Below the pieces are notes generated by a model. That model worked only from the letters and a program-made list of their open reading frames with translations, did no database searches and had not been told where the DNA came from. DNA of 64,000 bases from Alphaproteobacteria bacterium (GTDB lineage Bacteria; Pseudomonadota; Alphaproteobacteria; UBA828), in the NCBI GenBank assembly GCA_965214705.1, contig CBDCCI010000002.1:1824001-1888000 (forward strand), in the 5' to 3' direction. Of the stretch, positions 1-64,000 are shown piece by piece. Positions within the stretch are counted from its first letter, which is position 1. Each line of letters opens with the position of its first letter. The translations under genes and the position numbers were made by a program.

Positions 1-1778
1 GGGTCAGCGTCTGCCCCATGGAGACCCGTTCGGCGCTCGGCGCCTACGGTGCCGGCAGCGGCGTCTACACGCTGACCGCAGGCACGCAGGGCGTCCACCT
101 GGTGCGGAGCGTCCTGGCCAAACACGTGCTGAAGGTGCCGGCGCAGCGGGTGCGCGTGGTGACGCCGGATGTGGGCGGCGCCTTCGGGGTCAAGCTCTGG
201 GTCTATCCCGAGTACGCGCTGGTGCTGTTCGCGGCATACAAGCTGGGGCGCCCGGTCAAGTGGGTGGCGGAGCGGGGCGAGGCCATGGCGAGCGATCACC
301 AGGGCCGGGACCTCCGTTCGCGGGCGACGCTCGCGCTGGACGCTGATGGGTATTTCTTGGCGCTTGCCATCGAGAGCGTCGCCAATCTCGGCGCCTATGC
401 CTCCAACTATGGGCCCTCTGTCGCCACTGTGGGCGGCACCCGCGCGCTGATCGGCCCCTACCGGACGCCGGCGCTCCATGTCCGCGTGCGGGCCGCCTAC
501 ACCAACACGGCGCCGACGGACGCCTACCGCGGTGCCGGGAGACCCGAGAACGTCTATCTGCTGGAGCGCCTGATCGACAAAGCGGCGCACGAACTCGGCC
601 TCGATCCCGCCGCGCTGCGCCGGCACAACATGGTTGCCGCCGACGCCATGCCCTACCTCACGCCGCTGGGGCACACCTATGATTCGGGCGACTTCCCCGC
701 GATTCTGGAGAAGGCATGCGATGCGAGCGGCTGGGACGCGGCGCGCAGGCGAGAGGCCGGAGCGGGGGAGGGGACGTGCCTGCGCGGCATCGGGATGGCC
801 TTCTACGTCGATCCCTGCGGCGCCAACCGCAACCAGTGGGTAGCGTTGCGCTTCGACGCGGAAGGTGCTGCGACGCTGCTCATCGGCAGCCAGTCGACGG
901 GGCAGGGGCACGAGACGGCGTATGCCCAGATCGTCGCCGATCATCTTGGCATGCCCGTGAGCCACGTGCGCGTGCGGCAGGGAGACACCGACCTCATCGC
1001 GCACGGCAGCGGCTCCAGCGGCTCGCGAAGCCTCCCCTACGGCGGCAACGCGGTGCTGCGCGCGGCGGACGAAGCGGCGGAGCGCGGGCGCGCCGTTGCC
1101 GCCGCGCTGCTGGAAGCGCGGGAGGCGGACGTGCGCTTCGAGGGCGGGCGCTACCGCATCGCCGGCACGGACCGCGCGGCGGGCTTTGCGGAGGTGGCGC
1201 GCGCCTCGTTCGACCCGGCGCTCCGACCTGAAGCGGAGACGCTCGGCCTCGACGGGGAGGTCAATCACGTAGGCCGCGCCGTGACCTTCGCCAACGGCTG
1301 CCACGTGTGCGAGGTGGAGATCGAGCGGGCCACCGGCCGGGTGCGGATCTTGCGCTACACCACCGTGGACGACTTCGGGCGGATTCTCAATCCGCTTCTG
1401 GCGGAAGGCCAGAACCACGGCGCCATCGCGCAAGGCATCGGCCAGGCATTGACCGAGCACGCGGTCTACGACGAGGCGAGCGGTCAACTCCTCGCCGGCT
1501 CGTTCATGGACTACACGCTGCCGCGCGCCGACGACCTGCCGTTCCTCGACGGGCAGTTCGCCGTGGTACCGTGCCTCACCAACCCGCTCGGCGTGAAGGG
1601 CTTGGGCGAGGCCGGCTCCATCGTGTCGCCGGCGGCGGTGATGAACGCGGTGGCCGATGCGCTTCGCGACCACGGCGGCCACGACGCGGTCGCGATGCCG
1701 GCCACACCCGAAGCGATCTGGCGCATCCTGCACGGGCAATCGCCATCCGGCCCAAAGGAAGGAACCGACCACTCATGA
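1..1778 (+). CDS. Xanthine dehydrogenase-family molybdopterin-binding large subunit (form II CoxL-like), 5'-truncated by the window edge
   Basis: Motifs PDVGGAFGVK, AYRGAGRPE, STGQGHET, GSFMDY and VKGLGEAG. The frame is open upstream of position 18. Confidence 0.9.
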   Translation, partial: VSVCPMETRSALGAYGAGSGVYTLTAGTQGVHLVRSVLAKHVLKVPAQRVRVVTPDVGGAFGVKLWVYPEYALVLFAAYKLGRPVKWVAERGEAMASDHQGRDLRSRATLALDADGYFLALAIESVANLGAYASNYGPSVATVGGTRALIGPYRTPALHVRVRAAYTNTAPTDAYRGAGRPENVYLLERLIDKAAHELGLDPAALRRHNMVAADAMPYLTPLGHTYDSGDFPAILEKACDASGWDAARRREAGAGEGTCLRGIGMAFYVDPCGANRNQWVALRFDAEGAATLLIGSQSTGQGHETAYAQIVADHLGMPVSHVRVRQGDTDLIAHGSGSSGSRSLPYGGNAVLRAADEAAERGRAVAAALLEAREADVRFEGGRYRIAGTDRAAGFAEVARASFDPALRPEAETLGLDGEVNHVGRAVTFANGCHVCEVEIERATGRVRILRYTTVDDFGRILNPLLAEGQNHGAIAQGIGQALTEHAVYDEASGQLLAGSFMDYTLPRADDLPFLDGQFAVVPCLTNPLGVKGLGEAGSIVSPAAVMNAVADALRDHGGHDAVAMPATPEAIWRILHGQSPSGPKEGTDHS

Positions 1779-2806
1779 CGAGCTGGCGCAACCGCAAGAC
1801 CTTGATCCTCAGCCGCACCGACATGATGGGCCTGCTGGAGCCCGGCGAGTACGTCGATTGCGTCGAGACCGCGTTCCGCCGGCACGGCGAGGGGCGCTGC
1901 TACCTGGAGCCCAAGGGCCACATCGTGCTCGACAAATATCCGGGCGAGTGGGAGGTCATGCCCTCCTACATCGAGGAGCCGGCGGGCGCGGGCGTGACCG
2001 AGGCGGCAGCATGCAAGTGGGTCTCGATCCGCGAGCACAACCGCGCGAAGTTCGACTTGCCGACGGTGTTCTCGATCTTGGTCTATACCGAGCCCGAGAC
2101 CGGCTTTCCCCTCGCCATCGTGGACGGCAGCTACCACACCATGATGCGCACCGGCGCATCGGCGGCGGTCTCGATCCGCTGGCTCGCGCGCAAGGATGCG
2201 TCGGTGCTGGCGCTGGTGGGCGCGGGCGACGTGGGCATTGGCTCGCTCCGGACCTGCGCGGCGGTCCGCGAGTGGTCGGAGGTGCGCGTGTGGAGCCGCA
2301 CGCAGGCCACGCTCAATGCCTTCATGGCGAGCGAGGCGCCGCGCCATCCGGACCTCACCCTGGTGGCGTCGACCGATCTGGAGGCAGTGGTGCGGGGCGC
2401 CGATGCGGTCGTGACCACGACCACCGGCGCGGATCCCGTGGTTCGCGACGCATGGATCGCGGACGGCACGCACATCGCGGCGCTGGGCTCCGACCTCGCC
2501 GGCAACCAGGAGCTGGAGAGCGCGATTGCAGCACGGGCCCGCATCCTCGTGGACGACATCAGGCAATGCGTGCCCGACGGCGAGATCAACGTGCCGATTA
2601 CAGAGGGCGTCATCGGGCCGGACGACGTGGCCGGCGAGATCGGCGCCGTCATCTGCGGCCGGCTAGAGGGCCGGCGGGACGATGCCGAGATTACGCTCTT
2701 CGATTCGACCGGAATCGCGATCCAGGATTCGGCGACCGTCCCGCTCGAGTATCAGCGCGCGGTGGAGGCCGGAGTCGGCATCGAGAAGAAGATGATCTCG
2801 ACTTGA
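1775..2806 (+). CDS. Ornithine cyclodeaminase/mu-crystallin family protein
   Basis: MRTGASAAV, Rossmann VGAGDVG, GTHIAALGSD and ITLFDSTGIAIQD. ATGA overlap with the upstream gene and an AAGGAAGG RBS. Confidence 0.9.
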   Translation: MTSWRNRKTLILSRTDMMGLLEPGEYVDCVETAFRRHGEGRCYLEPKGHIVLDKYPGEWEVMPSYIEEPAGAGVTEAAACKWVSIREHNRAKFDLPTVFSILVYTEPETGFPLAIVDGSYHTMMRTGASAAVSIRWLARKDASVLALVGAGDVGIGSLRTCAAVREWSEVRVWSRTQATLNAFMASEAPRHPDLTLVASTDLEAVVRGADAVVTTTTGADPVVRDAWIADGTHIAALGSDLAGNQELESAIAARARILVDDIRQCVPDGEINVPITEGVIGPDDVAGEIGAVICGRLEGRRDDAEITLFDSTGIAIQDSATVPLEYQRAVEAGVGIEKKMIST

Positions 2807-2831
2807 TCGGCGCCCTGCGATCAGCGGTCGC

Positions 2832-3596
2832 CTAGCCGTTGTCCCAGATCACCTTCGGGTAGGGCACGACCCAAGAAGCCTTGAGGTACCAGGTCTCCAA
2901 AATCTCCACCGGCGCGAGCCTGTGGAGATGCGGGTAGAGGCCGGAGCGCCCGAGCTCCAGATGGCCGGTGCCGGTCCAGATCTCGTGCAGGGCGAAGTCC
3001 TCGGGCCGGATCAGGAGCAGCTGCTTGATCGGCTTGCCGCCTTCCTCGGGGTTGGGAATCTTGCGGATCTGCAGGAAGTCGGCGTCGACTAGCTCTGCGA
3101 AGCGATCCTCGATGGCGCTGTCGGCGCGGCGGATCGGCGGCGGGCTGGTGACGTTCATGCTGAGCCGCATGAGGCATTCGCTGGCGCGGTCGCAGTGGCC
3201 GATCACCTGGCTGCCGTAGAACTTGAGCGGCGTGGTGTCGCACAGGTTGGCGGGCCAGCCGTAGATCTCGCGCTCGAAGGTGAGCGCCATGTCGTTGTCG
3301 ACCCAGATGTAGTTGATGTACCAGCCGGTCCACTCCTTGTAGCGGACCATGATGCCGGTCAGGCACTCGTGATAGAGCTCGACCGAGTGGGTCGGCTGAC
3401 CCATGTCGCCGAGCCAGGCGAGCACGAGGTTGGGCTCGACCGGCTCCAGCGGCTCCGGCACCTCGAAGGCGACCGCGGCCGGGTCGGCGCGGTAGGCCAT
3501 CATCAGGATTTTGCTGTCGGGCGTTGCGTAGAATGGCGGCTTCGTGAAGGTCGGCGCCGCGAGCGGCATCGAATAGCCTTCTTCGTGCTCCTTCAT
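2832..3596 (-). CDS. Acetoacetate decarboxylase-like family protein
   Basis: YSMP..AP N-terminus, VPEPLEP, Y.E, YIWVDND.A..REIYGWP; GAGGGAG RBS. Confidence 0.75.
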   Translation of the reverse strand: MKEHEEGYSMPLAAPTFTKPPFYATPDSKILMMAYRADPAAVAFEVPEPLEPVEPNLVLAWLGDMGQPTHSVELYHECLTGIMVRYKEWTGWYINYIWVDNDMALTFEREIYGWPANLCDTTPLKFYGSQVIGHCDRASECLMRLSMNVTSPPPIRRADSAIEDRFAELVDADFLQIRKIPNPEEGGKPIKQLLLIRPEDFALHEIWTGTGHLELGRSGLYPHLHRLAPVEILETWYLKASWVVPYPKVIWDNG

Positions 3597-3681
3597 GGTC
3601 TCCCTCTTGTCGTTGGTCGCGGTGGCGTATCGGGCGCGGCGAGTGTGGTGGCGATGGCTGGGGTGGTCAAATTGAGGCCGG

Positions 3682-4434
3682 CTAATAGGTCGCGCGGCCG
3701 CCTGACAGATCGAACACGCCGCCGGTCGAAAACGAGCAGTCCTCCGAGCAGAGCCAGGCGACCATGGCGGCGATCTCTTGTGGCAGCCCGAAGCGGCCGA
3801 GCGGAATTTTCGACTTCATCATGTCGATGTGGGTCTGGGTCATCTGGTCGAAGATGCGGGTCTCCACGGCTGCAGGCGTCACGCAGTTCACCAGCACGCC
3901 GGAGCCTGCGAGCTCCTTGCCGAGGCTCTTGGTAAGCGCGATCAGGCCGCCCTTCGCCGCGCTGTAGGCAGGCGCGTTGGGGTTGCCCTCCTTGCCGGCC
4001 ACCGAGGCGATGTTGACGATCCGCCCCCAACCAGCGTCCTTCATCAGCGGCACCACGGCGCGGCTCACCAGGAAGGGGCCGTTGAGGTCGATTTCGATCA
4101 CCCGGCGCCAGTCGTCAACGGGGTATTCCCAGGTCGGCATGTTGGGGCCGGAGATGCCCGCGTTGTTGACCAGGATGTCGATGCCACCGGAGCTGGCCAG
4201 CGTCTCGCGAAGGGCTGCCTCCACCGCATCCGGATCGGAAACATCGACTTCGATCCACCCGGCAGGGCCACCGTGGGGCCAGTCGGCCTGCGCCTTCTCC
4301 ATCGCGGCTGGGTCGAAATCCCAGACGTAGACGGCGGCGCCCGAGGCCTGCAGCCGCTGGCCGATGGCGCGCCCCAGCCCCTGGGCTGCGCCGGTCACGA
4401 TGGCGCGGCGGCCATTCAGGTCGATGCTGTTCAT
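3682..4434 (-). CDS. SDR family NAD(P)-dependent oxidoreductase
   Basis: TGAAQGLG, NNAG and YSAAK motifs. Start set at MNSIDL after an AAAGGA RBS. Confidence 0.92.
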   Translation of the reverse strand: MNSIDLNGRRAIVTGAAQGLGRAIGQRLQASGAAVYVWDFDPAAMEKAQADWPHGGPAGWIEVDVSDPDAVEAALRETLASSGGIDILVNNAGISGPNMPTWEYPVDDWRRVIEIDLNGPFLVSRAVVPLMKDAGWGRIVNIASVAGKEGNPNAPAYSAAKGGLIALTKSLGKELAGSGVLVNCVTPAAVETRIFDQMTQTHIDMMKSKIPLGRFGLPQEIAAMVAWLCSEDCSFSTGGVFDLSGGRATY

Positions 4435-4506
4435 GGAATCAGTTCCTTTGTCTGCCCGGCGTCTGTCATCGGTTGCCAGGAATGCCAGCAGAGGCACGCG
4501 AGGGCA

Positions 4507-4764
4507 TCAAGAAGCAGGAGGCTCGCTACCGTCACCGTAGAATCCTATCTCCAGCTCTTTCGGGAGTGGGGCGTCGAAGTCGTCGGCCATCCAGACTTGG
4601 CCTTCCCAGCCGCCGGGCTTGCGCGGGCGCGTCGAGGCTTCCAGCGCGACCAGGCGTGCTACCGGCCGGTTGTGCTTGGTGATGACGATCTCCTCCCCGT
4701 CGGCTGCCTCTTCGACGAGACGCGACAGAAGGGCCTTCGCTTGGCTGATGTTGACTACGCGCAT
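4507..4764 (-). CDS. Phd/YefM family antitoxin (orphan)
   Basis: VNISQAKALLSRLVEEA..GEEIVITKHNRPVARLV plus the RKPGGWEGQVWMADDFDAPLP tail typical of VapC-partnered Phd proteins. Confidence 0.9.
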   Translation of the reverse strand: MRVVNISQAKALLSRLVEEAADGEEIVITKHNRPVARLVALEASTRPRKPGGWEGQVWMADDFDAPLPKELEIGFYGDGSEPPAS

Positions 4765-4865
4765 CTGGATGACCTAAGCGCGACCATGGGCGCCGTCAAC
4801 AGCTTCCAGGTGTTCACCACTGGCTCTGGCGCCGCAGGTCGTCTCGGGCCACCATGCGGGCCACC

Positions 4866-5750
4866 ATGAACGGGATCGTCGACGCTCACCATCACATCTG
4901 GCGCCAGCGCGACCTGCCGTGGCTCATGGGCCCGATGCAGCCGCGCATCTTCGGCCCCTACGAGCCGATCCGGCGCGACTATGCCATCGAGGAGTATCTG
5001 GGCGACATCGAGGGCAGCGGCGTCGCGCAGTCGATCTATGTGCAGGCCAACTGGGCGCCCGCGCGGGCGGTCGACGAGGTGGCGTGGGTGCAGGGCGAGG
5101 CCGACCGCACCGGCTACCCTCACGCCATCGTGGGCTACGCCGACCTGCGCGACCAGGACGTCGGCGCGGTGCTCAAGGCGCAAGCCCAGTACCCGCTGCT
5201 GCGCGGCATCCGCATGCAGCTACACTGGCACGAGAACGAGCAATACCGCTTTGCCGACGGGCCTGCGGTGATGAACGACGCGGCGCTGCGCCGCAACGTC
5301 GGGCTGCTGGCCGATCACGGTTTCGTCTTCGAGCTGCAGATCTTTTCCGCGCAGATGGCGGACGGCGCCGCCTTCGCTGCGGCGTTCCCCGACGTGCCGA
5401 TGGTGCTCGCCCACTGTGGGATGCCCGAGGACCTCACGACCGAAGGCTGGCAGGCCTGGCGCGAGGGTATGGAGCGGCTCGCCGCCGTGTCCAGCGTCTC
5501 CGCCAAACTCTCGGGGCTCGGTACCTTCATCCACCGGGTCGACCAGGCCCATATCGCGCGCACGGTGCGCGAGACTGTCGATCTGTTCGGGCCGGAGCGC
5601 TGCCTCTATGGCAGCAACTTCCCCATCGAGAAGCTGTGGACCGACTACGCGAGCCTGATCGGCGCCTACCGGAAGGCGCTGGCGTACTTGAGCGAGGCGG
5701 ATCAGGCGCAGATATTCGCCGGCACCGCTCGGCGGCTTTACCGGCTGTAG
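4866..5750 (+). CDS. Amidohydrolase family protein (lactonase-like)
   Basis: IVDAHHHIW, VLAHCGMP, KLSGL and YGSNFP motifs. Confidence 0.88.
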   Translation: MNGIVDAHHHIWRQRDLPWLMGPMQPRIFGPYEPIRRDYAIEEYLGDIEGSGVAQSIYVQANWAPARAVDEVAWVQGEADRTGYPHAIVGYADLRDQDVGAVLKAQAQYPLLRGIRMQLHWHENEQYRFADGPAVMNDAALRRNVGLLADHGFVFELQIFSAQMADGAAFAAAFPDVPMVLAHCGMPEDLTTEGWQAWREGMERLAAVSSVSAKLSGLGTFIHRVDQAHIARTVRETVDLFGPERCLYGSNFPIEKLWTDYASLIGAYRKALAYLSEADQAQIFAGTARRLYRL

Positions 5751-5800
5751 CCGGGCGGCAACGCCGCCGGCAGGGACGAGACAGAAGGGAAGGAACGACA

Positions 5801-6205
5801 ATGGCAATCGAACGCGTGCGGACGCCCCACGTGGCCGAGCCGGCCCCCGGCCTCTGGTCCAACTGCCTGCGTTGCGGCAACCAGGTCTACATTGCGGGCC
5901 TCGTGGCGGTGGACGCGGACTTCAACGTGCTTGCGGTGGGCGATCCGGGCGAGCAGTCGCGCATCATCTTCCGCAACATCCGGCACTATCTCGAAGCCGC
6001 CGGCGGCAGCCTTGCCGACATCGTCCGGATGCGGGTGTATCTGTCGAATCTGGAGCGCGACCGCCCGGCCTTCTTGGAGGCACGGCGGGAGTTCTTCACG
6101 GGCGACTTCCCGTGCTCGACTCTGGTGGAGGTCGCAGCGCTGGTCTCGCCGGAGATGCTGGTCGAGGTGGATGCCGATGCCATCATCGGTGCCGGTGCGG
6201 CATAG
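5801..6205 (+). CDS. Rid (YjgF/YER057c/UK114) family protein
   Basis: VYIAG, GGSLADIVRMRVY and FPCSTLVEVAAL..LVEVDA; AAGGA RBS. Confidence 0.85.
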   Translation: MAIERVRTPHVAEPAPGLWSNCLRCGNQVYIAGLVAVDADFNVLAVGDPGEQSRIIFRNIRHYLEAAGGSLADIVRMRVYLSNLERDRPAFLEARREFFTGDFPCSTLVEVAALVSPEMLVEVDADAIIGAGAA

Positions 6206-6283
6206 CATCGGCGACACGAAGTGATAGGATCGGGCCGCCGCCGGGCGTGAGCGAGGCGCGTCGCCGCAAAGGGAGATGAGAAG

Positions 6284-7180
6284 ATGATCGAGGTCAATTC
6301 ACCGAGGCTGCTGGACCTCGTGGCCGAGGATGCCAGTGTCGACCAGATTTGCACGGGCTTTATGTTCACCGAGGGGCCGATCTGGCACCCCGGCGAGCAA
6401 TGCCTCTACTTCAGCGACATCCCGGCGGACACGCGCCGGCGCTGGAGCGCGGCGGACGGTGCCAGCGACGTGCGCCACCCCAACAACAAGGGCAACGGCA
6501 TGACGCTGGATGCCGACCTCAACCTCTACATCTGCGAGCATGTGACCAGCGTGCTGGCGCGCGAGACGCCGTCCGGCGAGCGCCAGGTGCTGGCCTCGCA
6601 TTACGACGGCAAGGAGCTGAACAGTCCCAACGACGTGGTGGTGAAGTCAGACGGCTCGGTCTACTTCTCCGATCCGTGGTACGGCCGCATGCCGGTCTTC
6701 GGCGAAGAGCGAGAGCGGGAGCTGGGCTTCCAGGCGGTCTTCCGCGTCGCGACCAACGGCGAAGTCCATTGCGAGGTCGATGACTTCGACCAACCGAACG
6801 GCCTCTGCTTCTCACCGGACGAGAGCATCCTCTACGTCAACGACACGACCCGCGCGCACATCCGGGTGTTCGACGTGGGCGAGGACGGCTCGCTCTCCAA
6901 CGGGCGCATGTTCGCCGAGAACGTCGGTGACGGTGTGCTGGAGAACGGCGTGGTCGACGGCATGAAGTGCGACGAGCACGGCAACGTCTACGTCACCGGC
7001 CCGCGCGGCTTCTGGGTTTACGCGCCGGACGGCGAGCACCTCGGCGTGATCGGAATGCCGGAGCACTCGGCCAACCTCAACTGGGGCGGCACCGGGTGGA
7101 ACGAGCTCTACTGCACCTGCTCGACCTCGGTTTATCGGATTGCGCTTAAGGTCGCCGGCAACCGCCTGGCGTACATGTAG
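6284..7180 (+). CDS. SMP-30/gluconolactonase/LRE family protein
   Basis: FTEGPIW, LNSPNDVV, PNGLCFSPDE and DGMKCD. Confidence 0.92.
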   Translation: MIEVNSPRLLDLVAEDASVDQICTGFMFTEGPIWHPGEQCLYFSDIPADTRRRWSAADGASDVRHPNNKGNGMTLDADLNLYICEHVTSVLARETPSGERQVLASHYDGKELNSPNDVVVKSDGSVYFSDPWYGRMPVFGEERERELGFQAVFRVATNGEVHCEVDDFDQPNGLCFSPDESILYVNDTTRAHIRVFDVGEDGSLSNGRMFAENVGDGVLENGVVDGMKCDEHGNVYVTGPRGFWVYAPDGEHLGVIGMPEHSANLNWGGTGWNELYCTCSTSVYRIALKVAGNRLAYM

Positions 7181-7191
7181 GGGAGGGAGCC

Positions 7192-7803
7192 ATGGCCTTC
7201 GAACTGGACCCTGCGCGCAGCGCGCTGATCATCCAGGACCTGCAGAACGACGTGATCGCGGAAGGCGGCGCCTTCGCCGATTCCGGCGCGCCGGCGCACG
7301 CGCAGTCGCAGAACGTGGTGGAGAACGTGAAGTCTCTCGCCGCAGCCGCACGCAAGGCCGGCATGGCGGTCATCCACGTCCATTACATCGTGGAGGAAGG
7401 CGCGCCGGGCCTGAAGCTGAACGCGCCGCTCTTCCAGGGCATCGCCGAGGCGAAGGCGATGGTGCGCGGCAGCTGGGGTGCTGCGGCTGTGGCGGGGCTG
7501 GAGCCGCAGTCGGGCGATCTGGTGGTCGAGAAGATGCGCATGAACGCGTTCCACGACACACACCTCGAGACCATCCTCAAGGGGCTCGGCGTGGACACCA
7601 TCGTGATCTCCGGCGCGTGGACCAACTTCTCGGTCGAGCACACCGCGCGGCACGGTGCCGATGCCGGCTACCGTGCCGTCGTGCTCACCGACGGCACCTC
7701 CACCGTCAACGATGAGTGGCACAACGCCGGCCTCAACTACGCGCTGGAGAATATCGCCGAACGCGTCACCTGCGCCGAGGCGGCGGCAGCGCTGGGGGGC
7801 TGA
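7192..7803 (+). CDS. Isochorismatase/cysteine hydrolase family protein
   Basis: ALIIQDLQND, EK.RMNAF and GAWTNFSVEHTARHGADAG (Ser at the usual nucleophilic Cys position). Confidence 0.85.
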   Translation: MAFELDPARSALIIQDLQNDVIAEGGAFADSGAPAHAQSQNVVENVKSLAAAARKAGMAVIHVHYIVEEGAPGLKLNAPLFQGIAEAKAMVRGSWGAAAVAGLEPQSGDLVVEKMRMNAFHDTHLETILKGLGVDTIVISGAWTNFSVEHTARHGADAGYRAVVLTDGTSTVNDEWHNAGLNYALENIAERVTCAEAAAALGG

Positions 7804-7818
7804 GACACCGCTGGCGTG

Positions 7819-8664
7819 TCAGTCCGGCAGGGGCGCGAGAAGGTCGTTGCGGGCGCTGAGGAAGTTGACCACCACCCGCATGTTCTCCTCGGTGCCGTCG
7901 AACAGCGTCGAGTGGTTCGAGCCCCGGACCACGTACTTGACGGCGTTCGGGATGTTCTCGGCGAGCCAGGTCTGGCCGGCGCCGGTCTCGCCCACCTCCC
8001 ACGGCGTCATGATGTCCTCGTCGCCGCCGATCACTAGGGTCGGCGCCTTGATCTGCGCGGCGTAGGGCCGGAGGTCCATCTCCATCATCGCGCGGCAGGC
8101 CCGCTGGTAAACCTCCCGTCGGTTCGAGCGCTCCAGGATGTCCTGGATCATGTCGACCGCGCCGGCGCCGTTCGGCCCGTCGAGAAATTTTCGGGAGAGC
8201 GCCTGAACTGCGATCAGCTCGGCCAGGGTGCGGCTGCCGCAGCCGTAGGCCTCGGAGATATCGATCCAGTTCTGGAAGGTGAGGCGGCCGGCGAGATCGA
8301 GCTTCGCGGCCGAGCAGTTGATGACTAGCCGGTCGGTCCGGTCGGCGTACTTGGCGCCGAAGACCTGGGCGATCATTCCGCCCATCGAGGTGCCGTGGAT
8401 GTGGGCGCGCTCGATCTTCAGCGCGTCCATGAGGCCGGCCACGTCGTCGGCCCACACTTCCATGTCGTAGGGCTGGATGGGCTTGTCGGACTGCCCGTAG
8501 CCGCGCATGTCGAAATCGATGCAGCGGAAGTATTTCGACGCGATCGGAGTCGCGGTGGCGAAGTTGAAGTGACCGAAGCCCGCACCGTGGATGTGAACCA
8601 CGGGCGTGCCTTCACCCGTCGTCTCGTACCAGAGCTTGACGCCGTTGACCTCCGCGAACGCCAT
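7819..8664 (-). CDS. Alpha/beta hydrolase
   Basis: DMRGYGQSD, nucleophile GTSMGG, PTLVIGGDED and catalytic His in GSNHS. Confidence 0.9.
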   Translation of the reverse strand: MAFAEVNGVKLWYETTGEGTPVVHIHGAGFGHFNFATATPIASKYFRCIDFDMRGYGQSDKPIQPYDMEVWADDVAGLMDALKIERAHIHGTSMGGMIAQVFGAKYADRTDRLVINCSAAKLDLAGRLTFQNWIDISEAYGCGSRTLAELIAVQALSRKFLDGPNGAGAVDMIQDILERSNRREVYQRACRAMMEMDLRPYAAQIKAPTLVIGGDEDIMTPWEVGETGAGQTWLAENIPNAVKYVVRGSNHSTLFDGTEENMRVVVNFLSARNDLLAPLPD

Positions 8665-8836
8665 GACCGCCTCCCCTTTGTCAGCCTCGCGTGCCGTGAG
8701 CGGCCGATACTACACCGCTGGCGCTGCGAAAAAACGCGCGGTTGTCTCGGGTCCGCGCGATTCTGTTTGCCATCCAGGGGCGTTGAGACCAAAGTCCCGC
8801 GGCCGCGACGCGGCGAATCGGGCAAGGGGACAGGGC

Positions 8837-11143
8837 ATGGCGGAAGACCTGCGCCAAGCGGCGCTCGACTATCACCGCGAGCCCAAGCCGGGCAAGCTCG
8901 GCATCCACGCCACCAAGCGCATGGGCACGCAGCGCGACCTCGCCCTCGCCTACAGCCCCGGCGTGGCCGCGCCCTGCCTGGAAATCGCCGAAGACCCGGC
9001 GCGGGTATGGGACTACACCGCGCGGGCTAACCTGGTCGCGGTGATCAGCAACGGCAGCGCAGTCCTGGGCCTCGGCGCCATCGGCGCGCTCGCCTCCAAG
9101 CCGGTGATGGAAGGCAAGGCGGTCCTCTTCAAGAAGTTCGCCAACATCGACGTGTTCGACATCGAGGTCGACGAAGGCGACGTGGACGCGCTGGTGGAGA
9201 CCGTGGCCCGGTTGGAGCCGACCTTCGGCGCGATCAACCTGGAGGACATCAAGGCGCCTGAGTGCTTCGAGATCGAGCGCCGCCTCAAAGAGCGGCTCAA
9301 CATTCCGGTGTTTCACGACGATCAGCACGGCACCGCGATCTGCGTCGCCGCCGCCGCGCTCAACGCGCTGAGGATCGTCGGCAAGACGCCGGACGCGGCG
9401 CGGGTGGTGTGCTCGGGCGCTGGCGCCGCAGCGATCGCCTGCCTCGATCTTCTGCAGGAGCTCGGGGTCGCGCGCGCCAACATCGCGGTGTGCGACAGCA
9501 AGGGCGTGGTTCACACGGGCCGGACGGACTTGAACGAGCAGAAGCAGCGCTACGCGCTGGACACGGATGCGCGCACGCTGGACGACGCGATTGCGGATGC
9601 GGACATCTTTCTGGGCCTCTCGGGCCCCGGCACCATGACCCAGGCGATGGTGCGGAGCATGGGCTCCAAACCCATTATCCTCGCGCTCGCGAACCCGACG
9701 CCGGAGATCATGCCGGAGGACGCGCTCGCGGCACGGCCCGACGCGATCATCGCGACCGGGCGTTCCGACTATCCAAACCAGGTCAACAACGTGCTCTGCT
9801 TCCCGTTCATCTTCCGGGGCGCGCTCGACTGCGGGGCAACCGAGATCAACACGGCGATGAAGCTCGCCTGCGTGCGCGCGATCGCCGATCTCGCTACCGC
9901 CGAATCCTCCGATGTCGTGGCCGCGGCCTACGGCGACCAGTCGCAGAAGTTCGGCCCGGACTACATCATCCCGAAGCCTTTCGATCCCCGCCTGATCGAG
10001 ACCGTGCCGGCTGCCGTGGCCGAGGCCGCGATGCAGAGCGGTGTCGCTGCCCGGCCGATCGCCGACCTCGCGGCCTACCGGCAGGAGCTCGCGGGCCTCG
10101 TGTTCCGCACCGGCTACCTGATGAAGGTGGTGATCGACCAGGCCAAGAAGGACCGGCAGCGGGTGGTCTACGCCGCCGGCGAGAACGAGCGCGTGCTGCG
10201 CGCTGCCCAGCAGGCGATCGACGAGGGCATCGCGCGGCCAATCCTGATCGGGCGGTCGTCGCGCATCGAAGAACGGATCGACCGGCTCTCGCTCCGGCTC
10301 GAGCCCGGCGCCAACGTCGATGTCATCAATCCGGCGGACTACGAGAAGTACGACACCTATTGGCGGCTCTATCACGAGCTGATGGGACGGCGCGGAGTCG
10401 CGCCTGCGGCGGCGCGCACGACACTCCGCAACCAGCCCACGGTAATCGCGTCGATGATGGTGCGCTGCGGCGACGCCGACGCGCTGCTGGCCGGCCCGGC
10501 TCCACGCTTCCGGCCTGAGCTCAACTACGTGCTCGACGTTATTGGGCTCCGGCCCGGCGTCGACTCGGCGGCGGCGCTGCGGGTCCTGATCCTGACCAAG
10601 GGCATCTTCTTCATCGCCGATACCGATATCATGGAGGATCCGAGCCCCTCACAGATATGCCAATCGGCCGTGCTGACGGCCAGGCAGGTGCGGCGCTTCG
10701 GCATGACGCCTAAGATCGCACTTCTGTCCGCCTCCAACTTCGGCAGCAACGACCTCGCGTCGTCGGTCAAGATGCGCGAGGCGCTGCATCTGCTGCACCA
10801 GCACGCACCCGAGCTGGAGGCCGAGGGCGAGATGAACGCCGATGCCGCGCTCGATGAGGCGATCCGCGCGGAGAGGTTCCCCAACTCACGGCTCAAGGGT
10901 CAGGCCAACACGCTGATCCTCCCCGACCTGACCACGGCCAATATCGCTTACGGCATGCTCAAGGTGCTGGCCGACGGCATCTCGGTCGGCCCGATCCTGC
11001 TCGGGCTCGCGGCGCCGGCCTACGTGCTACACGGCTCCGCCACCACCCGCGGCGTTCTCAACATGACCGCCGTTGCCGCCGTCGAGGCGCAGAGCCGGGC
11101 AGAGGAGGGCGACAGCGCGATCGCCGCCGACGCGGCGAGCTAG
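8837..11143 (+). CDS. maeB: NADP-dependent malic enzyme with C-terminal PTA-like domain
   Basis: [39 protein letters not shown] and a C-terminal GEM.AD.AL...GPILLG domain. Confidence 0.95.
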
Positions 11144-11154
11144 GAGAGGCTTCG

Positions 11155-12561
11155 GTGGCACAGTCCGACTTGCCGCCGGAAGCAGGCACGGCGCCCGAGC
11201 CAGGCGGGCGGGAAGGGCTCTACGGCCTCACCACCGAACTCGTCAGTGCCGTGCGCGCGGCGCTCGCGGAGTCGAACGGTGACCGCGTCCGCGCCCTGGT
11301 GGCGCCCTTGCACGAAGCCGACATCGCCGATCTGATCGAGCGATTTAGCGCCGGCGAGCGCCGCCGTCTTGTCGCTGTCGCCCACGACGTGCTGAGCGGC
11401 GACGTGCTCCCCCATGTCGAGGATGAAATCCGCGAGGAACTGATCGGCGAAATCGGGGCAGAGCGCGCCGCCGAGGCCATCGCGGACATGGAGAGCGACG
11501 ACGCGGTCGCCGTGCTCGAGGATCTCGACGATCCGCAGCGCAAGGAGATTCTCGACGCGATCTCCAGCGAGGAGCGGGCCGGCGTCGCGGAAAGTCTGAC
11601 CTATCCCGAGGATAGCGCCGGCCGCCTGATGCAACGCGAGCTGGTCGCGCTGCCGGCGTTCTGGACGGTGGGCCAGACCATCGACCACATGCGCGAGACC
11701 GGCGGCGACATGCCGGACGACTTCTACGAGATCTATGTCATCGACCCGCAGTACCGGCCGATTGGGCGAATCCCGTTGCACCGGCTGCTCCGCACCCGGC
11801 GCCCGGTGCGGTTGCGCACCATCATGGCGACGGATGTGAGGGCGATCCCCGCCGAGACCGACCAGGAAGAGGTAGGTCACGTCTTCGACCAGTACGACCT
11901 CGTGTCTGCGCCGGTGGTTGGCGAATCCGGGCGCCTGATCGGCGTGATCACCGTGGACGACGTGGTCGACGTGATCCAGGAGGAGGCGGAAGAGGACATC
12001 CTGCGCCTCAGCGGCGTGCGGGAGCCGGACATCTACCGCGCCGCGCTGCGCACCGCCACCGGCCGCTTCACTTGGCTGCTGGTCAATCTCGGCACCGCGA
12101 TTCTGGCGTCCCTTGTGATCTATCAGTTCGATGGGACCATCGATCAGATGGTGGCGCTCGCGGTACTCATGCCCATCGTCGCCTCCATGGGCGGCAACGC
12201 CGGCACCCAGACCATGGCCGTGGCGGTGCGCGCCATTGCCACCAAGGACCTGACGACGGCCAACTTTCTCAGAGTGCTGTGGAAGGAGGTCCTGGTCGGC
12301 GGCTTCAACGGCGTGGTGTTCGCCGTCCTCATCGGCGTCGCCGCCGCGGCCTGGTACGACAACATCGCGCTTGGCATCGTGATCGCCGCCGCGATGATCA
12401 TCAACATGCTGGTGGCTGGTGTGTTCGGCCTGGTGATCCCGGTGGCGCTGTGGCGGCTGAAGATCGACCCGGCGACGGCGGCCGGCGTGGTGCTCACAAC
12501 CATCACGGATGTGATCGGCTTCCTCGCCTTCCTCGGTCTCGCGGGGATGCTGCTGGTGTGA
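11155..12561 (+). CDS. mgtE: Magnesium transporter MgtE
   Basis: YPEDSAGRLM, CBS pair, GVITVDDVVD, ASMGGNAGTQ and DPA...TTITDV. Confidence 0.95.
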   Translation: MAQSDLPPEAGTAPEPGGREGLYGLTTELVSAVRAALAESNGDRVRALVAPLHEADIADLIERFSAGERRRLVAVAHDVLSGDVLPHVEDEIREELIGEIGAERAAEAIADMESDDAVAVLEDLDDPQRKEILDAISSEERAGVAESLTYPEDSAGRLMQRELVALPAFWTVGQTIDHMRETGGDMPDDFYEIYVIDPQYRPIGRIPLHRLLRTRRPVRLRTIMATDVRAIPAETDQEEVGHVFDQYDLVSAPVVGESGRLIGVITVDDVVDVIQEEAEEDILRLSGVREPDIYRAALRTATGRFTWLLVNLGTAILASLVIYQFDGTIDQMVALAVLMPIVASMGGNAGTQTMAVAVRAIATKDLTTANFLRVLWKEVLVGGFNGVVFAVLIGVAAAAWYDNIALGIVIAAAMIINMLVAGVFGLVIPVALWRLKIDPATAAGVVLTTITDVIGFLAFLGLAGMLLV

Positions 12562-12700
12562 TGGCGGCTCAACGGCCGCTGCTGGCGGAGCTGCGGGGCC
12601 GTTGATAGATTCGAGGAGGCGCGCTCACGTTTCGACGCGTGTTCAGCGCCCGCTTCTCCGGACTGGCAGGGAACCGGAACCGACGAAGAGGTATCGAACC

Positions 12701-13705
12701 ATGGCGCATGCCGCGAAACGCGCAGCCGTCGCCCTTGCTTCCGCGGCGCTGCTCTCAATCTCACTGACCGCGACCGCCGTCGCCGAGACCGAATGGGACC
12801 TGCCGCTCGCCTGGCCCGACGGCAACTTCCACGTCGAGAATGCCAAGACCTTCGCCAAGGTGGTGGGGCAGGTCACCGGCGGCGAGGTCGTCATCAATAT
12901 CCACGCGGGCGGGTCCCTCGGCTTCAAGGGGCCGGAGATGCTGAACGCGGTCGGCGACGGCCTCGTGCCCATCGGCGAGATGTTGCTCAACCAGCAGGTG
13001 GGAGAGCGGAAGATCCTGGGGCTGGAGACGCAGCCCTACGTCGTCGAGGACCTCGACCAGTTCGCGATCTTCCACAAGCACTTCCGCCCGGCCATCGAGC
13101 GGGTGGCGGCGGATTACAACCAGAAGGTGCTCTACGTGGTGCCGTGGCCGCGCCAGTACGTCTACACCAAGGTGGAGGCGATGGGCGTCGCGGACCTCAC
13201 CGGCATCAAGATTCGCACCTACAACGACACGACGACCGAGATGTTCAACCGCATCGGCATGACCTCGGTGCAGCTCCCCTGGGGCGAGGTGGTGCCCTCG
13301 CTCGCGGCCGGCACCATCGACGCGGTCACGACATCGGCGAGCTCTGGTGTGGACGGGAAGTTCTGGGAGTTCCTGACGCACATGTACCCGACGAGCCACG
13401 TCTGGTCGTCGAACGCGGTTTCCGTGAACCTCGATGCCTGGAACGACCTCACCGGTGGCCAGCGCGACGCCATCGAGGCTGCGGCCCGGATGCTTGAACC
13501 GGTGTTCTGGCAGGTCAGCAAGGCGGAGGACGCGGCGAAGTCGAAGATCCTGAACGAGCGGGGCGTGGCGATGGCGGAAGTGTCGGCGGCGATGCTGGCC
13601 GACATGCAGGCCGCGACCGAGCCGATGCTGGCCGAGGCACTGGCCGAGCTCGGCGACGAGGGCGAGGCCATCATCGACGGCTTCTTCCGAGACATCGGCC
13701 GCTAG
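12701..13705 (+). CDS. dctP: TRAP transporter substrate-binding protein
   Basis: Signal peptide, GIKIRTY and LPWGEV..LA.G.IDA; followed by small and large TRAP permeases. Confidence 0.88.
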   Translation: MAHAAKRAAVALASAALLSISLTATAVAETEWDLPLAWPDGNFHVENAKTFAKVVGQVTGGEVVINIHAGGSLGFKGPEMLNAVGDGLVPIGEMLLNQQVGERKILGLETQPYVVEDLDQFAIFHKHFRPAIERVAADYNQKVLYVVPWPRQYVYTKVEAMGVADLTGIKIRTYNDTTTEMFNRIGMTSVQLPWGEVVPSLAAGTIDAVTTSASSGVDGKFWEFLTHMYPTSHVWSSNAVSVNLDAWNDLTGGQRDAIEAAARMLEPVFWQVSKAEDAAKSKILNERGVAMAEVSAAMLADMQAATEPMLAEALAELGDEGEAIIDGFFRDIGR

Positions 13706-13792
13706 CGGGGCACGGCTCCGGTGCCCGGCGGAGCGTCGCCAGCGCCGGGTTCCGGTCTGGATAGCCTGGAGCGGGCAGGGGAGGCCGGCACC

Positions 13793-14326
13793 GTGTCCGT
13801 TCTGGTGCGGATTCTGGCGGGGATCGACGCGTTGTCGCGCGCCTGCGGCTACATCGCGGCCGCGCTCGTTCTCGGGATCGCGGGGCTCATCCTGGCCGAA
13901 ATCTTCTGCCGCACGGTGCTCAACCTAAGCCTCTCCTTCGCCTGGGAGTACGCCGTGTACTTCTTCGCCGTCTCGATCCTGCTCGGCGCGGCGTTCGCCT
14001 TGCGGACGGGCGGGCACGTCAGGGTGATGCTGCTCTCGCAGAGCGTCCCGCCGAGAGTGGCGCACTGGCTCGACGTCGCGGCCACCGTGGTCGGCACTCT
14101 GATCGCCGGGTTCCTCGCGTGGGCGCTGACCGCCTTCGCCGCGCGGTCATGGGTGAGCGGCAGCACGTCCCCCACCATCGATGAGACGCCGCTGGTCTAT
14201 CCGCAGGCCGCGATGGCGTTCGGGGCGGCGCTGCTCACGCTGCAGCTCGTGGCCCGTGCGGTGCGGCTGCTCGTTGGCGAGCCGCCCGAGGACGAGGAGC
14301 AGACGCGGGAGTTCGGCGCGGGATGA
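13793..14326 (+). CDS. dctQ: TRAP transporter small permease
   Basis: Four TM segments and GGHVRV motif; start codon approximate. Confidence 0.85.
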   Translation: MSVLVRILAGIDALSRACGYIAAALVLGIAGLILAEIFCRTVLNLSLSFAWEYAVYFFAVSILLGAAFALRTGGHVRVMLLSQSVPPRVAHWLDVAATVVGTLIAGFLAWALTAFAARSWVSGSTSPTIDETPLVYPQAAMAFGAALLTLQLVARAVRLLVGEPPEDEEQTREFGAG

Positions 14327-14330
14327 GGGC

Positions 14331-15635
14331 ATGACCGTCGCCGCCGCCGGCGCCGTTCTCGGCGTGCTCGCCCTGGTGCTGGGCGTCGGGGTCTGGGTCG
14401 GACTCGCGCTCTTCGCTCCCGGCCTCGTCAGCCTCGCCGTCTTCCGCAGCCTGCCGGTCGAGAAGCTTCTCGCGCAGCTCACCTGGAACGCGACCACCAC
14501 GCCGGAGCTGATCGCGCTCCCGCTCTTCATCCTGATGGCCGAGATCCTGTTCCACTCGCGGCTCTCGGCTTCGCTCTTCACCGGGCTCGCGCCGTGGACG
14601 ACCCGCCTGCCGGGCCGGCTGCTGCACGTGAACGTGCTGGGCTGCACCATGTTCGCGGCGATCTCGGGCTCCTCGGCCGCGACCACCGCCACCGTGGGCC
14701 GCATCACGCTGACGGAGCTCCTGCGGCGCGGCTACGACCGCGATCTGGCCATGGGCTCGCTCGCAGGCGCCGGCACGCTGGGCTTCCTGATACCGCCGAG
14801 CATCATCCTCATCATCTACGGCGTGCTCTCGGAAACCTCGATCCTCAAGCTCTTTCTCGCTGGGATCATTCCGGGGCTGATGCTCGCCGTGCTCTACATG
14901 ACCTGGCTCGGCATCCGCGCGCGCTGGAAGCCCTCGGTCGTGCCGGAGGAAGCGGAGAGCATGAGCCTCGCCGAGAAGCTGCTCGGGCTCCGGCACCTTA
15001 TCCCCGTGGTGTTCCTGATCCTCGCGGTTCTGGGCTCGATGTACGGCGGCATCGCCAGCCCGTCCGAAGCCGCGGCAGTGGGCGTGCTGGGCGCGCTGAT
15101 CGTGAGCGCCGCGCAGCGGACGCTCACTTGGGAGACGATCCGCAAGGCAAGCCTGGGCGCGGTTCGGACCATCAGCATGATCGGCCTGATCATCGCGGGC
15201 GCGTACTTCCTGTCGATCGCCATGGGGTTCCTCGGCATACCCCGCTTGATCGCTGGCGAGATCGCGGCGCTCCAGCTCTCGCCCATCGCGCTCATTATCC
15301 TGCTGCTCGCCTTCTACGCGATCCTCGGCTGCGTGCTGGAGGGCATGTCGAGCATCGTCATGACACTCCCCATCACCTTGCCGCTGGTGACTGCGGCGGG
15401 CTTCGACAAGATCTGGTTCGGGGTGTTCCTGGTGATCGTGGTGGAGATGGCCCAGATCACGCCGCCGGTCGGCTTCAACCTGTTCGTGATTCAGGGGATG
15501 ACGGGGGAGCGGATCGGACGGATCGCCCGCGCGACGCTGCCGTTCTTCCTGATCATGGCGGGGCTCGCGCTGCTCATCACCCTCGTGCCTGAGGTTGTGA
15601 CCGTTCTGCCGAACGCGATCCGCCTGGGTAACTGA
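14331..15635 (+). CDS. dctM: TRAP transporter large permease
   Basis: ALPLFILMAE, AAISGSSAAT, GTLGFLIPPS and ITPPVGFNLF. Confidence 0.93.
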   Translation: MTVAAAGAVLGVLALVLGVGVWVGLALFAPGLVSLAVFRSLPVEKLLAQLTWNATTTPELIALPLFILMAEILFHSRLSASLFTGLAPWTTRLPGRLLHVNVLGCTMFAAISGSSAATTATVGRITLTELLRRGYDRDLAMGSLAGAGTLGFLIPPSIILIIYGVLSETSILKLFLAGIIPGLMLAVLYMTWLGIRARWKPSVVPEEAESMSLAEKLLGLRHLIPVVFLILAVLGSMYGGIASPSEAAAVGVLGALIVSAAQRTLTWETIRKASLGAVRTISMIGLIIAGAYFLSIAMGFLGIPRLIAGEIAALQLSPIALIILLLAFYAILGCVLEGMSSIVMTLPITLPLVTAAGFDKIWFGVFLVIVVEMAQITPPVGFNLFVIQGMTGERIGRIARATLPFFLIMAGLALLITLVPEVVTVLPNAIRLGN

Positions 15636-15673
15636 AGGGTGAGACAACGGAGATCAACGGTGTGCAGTGAGCG

Positions 15674-16078
15674 CTATTCCTCCCGCAGCCAGCGGGTCGC
15701 GTGCGCCGGCGCATGCGTGGGGTCGAACTCGAAGAGCTCCAGCAGCACGTCGTCGGGCGCGGCGCACATGATGTAGCGCCAGGTGCCGAACTCGCGGATG
15801 TCGCTGCGGAAAGTCACGCCTTGGGCCTTCATGCGTGCGACCAGGGCGCGCAGGTCGTCGCTGCGGATGCCGATGTGGTGGACGGCGCCGCGGCCTTCGT
15901 CGCGGGGCGGCTGGTCGTAGAGGTGCAGCCCGCCGCTACCGATGCGCATGAAGACGTTGCGGGAGCCGGCGAGCACGCCGTCGTAGATCAACTCGCCGTC
16001 CAGCATGTCGTGCCACCAGGCGATGGTCGCGTCGATGTCGCGGGCGAAGATGTGGACGTGGTGGAGGCTCTCGGCCAT
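15674..16078 (-). CDS. VOC/glyoxalase family protein
   Basis: LHHVHIF, VHHIGI and APDDVLLELFE. Confidence 0.85.
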   Translation of the reverse strand: MAESLHHVHIFARDIDATIAWWHDMLDGELIYDGVLAGSRNVFMRIGSGGLHLYDQPPRDEGRGAVHHIGIRSDDLRALVARMKAQGVTFRSDIREFGTWRYIMCAAPDDVLLELFEFDPTHAPAHATRWLREE

Positions 16079-16140
16079 GGTGAGTTGAAGCTAGAGCCCT
16101 TTTCGCGAGGCGTCTTTGCACCCGCACGAATTCCCCCTTG

Positions 16141-16226
16141 CGTCATGGCCGGGCTTGTCCCGGCCATCCACGTCCCTCCGCAGCACGTGGCCGACATGGA
16201 TGCCCGGATCAAGTCCGGGCATGACG
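16141..16226. repeat. Intergenic palindromic (REP/RPE-like) element, copy 1
   Basis: CGTCATGGCCGGGCTTGTCCCGGCCATCCAC...GATGCCCGGATCAAGTCCGGGCATGACG: two hairpin arms within terminal inverted repeats; arms identical to the copy at 18187. Confidence 0.85.
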
Positions 16227-16296
16227 AGAGAGGTAGTCACCGGCTCGGAAAGCGATCCGACCGACCCGCCATCGCACAAGTGTCGGAACCGGGACA

Positions 16297-17313
16297 CTAG
16301 GCGGCGCCTTCGACCAGCGGCACCACCTCTTCGGCGAAGAGCCGCATGCTGTCGGTCACCTGGGCGTGCGGCATGCCGAGCCAGTCCATGCCGAGGATGA
16401 ACGTGGTGATGCCGAGGCGGCGGTCGTAGCCAGCGATCTGCTCGGCGACCTCCTCGGGCGAGCCGAAGAGGAAGCGGTCCCGCATCAGCTCCTCGAAGTC
16501 GAGCGAGAGGTCGTCGTCGCCCTTGGGCATGGCCTTGTCCTGACCCCACTGGTGGTAGGTCTTGTACTTCTCCTCCAGGTAGGGGCGGGCAAGACGCTTG
16601 GCTTCCGCCCTGGTGCGGGCGACGAAGATCTCGCGCATGAGCGGGAGTTCGTCGGGGAAAGGTTTCTTGGCCTCGTCAAGCGCGCGCCGGTAGATCGCGA
16701 GTTGGCGCTCGGTGGTCTCCATGCGCTGGTGCGGGTTGATGAACCAGGTGTCGCCGAGCCGGGCCGCGCGCTCGACCGCGGCGTCGGCATTCGCGCCGAG
16801 CCAGATCGGCGGGTGCGGCTGCTGCATCGGCTTGAGCGAGACGGTCGCGTTCTCGAGCGTGAAGTGGGAGCCCGCCATGCTGACGCCGTCCTCGGTCCAG
16901 AGGCGGACGACGGCCTCCAGGTTCTCCTCGAGCCGCATGACGCGCTCGACCTGGGTAGTGCCGAAACCCTTGAACTCCACCTCGCGATAGCCGAGGCCCG
17001 CGCCGAAGATCATGCGCCCGCCCGACATCACGTCGAGCGTCGCGACCTGCTCCGCGATATCGAGCGGTTTGTGCAGCGAGAGCAGGATGATCCCTGGCAG
17101 CAGGCGGCAGCGGGGCGCCTCGACCATGAGCCGCGCCAGCAGCGGGATCTGCTGATACTGCTGCAAGGGGTAAGCGGCGTAATGCATGCCAGTGGCGAGA
17201 ATGTCGAAGCCCAGCTCGTCCGCGAGCCTCGCTTGAGCGCAGAGGTCCGCGAAGCGCGCGTTCATGTCCTCGCCGCGGCGGAACTGGCCGCGGATGAAGA
17301 ATCCGTACTTCAT
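16297..17313 (-). CDS. LLM class flavin-dependent oxidoreductase
   Basis: ADELGFD..GMH, AEQVATLDVMSGGR..GAGLGYR..EF, PPIWLGA and GSPEEVAEQI. Confidence 0.9.
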   Translation of the reverse strand: MKYGFFIRGQFRRGEDMNARFADLCAQARLADELGFDILATGMHYAAYPLQQYQQIPLLARLMVEAPRCRLLPGIILLSLHKPLDIAEQVATLDVMSGGRMIFGAGLGYREVEFKGFGTTQVERVMRLEENLEAVVRLWTEDGVSMAGSHFTLENATVSLKPMQQPHPPIWLGANADAAVERAARLGDTWFINPHQRMETTERQLAIYRRALDEAKKPFPDELPLMREIFVARTRAEAKRLARPYLEEKYKTYHQWGQDKAMPKGDDDLSLDFEELMRDRFLFGSPEEVAEQIAGYDRRLGITTFILGMDWLGMPHAQVTDSMRLFAEEVVPLVEGAA

Positions 17314-17321
17314 GGTGCTCC

Positions 17322-18125
17322 TCAGCCCGCCGCCGGCTCCTGCGAGAGCGTGCGGAGGCAATCGTCGTCCAGGGGCTCGATCGGCGACCAGTCGCGGGTG
17401 CAGTGATGCTCGGCGCGCTCGAACCTGGTCGGCGGGTTATCGGTGGCGGCGACGTTGAGATAGAAGATGCGGCGCGGCCAAGGGGTGATGTTGCCAGCCG
17501 AGCCGTGGACCATGTTGGCATGGCTGATCAGCACCGAGCCGGCCGGACCGGTGACCTGTTCGATGCCGCCCGCGTCCACGATGTGGGTAAGGTGCTCGTC
17601 GGAGATGACGAAGAGCGTGTAGCCGGGCGATTCCTCGTTGTCCGCAGCCTCGGCGATCAGCCCGTAGTGGTGCGAGCCCGGCACCAGCATGAGCGGGCCG
17701 TTGGCGGCGCTGGCCTCGTCCAGCAGGATCGCAACCATGAAGGCTCTGGGTTCCTTGAGCCCGTCGCGGTCCGACCAGGTGGCGTAGTCCTGATGCCAGT
17801 CCCACGGGCCGCCGTGGAACGCCGCCTTGGGGTTGAGCCGCGACTGGTGGATGTAGACCGGGCCGCCCATCAGCTCCTGCACCGGCGCCAGCCAGCGCGG
17901 ATGGCGCGAGAGACGGTGGAACGCCTCGTTGAAGCGATGGGCGCCGTAGACGAGCCTGACCGCGTCCGACTCCGCTTCCGGGACCACCTCGGGGCCTTCC
18001 CGCGCCGCCACCGTCTCGACCTCGGCCCGGAGCGGCGCGATTTCCTCCTCCGAGAAGAGAGCGGGGAGGAGCAGGTAACCGTGGTCCTCGAATTCGCGCC
18101 GCTGGGCGTCGGTGAGCGCGGGCAT
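17322..18125 (-). CDS. Phytanoyl-CoA dioxygenase family 2OG-Fe(II) oxygenase
   Basis: FEDHGYL, WHQD, NGPLMLVPGSH and HGS..N...RR (HxD...H facial triad). Confidence 0.88.
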   Translation of the reverse strand: MPALTDAQRREFEDHGYLLLPALFSEEEIAPLRAEVETVAAREGPEVVPEAESDAVRLVYGAHRFNEAFHRLSRHPRWLAPVQELMGGPVYIHQSRLNPKAAFHGGPWDWHQDYATWSDRDGLKEPRAFMVAILLDEASAANGPLMLVPGSHHYGLIAEAADNEESPGYTLFVISDEHLTHIVDAGGIEQVTGPAGSVLISHANMVHGSAGNITPWPRRIFYLNVAATDNPPTRFERAEHHCTRDWSPIEPLDDDCLRTLSQEPAAG

Positions 18126-18186
18126 GGCCAGAGACCCTAGCGTCCTGTTCTGCAACAGAAGACGAACGGTAGCCGAGTCTCCTTCT

Positions 18187-18276
18187 CGTCATGGCCGGGC
18201 TTGTCCCGGCCATCCACGGGGGCGCCCCGGTCTCGCGTGGCGGAACGAGATGCCCGGATCAAGTCCGGGCATGACG
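18187..18276. repeat. Intergenic palindromic (REP/RPE-like) element, copy 2
   Basis: Same arms as 16141-16226 with a different central spacer. Confidence 0.85.
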
Positions 18277-18321
18277 TGAAGGGGAGACTGGCGAATTTCA
18301 TGCGACTTTCCGTGACACGAC

Positions 18322-19026
18322 CTAACCGCCCATGCCGACGAACTCGGCGACGAGGTCGGGGTCGGAGAGCTGCGACGGCGACACCTCGCTGGTGAACTGG
18401 CCGCGCTGGATGATGAGCACGCGCTGGGAGAGCTCGGCGATGAAGTCGAGGTTCTGCTCGACCAGCACGACGGTGAGCTTGCGCCGGGCCTGCAACGTCT
18501 TGAGGATCTCGACGATCTCTTCGACGATCGAGGGCTGGATGCCTTCGGTCGGCTCGTCCAGGAGGATCAGGCGGGGGCGGCCGCAGAGGCAGCGCGCCAG
18601 CGCCAGGATCTGCTGCTCACCGCCGGAGAGCACGCGGCCGGCGCGGTCGAGCAGCGGCTTGAGGCGCGGAAACTCCTCCAGCACCTCGTCGAGCACCTCC
18701 TGCTCGTCCACCTTTTGCACCGCGAAGCCCAGCCTGAGATTGTCGCGCACGCTCACGTTGGGGAAGATCTCGCGGCCCTGCGGCACGTAGCCGATGCCGC
18801 GCCGGTTGCGCCTGTGCGGTGGCTCCCGCGTGATGGTCTCGCCCTCGAAGGTGATCGTGCCATCAGTGGTCTTGACCAGGCCGATCAGGGTCTTGAGCAG
18901 CGTGGTCTTGCCCATGCCGTTGTGGCCCAGGATGCCGACGAATTCACCCTCTGCCACCTGGAGGTCGACGCCGTGCAGGATCGGGATCCTGCCGTAGCTC
19001 GCGCGAATGCCTTCTGCGCTCAGCAT
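18322..19026 (-). CDS. ABC transporter ATP-binding protein (UrtE/LivF-like)
   Basis: GHNGMGKT, LSGGEQQ and LLDEPTEGIQPS. Confidence 0.9.
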   Translation of the reverse strand: MLSAEGIRASYGRIPILHGVDLQVAEGEFVGILGHNGMGKTTLLKTLIGLVKTTDGTITFEGETITREPPHRRNRRGIGYVPQGREIFPNVSVRDNLRLGFAVQKVDEQEVLDEVLEEFPRLKPLLDRAGRVLSGGEQQILALARCLCGRPRLILLDEPTEGIQPSIVEEIVEILKTLQARRKLTVVLVEQNLDFIAELSQRVLIIQRGQFTSEVSPSQLSDPDLVAEFVGMGG

Positions 19027-19029
19027 CGC

Positions 19030-19770
19030 TCAGGCCTGGTGCTGCTTGCCGAGGTAGATGTCGCGCACCTGTTGATTCTTCTCCAGGTTCGCCATGGTGT
19101 CCTCGATCAGGATCGCTCCTTGATGGAACACGGTCACCCGCTTCGCGATCGACTTGATGAACTGCATGTCATGTTCGACAACGATCATCGACGTGGTCTT
19201 GTTAATTTCGAGAATCAGGTCTGTGGTCTGGTTGACCTCCTCGTGGGTCATGCCCGCCGTCGGCTCGTCGAGCAGGATCAGCTCCGGCTCGCCGGTGAGC
19301 ACGGTGCCGAGCTCGACCCGCTGGCGCTCGCCGTGAGCGAGCTGGCCGACGACGCGGCGGGCGAGGGCGCTGAGGCGGAGGCGGTCCAGAATCTCGTCCA
19401 CGATGCGGTTGGCCTCGCGGCGGCCGTGATGGCGGCGGGCTGCGACCCAGATGTTCTCGTGCACGCTCAAGCCGTCGAAGACGCTCGGCACCTGGGTCTT
19501 GATGCCGATGCCGCGGCGCGCGATCTGGTAGGTGTGGGAGCCGGTGATGTCGGCGCCCCGGAAGCGGACCCGCCCGGCGGACGCCTTGTACTGGTGGGTC
19601 AGGCACTTGAAGAAGGTGCTCTTGCCGGCGCCGTTGGGGCCGATCAAGCAGCGCAGCTCGCCCTCATCCATGGAGAAGTCGACATCGTCGACCGCGACCA
19701 CGCCGCCGAAGCGCATGGTGAGCCGGTGCGTCTCCAGGATGGGCACTCCGTTCGTCGCTGAGTCGGTCAC
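19030..19770 (-). CDS. ABC transporter ATP-binding protein (UrtD/LivG-like)
   Basis: GPNGAGKST, LAHGERQ, LLDEPTAGM and VVEHDM. GTGA overlap with the upstream gene. Confidence 0.9.
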   Translation of the reverse strand: MTDSATNGVPILETHRLTMRFGGVVAVDDVDFSMDEGELRCLIGPNGAGKSTFFKCLTHQYKASAGRVRFRGADITGSHTYQIARRGIGIKTQVPSVFDGLSVHENIWVAARRHHGRREANRIVDEILDRLRLSALARRVVGQLAHGERQRVELGTVLTGEPELILLDEPTAGMTHEEVNQTTDLILEINKTTSMIVVEHDMQFIKSIAKRVTVFHQGAILIEDTMANLEKNQQVRDIYLGKQHQA

Positions 19771-20822
19771 CGCGCCGCCTCCTGTCGTCCCCCGCCGCCC
19801 GGGCCGCCGAAACCCGCCCCGGGCAGAATACGCTCCGCCAGCATGCGTGCGGTAGGCAGCAGCCCGGCCGGCACCGCCAGCACGAACACCATAATGATCC
19901 CGCCGAAGATCAGGTAGGTGTTGGTGATCTGCTGCTGGCCGATCTCGAACTTTAGCATCAAGAGCCCGATGCAACCGATCATCGGCCCGACCAGGGTGCC
20001 GAGGCCGCCGATCAGCGTCCACATGATGATCTCGGCCGCGAAGTTGAGCGCGAACACGTCCGGGTTGACGAAGGAGTTGAAGTTGACACCGAGGCAGCCT
20101 GCGAGGCCCGCCATGCCGCCGCCGATGGTGAAGGTCTGCAGCTTGTGCAGGCGGACGTCGTAGCCGAGCAGCTCGGCGCGCAGCTCGTTCTCCCGGATCG
20201 CAACCGCGACCCGGCCGAAGTGCGAGCGGTTGAGCAGCTTGAGGCCGAAATAGCACAGAATCAGGCACCCCATCGCGAGATGGAATATCTCGTCGGGGAA
20301 GAGTAGAGCGTTGCCGTCCCCCGGCCAGTTGATGGGCTGGATCGACGAGATGCCGTTGAAGCCCATCAGCCGCTGCGCGCCGATGACGTATTCCTCGCCC
20401 GCCGTCGAGCGCATGAAGTTGTAGAGGATGAGCGTGACCGCGAGCGTCACCACCGCGAGGTACACGTCGCTGAGGCGGCCGTAAAACATGAAGTAGCCGA
20501 GCAGGGCGGCGAAGGCGGCAGGCACGATGATCGCCAGGAAGAAGGGCCCCGTGCTCTCGCCGATGTTGCCCACGGCGATGGCGTAGGTGTAGGCGCCGAG
20601 GCCGTAGAAGGCGGACTGCCCGAAGCAGAGGATGCCGCCATAGCCCCAAATGAAGCCCATGGAGAGCGCCAAGATCGCCATGGCAACGAAAAGCGTCACC
20701 TTGAAGAGCAGGAACAGGTCGAAGATGTGCGGGCCTGCGAACAGCAGCACCAGCATGACCAAACCGACCAACGCGGTGCCCAGGGTCTCCCAGCTTCTCA
20801 GGTTGACGCCGAGGACGGTCAC
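19767..20822 (-). CDS. ABC transporter permease (UrtC/LivM-like)
   Basis: WGYGGILCFGQSAFYGLGAY and AIRENELRAELLGY. Confidence 0.88.
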   Translation of the reverse strand: MTVLGVNLRSWETLGTALVGLVMLVLLFAGPHIFDLFLLFKVTLFVAMAILALSMGFIWGYGGILCFGQSAFYGLGAYTYAIAVGNIGESTGPFFLAIIVPAAFAALLGYFMFYGRLSDVYLAVVTLAVTLILYNFMRSTAGEEYVIGAQRLMGFNGISSIQPINWPGDGNALLFPDEIFHLAMGCLILCYFGLKLLNRSHFGRVAVAIRENELRAELLGYDVRLHKLQTFTIGGGMAGLAGCLGVNFNSFVNPDVFALNFAAEIIMWTLIGGLGTLVGPMIGCIGLLMLKFEIGQQQITNTYLIFGGIIMVFVLAVPAGLLPTARMLAERILPGAGFGGPGGGGRQEAAR

Positions 20823-21688
20823 AGCGAACGCCTGAAGATCTTGCCGGTGATGCCTTGCGGCAGGAGCCGCAGCATCACCACCGCGACGATGAGCAGGCCG
20901 ACGCCGCCGAGCACCGGCGTGAACTCGTAGCTCAAGAGCTGCCGCACGGTGCCAAAGACGCCCGAGGCGACCAGAGTGCCGGTCACGGCGCCGGTGCCGC
21001 CGGTGATGACGGTGATGAACGTCTGCGCGACGTAGGCCGCGCCGGCGGTCGGGATGACTTGCGAGATCGGCGCAAGTAGGCCGCCCGCAAGCCCGGTCAG
21101 GCCAGCGCCGACCGCGAAGGTCACCATGTAGACGCGCTGCGTGCTGATGCCGAGCACGGAGGCTTGGGCCGGGTTCTGCATGGTGCCGCGCGCGATGAGG
21201 CCGAGCTTGGTGCGCGTCAGTACCAGGAAGACCCCGATGAACAGCAGGATCACGATGCCGATGAGCACCATGCGGTACTGGGCGACGTTGTAGACGCCGA
21301 CCTCGAAACTGCCCATGGGCGCGGAGACGCCCTCGATGATGTTGCCGAAGATGGCGGTGACGATGCCAATGAGCAGCAGGCTCAAGCCCCAAGTCGCGAT
21401 CAGCGTGTCGATCATGCGGCCGTAGAAGAAGCGGATGAAGGTCCGCTCCACGATGACGCCGATGATCCCGACGACGATCGGCGAGATGATCAGCATCGAG
21501 ATCCAGATGTTGATGCCCAGCGTCTTGGTGCACACCACGGTGGTGTAGGCGCCCAGCATCATGAACTCGCCGTAGGCAAAATTGATCACCCGCATCATGC
21601 CGAAAATGATTGCCAGCCCGGCGCAGGCGAGCGCCAGGCTGGCAATCCCGTTCAGCACTTCGATGATCAGGAGCGCAGCGGTATCCAC
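20819..21688 (-). CDS. ABC transporter permease (UrtB/LivH-like)
   Basis: GLAIIFGMMRVINFAYGEF and LIATWGLSL. Confidence 0.88.
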   Translation of the reverse strand: MDTAALLIIEVLNGIASLALACAGLAIIFGMMRVINFAYGEFMMLGAYTTVVCTKTLGINIWISMLIISPIVVGIIGVIVERTFIRFFYGRMIDTLIATWGLSLLLIGIVTAIFGNIIEGVSAPMGSFEVGVYNVAQYRMVLIGIVILLFIGVFLVLTRTKLGLIARGTMQNPAQASVLGISTQRVYMVTFAVGAGLTGLAGGLLAPISQVIPTAGAAYVAQTFITVITGGTGAVTGTLVASGVFGTVRQLLSYEFTPVLGGVGLLIVAVVMLRLLPQGITGKIFRRSL

Positions 21689-21745
21689 GGCGCGCCCGTC
21701 GTCAAGCGTGCTTTCGCACTCGTTACGCTGCGACCTTCAGAACGC

Positions 21746-22993
21746 CTAGATGATCGGCTCCAGGTGGGCGTTCATGTCGGGATCCTTGGTCAGGTCGCAA
21801 CGATCGATCACGTCGCTCGGGTACATCTGCGAGTAGCTCTCGAAGATGTTCCAAGTCTGGTTCTGGCACTCGGCCATGTGCATGTCCTGGATGACGTGGT
21901 TGGTCACTGGATCGACCACCATGTGCCCGGCCGGGCCGTCCCAGGCGATGTCGCCGCTGCGCAGCGCCGCGATCACGTCCTCGCGCTCGTGGCTGCCGGC
22001 GGCCTTGACGCCGAGCGACCAGAGCATGGTGCCGAGGTAGCCGCCGATGCCCACCGAGTTAAGGTACTGGGCATCGTCGCCGAAGCGCTCCTGATAGCGT
22101 TTTACGAACTCGACGTTGGCGGGGAGCTGCAACTCCTGGAAGTAGGGCTGGGCGCTGACGATGCCGTTGCCTTCCTCGGCGCTGAGCTGGACGTGTTCGT
22201 TGCCGACGCCGAAGGTCACCGAGACGATCGGGATCTCGTTCAGCATGCCGGCCGCGTACCACTGGCGGTAGAAGCCGGTGTGCGCCGCGCCCACGAGACA
22301 GGTGGAGAGCCAGTCGGGCTTCGCTTCCTGAATCTTGGCGATGGCCGGGCCGAACTCCGCCACGTCGAGGGGGAAGAAGTCCTTGGTGATGACTTCGGAA
22401 CTTTGTTCCTTGGCAAAGACCTCGGTCCACTTGCCGATAATCTGGGGCGCGTTGTAGTCGGCGCCGATGTAGTAGCAGCGCTTGCCGTGGGTCTTGAAGC
22501 CATAGTCAGCCATCGGCTTCACCCACTGCACGGCGGTCACGCCGCTGACGAAATTGTTGATGTCGCAGACGCCGCCTTCGTAGATCACGCTGTACCAGAG
22601 GAGCGTCTGGAAGCGGCGCAGGATCGGGCGGATCACCTCGCGCGAGGCGCTGGTGATGGCGCCGTGCACCAGGTCGACACGCTCCTTGAGCGCCGCCTCC
22701 TGGGCGTACTGCGCGTAAAGCTCCATGTTGGACTGCGGGTCGTACTTGATCAGCCGGATCTTCTTGCCGAGCAGGCCGCCGGCCGCGTTGATCTCCTCGA
22801 CCGCGAGCTCGCAGGTCTGGGTCATCGGCGTGCCGTAGATGTCGAGGCCGCCGGACTGGTCGAAGATACTGGCGACGACGATCTCGTCGTCGTCGGCATA
22901 GGCCTTGGGCGAGGCCGCCAGGCCTGCTGCCACCAGTGTTGCGGCACTCCCAACCGTGCCCTTGAGGAAACCTCTCCGAGTGCTGTCGAACAT
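21746..22993 (-). CDS. ABC transporter substrate-binding protein (UrtA/AmiC-like), Tat-exported
   Basis: TRRGFLK twin-arginine signal, EINAAGGLLG, SASREVIRP, YEGG and IGADY. Confidence 0.88.
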   Translation of the reverse strand: MFDSTRRGFLKGTVGSAATLVAAGLAASPKAYADDDEIVVASIFDQSGGLDIYGTPMTQTCELAVEEINAAGGLLGKKIRLIKYDPQSNMELYAQYAQEAALKERVDLVHGAITSASREVIRPILRRFQTLLWYSVIYEGGVCDINNFVSGVTAVQWVKPMADYGFKTHGKRCYYIGADYNAPQIIGKWTEVFAKEQSSEVITKDFFPLDVAEFGPAIAKIQEAKPDWLSTCLVGAAHTGFYRQWYAAGMLNEIPIVSVTFGVGNEHVQLSAEEGNGIVSAQPYFQELQLPANVEFVKRYQERFGDDAQYLNSVGIGGYLGTMLWSLGVKAAGSHEREDVIAALRSGDIAWDGPAGHMVVDPVTNHVIQDMHMAECQNQTWNIFESYSQMYPSDVIDRCDLTKDPDMNAHLEPII

Positions 22994-23151
22994 GGGTTCT
23001 AGCCCCTCCCTAAGTTCATCGAATGCGCGCTCCCGCGCCCTGCCGCAGGGTAGGCGCACGGCGCTGCCCGCGCAACGCTGCGGCGTGCGGTAGAATACTC
23101 GCGCGCTACAGGATTCGCCTCTCTTCGAAGGCTTTTAGCGGATACAGCCCG

Positions 23152-23787
23152 CTACGTCCGCCTCCGATCCGGCCGATAGTCCCTGGGATCGAGACAGGCA
23201 TCGTAGAAGTCCCGGTCCATCCGGAACCAGTCGGTCCGATCAATACCCCGCCGCACGGTCGCGTTCGGCCCGACGGGGAAAGCCGAGACCACTTTCAACC
23301 AGCGCCCAGCGCTTCGCGAGATGTCGCGGACTTCCCGCGCTACTTCGCTGAGGTCCTGGTCCTGACTGAAAATGATCGCCACATCCAGCTCCGCGTTTCG
23401 CGCCATGCGCACCACGTCGAGGCCGAGCCGGAGATCGATTCCCTTCTCCCTCTCGACCGGAAGCTCGTGAATCGTACCGTCAGGCAGCCGGATCCGCTCG
23501 ACCCGATAGCGCAGGCTTCGTGACGTGACGACGATGCCCGCTCGCCGCATTGCGGTTAGTCGCCGCGTCCAGTAGCCGTGCCACATCGGCGACCTGTCGG
23601 CGCTGGGTACGCCGGTATAGAAGCGGACGCCGCAATCGACCCAACCTCGATCGGCGCACACCGCGTCGGCAAGCCTGCGGGGATCGAAGTTGGGATGATG
23701 GTAGCCGAACGCGTCCTTCGCGTGCCGGTACAGGTTCTGCCCGTCGATAAACGAGACGGCGCGTTTGATTTTAGGTTCGGCGGGCAT
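23152..23787 (-). CDS. NYN domain (LabA/DUF88, PIN-like) putative RNase
   Basis: FIDGQNL, EKGIDLRLGLD and FSQDQDL acidic motifs. Confidence 0.88.
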   Translation of the reverse strand: MPAEPKIKRAVSFIDGQNLYRHAKDAFGYHHPNFDPRRLADAVCADRGWVDCGVRFYTGVPSADRSPMWHGYWTRRLTAMRRAGIVVTSRSLRYRVERIRLPDGTIHELPVEREKGIDLRLGLDVVRMARNAELDVAIIFSQDQDLSEVAREVRDISRSAGRWLKVVSAFPVGPNATVRRGIDRTDWFRMDRDFYDACLDPRDYRPDRRRT

Positions 23788-23800
23788 GGCGGAAGAAATA

Positions 23801-23835
23801 ACCCCGCCGGGGCCTTGCGGCGAGTCCGGCGGGGA
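23801..23835 (-). promoter_or_regulatory. Stable hairpin with GCAA tetraloop in the 5' leader of the NYN gene
   Basis: Minus strand CCCCGCCGG-ACTC-GCC-GCAA-GGC-C-CCGGCGGGG, ending about 14 nt before the ATG. Confidence 0.55.
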
Positions 23836-23910
23836 CCAAGTGTCCGGCACCATAGATGTGCCTGCAGCCGAGCGTCAACGTGAAAACCCAGGCGGAGCGT
23901 TGTCGGCGGC

Positions 23911-25083
23911 TCACCCGGCGAAACCGAGGGTGCGCTCGATCAAGGCGCGGAGGATCAGCGCCGCGTCCACCATTTCGGCGAGAGGGATGAACTCGTTGGC
24001 GGCGTGGCTCATGGCGCCGTCGCCGGGGCCGAAATTGACGATCTCGATGCCGTCGCGGGCGAAGAAGCGGCCGTCGCTCGCGGCGAGCGCGTTGAGCACC
24101 GCCGGCGGCTTCCCCAGGCGCTCTTCGATGGCCGCCACCAGCGCCGACACGTGGGGGCCGTCGAGGGGCGCGGAGAAGCCGTTGGTGCCGACCAGGCGGC
24201 GCCCGGTGCAGGTCCCCCTGGGCTCGCCGGCGCTGGCCACCAGGGCCTCGATCTCGGTGAAGGCCGCATCGACTGATTCTTCCGGCAGGAGCCGCCGGTC
24301 GATCAGGAGCGTGCAGCGGTCGGGCACGACATTGGGGTTTTCGCCGGCATGGATCGTGCCGATGTTCATGGTCGAAACTTTTTCGCCGCTGCGCCGTGCG
24401 GCGAGCCGCGGCGCGAGCTCGGCCTGGAGCCTCTCCAGCAGGCGCATCATGCGGAGGATGGCGTTGTCGCCGGCCGGCGGATCGCCGCCGTGGGCGGCCC
24501 GGCCGGCGGTCTCGATCTCGACCCAGAGGATGCCGCGCTCCTCGATGATGATCTGGTTCTCGGTGGGCGAGCCGAGCACCAGGGCGTCGGGCTCGATCAG
24601 GCCTTCCTCGCGCAGGAAGGCGGTGCCCTCCGGGCCCAGGCGTTCCTCGTCGCCGGCGAGCACGAAGACCACGCTTCCTAGCCTGGGCCCGCCGCGCCGG
24701 GCGATTTCGTCCGCGAGCCAGAGGTGCACCGCCGCCGAGCCCTTGCAGTTGTTGGCGCCGGGCCCGTAGATGCAGCCCTTCTCCAGCGTCGCGGCGAAGG
24801 GGTCGGTGCGCCAGGCCGCGCGGTCGCCGGTGCCGACCGTGTCGATGTGGGCATTGAACACCACGCAGGGCGAGCCCTCGCCCAGCCGCGCAACCAGGTT
24901 GGCGATCGGCGGGGTCCGCATGGGCATGGAGACCTCGTAGCCGGCCGCCTTGAAATGCTCGCCGGCGGCTTCGCAGATCGCCTGCGTGTCGCCGGGCGGC
25001 GTGGTGGACGGGATCGCGATCAGCTCGGCGAGGAGGGCGTGCAGCGATTCGGCAATGGATTTCTCGGTGTCCGACACGGTCAC
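23911..25083 (-). CDS. M20/ArgE/DapE family metallo-amidohydrolase (atypical metal ligands)
   Basis: FNAHIDTV, DEE, GRAAHGG, NVVPDRC, SDGRFF and GPG...SHAANE. Confidence 0.85.
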   Translation of the reverse strand: MTVSDTEKSIAESLHALLAELIAIPSTTPPGDTQAICEAAGEHFKAAGYEVSMPMRTPPIANLVARLGEGSPCVVFNAHIDTVGTGDRAAWRTDPFAATLEKGCIYGPGANNCKGSAAVHLWLADEIARRGGPRLGSVVFVLAGDEERLGPEGTAFLREEGLIEPDALVLGSPTENQIIIEERGILWVEIETAGRAAHGGDPPAGDNAILRMMRLLERLQAELAPRLAARRSGEKVSTMNIGTIHAGENPNVVPDRCTLLIDRRLLPEESVDAAFTEIEALVASAGEPRGTCTGRRLVGTNGFSAPLDGPHVSALVAAIEERLGKPPAVLNALAASDGRFFARDGIEIVNFGPGDGAMSHAANEFIPLAEMVDAALILRALIERTLGFAG

Positions 25084-25973
25084 TTGTCCTTGTCGGCACG
25101 GATGATGGACGTGCCGGAGAGCGAGCGCGGATCGCGGGCGCCCCAACGGCCGTTCTCGACCTGGGCGAAGAAGTCCGCGCACGCCTGGTTGAAGGCGTCG
25201 GGCTCTTCCAGGTTGATCGTGTGGCCCGACTTCGGGATCACCAGGAGGCCGGCGGTCGGGATCGTGCGCTTGAGGTAGAGGTTGGCGTCGAGGCAGGGCT
25301 CGTCCTCATCGCCGGTGATGAGCAACGTCGGCACGGTCAAGGCTGCGAGGCCGTCCTCCAGATCGTAGAGCGAGGGGCGGCGAGACTGCACGCCGCGTAG
25401 GGTGTTGGCCGTGCCCTTGGCCGAATGGTCGACGAGCCGGTTGCGGAAGGTGGCCCAGCCTCGCGGGTCCTTAGTCTGGAACTGCACGCGGGTGGGGCCG
25501 AGCGCGTAGTCGGCTCCGACCGGGCCGGCGCCCTCGCGCTCCAGGCGGTCGGCTACGGCGTTGGTCTCACGCTTGAAGTCCGAGCGGGCGTCCTTCGGCG
25601 CGCCGTAGCCGCAGCCGGCGACCACGAGGGCCGACGCGCGCGCCGGGTGCTTGAGGCCGATGTGGATGGTCGCGAACCCGCCCATGCTCAAGCCCACGAC
25701 GTGGGCGCGCTCGATACCGAGATGGTCGAGGACGGCGATCGCGTCTGCTACCGCGTGGTCCTGGCTGTAAGCCTCCGTGTCCTCCGGCACGTCGGAGGGC
25801 GGGTAGCCGCGGGCGTTGTAGGCGATGCAGCGGTAGCGCCGCGAGAAATGGCAGAGTTGCGGCTCCCAGCTCAGGTGATCGCCCGCGAACTCGTGGACAA
25901 AAAGTACAGGATGGCCCGACCCGGCCTCTTCGTAGTAAAGCCTGGTCCCGTCCGGTGACTGCGCGTGGGGCAT
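25080..25973 (-). CDS. Alpha/beta hydrolase
   Basis: HEFAGD, NARGYPPSD, GLSMGG and GHTINLEEP. Confidence 0.9.
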   Translation of the reverse strand: MPHAQSPDGTRLYYEEAGSGHPVLFVHEFAGDHLSWEPQLCHFSRRYRCIAYNARGYPPSDVPEDTEAYSQDHAVADAIAVLDHLGIERAHVVGLSMGGFATIHIGLKHPARASALVVAGCGYGAPKDARSDFKRETNAVADRLEREGAGPVGADYALGPTRVQFQTKDPRGWATFRNRLVDHSAKGTANTLRGVQSRRPSLYDLEDGLAALTVPTLLITGDEDEPCLDANLYLKRTIPTAGLLVIPKSGHTINLEEPDAFNQACADFFAQVENGRWGARDPRSLSGTSIIRADKDK

Positions 25974-26080
25974 GGCTGATCTTCCTCAGACTGGGGGCAT
26001 GATAAAGGTGCGTCGGCGCGCGAGTCCTAGAATCGTGATATGATAGAGCACCTTCGAGGGTATGGAACGGGACTCAGCGC

Positions 26081-27022
26081 ATGTGCGGAATAGCGGGCGT
26101 GATGTTCAAGCACGGGAGCACGGGACTTGGCACCGGTCAGGCTCTGATCGATATGCTGGACGGCTGCCAGCACCGTGGTCCGGATTCCACCGGCTTCGCG
26201 CTCTACGAGGATGTCGAACCGGGCAAGCTCCGGCTTCGCTTTCTCGTGGAGGAGGAGAACGGTGCGAGCGATGGCGTTGGCCACAATAGCGGGGTCGAGG
26301 CCGCGATCGCAGACATTCGTACCACGCTTGAGGACCACGGCGCCGAGATCGTGGAAGACGAGCACGTGGGCAACAGCTACCGGGTGGTCGTGCGCTTCTC
26401 CGGCGATGTGCAGAAGCTCACCTACGACATGGAGCATGCGGCGACGCTGATCTCGATCGGCGAGAGTCTGGACATCCGCAAGGACGTGGGCGGCGCCCAC
26501 GACGTGGACGATGTGTTCCACGTGCGCGAGGTGCAGGGCACCCACGGTCTGGGTCACGTGCGGCTTGCGACCGAATCCGAAGTGAAGCCCGAGGCGGCGC
26601 ATCCCTTCTGGGCAACCGGGTTCACCGACATCGCAATCGTGCACAACGGCCAGATCACCAACTACTGGAAGATGCGGCGCAGGCTCGAGCGGCGCGGATT
26701 CGAGTTCCACACGGATAACGACAGCGAGCTGATTGCGGTCTATCTGGCGGACAAGCTCGCCAACGAGGTGCCGCTGGAAGACGCGCTGAAGACCTCGATC
26801 GACGACCTCGACGGCACGTTCTCGTTCCTGGTCTCGACCAAGGACGAGATCGGCTACGCCAAGGATCATCTCGCGGCGAAGCCGATGATCATGTACGAGA
26901 ACGACGACCTGATCGCGATTGCCTCGGAGGAGGTCTCGTTGAACCGCCTCTTCCCAGGCCGCGCACTCGATACCAGGGAACCGCCGCCGGGGAGCTACGG
27001 TACATGGTCCAGATTGACCTAG
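26081..27022 (+). CDS. Class II (Ntn) glutamine amidotransferase-like subunit (GlxB/MgsA-like)
   Basis: N-terminal MCGIAG, HRGPDSTG, GHVRLATES, AHPF, VHNGQITNY and TDNDSE. Confidence 0.88.
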   Translation: MCGIAGVMFKHGSTGLGTGQALIDMLDGCQHRGPDSTGFALYEDVEPGKLRLRFLVEEENGASDGVGHNSGVEAAIADIRTTLEDHGAEIVEDEHVGNSYRVVVRFSGDVQKLTYDMEHAATLISIGESLDIRKDVGGAHDVDDVFHVREVQGTHGLGHVRLATESEVKPEAAHPFWATGFTDIAIVHNGQITNYWKMRRRLERRGFEFHTDNDSELIAVYLADKLANEVPLEDALKTSIDDLDGTFSFLVSTKDEIGYAKDHLAAKPMIMYENDDLIAIASEEVSLNRLFPGRALDTREPPPGSYGTWSRLT

Positions 27023-28962
27023 GACAGGTTTCGGTCCGGGACGCCAACGAACAAATCCGCAAGTGGGGGACTGAGGGCGAGGACGTCGAGGTCCTCAACC
27101 CCGACGCGCGCCATCACATCGGCGTCGGCCTGATCCACCCGGTGCGGGTGCACATCAAGGGCTCTGCCGGCTACTTCTGCGCAGGGCTCGCGGACCAGGC
27201 GCGGTTCGAAATCGACAACAACGTCGGCTGGGGCCTCGGCGACAACATGTACGCCGGCACGGTGACGGTGCGCGGCAACGCGGGCGCGATCGCGGGTGTC
27301 GCGATCCGGGGCGCCGAGATCGTGGTGCACGGCAATGTGGGCTCGCGCGCGGGCCAGGTAATGAAGGCGGGGACGCTCTGCTGCGTCGGCAACGCCAATT
27401 TCATGGCCGGCTACATGATGTATGGCGGGCGCATCATCATCCTGGGCGAGTCCGGCGAGCGCGTGGGCGAGGACATGGCGGCCGGGGATATCTATGTCGG
27501 CGGCGCGGTGCGCTCGCTCGGCTCCGACGCGCAGCTGACCGATATCGAGGAGGCCGAGGTCGACGATATCCGCGCGTTCCTGGACCGTCACGAGATCGCC
27601 TACAAGGGCGGCTTCCAGAAGATCGTGAACGCCGGCAAGCGGCTCCGCTACGCCACCAGCGAGCAGCAGGTGCGCAGCATCCCCTTCTTCACCTTCTCGG
27701 GCACGTCCGACTACTGGAACCCGAAGGTGCAGGAGGATGTCTACATAAAGTCGCAGGTCGGCCGCTATCGGGTGCGAGGCTACGGCGGCGCGCGCACGCT
27801 GCCGCATCTCTCGGACCTCGCGTTCAAGCGCGATCTGTCCAGCGCGGGCACGGCAGGCGATCCGGTGGCAGCGGTCGAGATGTATACGGAGATCGGGGGC
27901 CTCAACGGGGCACGGCCGCTCAAGCTCTCGATGCCGGTGATGATCGCGCCGATGAGCTACGGCGCCTTGTCACGCTCCACCAAGCAGGCGGTGGGCATGG
28001 CATCCAGCATGGCCGGCATTGCCGAGAACACCGGCGAAGGCGGCATGAGCGACGCCCAGCGGGGCGCGGCGGAGCAGCTGGTGTTCCAGTGTCTGGGCGG
28101 CCGGCTCGGCTGGAACATCCACGACATGAATCGGGCCGACGGGCTCGAGATCTACATCAGCCAGGGGGCCAAGCCCGGCTTCGGCGGCCAGTTGATGGCG
28201 AAGAAGGTGACCAAGGAGCTCGCCACCATCCGGGGGATTCCCGAGGGCATCGACCTGCGCTCGCCCTCGCGGCACCCGGACATTCTCGGCGCCGACGACC
28301 TGGTCATCAAGGTGGAGGAGTTCCGGGAGGCCACGGGCTACCGCATCCCGGTGAGTGTGAAGCTGGGTGCGGGCCGGGTGCGGGACGACATCAAGATCGC
28401 CTACAAGGACGGCTTCGACTTCGTGGAGCTCGACGGGATGCAGGGCTCCACGGGCGCGGGCGGCGCCGAGGTGATGGAGCATGTGGGCGTGCCCACGCTC
28501 GCCGCCATCACCCAGGCGATGGCGGCGCTGGGAGAGGTGGAAGGCCTCGGCAAGATGGAAGTCGTGCTGATGGGCGGCGTCCGGGACGGCATCGACGCGG
28601 TGAAGGGCCTCTGCCTGGGCGCCAATGCGGTCGCGATGGGGACGGCGGTGATCATCGCCGGGGGCTGCATCGCCTGCATGCAATGCCACGTGGGGCAATG
28701 CGTGACCGGGATCGCCACCCAGGACCCGCAGCATGAGCGGCGTTACAACCCGGTGGCGGAGGCGCGCAATATCCACCGCTACTTGGAAGGCGTGCGCTGG
28801 CAGATCGCGGCGCTGACCCAGGCGATGGGCTATGCCAGCACCACCCAACTCTGCCGCGACGACCTAGTGGCTCTCACGCGCGACGCGGCGGAGATGACAG
28901 GCCTGCCGTATGCGCCGGAATATCGCGAGCGCGAGCTGGCGCTGCGCGGCAGGGTGGGCTGA
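27004..28962 (+). CDS. Fusion of GXGXG beta-helix domain and FMN-binding glutamate synthase domain (GlxC+GlxD / MgsB+MgsC-like)
   Basis: Gly-rich GxxG repeats in the first ~210 aa, then APMSYGALS, NTGEGG, SQGAKPGFGG, DGMQGSTGA and the 3Fe-4S motif CIACMQCHVGQC.TGIATQ. Confidence 0.85.
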   Translation: MVQIDLGQVSVRDANEQIRKWGTEGEDVEVLNPDARHHIGVGLIHPVRVHIKGSAGYFCAGLADQARFEIDNNVGWGLGDNMYAGTVTVRGNAGAIAGVAIRGAEIVVHGNVGSRAGQVMKAGTLCCVGNANFMAGYMMYGGRIIILGESGERVGEDMAAGDIYVGGAVRSLGSDAQLTDIEEAEVDDIRAFLDRHEIAYKGGFQKIVNAGKRLRYATSEQQVRSIPFFTFSGTSDYWNPKVQEDVYIKSQVGRYRVRGYGGARTLPHLSDLAFKRDLSSAGTAGDPVAAVEMYTEIGGLNGARPLKLSMPVMIAPMSYGALSRSTKQAVGMASSMAGIAENTGEGGMSDAQRGAAEQLVFQCLGGRLGWNIHDMNRADGLEIYISQGAKPGFGGQLMAKKVTKELATIRGIPEGIDLRSPSRHPDILGADDLVIKVEEFREATGYRIPVSVKLGAGRVRDDIKIAYKDGFDFVELDGMQGSTGAGGAEVMEHVGVPTLAAITQAMAALGEVEGLGKMEVVLMGGVRDGIDAVKGLCLGANAVAMGTAVIIAGGCIACMQCHVGQCVTGIATQDPQHERRYNPVAEARNIHRYLEGVRWQIAALTQAMGYASTTQLCRDDLVALTRDAAEMTGLPYAPEYRERELALRGRVG

Positions 28963-28965
28963 GCC

Positions 28966-31485
28966 ATGGCGATCCTGAAGGAGATGGAGGCGGGCGGGCA
29001 GCTTCTCGCGGAGCTGCCGGACGACACGGACGACGCGCACTTCGTGCCGGCGCCCTGCCAGATCGCCTGCCCGGTGGGGACGGATGCGCCGTCCTACATC
29101 GCCTATATCTGGGAGCGGAAGTTCGAGGAGGCGTTCGAGGCGATCACGGCGACCAACCCGTTCAGCTCGATCTGCGGCCGGGTGTGCGATGCTCCGTGCG
29201 AGCCGGCGTGCCGGCGGACCGATTCCGACGGCCCGGTTCAGATCCGCAACCTGAAGCGCTTCGTCATGGACGAGGTAGGGCACGACTACGACCCGCCGCC
29301 GGTGCCGGTGCGGCACGAGCAGAGCGTGGCCGTGGTGGGCTCGGGCCCGGCGGGGCTAACCGCGGCGCACGAGCTCTCGGTCGCGGGCTATCGCGTTCAC
29401 GTCTACGAGATGACCGACCGTCTCGGCGGCATGATGATCTGGGGGATTCCGGCGTTCCGGCTGCCGCCCGGAATCATCCAGGAGGATATCGACCGCATGG
29501 CCCGGCGCTGCCCGGGGATGGAGGTTCACCTCAACACTGCGCTCGGCCGAGACGTGACGCTGGACGACCTCAAGGAGCGGCACGACGCGGTGGTCCTCGC
29601 CATCGGCGCATGGTGGGGCAAGAACATGGGCATTCCGGGGGAGGACGACACGCGCGTGATCGACGGCGTGCAGTTCCTGCGCGACGTGAATGAAGGCGCG
29701 CGGCCCGAGATGCCGGAGACGGTGGTGGTGGTGGGCGGCGGCGATGTCGCCATGGACGCCTGCAGGGTCGCGAAGCGCCTACCAGGCTGCAAGGACGTGA
29801 AGGTGATCTACCGACGGGGCCCGGCGGAGATCCCGGCACGCAAGATCGAGCTCGAAGGCGCGATCGAGGAGGGAATCGAGTTCATCTACCACACCCAGCA
29901 GACCGCGATCGTGCCGAAAGGCAACGAGCTCGCGGTGCGCTGCGTGCAGACGACGCTAGGCGATCCGGACGAGTCAGGCCGGCGCGCGCCGGTGAATGTG
30001 CCGGGCACGGAGCACGACATCGGCTGCGGCATGGTGATCGCCTCGGTGGGGCAGGAGGGTCTCTGTGACGACCTCGACCGGCGCGGCATGATGCTCTCCG
30101 ACCGGGTGCGGACCGAGTGGGAAGGCATGCGCACGAGCGATCCCAACGTGTTCGCGGCGGGCGACGGGGCCTTTGGCGGGTCCACCATCGTGATGGCGAT
30201 GAACCACGGCCAACGCGTCGCCTACTACGTGAAGGCGTTTCTCGAAGGGCGCGAGGACCCGTTGCCCTATCGCACGCCTCACCGGACGCGCCGCGTGCCG
30301 GTGGCGCAAGACCTGGAGTGGGAGCTGCTGCCGGTACAGCACCCGGACTTCCTCGGCCTTGGCGAGAACCCGGTGTCGTTCCCGGAGATCGAAACCACCT
30401 ATGGCTGGGAGGCGGCACGCAAGGAGGCGGCACGGTGCTTCCGCTGCGATGCGGAGACGGGCTCTGCCGACTATGCGGTGGACCATCGCGAAGACATCTT
30501 CGTGATGGCCCGCACCAGCCCCGACGACACGGTGCGCCAGAAGGCGATGCTGGAGAAGCGCATGGTCGAGCGCGGCGATCCCTTCCCGGCTGAGCTTCCA
30601 GGGGTGCTGGACGATATTGCGTTCCTGCCGGCGAACCTGTCGCGGCTGGTGATCGACCCCTATCGGGAGGCCTGCCGCATCGGCACCACCGTCGGCGGCA
30701 CCGATCTGGCGCTGCCCTTCATGGTGACGGGCTTCGACGACGCGCCGGCCGAGGTGCGGGCTGCGGTCGGCCAGGGCATTGCCGAGGTCGATGCGAGCTA
30801 CCTGGGGGTGCGGCCCGTTGGCGGCGACGCGCGCTGGTTCCAGCTTGTGCTGCCGGGGCAGATCGCGCCGAGCTCCGACGCGGCCGGGCTGATCTACGCG
30901 CTCGGGCATCGCTTCGCGCCGGTGGAGGCGACAAGGGCGGCCGAGGGCCAGATACTGGGCCTCTCAGTCTCCTCGCCGGCGGTGTTGGAAGAGGCGATAC
31001 CCTACGCGCTCGATGCGGGCTTCGACATGCTGCTGCTGGACGGCAGCGCAGGCCTCGGCACGCCCTGGGCGGAGCTTACGGGTGCGCCCGACCTCACCAT
31101 CCTGCGCGATGCCGTGGCGATCCTGCGCCGGTTGGATCGCGAGGAGGAGATCGATCTCGTCTACTTCGGCGGTGTGCGCTCCGGCACCGATGCGGCCAAG
31201 GTGATCGCGCTTGGTACCGTCGCCGTGGTGCTGGGCGTGGCGGTCGGCCTCGCCGCAGGCGGCGCCATCACCGGTACCCGCGAGCTCACGTTCGCCGCCG
31301 ACCGCAGCGACGAGGACCGCACCCACGGCACCGCCAACATCATCAAGGCGACCGCCTCCGAGGCCTCGATGATGGCGCGCTGCACCGGCAAGACGAACCT
31401 GCAGAACGTCGAGCCCGAAGACCTCCGCGCGCTCACCGTCGCGACCGCGACCGCAACCGGTATTCCCCTCGCCGGAACGAGGTAG
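28966..31485 (+). CDS. GltD-like Fe-S/FAD/NAD(P) oxidoreductase fused to a second, degenerate FMN-glutamate-synthase-like domain
   Basis: PCQIACP, ICGRVCDAPCEPAC, GSGPAGL, GGGDVAMD, AAGD and RCFRCD. C-terminal FLPANLSRLVID, GGVRSGTDAAKVIALG and MARCTGK. Confidence 0.82.
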   Translation: MAILKEMEAGGQLLAELPDDTDDAHFVPAPCQIACPVGTDAPSYIAYIWERKFEEAFEAITATNPFSSICGRVCDAPCEPACRRTDSDGPVQIRNLKRFVMDEVGHDYDPPPVPVRHEQSVAVVGSGPAGLTAAHELSVAGYRVHVYEMTDRLGGMMIWGIPAFRLPPGIIQEDIDRMARRCPGMEVHLNTALGRDVTLDDLKERHDAVVLAIGAWWGKNMGIPGEDDTRVIDGVQFLRDVNEGARPEMPETVVVVGGGDVAMDACRVAKRLPGCKDVKVIYRRGPAEIPARKIELEGAIEEGIEFIYHTQQTAIVPKGNELAVRCVQTTLGDPDESGRRAPVNVPGTEHDIGCGMVIASVGQEGLCDDLDRRGMMLSDRVRTEWEGMRTSDPNVFAAGDGAFGGSTIVMAMNHGQRVAYYVKAFLEGREDPLPYRTPHRTRRVPVAQDLEWELLPVQHPDFLGLGENPVSFPEIETTYGWEAARKEAARCFRCDAETGSADYAVDHREDIFVMARTSPDDTVRQKAMLEKRMVERGDPFPAELPGVLDDIAFLPANLSRLVIDPYREACRIGTTVGGTDLALPFMVTGFDDAPAEVRAAVGQGIAEVDASYLGVRPVGGDARWFQLVLPGQIAPSSDAAGLIYALGHRFAPVEATRAAEGQILGLSVSSPAVLEEAIPYALDAGFDMLLLDGSAGLGTPWAELTGAPDLTILRDAVAILRRLDREEEIDLVYFGGVRSGTDAAKVIALGTVAVVLGVAVGLAAGGAITGTRELTFAADRSDEDRTHGTANIIKATASEASMMARCTGKTNLQNVEPEDLRALTVATATATGIPLAGTR

Positions 31486-31531
31486 GGCGCGAGGGCTGCC
31501 GTTGCATCGCGTGATGGCATAGGCTGAGCAC

Positions 31532-32818
31532 GTGCTCGTCCACCTGAATTACGGCCGGGGACAGCGGGCGGTGGATCTGCCCGACGACCTCGATGTCTCC
31601 GTGATCGCCAAGCAGGCCATGCCGTTGCTCGCGGATTCGGCGGCGGCGATGGACCAGGCGCTCGCTCAGCCCGTGGGTTGCCCGGCACTCGCGGAAGAAG
31701 CGGCACGCGCCGAGAGCGCCTGCATCCTGATCTGCGACTTCACGCGCCCGGTACCGAACAGCGTGATTCTGCCGCCGCTGATCCGCACCCTGCTCGGTGC
31801 CGGGATGGCGCCGGAGCAGATAACGGTGCTGGTGGCGACCGGGTTGCACCGGCCCAACGAGGGCGAGGAGCTTGCCGCCCTGGTGGGCGATCCCTGGGTG
31901 CTGGAGACGGTGAACGTCGCGAACCATTTCGCGCGCGAGGACGCCGACCACGTGCTGGTGGGCACGACGGAGCGCGGCACGGTGGTGCGGCTCGACCGGC
32001 GCTTCGTCGAGGCCGATCTGCGCATCGCGACCGGCCTGGTGGAGCCGCACTTCATGGCCGGCTGGTCCGGTGGGCGGAAGGTGATCGCGCCCGGCGTCGC
32101 CCACGCCGAGACCATCACCACCTTCCACAGCGCGCGCTTCATGGAGCACCCCAACTGCACCAACTGCGTGCTGGAGGGCAATCCGCTGCACGAGGAGCAG
32201 CTGGAGATCATGGCGATGCTGGGCGGCGCGCGCGCGGTGAACACAGTCATCGACGACGAGCGCCGGATCGCCTTCCTCAACTATGGCGAGGTGGTGGCGA
32301 GCCATGAGGCTGCGGTCGCATTTGCCGAGCAGTTCTGCACTGTCCCCGTGGCCGAGCGGTTCAACACCGTGCTGACCAGCTCCGCCGGCTATCCGCTCGA
32401 CGCGACCTATTACCAGACCGTCAAGGGAATGGTCGGGCCTTTGGAAATCCTGGCACCGGGCGGCGACCTCATTGTCGCGTCCGCCTGCTCCGAGGGCCTG
32501 GGCTCGGCGCACTATGCGGACGCACAGCGCCGTCTGGTGGAAAATGGGCCGGAGCACTTCCTCGACGAGATCAGTGCCAAGACCCACGCCGCGATCGACG
32601 AATGGCAGACCGAGATGCAGCTCCGCCCCATGCGGGTCGGCACGATCCATCTATTTACCGACGGCCTCGCGCCGGAGGAACGCGCGCTCACCGGAGTCAA
32701 CCTGACCGACTCGCTGGCGAGCACGGTGGCGGAGAGCACCGCCCGGCACGGTGATCCGCGTGTCGCTGTGATCCCTGAAGGGCCTTACTTGGTTCCTGTC
32801 CACCGGCCCGCCGCATAG
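31532..32818 (+). CDS. larA: Nickel-pincer-dependent lactate racemase (LarA) family 2-hydroxyacid racemase/epimerase
   Basis: CDFTRP, ATGLHR, EPHFMAGWSGGRK, GYPLD.TYYQTVKG and VIPEGPY. Confidence 0.88.
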   Translation: MLVHLNYGRGQRAVDLPDDLDVSVIAKQAMPLLADSAAAMDQALAQPVGCPALAEEAARAESACILICDFTRPVPNSVILPPLIRTLLGAGMAPEQITVLVATGLHRPNEGEELAALVGDPWVLETVNVANHFAREDADHVLVGTTERGTVVRLDRRFVEADLRIATGLVEPHFMAGWSGGRKVIAPGVAHAETITTFHSARFMEHPNCTNCVLEGNPLHEEQLEIMAMLGGARAVNTVIDDERRIAFLNYGEVVASHEAAVAFAEQFCTVPVAERFNTVLTSSAGYPLDATYYQTVKGMVGPLEILAPGGDLIVASACSEGLGSAHYADAQRRLVENGPEHFLDEISAKTHAAIDEWQTEMQLRPMRVGTIHLFTDGLAPEERALTGVNLTDSLASTVAESTARHGDPRVAVIPEGPYLVPVHRPAA

Positions 32819-32929
32819 CACCTCGCCGTCTTTCCGCTTGCGTTTGCCGCGCCCTTGGCGAACGCCGAATCCAAAGGTAGGTTTTCCACACGCGGCCCGG
32901 CTCGGCCGATGGACAGCAGGGGGTATGCG

Positions 32930-34759
32930 ATGTCGTGGCAAGGCAGACTGTTGCGGGTTGACCTCAGTGCAGGCACCTGCACCGAAGAGGCGCTCAACAT
33001 GGAGTGGGCGCAGGCCTATCTGGGCAGCAGGGGCCTTGCCACCAAGTACATCGTCGAGGAGATGGACCCGAAGGCGGATCCGCTCTCGCCCGAGAACGTG
33101 CTCATCTTCGCCACCGGCCCGCTCACCGGGACCACGGCGCCGACGGCCGGACGCTACACCGTCGTCACCAAGGGTGCGCTCACCAACGCCATCGCCTGCT
33201 CGAACTCGGGCGGCTACTTCGGCGGGGAGCTGAAGCTCGCCGGCTGGGACATGGTGATCTGCCAGGGCCGCTCGCCGCGCCCGGTCTACCTCTACATCAA
33301 GGACGACCACGCGGAGCTGATCGACGCCGAAGGCTTCATCTGGGGCAAGTCGGTCTGGGATACCGAGCCGGCGATCAAGGCGCGTCACCAGGACGGCGCC
33401 ATCAAGATCGCCTCCATCGGCCGCGCAGGCGAGAACCTGAACCGCTATGCCTGCGTGATGAACGACCTCGACCGGGCCGCCGGGCGCTCCGGCGTCGGCG
33501 CGGTGATGGGGTCCAAGAACCTGAAGGCCATCGCGGTGCGTGGCACGCGGGGCGTCGCAGTGGACGATGACGACGCCTTCGCCGACGCCGTGGAGAAGGC
33601 CGCCGGCGCGCTCGCTGCGAGCCAGACCCGCGCGGACCTCGCGCGCACCGGCACGCTCTCCATGATCGACGTGACCCAGGCCTTCGGCAGCTTGCCGACC
33701 CGCAACAACCAGGACGTGCAGTTCGAGGGCACCGGCAACCTGGGCCCCGATGCGATGGCGAAGGTGCGGCGCTCGGACGGCTCCGCCAACCTGGTGGCGA
33801 ACCGGGCCTGCTTCGCCTGCACCATCGGCTGCCAGCGGGCGTCGAAGATGGAGCCCAACCACTTCGCGATCAAGGAGCGCGACCGCTACAAGAAGGTGAG
33901 CGGCGGGCTGGAGTACGAATCGGCCTATTCGCTCGGCCCCATGGTGGGCGTGGACGATATCGAGGCCGCGACCTTCGCGAACTTCGTCTGCAACGAGGAC
34001 GGGATGGACCCGATCTCCTTCGGGGCGACCGTCGCGGCTGCCATGGAGCTCTATGAAGAGGGCGCCATCACCGACGCCGAGACCGGCGGTGTGCCTTACA
34101 ACTTCGGCTCGGCCGAGGCGCTCTGCCGGGCAGCGGAGGATGCCGGCACGGGCACCGGCTTCGGCCAGGACCTGGGCCTCGGCGCCAAGCGGCTCTGCGA
34201 GAAGTACGGCCGGCCCGAGCTCGCCATGGTCGCCAAGGGGCAGGAGTTCCCCGGCTACGACGGCCGCTCGATGCAGGGCATGGGGCTCGCCTACGCCACC
34301 AGCAACCGCGGCGCTTGCCACCTGCGCGCCGACCCTTACGAGGACGATTTTTCCGGCGGCAAGCTGGAGGGTAAGGCGAAGATCGTGAAGGACAGCCAGG
34401 ATTCGAATGCCGCCATCGATTCCGTCGGCATCTGCGCCTTCCCGATGATGATCTGGGGCCTCGACGAGGTCGCCAACCTGGTCAACGCCGGCTGCGCTGG
34501 CGAGTGGACCGTGGACCGGCTGAACGAGACCGGCGAGCGCATCTGGAACATGGAGCGTCAGTTCAACCTCGACGCCGGCATGACCGCCGCCGATGACACG
34601 CTGCCGCAGCGCATCCTCAAGGAGGCGGTGAAGAGCGGCTCGGGCAAGGGCAAGGTCTGCGAGCTCGACACCATGCTGCCGCAGTACTACGAGCTGCGCG
34701 GCTGGACTGCGGAGGGCCGGCCCACGGCCGCGACCATGGAGCGGCTCGGCCTCGGCTGA
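32930..34759 (+). CDS. aor: Aldehyde:ferredoxin oxidoreductase (AOR, W/Mo-bis-pterin family)
   Basis: LLRVDLS, GPLTGT, SNSGG.FG.ELK.AG.D, GRSGVGAVMGSKNLKAI, CFACTIGC, EYE and TSNRGACH. Confidence 0.92.
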   Translation: MSWQGRLLRVDLSAGTCTEEALNMEWAQAYLGSRGLATKYIVEEMDPKADPLSPENVLIFATGPLTGTTAPTAGRYTVVTKGALTNAIACSNSGGYFGGELKLAGWDMVICQGRSPRPVYLYIKDDHAELIDAEGFIWGKSVWDTEPAIKARHQDGAIKIASIGRAGENLNRYACVMNDLDRAAGRSGVGAVMGSKNLKAIAVRGTRGVAVDDDDAFADAVEKAAGALAASQTRADLARTGTLSMIDVTQAFGSLPTRNNQDVQFEGTGNLGPDAMAKVRRSDGSANLVANRACFACTIGCQRASKMEPNHFAIKERDRYKKVSGGLEYESAYSLGPMVGVDDIEAATFANFVCNEDGMDPISFGATVAAAMELYEEGAITDAETGGVPYNFGSAEALCRAAEDAGTGTGFGQDLGLGAKRLCEKYGRPELAMVAKGQEFPGYDGRSMQGMGLAYATSNRGACHLRADPYEDDFSGGKLEGKAKIVKDSQDSNAAIDSVGICAFPMMIWGLDEVANLVNAGCAGEWTVDRLNETGERIWNMERQFNLDAGMTAADDTLPQRILKEAVKSGSGKGKVCELDTMLPQYYELRGWTAEGRPTAATMERLGLG

Positions 34760-34808
34760 ACGTTAGCCCGCTATCGGGACCGCTGCGTCAACGGCGGCAT
34801 AGCCGCAA

Positions 34809-35126
34809 TCAAGCCGCAGTGGAGATCGCGCCCACCTCGTTGTCGACGATCACCGGCGATTCGAAATACTCGATCGAAGGCTCGGCGCCCAGGCGCTCGC
34901 GGATGCCGGCTTTCCAGGCCGCGCTATAGAGGCGCTCGGCATCCTCGCGCGACTCGAAGAGATACACGCCGCCGCCGGTCCGGCCGTCCTCGGACAGAAG
35001 ATAGTACTTGCGAACCAGACCCTGGACGCCCTGGTAGAGCGGTGCAGATGCCTCGAATGCGGCCTTTGCCGCCTCGCGCGTCTTGTCCTCGGGCAGCGCG
35101 AAACGAACGATCGCGGTTACCGCCAT
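34809..35126 (-). CDS. YdhR-like monooxygenase family protein
   Basis: GLVRKYYL...GGGVYLFESREDA; AGGAG RBS. Confidence 0.75.
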   Translation of the reverse strand: MAVTAIVRFALPEDKTREAAKAAFEASAPLYQGVQGLVRKYYLLSEDGRTGGGVYLFESREDAERLYSAAWKAGIRERLGAEPSIEYFESPVIVDNEVGAISTAA

Positions 35127-35229
35127 GGCTGATGTCTCCTCGGTTCGTCGTTCGGGGCGGAGGATAGCAGCCGTTGCGCACGCGGTCACCGCACCCCTTC
35201 GGCAACCGCTCCAGAGCCATCCTTTGCCG

Positions 35230-35523
35230 TCAATCGACGCCCTCGACCACCCGGAAGTCGCGCTCCACCGCGCCTTCGAGCTTCGCGACGGCGGCCTGAT
35301 AGGCGGCACCATCGTGGGTGGCGAGCGCCTGTTCGAAGCTCTCGAACTCGACCACGACGGTGCGCCCGGCAATGCCGGCGTCGAAGGCCTGGACCTTGCC
35401 GCCGCGCGCCAGGAACGTGCCGCCGCCGGCGATGATTGCAGGCCCTGCCAACTTGGCGTATTCCGCCAGCGCGTCGGGATCCTTGATCTCCCGGTAGCAA
35501 CTCACCCAGTAACCCTTCGCCAT
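35230..35523 (-). CDS. DUF1330 domain protein
   Basis: KGYWV, GG.FLARGG, RTVVVEFES.E.A and YQAA. Confidence 0.85.
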   Translation of the reverse strand: MAKGYWVSCYREIKDPDALAEYAKLAGPAIIAGGGTFLARGGKVQAFDAGIAGRTVVVEFESFEQALATHDGAAYQAAVAKLEGAVERDFRVVEGVD

Positions 35524-35735
35524 TGTGTCCTCCTTTCGTGATTGCGTCCGACGCGACCGGTGCGTCGGGATGTCGATGACCCGGCCCGTCCCCGGCCTCG
35601 ATAGTCTCCGCCACGGGTTCGTGCGAGGTGTTCTCGGGCTTTTACCCGAGCAGGACGGTGGGGTCGATTGTGGTGCACAGGATGTTATGTGCTATGTGAG
35701 CCAATCTGCGGCGGCAGTGCGGGAGCGGGTGAGAC

Positions 35736-35978
35736 ATGCGGGTCAAGGTGGAGCTCATCGCCATCGAGCTCCCTCAATTCGGCAGCGACAAGAGCCGCGA
35801 CCTCGACCTCGAGGCGGGCGCGAACGTCGCGGACGCGCTCTCCGGCCTCGGCGTGGACGCCGATCCCGCCATCCTCGCCATGGTGAACGGCGAGGCCGTG
35901 CCCCGCGATCAGTGGCCCGAGACGGCGCTCTCGGCAGACGACACGATCAGCCTGTTCCGGCCGTTCAAGGGGGGCTAA
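35736..35978 (+). CDS. MoaD/ThiS family sulfur-carrier protein
   Basis: 80 aa, VNGE motif and C-terminal FKGG; close to the AOR gene. Confidence 0.85.
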   Translation: MRVKVELIAIELPQFGSDKSRDLDLEAGANVADALSGLGVDADPAILAMVNGEAVPRDQWPETALSADDTISLFRPFKGG

Positions 35979-36168
35979 CCTATCCCAAGTACTCTATTTC
36001 TCCAATTGCTTATACCTGACACACAGTTTTTGCTTTTGTCTTCTAACGACCGGGGATAATATGTCCGCCAACATAACAGCCACTTGTCGCCTTGCCCATA
36101 AAAACATACATTTTCATCTATTCAATTTAGTCTTAAAATCGCTAACGCTGTGCCACTTCAGGAAACTC

Positions 36169-36879
36169 TTAACGAGAAATCTCACCGCTTGCCATTACAT
36201 GAATTATTGCTCCCAATAGGTCTTGCGCAGACACTCCTGCGACTTCTTCACACACCTCCTCTAACTCACCTTCCCAGACTTCCCCCCGTCTCGGATTGAC
36301 AATTCCCATTCTCGATACACCGAATTGGTTTGAAGACAAATTCAATGCAGAGTAAACGATTAGCTGCCTTATGTCGCTACTGCGAAACCGTCGATCCACG
36401 GACTTTATCTCAAAAATCGTCTCCTTAACTAACACGTCTCCTTCGGAATTATCCACGAAGCCGCAACCTGCAAATTTTGGACGCAAGACAACGCAATCGA
36501 GTTCCTTTCTAAAGAATTTTCCCAGTCTAATCGAAATCTCTTGCGCCTCCTCTTCTTCCTCTTTCGCAAGACCTTCTCGCAGTACCAGCCCTCGGCCTAC
36601 ATATTGCCCCATTCGCGCCTTTGCAATCCTCCATGCGCTTCGATTCAACTGCGCTTCTGATCTCTTTCGCTTCCGTGCCTCATCTCCAACGCGCTCGCAG
36701 AACACTGAAAAACCATACTCGGCAATCAAAGCCCTATTACTTGTATTCGAATCGTTCATGGGGTTTTCAAAATTCCTGACCTCCGCAATATTCAAGCGAC
36801 GCACGAAATGCTCACAGGTCGGAGCATGTGTGTGCCAAAAGGCATTGTAGGAATGCGCAAATGTTAAGGCATCTATCAT
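36169..36879 (-). CDS. PD-(D/E)XK (RecB/Cas4-like) nuclease-family protein, 236 aa
   Basis: EGDVL...FEIKS...DIRQLIVY...GIVNPRRG. ATG at 36879 overlaps the RT stop codon (ATGA). Confidence 0.72.
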   Translation of the reverse strand: MIDALTFAHSYNAFWHTHAPTCEHFVRRLNIAEVRNFENPMNDSNTSNRALIAEYGFSVFCERVGDEARKRKRSEAQLNRSAWRIAKARMGQYVGRGLVLREGLAKEEEEEAQEISIRLGKFFRKELDCVVLRPKFAGCGFVDNSEGDVLVKETIFEIKSVDRRFRSSDIRQLIVYSALNLSSNQFGVSRMGIVNPRRGEVWEGELEEVCEEVAGVSAQDLLGAIIHVMASGEISR

Positions 36880-38516
36880 ATCGGAGTAACCCAACGAGCA
36901 TTTTTTGCTTTTTTCCCCGCCCATTCCAACATGAATTTTTCAAAGAGACTTAACTCCGTTTGGATATGACGTCGCCAATGACGACCCTCGTCTTTCAAAG
37001 TGTAAGACGCCACAATGAAGGCTGTCCGCTCTGGACCGCTCAACTCCCTGAAGGCATTCTTGACATTTGAGAGCCAATACCAGTCGCCGAGTTTGGCGGC
37101 TGCTAGAATAATACCCCTTCGAATGAGAGGCGAGGACCGCCGCTCGTATATACCTTGAAGAAGGGCCCGGCTCTTGCCTGTCTTAGATCTGGCCAAGAGC
37201 CGAATCCCATAGCTGAGGTGTACATCTACCCGGAAAATATACGAGTCGTTTTCGATCAGCTGTTGCAGTTCATCTATAATCGCCCTTTGTGTTGATGTTG
37301 AGAGCTCGTCAAACACCTGATCAACCACCAGGAGAACGGAAGAAAATATGGGATAGAGTACATCGTTATTGTTCAATAATGAGCGCACTGCGTTGTCCTT
37401 ATAGTTTCCTTCAAGGAAACGAATGGCTGCAACCACTTTGCGCGCTAAAGCCGTATGCACACGGCTCTTAGCCAGCTCTTCTTTGAGCATACTAATAATG
37501 TCAAATTTCCTAACTTCGCGTTTCAATCGCTCAAAGTCCTCATCACGAGTTGGTGAGTAGGGGTCAAATCTTAACGAGAATCGTAGTAGCTGACTACGTT
37601 TGTGAGCATCTGCCGCAGCTTTGCCCTCAGCTTCCGGATCCGCTTCGGGCAATTGATGTCGAAGAGGGTTAGTCGCACGGAACTCTATAGAGGTCATAAT
37701 TCGAGTTTTGGACTTTTGCAGGGACAGGCCTTGGTTGGTGAATAACATTTCGGATAAAAGCACGAGTTGACGGTATGCTGCCTCGCGTGTGTCGGCGAAA
37801 ATGTGATAATCATCGGCAAAGCGAGTAAAGACAACTCCCTGCCCGATAAGCAATTGATCGATTTGATTGATGGTCAGCTCAGAAAGTATGCGTGAGGCTG
37901 GACCGCCAATAGGCAGACCAAACGAACGTGTGTTCGAATAGTTTGCGAGAAATGACATAATTCGTTTCGGATACGGTGTATCCCCAGCAATTTGCATTAA
38001 GGCGTTTTCGATTCGATGATGACCCAATCTGGAGTAAAACTCGGCAATATCGCAAATGACGACGAAAGAATACTTTTTGGATAGTGCTATCGAGTGGTTC
38101 ATGAATTGAAACCATCCAAAATTACGATCAAATAGATCTGCGGTTTTCTTGCTTAAGGAATAGCGATAGGAAAAAACCATTCGCTCAGTCTTGTGGGGTC
38201 GGGTTCTTTCAATTTTGGTGGTGAGGGCCAAGACACACGTAAGAAAATGAGCGTTCCAAATGGGATCAATTTGGGTGGCCCATCGGAAGCCCGAATAGCT
38301 AACAGGGGTTAGAGAGTTTACATTGCGGGGAGAGAAGCGCGTGAGATAGGTATCAAAGTTCTTATCGTATTCCAAAATTAGTTCAACTATGTCTTCCTGC
38401 ATGTCTGAAAAAGCCAAATTTTCGATTGGAAAGGGGAATATATCTGTGTCCCCATGTGCGACTATATTGCGAACAGCCCTAGTGGCTGCACTCCTAAACT
38501 GGGCCGGCTTTACCAT
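36876..38516 (-). CDS. Reverse transcriptase, UG/Abi (DRT-like) group, with a long alpha-helical C-terminal region
   Basis: RT motifs FRWATQIDP, ICDIAEFYSRLGHH, GLPIGGPASRILSEL, catalytic RFADDY and GLSLQKSKT. No maturase, Cas1 or retron VTG motif. Confidence 0.9.
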   Translation of the reverse strand: MVKPAQFRSAATRAVRNIVAHGDTDIFPFPIENLAFSDMQEDIVELILEYDKNFDTYLTRFSPRNVNSLTPVSYSGFRWATQIDPIWNAHFLTCVLALTTKIERTRPHKTERMVFSYRYSLSKKTADLFDRNFGWFQFMNHSIALSKKYSFVVICDIAEFYSRLGHHRIENALMQIAGDTPYPKRIMSFLANYSNTRSFGLPIGGPASRILSELTINQIDQLLIGQGVVFTRFADDYHIFADTREAAYRQLVLLSEMLFTNQGLSLQKSKTRIMTSIEFRATNPLRHQLPEADPEAEGKAAADAHKRSQLLRFSLRFDPYSPTRDEDFERLKREVRKFDIISMLKEELAKSRVHTALARKVVAAIRFLEGNYKDNAVRSLLNNNDVLYPIFSSVLLVVDQVFDELSTSTQRAIIDELQQLIENDSYIFRVDVHLSYGIRLLARSKTGKSRALLQGIYERRSSPLIRRGIILAAAKLGDWYWLSNVKNAFRELSGPERTAFIVASYTLKDEGRHWRRHIQTELSLFEKFMLEWAGKKAKNARWVTPI

Positions 38517-38549
38517 AGTTGATCTTTTCTGTTGTTGGCATACGGTATT

Positions 38550-38831
38550 CTAAATCGGTATCGCGCTTCGGCCGCTCCCGTCGGCGATGGCGATAACGCC
38601 TGTGGCGTTGCCGCCGGCCAGGGCGACGATCCCCATCGCATTACCCCCTCCGATGGCGACGAATCCCATGGCGCTGCCAGGAGCGATGCAGACCAGGCCC
38701 ATCGCGTTGAAGAGGGCGACGGCGACGAGCCCGATGGAGTTCCAGAACCCCGCCGACACGAGCCTGATTGCGTTCTGACTGCAGGCAACGGTGCCGATGG
38801 TGCCCCACTTGCTCTTGATCGCTTCAGCCAT
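38550..38831 (-). CDS. Small hydrophobic protein built from 11-aa Gly-rich repeats
   Basis: Repeats NAIRLVSAGFW / NSIGLVAVALF / NAMGLVCIAPG / SAMGFVAIGGG / NAMGIVALAGG / NATGVIAIADG; GAGGGG RBS; host-like GC. Confidence 0.65.
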   Translation of the reverse strand: MAEAIKSKWGTIGTVACSQNAIRLVSAGFWNSIGLVAVALFNAMGLVCIAPGSAMGFVAIGGGNAMGIVALAGGNATGVIAIADGSGRSAIPI

Positions 38832-38878
38832 GGCTGAGGGTTCCCCTCGCGTTTGAGCGTATCGTAAAGGGTAAAAGG

Positions 38879-39364
38879 TCAGCCGTCGGCGGCGTTCAGC
38901 GCCTGCACCGCCTCCAGCACGGCCTCCACGTGGCCGGGGACCTTCACCTTGCGCCAGATCTTGCTGACGGTGCCGTCGGAGTCGATGAGGAAGGTCGCGC
39001 GCTCGATGCCCATGTAAGTCTTGCCGTAGTTCTTCTTCTCGACCCAGACGCCGTAGCGCTCGCAGATGTCGCTGTCTGCGTCGGAGACCAGGGTGAAGGG
39101 GAGGCCGTACTTCGCCCGGAATTTGTCGTGTTTGGCGGCAGTGTCCTTCGAGACGCCGACGATCTCAGCGCCGGCCGCCGCGAACGCGGGCAGGGCCTCG
39201 GTGAACTCTTGCGCCTCGCGGGTGCAGCCGGGCGTGTCGTCGCGCGGGTAGAAGTAGAGCACCACCGCCTTGCCGCGCAGGCTGTCGAGGCTCAGAGAGC
39301 CGCCGTCGTTGGTGGGCGCCGTGAACCCCGGCGCAGGCGTGCCGGCTTCGATCGCCGTGGTCAT
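38879..39364 (-). CDS. bcp: Peroxiredoxin Bcp
   Basis: VLYFYPRDDTPGCTREA, GVSKD, ERATFLID and VKVPGH. Confidence 0.93.
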   Translation of the reverse strand: MTTAIEAGTPAPGFTAPTNDGGSLSLDSLRGKAVVLYFYPRDDTPGCTREAQEFTEALPAFAAAGAEIVGVSKDTAAKHDKFRAKYGLPFTLVSDADSDICERYGVWVEKKNYGKTYMGIERATFLIDSDGTVSKIWRKVKVPGHVEAVLEAVQALNAADG

Positions 39365-39377
39365 GGTCGTTCTCCTC

Positions 39378-42353
39378 TCATTCTGTGGTCTCGCGGTCGA
39401 GCGCCGCCGCAGGCGCCGCAACCAGGCGATGATAGGCGGCGCGGACGCGATCCTGAATGGCGACAACCCTCTCCTCAAGGGCGGCGAAATCCTCGATCCC
39501 CATGGCCCGCGCCAGGGTCTCGCGCACGCCGGGGGTGAAGCGCTCGACCTCGCGGTTGGTGCCGACGGTGAGCCGGAGCAGGCCCTGGAGGCGCTGGAGG
39601 AAGGCCAGCATCTCGGCAAGCTCGGTGGCGTCGTCCGAGGCGAGGACGCCGGCCTCGCCCAGCCCGCGGTACATCGACTGGGTCGATTGAACCAGGATCG
39701 AGGGGTGGCGCGCGGCGTGGTGCAGCAGGTGGTACTGGGCGATGAATTCGAGGTCGAGCAGGCCGCCCCGCACGTGCTTGAGGCGCCAGCGGTTCTCGGT
39801 GTGGCGCTCGCCGTCGATGCGCTCGCGCATGGCGGCGACGTCCGCCAGCAGCGCGTCGGAATCGCGCGGGGCGCAGAGGACCGCGCGGATGTCCGCCATC
39901 ACCGCCGCGGAGAGGTCCGGATCGCCCGCGACCGGGCGCGCGCGGGTAAGCGCCATGTGCTCCCAGGTCCAGGCGTCCTGCTCGTGGTAGCGGCGGAAGG
40001 CGGCGGCCTCGGTCGCGATCGGGCCTGAGGTGCCCGACGGCCTGAGCCGGGTGTCGATCTCGTAGAGCCGGCCTTCGGCAGTGAGCGCGCTCACGGCGTT
40101 GGAGAGACGCTTGGTGAAGCGGGCGTAGTAGTGGCTCGGCGCGAGGCCCTGAGCGCCGTCAGATTCCACGTTCGTTTCGTCCGGCAGGCCGTAGAGGAAG
40201 ACCACGTCGAGGTCGCTGTCGAAGGTGAGCTCCCGACTGCCGAGCTTGCCCATGCCGAGCACGGCGAAGGATGCACCCGGCAACGATCCGTGGCGGCGGG
40301 CGAAGTCCTGGTGCACGCGCGGCAGCAGGGTCTCGATCACCGTGTCGGCGATATCGGAGAGCGCGCCGGAAAGCCGGTCCACCGCCACATCGCCCCGCAG
40401 AATCTGCATGCCGACCTGGAACTCGCGCTCGTGCTGCCAGCGGCGCACGCCGTCGAGCACGTCGTCGTAGTCGCTGGAGGGCGCGAGCGCTTGCGCGAGG
40501 TCGTGGATCAGCTCGTCGCGATTCGGCAGGCGTTGGTGCAGGTCGCCGCTGATGAGGCCTTCGAGCAGGCCGGGGCTGCGGCTCAGGTGCTCGGCGATGC
40601 GGGGCGCGCTGCCCAGGATCTCGGCGAGCTGGGCGAGTAGGCCGGGGTTGTCGTGCAGCAGCAGGAAGGGCTGGACCCCCGACGGCAGCCCGGCGAGGAA
40701 TTCGTCCAGCTTGCGGAAGGCGGAGTCGGGATCGGCGGTGTTGCAGAGAGCGCGGAGGAGGGCCGGCATGAGCTCGGTGAGGAGCTCTCTCGCGCGCGTG
40801 CTGCGGGTCGCCTGGATGCGGCCGTGATGCCAGCGGCGCACGGTCGCCGAGACGCCCGAGGCGTCGCCAAAGCCCATGCGCTCCAGACTCGCGAGGGTGT
40901 CGGGGTCGTCGGCGGTGCCCGTGAACACCAGGTTACCGCCTTCGTCGCCGAGGTCGGGCTCGTCCTCGAAGAGCGCGGCATAATGCTCCTCGACGGAGCG
41001 GACATGGCTTTGCAGTGAATCGGCGAGGTCTGCTTCGTCGGCAAAACCCATGAGGCGGGCGAGCGCGGTGCGTGCGTCTGCGCCGTCGGGAATTCGTAGG
41101 TCCGACTCGTCGTCGATCATTTCGATGCGGTGCTCGAGACGGCGGAGAAAGCGGTACGACTCGATCAGCGCCTCCACCGCCCACTCGCTGGTGCGCTCGG
41201 CGGCGGCGAGCGCGCTGAGCGCGTCGCAGGTGGCGCGGAAGCGGAGCGAATCATCGCGGCCGCCCCAGATGAGCTGCTGAGTCTGCGCGTAGAGCTCGAT
41301 CTGGCGGATGCCGCCCCGGCCACGTTCGATGTCGTGGCCTGCGACGTCGAAGTGCTGGCGGCTGGGCTCGGCGTTGATCTGGCGCTTGATCGACTGGATG
41401 TCCTGGATGGCGGAGAGGTCGAGATACTTGCGCCAGATGAAGGGGCGCAGGCGCTCGATCATGTCGGCGCCGACCGCCATGTCGCCAGCGGCCGGGCGCG
41501 CCTTGATCATCGCGGCGCGTTCCCAGTTCTGCCCGTGGCTCTCGTAGTACTGCTCCGCCGCCGCCGTCGAGAGCGCGAGCGGCGTGGAGCCCGTGTTGGG
41601 CCTGAACTTGAGGTCGGTGCGATAGATGCAGCCGTCGTCGGTGCGCTCACCGAGCAGGGCGGCGAGATCGCGCACGAGGCGGTGCAGGGTTTCGGCGGGC
41701 TCGCCCCGTCCTTGGTGGCGCACGCGCTCGGGGTCGAACAGCACCAGCAGGTCGAGCTCGCTCGAATAGGTAAGCTCGCCCGCGCCGAGGCCGCCGACGC
41801 CGAACACGGTGAGCCCGCACGCCGCCGGTTCGTCTTCGTTTGGGCGCGCGAGGGTGCCCCGTGCGGCGGCCTCCCTGAGCAGGTGGTCGAGCGCGCTTTC
41901 GAGCACGGTGTCGGCCAGCCGGGTGAGGGCCTGGGCGATGCGATCCAGCGGCCAGGCGCCGGCGAGCTCGGCGAGCGCTGCGGTGAGCGTCGCGCGCCGC
42001 TTGGCTCCCCGAAGCCGGCGGGCGAGGGCGCGGCGGTCGGTGGTCTGGCCGGCGGCGTCCGAAATCTCGGCGAGCGCGCTCGCGAACGCGGCGTTGGGAC
42101 CCTGTTCGGCCACCTCGCGAAGCTGGGCCGGTTCGCGGACCAACGCTCGACCGAGCGCAGGGGCGTTCCCGAACACGCCATCGAGGAAGGCACGCGCCTG
42201 ATCATCGCCATCGAGTGCGCTCGCGAACGACTCTTCGTCGCCGCCGAGCGCGGCTGCCGCTGCGAGCCACTCGTCACGACCCGCACGCGCGCGTTCGCCC
42301 GAGGCTGGCTCGGGACACATCGCATCGTCTGTCAGGAAGGGCAGTCGCGACAC
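39378..42353 (-). CDS. glnE: Glutamine synthetase adenylyltransferase/adenylyl-removing enzyme
   Basis: Two nucleotidyltransferase repeats: GQNWERAAMIKAR, MGKLGSRELTFDSDLD, YEIDTRLRPSG, AWTWEHMAL and KHVRGGLLDLEF. Confidence 0.93.
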   Translation of the reverse strand: MSRLPFLTDDAMCPEPASGERARAGRDEWLAAAAALGGDEESFASALDGDDQARAFLDGVFGNAPALGRALVREPAQLREVAEQGPNAAFASALAEISDAAGQTTDRRALARRLRGAKRRATLTAALAELAGAWPLDRIAQALTRLADTVLESALDHLLREAAARGTLARPNEDEPAACGLTVFGVGGLGAGELTYSSELDLLVLFDPERVRHQGRGEPAETLHRLVRDLAALLGERTDDGCIYRTDLKFRPNTGSTPLALSTAAAEQYYESHGQNWERAAMIKARPAAGDMAVGADMIERLRPFIWRKYLDLSAIQDIQSIKRQINAEPSRQHFDVAGHDIERGRGGIRQIELYAQTQQLIWGGRDDSLRFRATCDALSALAAAERTSEWAVEALIESYRFLRRLEHRIEMIDDESDLRIPDGADARTALARLMGFADEADLADSLQSHVRSVEEHYAALFEDEPDLGDEGGNLVFTGTADDPDTLASLERMGFGDASGVSATVRRWHHGRIQATRSTRARELLTELMPALLRALCNTADPDSAFRKLDEFLAGLPSGVQPFLLLHDNPGLLAQLAEILGSAPRIAEHLSRSPGLLEGLISGDLHQRLPNRDELIHDLAQALAPSSDYDDVLDGVRRWQHEREFQVGMQILRGDVAVDRLSGALSDIADTVIETLLPRVHQDFARRHGSLPGASFAVLGMGKLGSRELTFDSDLDVVFLYGLPDETNVESDGAQGLAPSHYYARFTKRLSNAVSALTAEGRLYEIDTRLRPSGTSGPIATEAAAFRRYHEQDAWTWEHMALTRARPVAGDPDLSAAVMADIRAVLCAPRDSDALLADVAAMRERIDGERHTENRWRLKHVRGGLLDLEFIAQYHLLHHAARHPSILVQSTQSMYRGLGEAGVLASDDATELAEMLAFLQRLQGLLRLTVGTNREVERFTPGVRETLARAMGIEDFAALEERVVAIQDRVRAAYHRLVAAPAAALDRETTE

Positions 42354-42442
42354 CGTTGGCCGATTGTATTACAAGGATCGCAACGGGGAAGAGGCAAAGG
42401 GGGCCAAGGGGGCGCACTGGCGGCCGTCTCCCGACCATCGAC

Positions 42443-45400
42443 ATGAGCTCGACGGCCCGAATCGCTCTCCAAGCTTTGGGCGCCCTGTTCGGTGTGCTCG
42501 CCATCCTCTTCGGCCTGGCCGCATGGCGGCTTTCGACCGGCCCGATCTCGCTCGGATTCCTCTCTCCCTATATTCAAGAGGCGCTGGAGGGCGAGGGTCT
42601 CTCCTATCACTTCGAATTCAAGGACACGGTTCTGGTCTGGCCCGGCTGGGGCGAAGCGCTCGAAGTCCACTTGACCGATCTCCGGGTTGCCGACGCGAGC
42701 GGCACGACCCTGGCGGCGGTGCCGGCGGCGTCGCTGGGACTGAGCGGCGTGGCTCTGTTGAGCGGCACGATCGCCCCCACGTCGATCGAGCTGATCGGGC
42801 TCAGCCTCGCTTTGGTTCGTGACGCGGACGGGCAGGTGCGCCTTGCCGGCAGCGACGAGGCCGGCATGGCGGACGACGACGCGGCCGATTCCCTGGTCGA
42901 CGATCTGCTCGACCCGCCGCGCGAGGATCACCCGATGGCGCGGCTACAGCGGGTCAGCCTGCGCGATGCCTCCATCGTCCTGGTCGACGAGACAACCGAT
43001 TTCACCTGGACCGCGCCGAGCGCCGACCTCACCCTCAATCTGGACGAGACCGAGATCCTCGGGCACCTGTCGGCAGAGCTGCAGGTGCGGGACCTGGAGA
43101 CCCATCTGGAGGTGGAGCTGTTCCACCACCGCGAGAGCAAGATGGGCAGCGCCGCCATCGGCTTCTCCGGCCTCAATCTGGTCAAGCTCTCCTTCATCGC
43201 TCCTGAGCTTGAGGAGTTCACCGGGTTTCGCGTTCCACTCTCCGGCACGATCGCGATCGATGTGGCCCCCGGCGGCATTCTCGGCGGCGCCGTGTTCGAT
43301 ATCGCGGGCGGGGAAGGGGAGATCGCCTTGCCTGAGATCTTTCCCGCACCGGTTCCGGTGCAACGGATCGTCGCGACGGGTTCGATCGACGGCGAGCTGT
43401 CCCGGCTTAGCCTCGAAAAGTTCGAGGTCGATACGGACGGCCCGCGCTTTTCCCTCGACGGCACGCTCTGGCAGACCGATGCCGGCGTCGGCGTCAAGGG
43501 ACGGTTTCAGGCGCATGACATGCCGTTCGACTCGCTCGGCGATTACTGGCCCGAGACGTTCATCGAGCCCGGACGGCGATGGATCGTGGAGAACGTCAGC
43601 GACGGCGTGATCAGCCGGTTCGATGCCGTGCTCGACATCGAGCCCGGCGACTTCGAGAACGAGCGCTTCGGTGCGGACTCGGCCGCCGGCTCGCTCGCAT
43701 TCGAGAATGCGAGCATCGACTATCTGCGCCCGATGCCGCCTGTGACGGGGGTCAGCGGTACGGGGCGGTTCAACGGGGAAGCCCTCGCCCTCACGATGAG
43801 CGGCGGACGCATCGCGGGGATCACTGCGTCTCGCGGGACGGCCGTGCTGAGCGAGATTCATTCGGCGGTGCCCCGCATGTCGGTGGAGATCGAAGCCGAA
43901 GGGCCGACGGCCGACGCCCTCGACCTGCTCGACCATCCGCGCCTCGCGCTGGTGAGCAAGGTCGGGCTCAAGCCGGTGGGGGTCGGCGGCGCGGTGCACA
44001 CCCTGTTCGCGCTCGAGCTGCCGATGCTGCAAGCGATCGAGCCGGAGGAGGTGGACGTGAACGCCGTCGCCCGGGTACGGGACGCCCGGATGGCGAACAT
44101 CGCGGGCATGGCAGACATGACAGAGGGCGCGCTGCGCCTCGGTGTCGACAACGCCAGCCTGGAACTTCGCGGCACGGCCAGGCTCCAGGGCATGCCCGCG
44201 ACGATCGCGTGGCGCGAGAACTTCGGCGACGACGCGCCATTCGCGCGGCGGCTTGACGTGACGACGGCGCTGACGCCGGAAGCCCAGGCCGCGCTCGGCT
44301 TCGACATGGCGCCTTACGTTCAGGGCACGCTTGCGCTCGACGGGGAATACACGGATCCGGGGGGCGACGGGACGCCACGCACGACGCTTCACGTCGATGC
44401 GACGGAGGCGCGCCTCGAGATTTCGGAGCTGCACTGGGCCAAGCCCGCAGGAGCGCCTGGGACGATACAGGCTCTTGCCAGCGTTCCTCCGGAAGGGCCT
44501 GTCGAGATCACCAGGGTCGAGGTCGAGACGGAGACTCTCTATGGCCTCGGCCGGGCCGTACTCGCCCGTGACGCCGGGGGCATTCGTGAGATCACGATCG
44601 AGAGGATGCGGCACGGCGCGACGGACATCTCAGGCACAATCGCAATCGAGGACGTGGTCACACGGATCTCGATTGAGGGCGCAAGTCTCGACGCTCGACC
44701 CTACATCGAGGATCTGATGGGGGATGACGCGCTGCATTCCGGCCAGCTCCTCCTCGATCTCGATGTCGAACGCGTCATAACCGCCGACGATCGGCATCTG
44801 GCGAATCTGCGCGCGCGTTTCGAGACCGATAGCGAAGGCCGGCACATCGGGTTCATGGAGGGAACGCTGGTCAGCGGTGCGCCCATGACATTCTCCCTGA
44901 AGCCGCAGGGAGGCAAGCGCCTGATCACGGTCCGCTCGCGCGATGCGGGCGCCGTGGCCCGGACCTTCAAGATCTACGACAACGCCGTCGGCGGCGACCT
45001 CGTGATGGAAGCGGTGCTGCACGACGACCAGCCGGGTGCGCCTGTCACCGGCACGGTCAAGATCGACGACTACCGCGTGATCAACGCGCCGACGCTGGCA
45101 AGGCTGCTCACCGTGGCGACTCTGACAGGCATCCTCAGTGAATTGCGGGGCAAGGGGATACGCTTTTCGCGGTTCGAAATGCCTTTCACCCTCGAAGAGA
45201 ACGTTCTCACCATTCGGGACGCGCAGACATCAGGCTTTTCCGTAGGCGTCAATGCCGAGGGGACGGTCGATCTCGAATCGGATCGGGTGGACATCAGCGG
45301 CACGATCGTGCCGGCCTACACGTTCAACACCCTGATCGAAGCCATTCCCGTGCTGGGGGAGCTGCTGACCGGCGGGGAAGGCGAGGGGCTGTTCGCGGCG

Positions 45401-45520
45401 GACTATCGGGTTGGCGGGACGACCGCTGAGCCGGATATCTCGGTGAATCCTCTCTCGGTCCTGGCGCCCACCTTCCTGCGCAAGCTGTTTTCGTCCGACA
45501 AAGAGGAGAAAGCGGAATAA
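42443..45520 (+). CDS. AsmA-like/YhdP (DUF3971) envelope protein
   Basis: N-terminal TM with WRLSTGPISL, long beta-rich body and C-terminal GT.VPAY..N...IPVLG.LL.GG.GEGLF...VNPLS.LAP. Divergent from glnE. Confidence 0.85.
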   Translation: MSSTARIALQALGALFGVLAILFGLAAWRLSTGPISLGFLSPYIQEALEGEGLSYHFEFKDTVLVWPGWGEALEVHLTDLRVADASGTTLAAVPAASLGLSGVALLSGTIAPTSIELIGLSLALVRDADGQVRLAGSDEAGMADDDAADSLVDDLLDPPREDHPMARLQRVSLRDASIVLVDETTDFTWTAPSADLTLNLDETEILGHLSAELQVRDLETHLEVELFHHRESKMGSAAIGFSGLNLVKLSFIAPELEEFTGFRVPLSGTIAIDVAPGGILGGAVFDIAGGEGEIALPEIFPAPVPVQRIVATGSIDGELSRLSLEKFEVDTDGPRFSLDGTLWQTDAGVGVKGRFQAHDMPFDSLGDYWPETFIEPGRRWIVENVSDGVISRFDAVLDIEPGDFENERFGADSAAGSLAFENASIDYLRPMPPVTGVSGTGRFNGEALALTMSGGRIAGITASRGTAVLSEIHSAVPRMSVEIEAEGPTADALDLLDHPRLALVSKVGLKPVGVGGAVHTLFALELPMLQAIEPEEVDVNAVARVRDARMANIAGMADMTEGALRLGVDNASLELRGTARLQGMPATIAWRENFGDDAPFARRLDVTTALTPEAQAALGFDMAPYVQGTLALDGEYTDPGGDGTPRTTLHVDATEARLEISELHWAKPAGAPGTIQALASVPPEGPVEITRVEVETETLYGLGRAVLARDAGGIREITIERMRHGATDISGTIAIEDVVTRISIEGASLDARPYIEDLMGDDALHSGQLLLDLDVERVITADDRHLANLRARFETDSEGRHIGFMEGTLVSGAPMTFSLKPQGGKRLITVRSRDAGAVARTFKIYDNAVGGDLVMEAVLHDDQPGAPVTGTVKIDDYRVINAPTLARLLTVATLTGILSELRGKGIRFSRFEMPFTLEENVLTIRDAQTSGFSVGVNAEGTVDLESDRVDISGTIVPAYTFNTLIEAIPVLGELLTGGEGEGLFAADYRVGGTTAEPDISVNPLSVLAPTFLRKLFSSDKEEKAE

Positions 45521-45556
45521 GTACGCTGGCGCGACTATCGCGCAACCCATGCCGGG

Positions 45557-46222
45557 CTACGCCGGCGGAGGCGGAGACTGGGTGGAGCTCTCGGGGTTGG
45601 CAGCGGCGGCGGCGAGCTCGAACACCCGCTCGAAGACGTCCGGCGTTTGCGCGCCGGTGACCGCGTAGCGGCGCTCGAAGATGAAGCAGGGCACGCCGGA
45701 GATGCCCGCGCGGCTCGCGGCCTCGCTCTCTCTCTTGATTTCCTCGACCCCGTCACTCCCGTCCAGATAGCGGCGCAATTCCGCCTCGTCGAGACCACCG
45801 TCAACGCCGGCAGCAGTGAGTACGCCGTGGTCGCTGATGTCCTCGCCCTGCTCGAAGTAGCGGCGAAACAGCGCCTCCACCACCCCATCCTGTGCCCCGC
45901 GCTGGCCGGCGAACTCGATCAGCCGGTGCGAATCGACGGTATTGGGGGTGCGTCCGATTTGGTCGAAGACGAATTGGATGCCTTCGGCTTCACCCGCCTG
46001 CTCGATCGTGGTGAAGATCTCGGCAACCCGCTCCTCGGAGCCGAACTTGGCCACCAGGTAGGGGAGCCGCTCGACGCCCTCGGCCGGCATGTCCGGATTG
46101 AGCTGGTACGGGCGCCACTCGACGGCGAGATCGGTCGGTCGGCCGGCGTTGGCACGCTCGAAGCGGCGCTTGCCGATGTAGCACCAGGGACAGATCGTGT
46201 CGGAAACGATGGCGACGTGCAT
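45557..46222 (-). CDS. DsbA family oxidoreductase (FrnE-like)
   Basis: SDTICPWCYIGKRR, PYQLNPDMP and GISGVPCF. Confidence 0.9.
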   Translation of the reverse strand: MHVAIVSDTICPWCYIGKRRFERANAGRPTDLAVEWRPYQLNPDMPAEGVERLPYLVAKFGSEERVAEIFTTIEQAGEAEGIQFVFDQIGRTPNTVDSHRLIEFAGQRGAQDGVVEALFRRYFEQGEDISDHGVLTAAGVDGGLDEAELRRYLDGSDGVEEIKRESEAASRAGISGVPCFIFERRYAVTGAQTPDVFERVFELAAAAANPESSTQSPPPPA

Positions 46223-46337
46223 CGGCTGAGTATATCGACCCGTCGTCCGTGGCGCGAGTGCGCCGAATCAGTGCCGGTTCTTGACGCCGCGTCGGGCGAG
46301 CGTCGACCATGACGATCATCACCGAAGGAGCCGATAG

Positions 46338-48044
46338 GTGCCTGACAGCAACCGCTACGAGCGCGGACTCGAACGGGGATCCGCCAACCACGTCCCACTG
46401 ACCCCGTGCGACTTCATGGCGCGGGCGGCCGCCATCTATCCCGCGCGGGCGGCGGTGGTGCGCGGCGCGCTCAGGCGAAGCTACGCGGAGACCTACGCTC
46501 GCTGCTGCCGACTGGCCGGTGCACTCGCGGCGCGCGGAGTCGGCATCGGCGACACGGTCTCGATCCTGGCGCCCAACGTGCCGGCCATGCTGGAGGCCCA
46601 TTTCGGCGTGCCGATGGCGGGCGCCGTGCTCAATGCCCTCAACATCCGCCTGGATGCGGCTTCCATCGCCGCGATGCTGGAACACGCGCGCTCTCGCGTG
46701 CTCATCGCCGATGCGACTTTTGCGAGCGTGGTGGAGGAGGCGCTGGCGCAGGTGGACCGCCGCCCGCACGTGGTGGCGATCGACGACTCTGCGGAAGGCG
46801 AAGGGAAGGGGAGGGGTTTCGCCGACGAGAGCTACGAGGAACTGCTTGCCTCCGGGGCGCCCGAATTCGCGTGGCCTTGGCCCGAGGACGAGTGGCAGGC
46901 GATCTCGCTCAACTACACGTCGGGCACGACCGGGCGGCCCAAGGGGGTCGTCTATCACCACCGGGGTGCGTATCTGAACGCGCTCAGCAACGTGCTCATG
47001 AACGGGTTCACCCGGGATTCGGTCTACCTTTGGACCCTCCCCATGTTCCATTGCAACGGCTGGACCCACACCTGGGCCGTGACCGCCGCCGCCGGCGCGC
47101 ACATCTGCCTGCCCCGGATCGAGCCGGCGGAAGTCTTCCGCCTGATCGCCGAAGAGAGGGTGACCCACATGGCCGGAGCGCCGGTCGTGCTCGGTATGCT
47201 GATCAACGCACCTGAGAGCGACAAGCGCCGCTTCGATCATGTGGTGGAGGTGGCGACCGGGGGCGCGGCGCCGCCGGCACCGGTCATCGCAGCCATGGAG
47301 GAGATGGGCTTCAACGTCACCCATCTCTATGGTTTGACTGAGGTTTATGGGCCGGCGCTGGTAGCAGCACCGCAGGAGGACTGGCCGGACCTGCCGCTCG
47401 ACGACCGCGCGGCGCTGATGGCACGCCAGGGTGTGCGGCACCACGCGATTCAGGGCGCGATGGTGGCGGACCCGGAGACCCTCGCGCCGGTGCCGGCGGA
47501 CGGTGCCACGGTGGGCGAGATCATGCTGCGCGGGAACACGGTGATGAAGGGCTACCTCGACGATGCCGGCGCCACTGCGGAGGCCTTCGACGGCGGCTGG
47601 TTCCATACCGGCGACCTCGCGGTGACCCACCCGGACGGCTACATCCAGATCACCGATCGGGCCAAGGACATCATCATCTCCGGCGGCGAGAACATTTCGA
47701 GCATCGAAGTCGAGAACGCGCTCTACAGCCACGAGGCCGTACTCGAAGCGGCAGTAGTGGCACGACCCGACGAAAGGTGGGGCGAGACGCCCTGCGCCTT
47801 CGTCGCGCTGAAGCCCGATGCGCACGCGGTCTCGGAGGAGGCGCTGATCGACCATTGCAGGGCGCGAATGGCGCGCTTCAAGGTGCCGCGCACGATCGTC
47901 TTCGGCGATCTGCCGAAGACAGCGACGGGCAAAATCATGAAATTCGAGCTGCGTGAGCGCGCCCGCGCGCTGCCCACCGACACCGCGGAGGGAGGGAGGG
48001 AGGGAGTGAAGAAGCAGGGTGACGGCCGTTTCTCTGCCTCTTAG
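46338..48044 (+). CDS. Acyl-CoA synthetase (AMP-binding)
   Basis: NYTSGTTGRPKG, LPMFHCNGW, YGLTE, WFHTGD, DRAKDIIISGGENI and PKTATGK. Confidence 0.92.
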   Translation: MPDSNRYERGLERGSANHVPLTPCDFMARAAAIYPARAAVVRGALRRSYAETYARCCRLAGALAARGVGIGDTVSILAPNVPAMLEAHFGVPMAGAVLNALNIRLDAASIAAMLEHARSRVLIADATFASVVEEALAQVDRRPHVVAIDDSAEGEGKGRGFADESYEELLASGAPEFAWPWPEDEWQAISLNYTSGTTGRPKGVVYHHRGAYLNALSNVLMNGFTRDSVYLWTLPMFHCNGWTHTWAVTAAAGAHICLPRIEPAEVFRLIAEERVTHMAGAPVVLGMLINAPESDKRRFDHVVEVATGGAAPPAPVIAAMEEMGFNVTHLYGLTEVYGPALVAAPQEDWPDLPLDDRAALMARQGVRHHAIQGAMVADPETLAPVPADGATVGEIMLRGNTVMKGYLDDAGATAEAFDGGWFHTGDLAVTHPDGYIQITDRAKDIIISGGENISSIEVENALYSHEAVLEAAVVARPDERWGETPCAFVALKPDAHAVSEEALIDHCRARMARFKVPRTIVFGDLPKTATGKIMKFELRERARALPTDTAEGGREGVKKQGDGRFSAS

Positions 48045-48182
48045 CGCCTCGATTTATGACTTCAATATCAGCATATTATACCACTTTCCTAGAACATTTT
48101 CTTAGTTTGCCCGATGCCCGAAATTCGGCCCGCCCGATGTCGCCACGCCGGATGAGTTTCGAGTTGGTCGTTAGCTAGGCAT

Positions 48183-48740
48183 CTATTCAGCCGACGCGGC
48201 GAGAGGCTCCGGTCCCATGCCCTCACGGGTGGCGGCATCGGCGAACTCGTCCAACACCGCGCCAAGCGTCGCCATCATCTCCTCGATCTGCGCATGCGTG
48301 ATGATGAAGGGCGGGGCGACGATGACCGAATCGCCGATCGGGCGCGTGATGAGCCCGCGGGCGTAGGCCATCTCCACGATGCGCTCGCCGATGGCGTGCT
48401 CCGGCGCGAAGGGGCGCTTGCTGCCCTTGTCCGCGACGATCTCCAGGGCGCCGAGGAGCCCCACATGCCGCACCTCGCCCACCAGCGGGTGGTCCTCGAA
48501 GCGGCGCATCGCCGCCTCGAGCGAGGGCGCCACCTCGCGCACGTTGTCGAGCAGGCCGCCGGGCTCGGTGATCAGCGCTATGGTTTCCAGCGCGACCGCC
48601 GCTGCGGCCGGGCTGCCGCCGGTGGTGAAGCCATGGGGAAACTCCTCATATTCTTCCGCCGCGCGATGCAGGCGACGGTCCATCTCCGGCGACAGCAACA
48701 CCGCCGCCATCGGGTAGTAGCCGGAGGTGAGCGCCTTGGA
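48183..48740 (-). pseudogene. Class III aminotransferase, 3' fragment (IS110-interrupted)
   Basis: SKALTSGYYPMAA (PLP lysine), HGFTTGG and VGEVRHVGL...APPFI; in frame with the 5' fragment once the IS is removed. Confidence 0.9.
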
Positions 48741-48760
48741 AGCCACCACCACTGCGGCGC

Positions 48761-49032
48761 AGCGGCTCAGTCGCTGAAGTAACTGGGGGTAGAGTCTTCG
48801 ACTGGGGTTGAGTCTTCGACGGTTGAAGCGTGAAGTGGTAGCGGGTAGGGCAGACGAGGCCGTCCCTTCAGTGGCGTGCGAGGGCACCCGTTTGGAAGCG
48901 GCTCAGTCGCTGAAGTAACTGGGGGTAGAGTCTTCGACTGGGGTTGAGTCTTCGACGGTTGAAGCGTGAAGTGGTAGCGGGTAGGGCAGACGAGGCCGTC
49001 CCTTCAGTGGCGTGCGAGGGCACCCGTTTGGA
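48761..49032. repeat. Perfect 136-bp tandem duplication in the IS110 left end
   Basis: 48761-48896 is identical to 48897-49032, with AGC at each unit boundary. Each unit holds an internal ~18-bp near-tandem GGGGT(A/T)GAGTCTTCGAC. Confidence 0.93.
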
Positions 49033-49150
49033 AGCTTGGCCCGAACCGTGATCGGCTTCTGTCACTGATGGCGCGGGTTCGCCCGTGACCTCGTTCAAGA
49101 GATTGAGACTTCGCCGCGGTTCCTCCCCACCCGCAACGTCAACGGAGTTT
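48897..49150 (+). ncRNA. Putative IS110 bridge RNA (boundaries approximate)
   Basis: TTGGAAG (49028-49034) equals left target plus core. GTCACT (49061-49066) is the reverse complement of core plus right target. TCAAGAG (49095-49101) equals the right-end donor plus core. Stems ACCCG/CGGGT and CCGA/TCGG frame the target loop. Confidence 0.7.
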
Positions 49151-49163
49151 GGGAGGGCTCTCG

Positions 49164-50588
49164 ATGGCGCGCAAGCGGAGAAGGAGGCAGCGCCTCAAGG
49201 TAGTGCACCCGAATTGCGCCGGGATCGACATCGGCAAGGACCGGCACTTCGTGGCGGTGGATCCGGAGCGAGCCGAGGAACCGGTGAGGGAGTTCGGCGC
49301 GTTCACGCGCGACCTGGATGCGATGGCCGAGTGGCTGAAGTCGTGCGGTGTGACGAAGGTGGCGATGGAGTCGACCTCGGTCTACTGGATCCCGGTTTAC
49401 GAGGTCCTGGATCGAGCCGGCTTCGAGGTGATGCTTGTGCCGCCCCGGATGACGAAGCAGATCGGCGGGCGCAAGAGCGATGTGCTGGACTGCCAGTGGA
49501 TCTGGCAGCTGATGTCCTACGGCCTTCTGCGCGGCGCCTTCCGGCCGGGCGACGCGATCTGCCCGTTGCGCTCCTTCATGCGCCAGGCGAAGCAGTTGAT
49601 CGAGGACCGCTCTCGCTGCGTGCTGCATATGCAGAAGGCGCTGACCCAGATGAACGTGCGTCTGGACTCGGTGATCAGCGATATCATGGGGAAGACGGGT
49701 GAGCGCATCCTGCGGGCGATCATCGCCGGCGAGCGCGACCCCGGGCGGCTGGCGTCGCTTCGCGACAGGCGGATCAAGGCCAGCGCCGACACGATTGCCG
49801 CGAGCCTGGAGGGCACTTGGCGCGAGGAGCACCTGTTCGCGCTTGAGCAGGCGATGCAGCGCTACGACTTTCTGGAGCAGCAGATCGCGGACTGCGAGGC
49901 GCGGATCATGGCGGAGGTTGAGCACCTGACCCCGCCGGACGATCCGACGGATGAGGGTACGCCCGAGGACACTCCCAGTGTCGGATCATCGGGCACGGCG
50001 TCGAACGAGACCCCAAGCAGCAGCGGCAGGGCGCTCCGCGGGCAGGATAAGGCCATGGCTATGGCGCTGCATAAGATGATGGGGGTCGATCTCACCGCAA
50101 TCCCCACCGTCGGCGTCAACACTGCCCTGGTGATCGCCGCCGAGATCGGTCCTGACTTCTCCGCCTTTCCCTCCGCACAGCACTTCAGTTCCTGGCTGGG
50201 GCTGGCGCCTGGGACCAGGATCAGCGGCGGCAAACCGTTGCCGGGCCGGGGGCCCAAGGTGGTCAACCGCGTTGGCCAGGCACTGCGCATGGCGGCCATG
50301 ACCGCTCGCACCAGCCAAACCTTCATCGGCGCCAAGCACCGCAGCCGCCTCGCCCGGATGGACACCAGCGTAGCCGTTGTCGCCACCGCCCGAGAACTCG
50401 CCTGCCTGATCTACCTGATGGTGACCCGCGGCCAGCAATATGCCGAGAAGGGGATGGAGGTCTACGAGAGCCGACGCCTGGACCGAAAGTTCTCTTCGCT
50501 CCGTCGACAGGCCAAGAAGCTCGGCTTCCAACTGGTCGAGATCGACGACGACAACAAAAACACAAATGCCTCTATGTCAACGGCTTAG
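49164..50588 (+). CDS. IS110 family transposase/recombinase (DEDD RuvC plus Tnp20 domain)
   Basis: GIDIGK, AMESTSVYW, KSDVLD and IPTVG...AEIG..FSAF.S...SWLGLAP...SGGK; GGAGG RBS. Confidence 0.95.
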   Translation: MARKRRRRQRLKVVHPNCAGIDIGKDRHFVAVDPERAEEPVREFGAFTRDLDAMAEWLKSCGVTKVAMESTSVYWIPVYEVLDRAGFEVMLVPPRMTKQIGGRKSDVLDCQWIWQLMSYGLLRGAFRPGDAICPLRSFMRQAKQLIEDRSRCVLHMQKALTQMNVRLDSVISDIMGKTGERILRAIIAGERDPGRLASLRDRRIKASADTIAASLEGTWREEHLFALEQAMQRYDFLEQQIADCEARIMAEVEHLTPPDDPTDEGTPEDTPSVGSSGTASNETPSSSGRALRGQDKAMAMALHKMMGVDLTAIPTVGVNTALVIAAEIGPDFSAFPSAQHFSSWLGLAPGTRISGGKPLPGRGPKVVNRVGQALRMAAMTARTSQTFIGAKHRSRLARMDTSVAVVATARELACLIYLMVTRGQQYAEKGMEVYESRRLDRKFSSLRRQAKKLGFQLVEIDDDNKNTNASMSTA

Positions 50589-50604
50589 AGAGAAGTTACT
50601 CAAG

Positions 50605-51450
50605 AGTGACCAGGATGTCCGGCGTGAATTCGTAGGTCTCGGCGCCCCACAGGTTCCCGGTGCGGCCGAGCCCGGTGACCACCTCGTCGGCCACCAGCGG
50701 GATGCCGTGGCGATTGAGCACCGCCTGGATCTTTGGGAAGTAGCCGGCCGGCGGCGGCACCGCGCCGCCGGCGCCCATCACGGGCTCAGCGAAGAAGCCG
50801 GCGAAGGTCTCGGGCCCCTCGGCCTCGATCAGCGCCTCCAGTTCGCCCGCCAGGCGCGCGGAGTAGGCGTCCTCGCTCTCGCCGGGATGGGCGTTGCGCC
50901 AGTAGTGCGGCGCCTCGACGTAGCGCACCTCCGGCAGCGGAAGCCCGAAGGCGCCGATGTAGGGCTTGCCGTTGAGGCTGCACGAGGCGACGGTCGTGCC
51001 GTGATAGGCCATGGAGCGGGAGATCAGCTTGCGTCGCTCGGGCTCGCCGGCGCCTCTCGCCATCATCCAAAGCATCTTGATCGTGGTGTCGTTGGCCTCC
51101 GAGCCCGAGTTGACGAAGTAGACCCGCGCCACCTCCATCGGCGCGATCTCCACCAGCCTCTCGGCGAGCACGACCGGGGGCAGGGCGGTGCGGCCGAAGA
51201 AAGTGTGATAGGCCGGCATCTGCTTGAGGGCCTCATGGGCCGCCTGCACCAGCCTGGGCTCGCTGAAGCCGACCACCACGTTCCACAGGCCCGAAACGCT
51301 TTCGAGATAGCGCTTGCCATGCGTGTCGCGGACGTAGATACCTTCGCCCCGCTCCAGCACAAGCGGGCCATCCCGCTCCAGGCTGGGGAGATGGGTGTAG
51401 GAATGAAGATGATGCGCGAGATCGCGCGCCTCGGGGGAGTTCAGCGCCAT
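50605..51450 (-). pseudogene. Class III aminotransferase (omega-amino acid/polyamine type), 5' fragment
   Basis: GEGIYV.D..GKRYL...GLWN, NSGSEAND, AYHG, FAEPVMGAGG and ADEVVTGLGRTG; ends at PDILVT. Confidence 0.9.
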
Positions 51451-51530
51451 CGCTCGGGACCTCGGATCGTTCCGTGGGTGGAGGCAGGCCCCGCCGACCG
51501 CCGTGTTCGACCGCGAGCAGCGGAGCCACC

Positions 51531-52496
51531 ATGCCGAAGGTAATCATACACGATGCGATCGACGAGGCAGGCGTCGATCTCTTGAAAAGCCGCGCCGACC
51601 TGGACATCTGCGAGGTGGCGCGGGACGACGACGACACGCTGCTGAGGGAAATTGCGGACGCCGACGGCCTCATCCTGCGCTATCTGCCGTTGCGGGCCGA
51701 GATGCTTGAAGCATCGACCCGGCTCAAGGTCATCGCACGGCACGGCGTCGGCTGCGACAACATCGACCTGGAGGTCGCGACCGCGCGAAAGATACCGGTG
51801 GCCACAGTGGGCGACGCCAACGCCGTGACGGTTGCCGAGCTCACCCTCTACTTCATGCTCGCGGCGTCGAAGAAGGCCCGCCATTACGACGAGTCGGTGC
51901 GGCGCGGGGAGTTTCTCGTGCGCGAGGCCGCCGACCATCTCGAACTCTACGGGCGCACCGTTCTGATCATCGGCTTCGGGCGCATCGGGCGGCGGGTGGC
52001 GGCGCGCTGCCGGGCCTTCGAGATGAAGGTCGAGTGCTGCGATCCCTACATTCCGCAGATGGAGATTATCGATGCCGGCTGCACGCCGGTTGCCGACCTC
52101 GCCGAGGCGCTGCCGCGGGCGGACTACGTCAGCGTGCACGTGCCGCTCAACGACGAGACCCGACACCTGATCGACCGGGCGGCGCTGGCCCGGATGAAGC
52201 CGGGCGCGATTCTCGCCAATGCGGCGCGGGGGCCGATCGTCGATGGCGTAGCCCTCCACGAGGCGCTCCAATCGGGACATCTGGCGGGGGCGGGCCTCGA
52301 TGTGTTCGACGAGGAGCCGCCGCGACTCGACGACCCGTTGCTCAGTCATCCGGCGACCGTGCTCATGCCGCACATGGGGGGCTCCTCCCGCGGTGCCTTT
52401 ATCCGCATGGCGACGCGGTGCGCGCAGAACGTGCTCGACGCGCTGGATGGAAAGCTCAATTCTTCCTTTGTATTCAATACCGAAGCACTGGATTGA
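51531..52496 (+). CDS. D-isomer-specific 2-hydroxyacid dehydrogenase (SerA-like)
   Basis: RHGVGCDNID, GFGRIG, HVPL, NAARG, DVFDEEP and PHMGG. Confidence 0.9.
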   Translation: MPKVIIHDAIDEAGVDLLKSRADLDICEVARDDDDTLLREIADADGLILRYLPLRAEMLEASTRLKVIARHGVGCDNIDLEVATARKIPVATVGDANAVTVAELTLYFMLAASKKARHYDESVRRGEFLVREAADHLELYGRTVLIIGFGRIGRRVAARCRAFEMKVECCDPYIPQMEIIDAGCTPVADLAEALPRADYVSVHVPLNDETRHLIDRAALARMKPGAILANAARGPIVDGVALHEALQSGHLAGAGLDVFDEEPPRLDDPLLSHPATVLMPHMGGSSRGAFIRMATRCAQNVLDALDGKLNSSFVFNTEALD

Positions 52497-52604
52497 GGCT
52501 GCTTCCCGACGCGGCTTGCGGGCTCCCGGTCACCAACGCTTGAACACCGCCTGGACAATTGGGGGGTTGGCGCGCGCGTAACAGGCGTGTCATAGGGGCC
52601 CGCC

Positions 52605-53615
52605 ATGAAACGGCGCGAGTCGCGAATCGGACTGAGATCCGCGCGTATGGTGGCCAGTGCGGCGCTGATCGGCGTGCTGCTGGCGGGTGGCGCGATGGCG
52701 CAGGAAGAGGGTGCCGAGAACTTCGCCGAATGGCGCGAGGGGGTGCGCAGCGAGGCTCTGAGCCAGGGCATCAGCGCCGCCACCTTCGATGCGGCGTTTG
52801 CGGGAATCGAGCCGATCCCCCGCGTCATTGAGCTGGACCGCTCCCAACCCGAAGTTACCCTCACCTTCGCCGAGTATCTGGAGCGCGTGGTACCCGAGTC
52901 GCGCGTCGTGCAGGGCAGGGAACTGCTCGCCAAGCACCGGGACTTGCTCGAGCCGATCGGGCACGAGTTCGGGGTTCCGCCCCGCTTCATCGTGGCGCTC
53001 TGGGGCATCGAGACCAGCTTCGGCAGGTTTCTCGGCGGATTTCCGGTGATCGGCGCCCTCGCGACCCTCGCCCATGACGGCCGGCGCAGCGCCTATTTCC
53101 GCGGGGAGCTGTTGCACGCGCTCCGCATCCTGGAGGACGGCCACATCACGCCGGACGCCATGGTCGGCAGCTGGGCCGGCGCCATGGGGCAGAGCCAGTT
53201 CATGCCGTCGAGCTTCGTGCGCCACGCCGTGGACCACGACGGCGACGGCAAGCGCGATATCTGGGGCACCCAGGAAGACGTCTTTGCCTCGGCGGCGAAT
53301 TACTTGGTCCAAGCCGGGTGGCGCAACGGCGAGACCTGGGGGCGACAGGTGCAGTTGCCGGCCGGCTTCGATCAGGGGCTCGCCGACCTGAAGGTGAAGA
53401 GGACCCTCGCCGAATGGCAGGCCCTGGGTCTTCGCCGCGCCGATGGCAGCGATCTGCCGCAGGCCGCGATGAGCGGCTCGGTGGTGCTGCCCGGTGGGGA
53501 AGGGGGGCCGGCTTACCTCGTTTACGATAACTACCGGACGATCATGCGGTGGAACCGCTCGTTCTACTTTGCGACATCCGTCGGCCTTCTGGCCGACAGG
53601 ATCGGGAGGCGGTAG
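52605..53615 (+). CDS. mltB: Lytic murein transglycosylase B-like
   Basis: DRSQPE, ALWGIETSFG, GSWAGAMGQSQFMPSS, DHDGDGKRDIW and WNRS..FA. Confidence 0.9.
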   Translation: MKRRESRIGLRSARMVASAALIGVLLAGGAMAQEEGAENFAEWREGVRSEALSQGISAATFDAAFAGIEPIPRVIELDRSQPEVTLTFAEYLERVVPESRVVQGRELLAKHRDLLEPIGHEFGVPPRFIVALWGIETSFGRFLGGFPVIGALATLAHDGRRSAYFRGELLHALRILEDGHITPDAMVGSWAGAMGQSQFMPSSFVRHAVDHDGDGKRDIWGTQEDVFASAANYLVQAGWRNGETWGRQVQLPAGFDQGLADLKVKRTLAEWQALGLRRADGSDLPQAAMSGSVVLPGGEGGPAYLVYDNYRTIMRWNRSFYFATSVGLLADRIGRR

Positions 53616-53634
53616 CGGCCGGCGGGTCCGGCCG

Positions 53635-54576
53635 ATGACCAGAAAGCCGCTTCTCCTCGCCTCGCTGGCGCTCTGCCTGCTCGCATTCGCGGGCTGCAGC
53701 GAGGTCAAGCTCGCCCTTCATGTCGTCAAGAAGTTCAACCTGGAGACGAAGGAGGAGGAGCCGCCGGTTCGCGTTGCGAAGCCGCATTACAAGCTCGGCT
53801 CGCCCTACCAGGTCAACCACGTCTGGCATTACCCGAGCTACGATCCCAACTATGACAGGACGGGCGTCGCCTCGTGGTACGGGCCCGCGTTCCACGGCAG
53901 GCCCACGGCGAACGGCGAACGCTTCGACATGAACGGGGTGACCGCCGCGCACCCGACGCTGCCGCTGCCCAGCCGTGTGCGCGTGACCAACCTCGAAAAC
54001 GGGCGGCAACTGGAATTGCGGGTGAACGACCGGGGCCCGTTCGTCAACGGCCGGATCATCGATCTCTCCCGCCGCGCCGCGCAGCTTCTCGGCTTCAAGC
54101 GCCAGGGCTTGACCAAGGTGCGCGTCCAGTACCTCGGCCTGGACCGCCTTGAGCCGCCGGAGCCCCCCGCTGACCAGCCGGTCGTCGTAGCTGCGGTCGA
54201 GCCTGACGTCGCTTTGAAACCCCGCTGGACGAAGCCGTCGAACGGAACGGTGGTGCTGCCGCCGGACAGGCCGGTGCGGCGCGTGGCGAGCGCGAGCCCG
54301 CCCCAGACGCCGAAGAGTGAGACTGCCAGCGTCACGTCGCGGAGGCTCCTGGTCGAAGCGGCAGTCCTCAACGGGCGCGACGATGCCGACCGTTTGGGCG
54401 ATCAGGTGCGCTCTCTCGGGGCGGTTGCGGTCGAGCCCGAGCGCCGCAACGGCCGCGTGGTCTACGCGGTGCGCATCGGCCCGGTGGACACGGACGACGA
54501 GGCGGCGTTCATCCTGGCCGAGCTCAACCGCGCCGGCTTCACCGGCTCGCACATCGTCGCTGCGGGGTACCGCTGA
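53635..54576 (+). CDS. rlpA: Septal ring lytic transglycosylase RlpA family lipoprotein with SPOR domain
   Basis: Lipobox FAGC, GVASWYG, TANGE, AAHPTLPLPS and VNDRGPF..RIIDLS. Confidence 0.92.
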   Translation: MTRKPLLLASLALCLLAFAGCSEVKLALHVVKKFNLETKEEEPPVRVAKPHYKLGSPYQVNHVWHYPSYDPNYDRTGVASWYGPAFHGRPTANGERFDMNGVTAAHPTLPLPSRVRVTNLENGRQLELRVNDRGPFVNGRIIDLSRRAAQLLGFKRQGLTKVRVQYLGLDRLEPPEPPADQPVVVAAVEPDVALKPRWTKPSNGTVVLPPDRPVRRVASASPPQTPKSETASVTSRRLLVEAAVLNGRDDADRLGDQVRSLGAVAVEPERRNGRVVYAVRIGPVDTDDEAAFILAELNRAGFTGSHIVAAGYR

Positions 54577-54659
54577 CGAGAGTGGCGCTTGGCCCGGCCC
54601 CCGGCGAGGGTGTACACCTTGCGATCCGCCCTGATGCGATGCGGAGGAGCCGGAACCAG

Positions 54660-55841
54660 ATGGCCGATCGAAATCCCGTGCGCCGGCGTGCCGTGCCCGT
54701 CGCTCTCTACTTGGCCCTGTGTCTCTGCCTGAGCGGTGCCTTCATCGCTGCGTCCCAGCCCCGCCCTGCCGCGGCGGTCGACACCGAGGCGAAGCAGTTC
54801 ATCCTGATGGATGCAGGGACCGGCATGGTGCTCGCCGAAAAGAACGCGGACGAGCCCATGTATCCGGCCTCCATGAGCAAGATCATGACGCTTTACGTCG
54901 TCTTCGAGCACCTGGCGGACGGCCAGCTCGACCTGGAAGACACCTTCACCGTGAGCAAGAAAGCGTGGCGTATGAAGGGCTCACGCATGTTTCTTGAGGT
55001 CAACAAGAAGGTAACGGTCAGCGAGTTGCTGCGCGGAGTCATCGTGCAGTCGGGCAACGACGCGAGCATCGTGCTGGCTGAGGGTCTGGCGGGATCGGAA
55101 GCCGCCTTCGCCGACCTGATGAACGAGAAGGCCGACGAGCTTGGCCTCGCCGACAGCCACTTCACCAACTCGACCGGATGGCCGGATCCCGAGCACATCA
55201 CGACTGCGCGTGATGTCGCCGAGCTGTCACGGCGCATCATCGTGGACTTTCCCGAGTACTACCCGATGTTCGCCGAGAAGAGCTTCAGCTACAACGGCAT
55301 CAAGCAGGGCAACCGTAACCCGCTGCTCTACCGCTACGACGGGGCTGACGGCCTCAAGACTGGATATACGCAAGCATCGGGCCACGGCCTCGCGGCATCG
55401 GCGAAACGCGGCGAGCAGCGTCTGGTGCTGGTCGTAAACGGCATCAACGGCGTCGATTCTCGTGCACGGGAATCGGAACGCTTGCTCAGCTACGGCTTTC
55501 GGGCGTTCAAGACCTACGTCCTGTTCCGCGCGGGCCAGGTGGTGGACAACTTCGAGGTCTGGCTTGGCGAGGCCGACGAGTTGCCCCTGGTAACCGAGAG
55601 CGACGTCGTGCTGATGATGCCGCGCAAGTCCCGCAAGAGCATGGAAGTAAAGATCGTGGCCGAGGGTCCGATCGCAGCGCCTGTTGAGAAGGGCGCGCGG
55701 GTGGCCACGCTGGTGGTGAGCGCGCCGAACGTGGAGACGCGCGAGTGGCCGCTATTGGCCGGTGCCTCGGTGGACAGCCTCTCCGGCTTCGGCCGGATCG
55801 GGGCCGCAATCGATGCGCTGATCTGGGGCAAGGGCGGCTAG
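54660..55841 (+). CDS. dacA: D-alanyl-D-alanine carboxypeptidase
   Basis: PASMSK (SxxK), SGN and KTG motifs. Confidence 0.9.
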   Translation: MADRNPVRRRAVPVALYLALCLCLSGAFIAASQPRPAAAVDTEAKQFILMDAGTGMVLAEKNADEPMYPASMSKIMTLYVVFEHLADGQLDLEDTFTVSKKAWRMKGSRMFLEVNKKVTVSELLRGVIVQSGNDASIVLAEGLAGSEAAFADLMNEKADELGLADSHFTNSTGWPDPEHITTARDVAELSRRIIVDFPEYYPMFAEKSFSYNGIKQGNRNPLLYRYDGADGLKTGYTQASGHGLAASAKRGEQRLVLVVNGINGVDSRARESERLLSYGFRAFKTYVLFRAGQVVDNFEVWLGEADELPLVTESDVVLMMPRKSRKSMEVKIVAEGPIAAPVEKGARVATLVVSAPNVETREWPLLAGASVDSLSGFGRIGAAIDALIWGKGG

Positions 55842-55866
55842 GGTCCGGAGGCCACCACGCCGCGGC

Positions 55867-56505
55867 ATGACGCGCGGACGCTTCATCACGCTGGAGGGCG
55901 GCGAGGGCGCCGGAAAGACCGTTCAAGCCGCCCGGCTTCGCGATGCGCTCGAAGCACGAGGCGTCGGGACAGTCCTGACTCGTGAGCCCGGCGGCTCTCC
56001 CGGAGCGGAAGAGATTCGTCGACTTCTCGTGTCGGGCCCGGTGGAGCGCTGGGAGCCGCTGGCCGAGGCCATGCTGCACGCGGCCGCTCGTCGCGATCAC
56101 CTGTTGCACACCATCGAGCCGGCGCTGGAGCGCGGACTCTGGGTCATCTCCGACCGCTTTGTGGATTCGATGATCGTCTACCAGGGCTACGGCCAGGGCG
56201 CCGACCTCGGCGTCATGGAACGCCTCAGTGAACTCTCTCTCGGAGGCTTCGCGCCGGATTTGACGGTGGTGCTGGATATCCCGGTGTCGGAAGGGCTGAG
56301 GCGGGCCGCTGCGCGCGCGGGATCGAACCGTTACGAGCGCATGGGCACGGACTTTCACGAAACGGTGCGGCGGGGCTTCCTCGCTCGCGCGGAATCAGAT
56401 GAGAGGCGTTACGCGGTTGTGGATGCGACGGCGGACCCGGACACGGTCGGTCGAGCGATCCAGAAGATCGTGGCGGCGCGACTTCCGGTCTCGTTCGATG
56501 ACTGA
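55867..56505 (+). CDS. tmk: Thymidylate kinase
   Basis: FITLEGGEGAGKT, TREPGG and SDRF..S..YQG. Confidence 0.95.
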   Translation: MTRGRFITLEGGEGAGKTVQAARLRDALEARGVGTVLTREPGGSPGAEEIRRLLVSGPVERWEPLAEAMLHAAARRDHLLHTIEPALERGLWVISDRFVDSMIVYQGYGQGADLGVMERLSELSLGGFAPDLTVVLDIPVSEGLRRAAARAGSNRYERMGTDFHETVRRGFLARAESDERRYAVVDATADPDTVGRAIQKIVAARLPVSFDD

Positions 56506-57577
56506 GGGCGCCGATTCGACCTTCACCTGGCCGGTCCCGCGCGAGAACCCGCATCTCGTTGGGCACGAGACGGCCGCCGGGGCGCTGGTGGAGGCGTGGG
56601 GCAGCGGGCGGCTGGCCCACGCCTGGCTGATCGCGGGTCCGCGCGGCATCGGTAAGGCGACGCTGGCCTACCGCTTCGCGCGCTTCGTGCTCGCCGGCGG
56701 GGAAGGGGGAGGCCACGACGGGCTGGCGATGGCACCGGAACACCCGGTCTTCCAGCGAACCGCGGCGGGCGGGCATAGCGACCTTGCGGTGATCGAACGG
56801 GGCCTCGGCGACCGGGGGCGGCTCCGCGCCGAGATCGTGGTGGACGACGTGCGCAAGGCCAACGCCTTCCTCTCGCTCACGGCGGGCGAGGGCGGCTGGC
56901 GCGTGGTGATCGTCGATGCGGCCGACGAGATGAACCGCAACGCCGCCAACGCCCTGCTCAAGCGCCTGGAAGAGCCGCCCAGCCGCGTGCTTTTCCTGCT
57001 CGTCAGCCACGCGCCGAGCCGGATGCCGGCGACGCTGCGCTCGCGCTGCCGCCTGCTGACGCTATCGCCGCTGTCCGCGCCGGCGCTGGACGGGCTGCTT
57101 GCCGACGCGATGCCCGACTTGCCGGCGGCGGAGTGCCGCGTGCTCGGACTGCTCGCCGAAGGCAGCCCCGGCCGCGCGGCGGCGCTGGCGGAGCAGGGCG
57201 GAGTCGCGCTCTATCGGCGCCTCATCGGCCTGGTCGGCGCGCTACCCGCGCTCGACGTGCGCCCGCTGCACCAGCTTGCCGACGGGCTCGGCGGACGAGA
57301 CGGGGTGGATCGCATGCGCACGCTCAGCGAGCTGATCCTGTGGTGGCTCGGCCGCTCGATCCGCCACGCCGCGCGCGGCGAGCTCGAGTCCATGGAGGAG
57401 GTCGTGCCCGGCGAGAAGGCGAGCGCGGCGCTGCTGCAGGGAGCGGCGCTTGATCGCTGGGTCGGCGTGTGGGAAAACCTCGGCCGCTCGTTCGCGGAGG
57501 CGGACGGGCTCAACCTTGACCCCCGGCAGGTCCTGATCGGCGCGCTCACATCGCTGCAGGAGGCCGCGCGGGCCTGA
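56498..57577 (+). CDS. holB: DNA polymerase III subunit delta'
   Basis: HAWLIAGPRGIGKAT, DAADEMN.NAANALLK.LEEPP and SRC; follows tmk. Confidence 0.93.
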   Translation: MTEGADSTFTWPVPRENPHLVGHETAAGALVEAWGSGRLAHAWLIAGPRGIGKATLAYRFARFVLAGGEGGGHDGLAMAPEHPVFQRTAAGGHSDLAVIERGLGDRGRLRAEIVVDDVRKANAFLSLTAGEGGWRVVIVDAADEMNRNAANALLKRLEEPPSRVLFLLVSHAPSRMPATLRSRCRLLTLSPLSAPALDGLLADAMPDLPAAECRVLGLLAEGSPGRAAALAEQGGVALYRRLIGLVGALPALDVRPLHQLADGLGGRDGVDRMRTLSELILWWLGRSIRHAARGELESMEEVVPGEKASAALLQGAALDRWVGVWENLGRSFAEADGLNLDPRQVLIGALTSLQEAARA

Positions 57578-57596
57578 ACCGCAGGACCGGAAGCCG

Positions 57597-59156
57597 ATGG
57601 CGCCCCGAGCGGCCTACTACCTCAGCACCCCGATCTACTACGTGAACGATTCGCCCCACATCGGGCACGCCTACACCTCGCTCGCCTGCGACGTGCTGGC
57701 CCGCTTCATGCGGCTCGACGGGCGCGACGTGATGTTCCTCACCGGCACCGACGAGCACGGCCAGAAGGTCCAGAAATCCGCGATTGCCGCCGGCATGGAG
57801 CCCCAAAAGTTCGTCGACCAGGTCTCGGAGCGCTTCCGCGCGCTTGGCGGGGTGATGGGCTACAGCAACGACGACTTCATCCGCACCACCGAGGACCGCC
57901 ACACCCGCTCGTGCCAGGAGCTGTGGCGCCGCATCGCGGCCAACGGCCACATCTACCTCGACAAGTATGCGGGCTGGTACTCGGTGCGGGACGAGGCCTT
58001 CTGCACCGAAGCGGAGGTCACGGACGGCCCCGGCGGCGGCAAGGTGACGGTGGCGGATGGCTCGCCGGTCGAATGGGTCGAGGAGCCGAGCTATTTCTTC
58101 CGCCTCTCCGACTGGCAGGAGCGGCTGCTGGAGTTCTACGAGAAGAACCCGCAGGCGGTGGCGCCCGAGAGCCGGCGCAACGAGGTGATCAGCTTTGTTT
58201 CCGGCGGACTGAACGACCTTTCGATATCCCGCGCGAGCCTAAAATGGGGCATTCCGGTGCCGGACGCGCCGGACCACACCATGTACGTGTGGCTCGACGC
58301 GCTCACCAACTACATCAGCGCCGCCGGCTTCCCCGATACCGAGTGCGACACCTGGCGCACCTACTGGCCCGCCGACCTGCACATGGTGGGCAAGGACATC
58401 CTGCGCTTTCACACGGTCTACTGGCCGGCCTTCCTGATGGCGGCGGGGGTGGAGCCGCCGACCCGCGTCTTCGCCCACGGCTGGTGGACCAACGAAGGCG
58501 AGAAGATGTCGAAGTCGCTCGGCAACGTGATCGACCCGCATCAGATCGTCGCGCGCTACGGGCTGGATGCCGTGCGCTACTTCCTGCTGCGCGCGCTGCC
58601 CTTCGGCAGCGACGGCGACTTCTCGCACCGGGCGATCGTGGGCCGCATGAACGACGACCTGGCCAACGACTACGGCAACCTGGCGCAGCGGGTGCTGACA
58701 ATGGCTTACCGCAACTGCGGCGCCGCCGTGCCGGAACCCGGCGCCTTCACGGCGGCGGACGAGGCGATGCTGGGCGCGGCGGAGGCGCTGGTGGGAACGG
58801 TGCGCGCGGACATCGGCGAGCAGTCGTTCCACCGCGCGTTGATCCACATCTGGGAGGTGGTGGGCCAAGCCAACCGCTACGTCGACGAGCAGGCGCCCTG
58901 GGTGCTGCGCAAGGAGGACCCGGCGCGCATGGCGACGGTGCTTTATGTGGTGATGGAGACCCTGCGCCATCTGGCTGTGCTGACCCAGGCGTTCATGCCG
59001 GACTCCAGCGGGCGTATGCTGGACCAGCTGGGGGTGGAGGCGGACGCGCGCGACCTCGCGGCGCTGGGCCCGGACGGGCGGCTCTCGGCGGGGACGCCGC
59101 TGCCGAAGCCGGCGCCGATTTTCCCGCGATTCGTGGAGGGTAGCGCGGACTCCTGA
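57597..59156 (+). CDS. metG: Methionine--tRNA ligase
   Basis: PIYYVN..PHIGH, GTDEHG, YVWLDAL, GKDI and KMSKS. Confidence 0.96.
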   Translation: MAPRAAYYLSTPIYYVNDSPHIGHAYTSLACDVLARFMRLDGRDVMFLTGTDEHGQKVQKSAIAAGMEPQKFVDQVSERFRALGGVMGYSNDDFIRTTEDRHTRSCQELWRRIAANGHIYLDKYAGWYSVRDEAFCTEAEVTDGPGGGKVTVADGSPVEWVEEPSYFFRLSDWQERLLEFYEKNPQAVAPESRRNEVISFVSGGLNDLSISRASLKWGIPVPDAPDHTMYVWLDALTNYISAAGFPDTECDTWRTYWPADLHMVGKDILRFHTVYWPAFLMAAGVEPPTRVFAHGWWTNEGEKMSKSLGNVIDPHQIVARYGLDAVRYFLLRALPFGSDGDFSHRAIVGRMNDDLANDYGNLAQRVLTMAYRNCGAAVPEPGAFTAADEAMLGAAEALVGTVRADIGEQSFHRALIHIWEVVGQANRYVDEQAPWVLRKEDPARMATVLYVVMETLRHLAVLTQAFMPDSSGRMLDQLGVEADARDLAALGPDGRLSAGTPLPKPAPIFPRFVEGSADS

Positions 59157-59176
59157 GTCTACAGGCGAGCACGGGG

Positions 59177-59971
59177 ATGCTGGTCGACAGCCACTGCCAT
59201 CTGGACTTTCCCGACTTCGGCGACGACCTCGACGGCGTGCTCGCCCGTGCAGCCGAGGCCGGAGTCGGCACCGTGCAGACCATCTGCACGCGGGTGACCC
59301 GGTTCGACACGGTTCGCGCGCTGGCGGAGGACCACGAGCGGATCTGGTGCTCGGTCGGGATCCATCCGCACCACGTGGCCGAGGAGCCGGAGGTGAGCGC
59401 CGAGCACCTCGTGCGCATGGCGGACCATCCGAAGGTGATCGGGATCGGCGAGACCGGGCTGGATTTCCACTACGACAACAGCCCGAGGCCGCAGCAGGAG
59501 GCGAGTTTCCGCCAGCACATCGCGGCGGCGCGCAAGACCGGGCTGCCGCTCATCGTGCACACGCGCTCGGCGGACGAGGATACCTGCCGAATCCTGCGTG
59601 AGGAGGCGGGGAAGGGGGCCTTCCCCGGCGTCATTCACTGCTTCAGCGCAGGTCTCGCCGTGGCCGAGACCGCGCTCGACATCGGTCTTCACGTTTCGTT
59701 CTCCGGGATTCTCACCTTCAAGAAGGCCGAGGAGGTGCGCGCCGCCGCCCGCGACGTGCCGGTGGACCGCCTGCTGGTGGAGACCGACGCGCCCTATCTC
59801 GCACCGGTGCCGCATCGCGGCCGGCGCAACGAGCCTGCGCACGTGGTGCACACCGCCGCCCGGCTGGCCGAGATCAAGGGGCTGGACGAGGCCGAACTGG
59901 CCCGCGTGACCACCAAAAATTTCTTCAGGCTGTTCTCCAAGTCCACGCCGCATTCGCCTGATATGGCATGA
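59177..59971 (+). CDS. tatD: TatD family DNase
   Basis: DSHCHLD, GIHPH, IGETGLD, HCF and ETDAPYL. Confidence 0.93.
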   Translation: MLVDSHCHLDFPDFGDDLDGVLARAAEAGVGTVQTICTRVTRFDTVRALAEDHERIWCSVGIHPHHVAEEPEVSAEHLVRMADHPKVIGIGETGLDFHYDNSPRPQQEASFRQHIAAARKTGLPLIVHTRSADEDTCRILREEAGKGAFPGVIHCFSAGLAVAETALDIGLHVSFSGILTFKKAEEVRAAARDVPVDRLLVETDAPYLAPVPHRGRRNEPAHVVHTAARLAEIKGLDEAELARVTTKNFFRLFSKSTPHSPDMA

Positions 59972-60738
59972 AAATCACCATTCTCGGCTGCGGCACGTCG
60001 AGCGGGGTTCCGATGATCGGCTGCGACTGCGCGGTGTGCCGCTCGCCGGACCCGCGCAACCGCAGGCGCCGGGTCTCGGTGCTAGTGGAATCGGGTGACG
60101 CGCGGCTCCTGATCGACACGCCGCCGGACCTGCACGCGCAGCTGGTGGATGCCGAGGTCACGCACCTGGATGCGGTGCTCTACACCCACGGCCATGCCGA
60201 TCATGTGCATGGCATCGACGACCTGCGCTCGATCAATTTTCATACCGGGCGGGCGCTCGACACCTATGGCTCGGCCACGACTCTGGCAGCGATCCAGGGG
60301 CGCTTCGCCTATGCCTTCGAGCCCATGGGCACAAGGGGTTGGGCGAAGCCGAGCCTGAATCCGGTGGCGGTGGACGGGGCGTTCGAGGCGGCAGGCGTCG
60401 CGGTGACGCCGTTCCCGCAGGAGCACGGGCGCAGCATCACCACCGGCTACCGGATCGGCGCCATGGCGTATTCCACGGATGTGAAAGCGTTCTCGGAGGA
60501 GGCCTTCGCCGCGCTGGAGGGCGTCAAGCTCTGGATCGTCGATTGCCTGGGCTACCGGGAGCATCCCACGCACGCGCACCTCGACCTCACACTCGAATGG
60601 ATCGCGCAGGTGAGGCCGAAGCTTGCGGTGCTGACCCACATGTCCCATCAGTTCGACTACGAGACACTGCGGGCGGCGCTGCCGGCCGGCGTGGTGCCGG
60701 GGCACGACGGGCTCACGATCGAGACGGATCAACTTTGA
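59968..60738 (+). CDS. MBL-fold metallo-hydrolase (PhnP-like)
   Basis: LGCGTSSGVP, THGHADHVHGIDD and LTHMSH. Confidence 0.9.
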   Translation: MKITILGCGTSSGVPMIGCDCAVCRSPDPRNRRRRVSVLVESGDARLLIDTPPDLHAQLVDAEVTHLDAVLYTHGHADHVHGIDDLRSINFHTGRALDTYGSATTLAAIQGRFAYAFEPMGTRGWAKPSLNPVAVDGAFEAAGVAVTPFPQEHGRSITTGYRIGAMAYSTDVKAFSEEAFAALEGVKLWIVDCLGYREHPTHAHLDLTLEWIAQVRPKLAVLTHMSHQFDYETLRAALPAGVVPGHDGLTIETDQL

Positions 60739-60864
60739 ACGCTGCCGCGCTACGCTCAAGCGGCCGCACCTATTGCATAACCTATTGTGGCCAGTGTAGC
60801 TGTATCCGAGCAATCCAATGGGCAACGTATAGATGAGCGTCACGGATAATGGAACCTATGAATT

Positions 60865-61653
60865 ATGCTGAAGTTTCAAGGCGGCAGAATTCTTAGATTG
60901 TTTGATGTGCTACATCGCATGGAAAAACTTGCCATTGGCGATCCAACTGCGGCACATGGCGATGCGACTTATCGAAAGAGCTTGAGTTCTAGTGTTGAAA
61001 TGCTGATTGGTGAGCCGGAAATACTCAACGCACCTGTTTCGATAAAGCACGCGCGCACTATACTTATGTACGCTAATGCCTCAAGAGAACGGTGTGGGCC
61101 AGCTGCATTTGTTAAGCTAATATCTCAATCTTTAGAGGAACTTAGAGAACGCATCAAAGACGAATTGGATGACCGCACATTATATTACTTGGGACCGAAG
61201 GAGTCTGAGTTACTACTGGTCGGAAATTACACTTTCGGTAATGAGGTGCTGGATGCCTTTCCAAAGGCCTCGGCTGACATGTCAGAAGCTGTGGCGTGCT
61301 TAGTTTGGGGCAGATATACGGCTTGCGTCTTCCACCTCATGAGAGTCATGGAAATTTCCTTACATGAGGCCGGAGAGAAGCTTGGTGTGAACATTGTGGG
61401 CAAGGATGGAGAATTTCGTGAGTGGGGACCCATCACTCGCCAAATGGACGACGCCATTGGGAGACTGGCGAGCAAAGACGAAAAGCGACGGTGGTCAGAA
61501 GTCCGCGCGCTTCTGGATCATGTCAGGCACTGCTGGAGGAATGCCACGATGCATCCACGGCGCACCTATACCCATGAGGAAGCTCTCGCGGTATTCGACG
61601 CAGTGAAGTCGTACCTTCGTTCTGTTTCCGCTTTGGTGAGCCGCGAGGTGTAA
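60865..61653 (+). CDS. Hypothetical protein with a C-terminal HEPN (DUF4145-like) domain
   Basis: EA..C...RYTACVFHLMR.ME and the RxxxxH motif RNATMH. Lower GC than neighbours; interrupts the MBL-mazG synteny. Confidence 0.65.
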   Translation: MLKFQGGRILRLFDVLHRMEKLAIGDPTAAHGDATYRKSLSSSVEMLIGEPEILNAPVSIKHARTILMYANASRERCGPAAFVKLISQSLEELRERIKDELDDRTLYYLGPKESELLLVGNYTFGNEVLDAFPKASADMSEAVACLVWGRYTACVFHLMRVMEISLHEAGEKLGVNIVGKDGEFREWGPITRQMDDAIGRLASKDEKRRWSEVRALLDHVRHCWRNATMHPRRTYTHEEALAVFDAVKSYLRSVSALVSREV

Positions 61654-61737
61654 GAATGGATCGCGCGATCGAGACGGATGGGCTGTGATGCGGCGCCTAA
61701 GTCATTGTAGCGCTGCGGACTCTCGGAAGAGTCAATT

Positions 61738-61765
61738 ATTTTCCATAATATATCTTATGCGAATT
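61738..61765 (-). other. dif-like XerC/XerD recombination site
   Basis: Minus strand AATTCGCATAA-GATATA-TTATGGAAAAT; 11-6-11 layout matching E. coli dif GGTGCGCATAA-TGTATA-TTATGTTAAAT. Confidence 0.8.
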
Positions 61766-61789
61766 AGACATGAGGATGGCCGGTTGGGA

Positions 61790-61835
61790 CGGACGGCGCA
61801 TCGGACGGCGCATCGGACGGCGCATCGGGCGGCGC
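61790..61835. repeat. 12-bp tandem repeat (CGGACGGCGCAT x3 plus a degenerate partial copy)
   Basis: Read directly from the sequence. Confidence 0.9.
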
Positions 61836-61896
61836 GCGCGGGCCTGCCCCGCCCCGGACGCTTCATTCCGCCCGCGGCCGATATGGACCCGGATTG

Positions 61897-62793
61897 ATGA
61901 GCGACGCGCCGCCGCCGGACCGCGCGGAAGCTGCCTCCGCGGGCATCGACCGACTGCTCGACGTGATGGCGCGGCTGCGCAATCCGGATGGCGGCTGCCC
62001 GTGGGACCTCGAGCAAAGTTTTGAGACCATCGCGCCCTACACCATCGAGGAAGCCTACGAGGTCGCCGAGGCGATCCGGCAGGACGACCGCGCGGCGCTC
62101 CGCGACGAGCTGGGCGACCTGCTGCTGCAGGTGGTCTTCCACGCGCAGATGGCGCGGGAGGACGGCAGCTTCGACTTCGACGAGGTCGCGCGCGGCATCG
62201 CGGAGAAGATGATCCGCCGCCATCCCAACGTCTTCGGCGACGACGAGTCCGACGCGCGGCACTCGGCGCCGGCGCAGATGCGCTCCTGGGAGGCCCAGAA
62301 GGCCGCCGAGCGCGAGGCCAAGGCCGAGGCCGAAGGACGCCGGCCCAGCGTGCTGGATGGCGTCGCGCTGGCCCTCCCTGCCCTACTCCGTGCCGAGAAG
62401 CTCCAAAAACGCGCGGCCCGCGCGGGCTTCGACTGGCCGGGGCCCGAGCCGGTCTTCGCCAAGGTGCTGGAAGAGGTCGCCGAGCTGCGCGATGCCAACT
62501 CGGCGGCGGGGCACGATAAGGCGGCGGTTGCCGAGGAGGTCGGCGACCTGCTGTTCGCTTGCGTCAATCTCGGCCGGCACCTGGGCGTGGATCCCGAGGC
62601 CGCGCTGCGTGCCGCCAACGCCAAGTTCACCGCGCGCTTCCACCGTGTCGAGGCAGCGCTGGCGGACTCGGGCCAGAGCGCTGCCGACGTCGGCCTCGCC
62701 GAGCTGGACCGCCTGTGGGAAGAAGCTAAGCGCGCGGAGCGCACGCCACCGGCAGCCGGCACAGCGCCGGCCGATCCGACGCGGGGAGAATAG
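61897..62793 (+). CDS. mazG: Nucleoside triphosphate pyrophosphohydrolase MazG
   Basis: GCPWDLEQ, EEAYEV, DELGDLLLQVVFH, KMIRRHP and EEVGDLLF. Confidence 0.95.
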   Translation: MSDAPPPDRAEAASAGIDRLLDVMARLRNPDGGCPWDLEQSFETIAPYTIEEAYEVAEAIRQDDRAALRDELGDLLLQVVFHAQMAREDGSFDFDEVARGIAEKMIRRHPNVFGDDESDARHSAPAQMRSWEAQKAAEREAKAEAEGRRPSVLDGVALALPALLRAEKLQKRAARAGFDWPGPEPVFAKVLEEVAELRDANSAAGHDKAAVAEEVGDLLFACVNLGRHLGVDPEAALRAANAKFTARFHRVEAALADSGQSAADVGLAELDRLWEEAKRAERTPPAAGTAPADPTRGE

Positions 62794-63315
62794 CGCGGTT
62801 TAACCCCCACTCCCGTAAAGGCCATCGTTTATTTGCGACAATTCGAAAAGAGAGACAATTAGGGCCGATAGGGTGTCTTACATTAATTCTTCACTAACTC
62901 AGTGATCGTCAACATATTCTGACCCGACGTAGCACCAAGTTCACCATTCTGTTTGAAACACATTATTTTGGACGTGTCTATTCGGATATATCACTATAGT
63001 CGGCATGTGTTCCTCTTATGGGTGGCACGGGCAGGGTTCTTTCAATGCTGACGCCGTGGTATGCTTCGAAGGCATAGACCAGAGTCACTTCACGAGGAAG
63101 CTCCTCGGAATGGCTACAAACAAGCTCTGCAACCCACGCGGAAGTTCAATTGAGTGCGCTCGACTAGCTGAGGGCCCAGTGGCTATTGCCCCTCTGATAC
63201 CGTTTACATTCGAGCAAAGTTTCCCAACCATCCAAACCGCGCTGGGTTCAAGACGGCAAGGACGTACAGGGGTGAATTGGTGCTCGAGTAGGCGCGTGGC
63301 ACCTAAGCAGGAGAA

Positions 63316-63852
63316 ATGACGATGACCCATCTGACAAGAATCACCACGGTCATGCTGGCAACGGTTGCTCTTGGTTTCGGTATTGCCGGATGTCAGCCCT
63401 AAGGCGAGGCTCCGGCGACTGACGCCATGATGGATGACGCAGACACGTCAGCCGCCCAGGAAGACACGTCAGCTGCCCGAGAAATGGCTCCTGACGATAT
63501 TGAGCTTCTAAGCGCTTCTGAACAGGAAGAGTTGCTGGTTGGAAATACCATCATAGGAGTCTACGAGCCTTGGAAGCTGAACTGGGCTGAGTATTTCGCA
63601 CCGGACGGAACGGTAAAGGCGAGGCTGAAGTTCGAGGGTCAAGATGAAATGAACATGACTGGAACACACTACACAATCTCGGACGATCGTTGGTGTAACG
63701 AGTATCCGGAGGCGCAGGGGGAGCAGAAGGTGTTTTGCCATCAGCTTTATTCGCTGGGCGACGGTCGTTACGGGCAACTCGAAGCCGACGGCACCGTAGA
63801 AGCGACCTACACTCAAATTCTTCCGGGTGAACAGCTGGATGCGCTCGAATAG
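63316..63852 (+). pseudogene. Lipoprotein (DUF995-like) interrupted by an in-frame TAA at 63400-63402
   Basis: AGGAG RBS; signal peptide MTMTHLTRITTVMLATVALGFGIAGC (lipobox), then QP-stop-GEAPATDA in frame with ORF 63427-63852 (LVGNT, EYFAPDG, WC..Y, C..L). Confidence 0.65.
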
Positions 63853-64000
63853 GGAGCCCGCAAAGGCTTATAAGACCGGAGCTGTCTAAACTGGACATAA
63901 GCCAGCCCTCTCGGGAAGGTACGCGCTCCCCGCCATCCGACTGATGCCACTTGCGGGTGCAGGGTCAGGCAGATTGGGAACCGTGTCGCTCCTGATGGCG

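Follow-up and report, generated by a model that had tools for sequence, protein, structure and literature searches.

Do the two overlapping genes at positions 36,169 to 38,516 of the window (the whole 64,000-nucleotide stretch of alphaproteobacterial DNA analysed here), one encoding a reverse transcriptase (RT) and the other a PD-(D/E)XK nuclease, represent a kind of antiphage system that has not been described, or do they belong to a known DRT type? The original prediction had put them forward as an undescribed DRT-type system, with the warning that they might match an already named variant. It is the warning that proves right, since the RT matches the PADLOC model Drt8. With a probability of about 0.9, the locus is an intact canonical DRT type 8 (DRT8) system, present as a horizontally acquired, bare two-gene cassette in a hotspot downstream of a ThiS/MoaD-like gene. 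Its features are collected in Table 1.

Table 1. Features of the DRT8 locus, in window positions
Feature	Position	Strand	Basis
Low-GC insertion, holding the two-gene operon only	35979..38549	.	GC 46.0%, homology breaks
AT-rich non-coding tail, 190 bp, downstream of the nuclease gene	35979..36168	minus	No sign of structured or conserved RNA
DRT8 effector, RT-associated PD-(D/E)XK nuclease of RecB/Cas4 type, 236 aa	36169..36879	minus	Profile, model
Nuclease catalytic core D148, E157-x-K159, Q172-xxx-Y176	36352..36438	minus	Translation
ATGA stop/start overlap, RT TGA with nuclease ATG	36876..36879	minus	Read from sequence
RT, Drt8 / UG7, class-1 UG/Abi	36876..38516	minus	ORF, 546 aa
RT motif C FADD, residues 233-236, catalytic D235 and D236	37809..37820	minus	Exact-coordinate translation
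RT motif B GLPIGGPASR, residues 200-209	37890..37919	minus	Exact-coordinate translation
RT motif A CDIAEFY, residues 155-161, catalytic D156	38034..38054	minus	Exact-coordinate translation
Strongly conserved, low-confidence RT loop SLTPVSYSGFRWATQI, residues 68-83, with invariant Y74	38268..38315	minus	AF2 pLDDT <50
N-terminal family signature GDTDIFPFP, RT residues 22-30	38427..38453	minus	Exact-coordinate translation
33-bp spacer, upstream gene stop (38550) to RT ATG	38517..38549	minus	Sequence

PADLOC models span each of the two proteins over its length. The RT matches Drt8 (PDLC03783) with an E-value of 4.5e-155 and 515.7 bits, residues 9-536 of the protein aligning with positions 5-492 of the 493 in the profile, while the runner-up model, RT_UG21, reaches 110 bits; the partner matches RTasPDDEXK (PDLC03797) with an E-value of 5.1e-61 over the entire profile (1-226 of 226). 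We equate PADLOC Drt8 with the UG7 group of Mestre et al. through the common name and the co-match to RTasPDDEXK, and these authors describe a UG7 RT with a cluster-17 PD-(D/E)XK nuclease as DRT type 8 (Mestre et al. 2022, NAR; PMC9226505), so the headline claim of an undescribed system does not stand. According to the same paper, DRT8 in Escherichia coli defends against T5, and this defence is lost in both RT and nuclease active-site mutants of the tested system. T5 protection that needs both active sites has thus been demonstrated for a homologue of the family, and may extend to the copy at this locus.

The resemblance to DRT8 goes beyond the profile matches to the RT group and its dedicated nuclease family. 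Here too, two genes follow one another in that order, the stop of the first overlapping the start of the second, and the class-1 architecture is the same, that of an RT with a C-terminal alpha-helical repeat domain (alpha-Rep); both essential active sites, of RT and of nuclease, are intact, and there is no architectural difference. The locus holds a diverged DRT8 homologue in a high-GC chromosome: the closest proteins in a large database are at most 71% identical to the RT and at most 68% identical to the nuclease, and identity to any GTDB species representative is at most 53%.

Other classes of RT were considered and rejected. For DRT4 (UG15), the NCBIfam model Drt4 (NF041749) gives 59.8 bits where its cut-off is 450, and the PADLOC model Drt4 gives 70.6 bits against 515.7 for Drt8, and a separate effector gene is present. 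Retron models score 39.3 against a cut-off of 235 (St85) and 12.9 against 450 (Ec67) in NCBIfam; a retron is also disfavoured by the lack of any Rfam match, by the presence of just 33 bp upstream, as had been noted from the start, and by a 190-bp tail without a stable fold. The group II intron RT/maturase model TIGR04416 reaches 58.2 bits, short of its cut-off of 300, and Rfam finds no intron RNA in 35400-39200. The original prediction had set this RT apart from retrons, group II introns, DGRs and Cas1-linked RTs, and this view is supported.

No RNA companion is apparent in the flanks either. An Rfam search over 35400-39200 at E<=1 returned two sub-threshold rows at chance level only, with no group II intron or retron RNA; as a positive contrast, elsewhere in the same genome RF02005 adjoins another RT copy at 154 bits. 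The RNA fold of the 190-nt tail has a z-score of +1.21, no more stable than shuffled sequences, and when this tail and the 33-bp spacer were compared by blastn with 85 related loci, only chance matches of 11-25 nt came up. On the Rfam, tail-fold and flank-conservation results, an ncRNA partner was rejected.

The RT consists of an N-terminal fingers region, the RT palm and the C-terminal alpha-helical repeat domain, with Pfam RVT_1 covering residues 132-279. The N-terminal signature and motifs A, B and C are all present in the 546-aa translation exactly where they had been read. Among 77 RT sequences, G22, D23, T24 and D25 are kept in 76, the other having a gap; position 156 is D in 75 and E in 2; and the motif B positions G200, P202, G204, G205 and R209 are invariant (77/77), as are D235 and D236. 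An AF2 model (mean pLDDT of 81) is composed of helices only from about residue 299 to 537, bearing out the helical C-terminus that had been proposed. In Foldseek, the best PDB matches of the model are DRT4, DRT6, UG15, AbiA, Abi-P2 and AbiK, over some 420-680 alignment columns, with the DRT4/DRT6 matches 9vdv at an E-value of 5.7e-10, the value for DRT4, and 9wy8 at 7.7e-10; by sequence profile, the top PDB match is Abi-P2 (E-value 1.2e-14). The analysis supports the view of the protein as a defence RT of the UG/Abi type whose C-terminal domain is helical.

The first in-frame ATG of the partner gene (36924) would make a protein of 251 aa. As read from the alignments, however, the correct start is at 36879, giving the 236 aa of the original prediction: in the long form, the match to the RTasPDDEXK profile covers residues 16-251 and so sets in at the 236-aa start, and in a 29-row nuclease alignment all rows align from the conserved start residue onward. 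Begun at that residue are 23 of the 29 rows (22 with M, 1 with V), and the remaining 6 carry an N-terminal extension added by the gene caller, with L or V at the start position, which suggests alternative start codons. The nuclease motifs EGD...EIK...QLIVY are confirmed by translation, and D148, E157, K159, Q172 and Y176 are all invariant in 71 of 71 sequences.

A model of the nuclease (AF2, pLDDT 93) agrees with the RecB/Cas4-like motifs. In VIA-align, each of the top 20 rows is a nuclease of the RecB/Cas4/lambda-exonuclease type, with the Cas4-family protein ACE1 at Z 9.8 (rmsd 4.2 Å, 170 aligned) and MGME1, AdnA/AddA, RecE, Dna2 and Exo5 among the further nearest folds; Foldseek returned nothing at E<=0.001, its best match being ACE1 at 1.1e-3. 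The fold (Z 7.2-9.8) and the catalytic signature D...ExK...QxxxY are held in common with the Cas4/RecB family (Cas4, ACE1, AddB/AdnA, Dna2, MGME1, RecE, Exo5), whereas sequence identity is 9-18%. Cas4 has a C-terminal cysteine cluster that binds Fe-S; the locus nuclease, which ends in ...ASGEISR, has none, and it partners an RT rather than Cas1/Cas2, a helicase or an Argonaute. The fold shared with Cas4, as modelled, shows superfamily kinship only. A CRISPR-associated Cas4 was rejected, given a marginal PADLOC Cas4a2 match (E-value 0.0038), an RT as the upstream gene of the operon, and flanks made up of the ThiS-like gene, a 93-aa ORF and two ORFs that we take, from inspection of their translations and not from a family search, to be bcp-like and glnE-like.

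The two genes keep company in related genomes, a point that the original prediction had suggested checking. The nuclease gene lies directly downstream of the RT gene at 5 of 5 loci in species-representative genomes, one of which (L005) is decayed, with the RT frameshifted and truncated and the nuclease truncated. Of 80 metagenome loci, 74 likewise have it downstream, including all 72 in which the contig extends at least 481 bp past the RT; in the six loci that lack it, no more than 253 bp of contig is left. In 46 of the 74, the nuclease alignment begins at the very base where the RT alignment ends. In a congener (G004, L024), the nuclease gene sits beside a lone 236-aa ORF without an RT match. 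Clustering of 596 flanking ORFs from 85 loci brought out no third gene that is conserved: the most widespread cluster, of an ABC/AAA-type ATPase, comprises four loci.

The ATGA overlap, confirmed in the sequence, supports the translational coupling of the RT and the nuclease. A physical coupling is faintly suggested by structure prediction: the modelled RT-nuclease complex scores 0.49, where the best of three controls scores 0.00. Of 80 solved complexes, 58 come up to the mark for this score, as do 2 of 110 mismatched pairs; with scores of 0.60 or below, only 7 of the 80 solved complexes do so, and both of those mismatches. At least 65% of contacts are common to the prediction runs, and partner pLDDT is at least 83.

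How such a pair might act has to be approached through its relatives. Among the matches listed in a literature search from 2022 on, which covers subscription journals poorly, no paper on the DRT8 mechanism was found, and a 2026 review lists this mechanism as not established, DRT8 being among the few named DRT types so listed. Published accounts report template-independent, protein-primed DNA synthesis for AbiK, Abi-P2, DRT4 and DRT6, and, according to a 2026 abstract, the synthesis that class-1 DRTs carry out is untemplated. DRT4 (UG15) and DRT6 (UG12) are the best structural matches of the locus RT and have the same architecture of RT and alpha-Rep; T5 defence is reported for the tested members of DRT4, DRT6 and DRT8 alike. 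They are likely models for protein-primed, untemplated ssDNA synthesis by the DRT8 RT, but are single-gene systems, the effector activity reported for DRT4 being its own dNTP-dependent RNase, whereas DRT8 has a separate effector of DNA-nuclease type. AbiK, Abi-P2 and AbiA likewise share the class-1 UG/Abi fold, although the PADLOC AbiP2 model gives the locus RT only 51.9 bits, and they have no PD-(D/E)XK partner, AbiA carrying a fused HEPN domain instead.

By analogy with these systems, we infer that protein-primed, untemplated ssDNA synthesis gating the nuclease is the likeliest mechanism. The RT probably works without an RNA template, as in DRT4, DRT6, AbiA, Abi-P2 and AbiK, and would make ssDNA without a defined sequence, with one of its own invariant tyrosines, Y74, Y117 or Y320, as the covalent primer. 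The resulting RT-DNA adduct may serve as an infection sensor or switch: changes induced by the phage, such as binding of an SSB-like protein or a rise in dNTPs, would alter the adduct, and the bound Cas4/RecB-like nuclease would then be released or activated, degrade DNA and abort the infection. A coupling of this kind, in which an untemplated, protein-primed ssDNA adduct tethers or switches a separate Cas4/RecB-type ssDNA-end nuclease and infection frees it to act as the abortive-infection effector, would be new among DRTs, and we advance it tentatively, as a possibility somewhat short of even odds. The earlier suggestion, of an RT product that might activate or guide the nuclease or be processed by it, remains a reasonable one.

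The three tyrosines are proposed as candidate priming residues because of the positions of priming residues in AbiK, Abi-P2, AbiA and DRT4. None of Y74, R78, Y117 and Y320 varies among the 77 RT sequences, and Y74 lies in a conserved, flexible N-terminal loop akin to the priming loops on which the priming tyrosines of AbiK (Tyr44) and Abi-P2 (Tyr61) are reported to lie; priming tyrosines have also been reported for AbiA. At the level of residues, profile alignment does not place Abi-P2 Tyr61 on Y74: the HMMER alignment to the locus RT begins at Abi-P2 residue 105 (the numbering is native, since the construct spans 1-541), so that Tyr61 falls outside, and the DRT4 alignment begins past DRT4 Tyr125.

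It is also conceivable that the ssDNA made by the RT is itself a toxic or decoy agent, and that the nuclease is not the killer but trims or turns over the DNA product of the RT, either to keep the system quiet before infection or to process the product later. Several nucleases of RecB/Cas4 type, the folds nearest to that of the partner, act on ssDNA ends or flaps, in keeping with a trimming role. A toxic or decoy function of ssDNA was first proposed for DRT4 and DRT9; in the first DRT4 model, as reported, a phage DNA-binding protein covers the 3' end of the ssDNA, which is then out of reach of host exonucleases and builds up to toxic levels. Mestre et al. (PMC9226505) further describe a second UG7 variant without the nuclease (165/358 as printed), given which a UG7-group RT might act without a PD-(D/E)XK partner. 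Nevertheless, in the results that this paper gives for the nuclease mutation, defence is abolished, with no toxicity and no retained defence. Moreover, a DRT8 is described in which a PNP/Cap17 ATP nucleosidase stands in for the customary nuclease (Rousset 2023 preprint); since this nucleosidase is a known killing effector, an effector role fits better than DNA trimming. The presence of the nuclease in every clade locus with room downstream (72 of 72) also speaks against a trimming role, which we consider unlikely. Gating of a nuclease effector by protein-primed synthesis is the mechanism that we prefer.

The setting of the cassette bears on its origin. The 2.6-kb island that the pair fills, as predicted, has a GC content of 46.0%, against 67.6% and 67.8% in the flanking 10 kb on either side. 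It is bounded by the stop of the ThiS/MoaD-like gene on one side and the stop of the 93-aa ORF on the other, and homology to congeners stops at 35977-35979 and restarts at 38550 or at about 38887-38898; the island itself has no match in the relatives compared. Its horizontal acquisition is supported. In a sister species, the same insertion site holds at least one other candidate defence gene, PDC-S19. No integrase or transposase lies inside the island, which has two ORFs only, no meaningful terminal direct or inverted repeats of the island were found, and there is no tRNA in the window.

A cassette of 46% GC in a host of 68% GC might be poorly expressed or silenced, and the pair could be a silent or non-functional passenger, recently arrived and either unexpressed or no longer defending its host. 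Consistent with this, its GC content is strongly foreign, decayed copies occur elsewhere (L005 and the congener locus L024), and a promoter scan found no promoter-like site in the 33-bp upstream spacer; over the region, the promoter and terminator scan gave one plus-strand promoter-like site, fewer than in shuffled sequence, and three in-gene terminator-like sites, altogether no more than shuffling yields, so that the scan is uninformative. Against it, both ORFs are full length, the invariant catalytic residues are intact and the ATGA overlap is kept. In addition, three public runs, belonging to two studies, have contigs that carry an identical locus sequence, which makes the cassette a stable constituent of the genome. 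We regard an inert passenger as improbable, and an intact DRT8 system as the better description of the locus.

Hardest to credit is an undescribed DRT-type system with a new RT clade and a new nuclease partner: it could appeal to Pfam, which finds RVT_1 alone in the RT and no family in the nuclease, and to NCBIfam, which has no model above its cut-off for either protein, but it is countered by the full-length, high-scoring matches to Drt8 and RTasPDDEXK, by the description and validation of the pair in Mestre et al. 2022 (PMC9226505) and by relatives of identical architecture. For the same reasons of annotation, and because source databases call the homologues 'RNA-directed DNA polymerase' or 'hypothetical protein' only, standard annotation would not reveal the system.

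The RT and nuclease pair is thus real but not a new type of system, DRT8 having been described and tested already. As a discovery it carries little weight, the type being catalogued, provided with dedicated PADLOC models and validated in 2022, and the main value of the present check is that it removes the claim of an undescribed system. As a minimal operon, free of ncRNA and with mapped catalytic and candidate priming residues, the locus is a reasonable subject for DRT8 biochemistry. The insertion site, a variable, cargo-swapping hotspot in the genus, is relevant to the movement of defence cassettes through homology of their flanks.

With a probability of about 0.95, the operon is a type 8 defence-associated reverse transcriptase system (DRT8). 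The reverse transcriptase (RT) matches the PADLOC Drt8 model (PDLC03783) over profile positions 5-492 of 493 (E 4.5e-155, 515.7 bits), with the second-ranked PADLOC model, RT_UG21, at 110 bits, and its partner nuclease matches RTasPDDEXK (PDLC03797) over positions 1-226 of 226 (E 5.1e-61). Mestre et al. [quoted passage not shown] The same source reports defence against T5 for the family, lost when either the catalytic domain of the RT or the active site of the PD-(D/E)XK protein is mutated. The PADLOC matches and this description make the pair a member of a known, validated system. The original prediction had presented it as an undescribed antiphage system, a claim it would have given up had an existing model fully covered the pair; the Drt8 and RTasPDDEXK models do so, and the claim of novelty falls, while the general functional reading stands in a family validated in defence. 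The pair had looked unassigned because Pfam reports only RVT_1 on the RT and no family on the partner, and no NCBIfam model scores above its cut-off on either. No sequence in a large protein collection is more than 71% (RT) or 68% (nuclease) identical, and the locus is an ordinary, intact new member of the known DRT8 type.

Features of the DRT8 locus (window coordinates) and the cargo found at the same site in congeners
Feature	Position	Strand	Basis or match
RT ORF, 546 aa	36876..38516	-	ORF list
Partner nuclease ORF, 236 aa from ATG at 36879	36169..36879	-	ORF list and junction read
Low-GC island	35979-38549		GC content
Gly/Ala-rich ORF, 93 aa	38550-38831	-	
Cargo: 334-aa PDC-S19 candidate defence protein, DUF3644 and REase-like domain			PADLOC E 4e-128
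Cargo: 229-aa trypsin-like protein			
Cargo: unknown ORFs, 201 and 300 aa			
Cargo: EutQ-like cupin, flanked by 46-bp duplicate of ThiS gene 3' end			

The RT gene ends in CCG ATA TGA and shares ATGA with the start codon of the nuclease gene. Counted mechanically from an earlier in-frame ATG at 36924, the partner would have 251 aa; the 236-aa start is favoured because the RTasPDDEXK profile covers residues 16-251 of the longer form and because all rows of a 29-row partner alignment align from the conserved start residue onward, 23 of them beginning there. In the six others, which the gene caller extended at the N-terminus, the position is L or V, suggesting, from the protein alignment, alternative start codons in these homologues. 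The island has a GC content of 46.0%, versus 67.6% and 67.8% over the adjoining 10 kb on each side, and 33 bp separate the stop of the upstream gene from the RT start. The overlap, the low-GC island and the 33-bp gap were all as originally predicted, and exact-coordinate translation recovers every motif quoted there, namely GDTDIFPFP, CDIAEFY, GLPIGGPASR and FADD in the RT and D148...E157-I-K159...Q172-LIV-Y176 in the nuclease.

Whether RT homologues keep this nuclease downstream could be answered from related loci. Among species-representative genomes, a nuclease homologue lies directly 3' of the RT in all five related loci (RT identity 42-53%). A metagenome scan returned 197 RT relatives, and among the best 80 of these (RT identity 39-70%) the nuclease follows immediately, in the same orientation, in 74; the contigs of the six loci lacking it run no more than 253 bp past the RT, and it is present in 72 of 72 loci with at least 481 bp downstream. 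At 46 of the 74, the nuclease alignment starts at the base where the RT alignment stops, which fits a stop/start overlap. Clustering 596 flank ORFs from 85 loci brought out no conserved third gene (no cluster covers more than four loci), no conserved non-coding element was found around the operon in related loci, an Rfam search around the operon returned nothing, and the 190-nt tail after the nuclease folds no better than shuffled sequence. Given the constant pairing and these negative searches, DRT8 of this clade is a bare two-protein module in which no ncRNA was detected. The nuclease diverges much faster than the RT, loci with 60-70% RT identity having nucleases 41-56% identical, and loci at about 40% having nucleases at about 22-36%. 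One of the five species-representative loci (L005), on an uncultured alphaproteobacterial MAG contig, is a decayed DRT8 with an RT match only to residues 14-257, across two frames, and a nuclease match only to residues 108-236.

Conservation in the RT was read from alignments of 27 and, more widely, 77 sequences. Across the wider set, D235 and D236 of motif C, G200, P202, G204, G205 and R209 of motif B, and K270 are invariant; position 156 is D in 75 and E in two, K268 is K in 76, and the N-terminal signature G22-D23-T24-D25 is kept in 76. Three tyrosines, Y74, Y117 and Y320, are each invariant (77/77). The AF2 model (mean pLDDT 81, pTM 0.79) consists of N-terminal helical fingers, a palm, a low-confidence linker (290-322) with the invariant DPYS motif at its end, and a C-terminal domain made up of helices only (about 324-537). 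Residues 68-83 (SLTPVSYSGFRWATQI) are highly conserved and have a predicted pLDDT below 50, as would be expected of a mobile functional loop in such a model. Foldseek against the PDB ranks DRT4 (9vdv, E 5.7e-10), DRT6 (9wy8) and UG15 (9l9s) at the top, followed by AbiA (8oz7), Abi-P2 (7r08) and AbiK (7r07), with group II intron RTs and DRT9 below all of these; a sequence-profile search places Abi-P2 first (E 1.2e-14).

The nuclease model is confident (pLDDT 93), and none of D148, E157, K159, Q172 and Y176 varies across 71 sequences. Its best Foldseek rows, all marginal (best E 1.1e-3), are the Cas4-family ACE1, Dna2, AddB, AdnA, Cas4, MGME1 and lambda exonuclease. VIA-align, searching 48,161 representatives, gives ACE1 at Z 9.8 (rmsd 4.2 A, 170 aligned), MGME1 at 9.7, AdnA at 9.5 and Cas4 at 8.8, with DinG-N, AddA, RecE, Dna2, Exo5 and RecB at Z 5.5-8.4; unrelated helical proteins appear only below Z 5.5. 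All of rows 1-20 are nucleases of the Cas4/RecB superfamily, in agreement with the predicted RecB/Cas4-like nature of the partner.

Among the papers listed in literature searches none dealt with how DRT8 works, and a 2026 review table lists 'DRT8 ... dedicated mechanism not yet established'; related enzymes offer models. In AbiK and Abi-P2, DNA synthesis is described as needing no template and as starting from a tyrosine of a fingers loop, Tyr44 and Tyr61 respectively; DRT4 and DRT6 likewise make template-independent DNA with a covalent protein link, DRT4 priming on Tyr125 in the palm, and in AbiA priming falls to Tyr298/303 of the RT-alphaRep linker. According to a 2026 abstract, synthesis by class-1 DRTs is untemplated. 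The ssDNA of DRT4 is reportedly bound by phage SSB-like proteins, which together with raised dNTPs switches on RNase activity, and in class-3 DRT1 a DNA adduct keeps a nitrilase effector dormant. In the RT studied here, Y74, Y117 and Y320 are candidate priming residues, each probably placed like a priming tyrosine of one of these relatives, in the fingers loop, palm region and linker. By analogy, an RT oligomer might build protein-linked ssDNA of undefined sequence on one of these tyrosines; the adduct would hold or control the Cas4-like nuclease, and infection would alter it, so that the nuclease destroys DNA and the infection is aborted. We put this forward tentatively, as somewhat short of an even chance. 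The RT-nuclease co-fold scores 0.49 against 0.00 for the best of three controls. Of 80 solved complexes, 58 passed the mark, as did 2 of 110 mismatched pairs; passes at or below 0.60 came from only 7 of the 80 and from both of these mismatches. At least 65% of contacts are shared between runs, partner pLDDT is at least 83, and the model lends weak support to direct binding. One DRT8 is reported with a PNP ATP nucleosidase in place of the nuclease, which points to the partner as an exchangeable killing effector. In the main rival, the ssDNA made by the RT would itself be toxic and the nuclease would do no more than process it; this reading appears unlikely beside adduct control of the nuclease.

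The island occupies a variable site. In 30 relatives' genomes, homology spans both flanks and never the island; it ends on the left at 35977-35979, the stop of a ThiS-family gene, and resumes on the right at 38550 in four congeners sharing the 93-aa ORF and at about 38887-38898 in five others. In one congener (G008, locus L021) the site is empty and only 3 bp lie between the flanks, and others carry different low-GC cargo (45-52%) at the same spot (compared across loci L015-L023, window positions 35976-38900). In a further congener (G005) the gap is 776 bp, its longest ORF is 131 aa and no family match was found. In this genus, the spot after the ThiS/MoaD-like stop is a variable hotspot, as the empty site and the differing cargo show. 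No integrase, tRNA or terminal repeats were found with the DRT8 cassette, nor was an integrase seen at the hotspot across the compared congener loci. The 93-aa ORF, at the site in four congeners and missing in five, contains repeated GxxAMGxVAI-like units and has no Pfam or PADLOC family; lying directly upstream of the RT, it may supply RT transcription. In public sequencing runs searched with positions 35400-39400 of the window (X1, X5, X6 and X7), contigs of three runs, which come from two studies, carry the island without a single difference, and a run labelled sponge metagenome has pieces that differ by about 1-3%; one of its contigs joins 38577 to 38883 and so retains the island without most of the 93-aa ORF. 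A low-depth X1 contig from a related organism joins 35974 to 38879 via 31 other letters, the island being missing.

The RTasPDDEXK profile matches 3 of 44 genomes of the taxonomic family, the source genome included, a patchy occurrence of the kind usual for defence genes that move horizontally. One congener's chromosome has, at another place and in a low-GC patch (L024, G004:C1:2133658-2137371), an RTasPDDEXK-type nuclease (222 bits) only 24% identical to that of the window; all that lies upstream is an ORF of 236 aa without a Pfam family or a tblastn match to the window's RT, and the locus is possibly what is left of a truncated DRT8-like system from another subclade. The source genome has a single Drt8 and 43 weaker RT-core matches to its profile (at most 58 bits; e.g. 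L007-L013; contigs C1, C2 and C3), many of them identical copies. At least 13 have identical scores and lie in 439-aa open frames, and the one checked, L013, adjoins group II intron D1-D4-6 RNA (RF02005, 154 bits), which suggests a proliferated group II intron family in this 7.9-Mb, 3-contig genome. The remaining interest of the locus lies in how DRT8 works and in an insertion hotspot that lacks an integrase.
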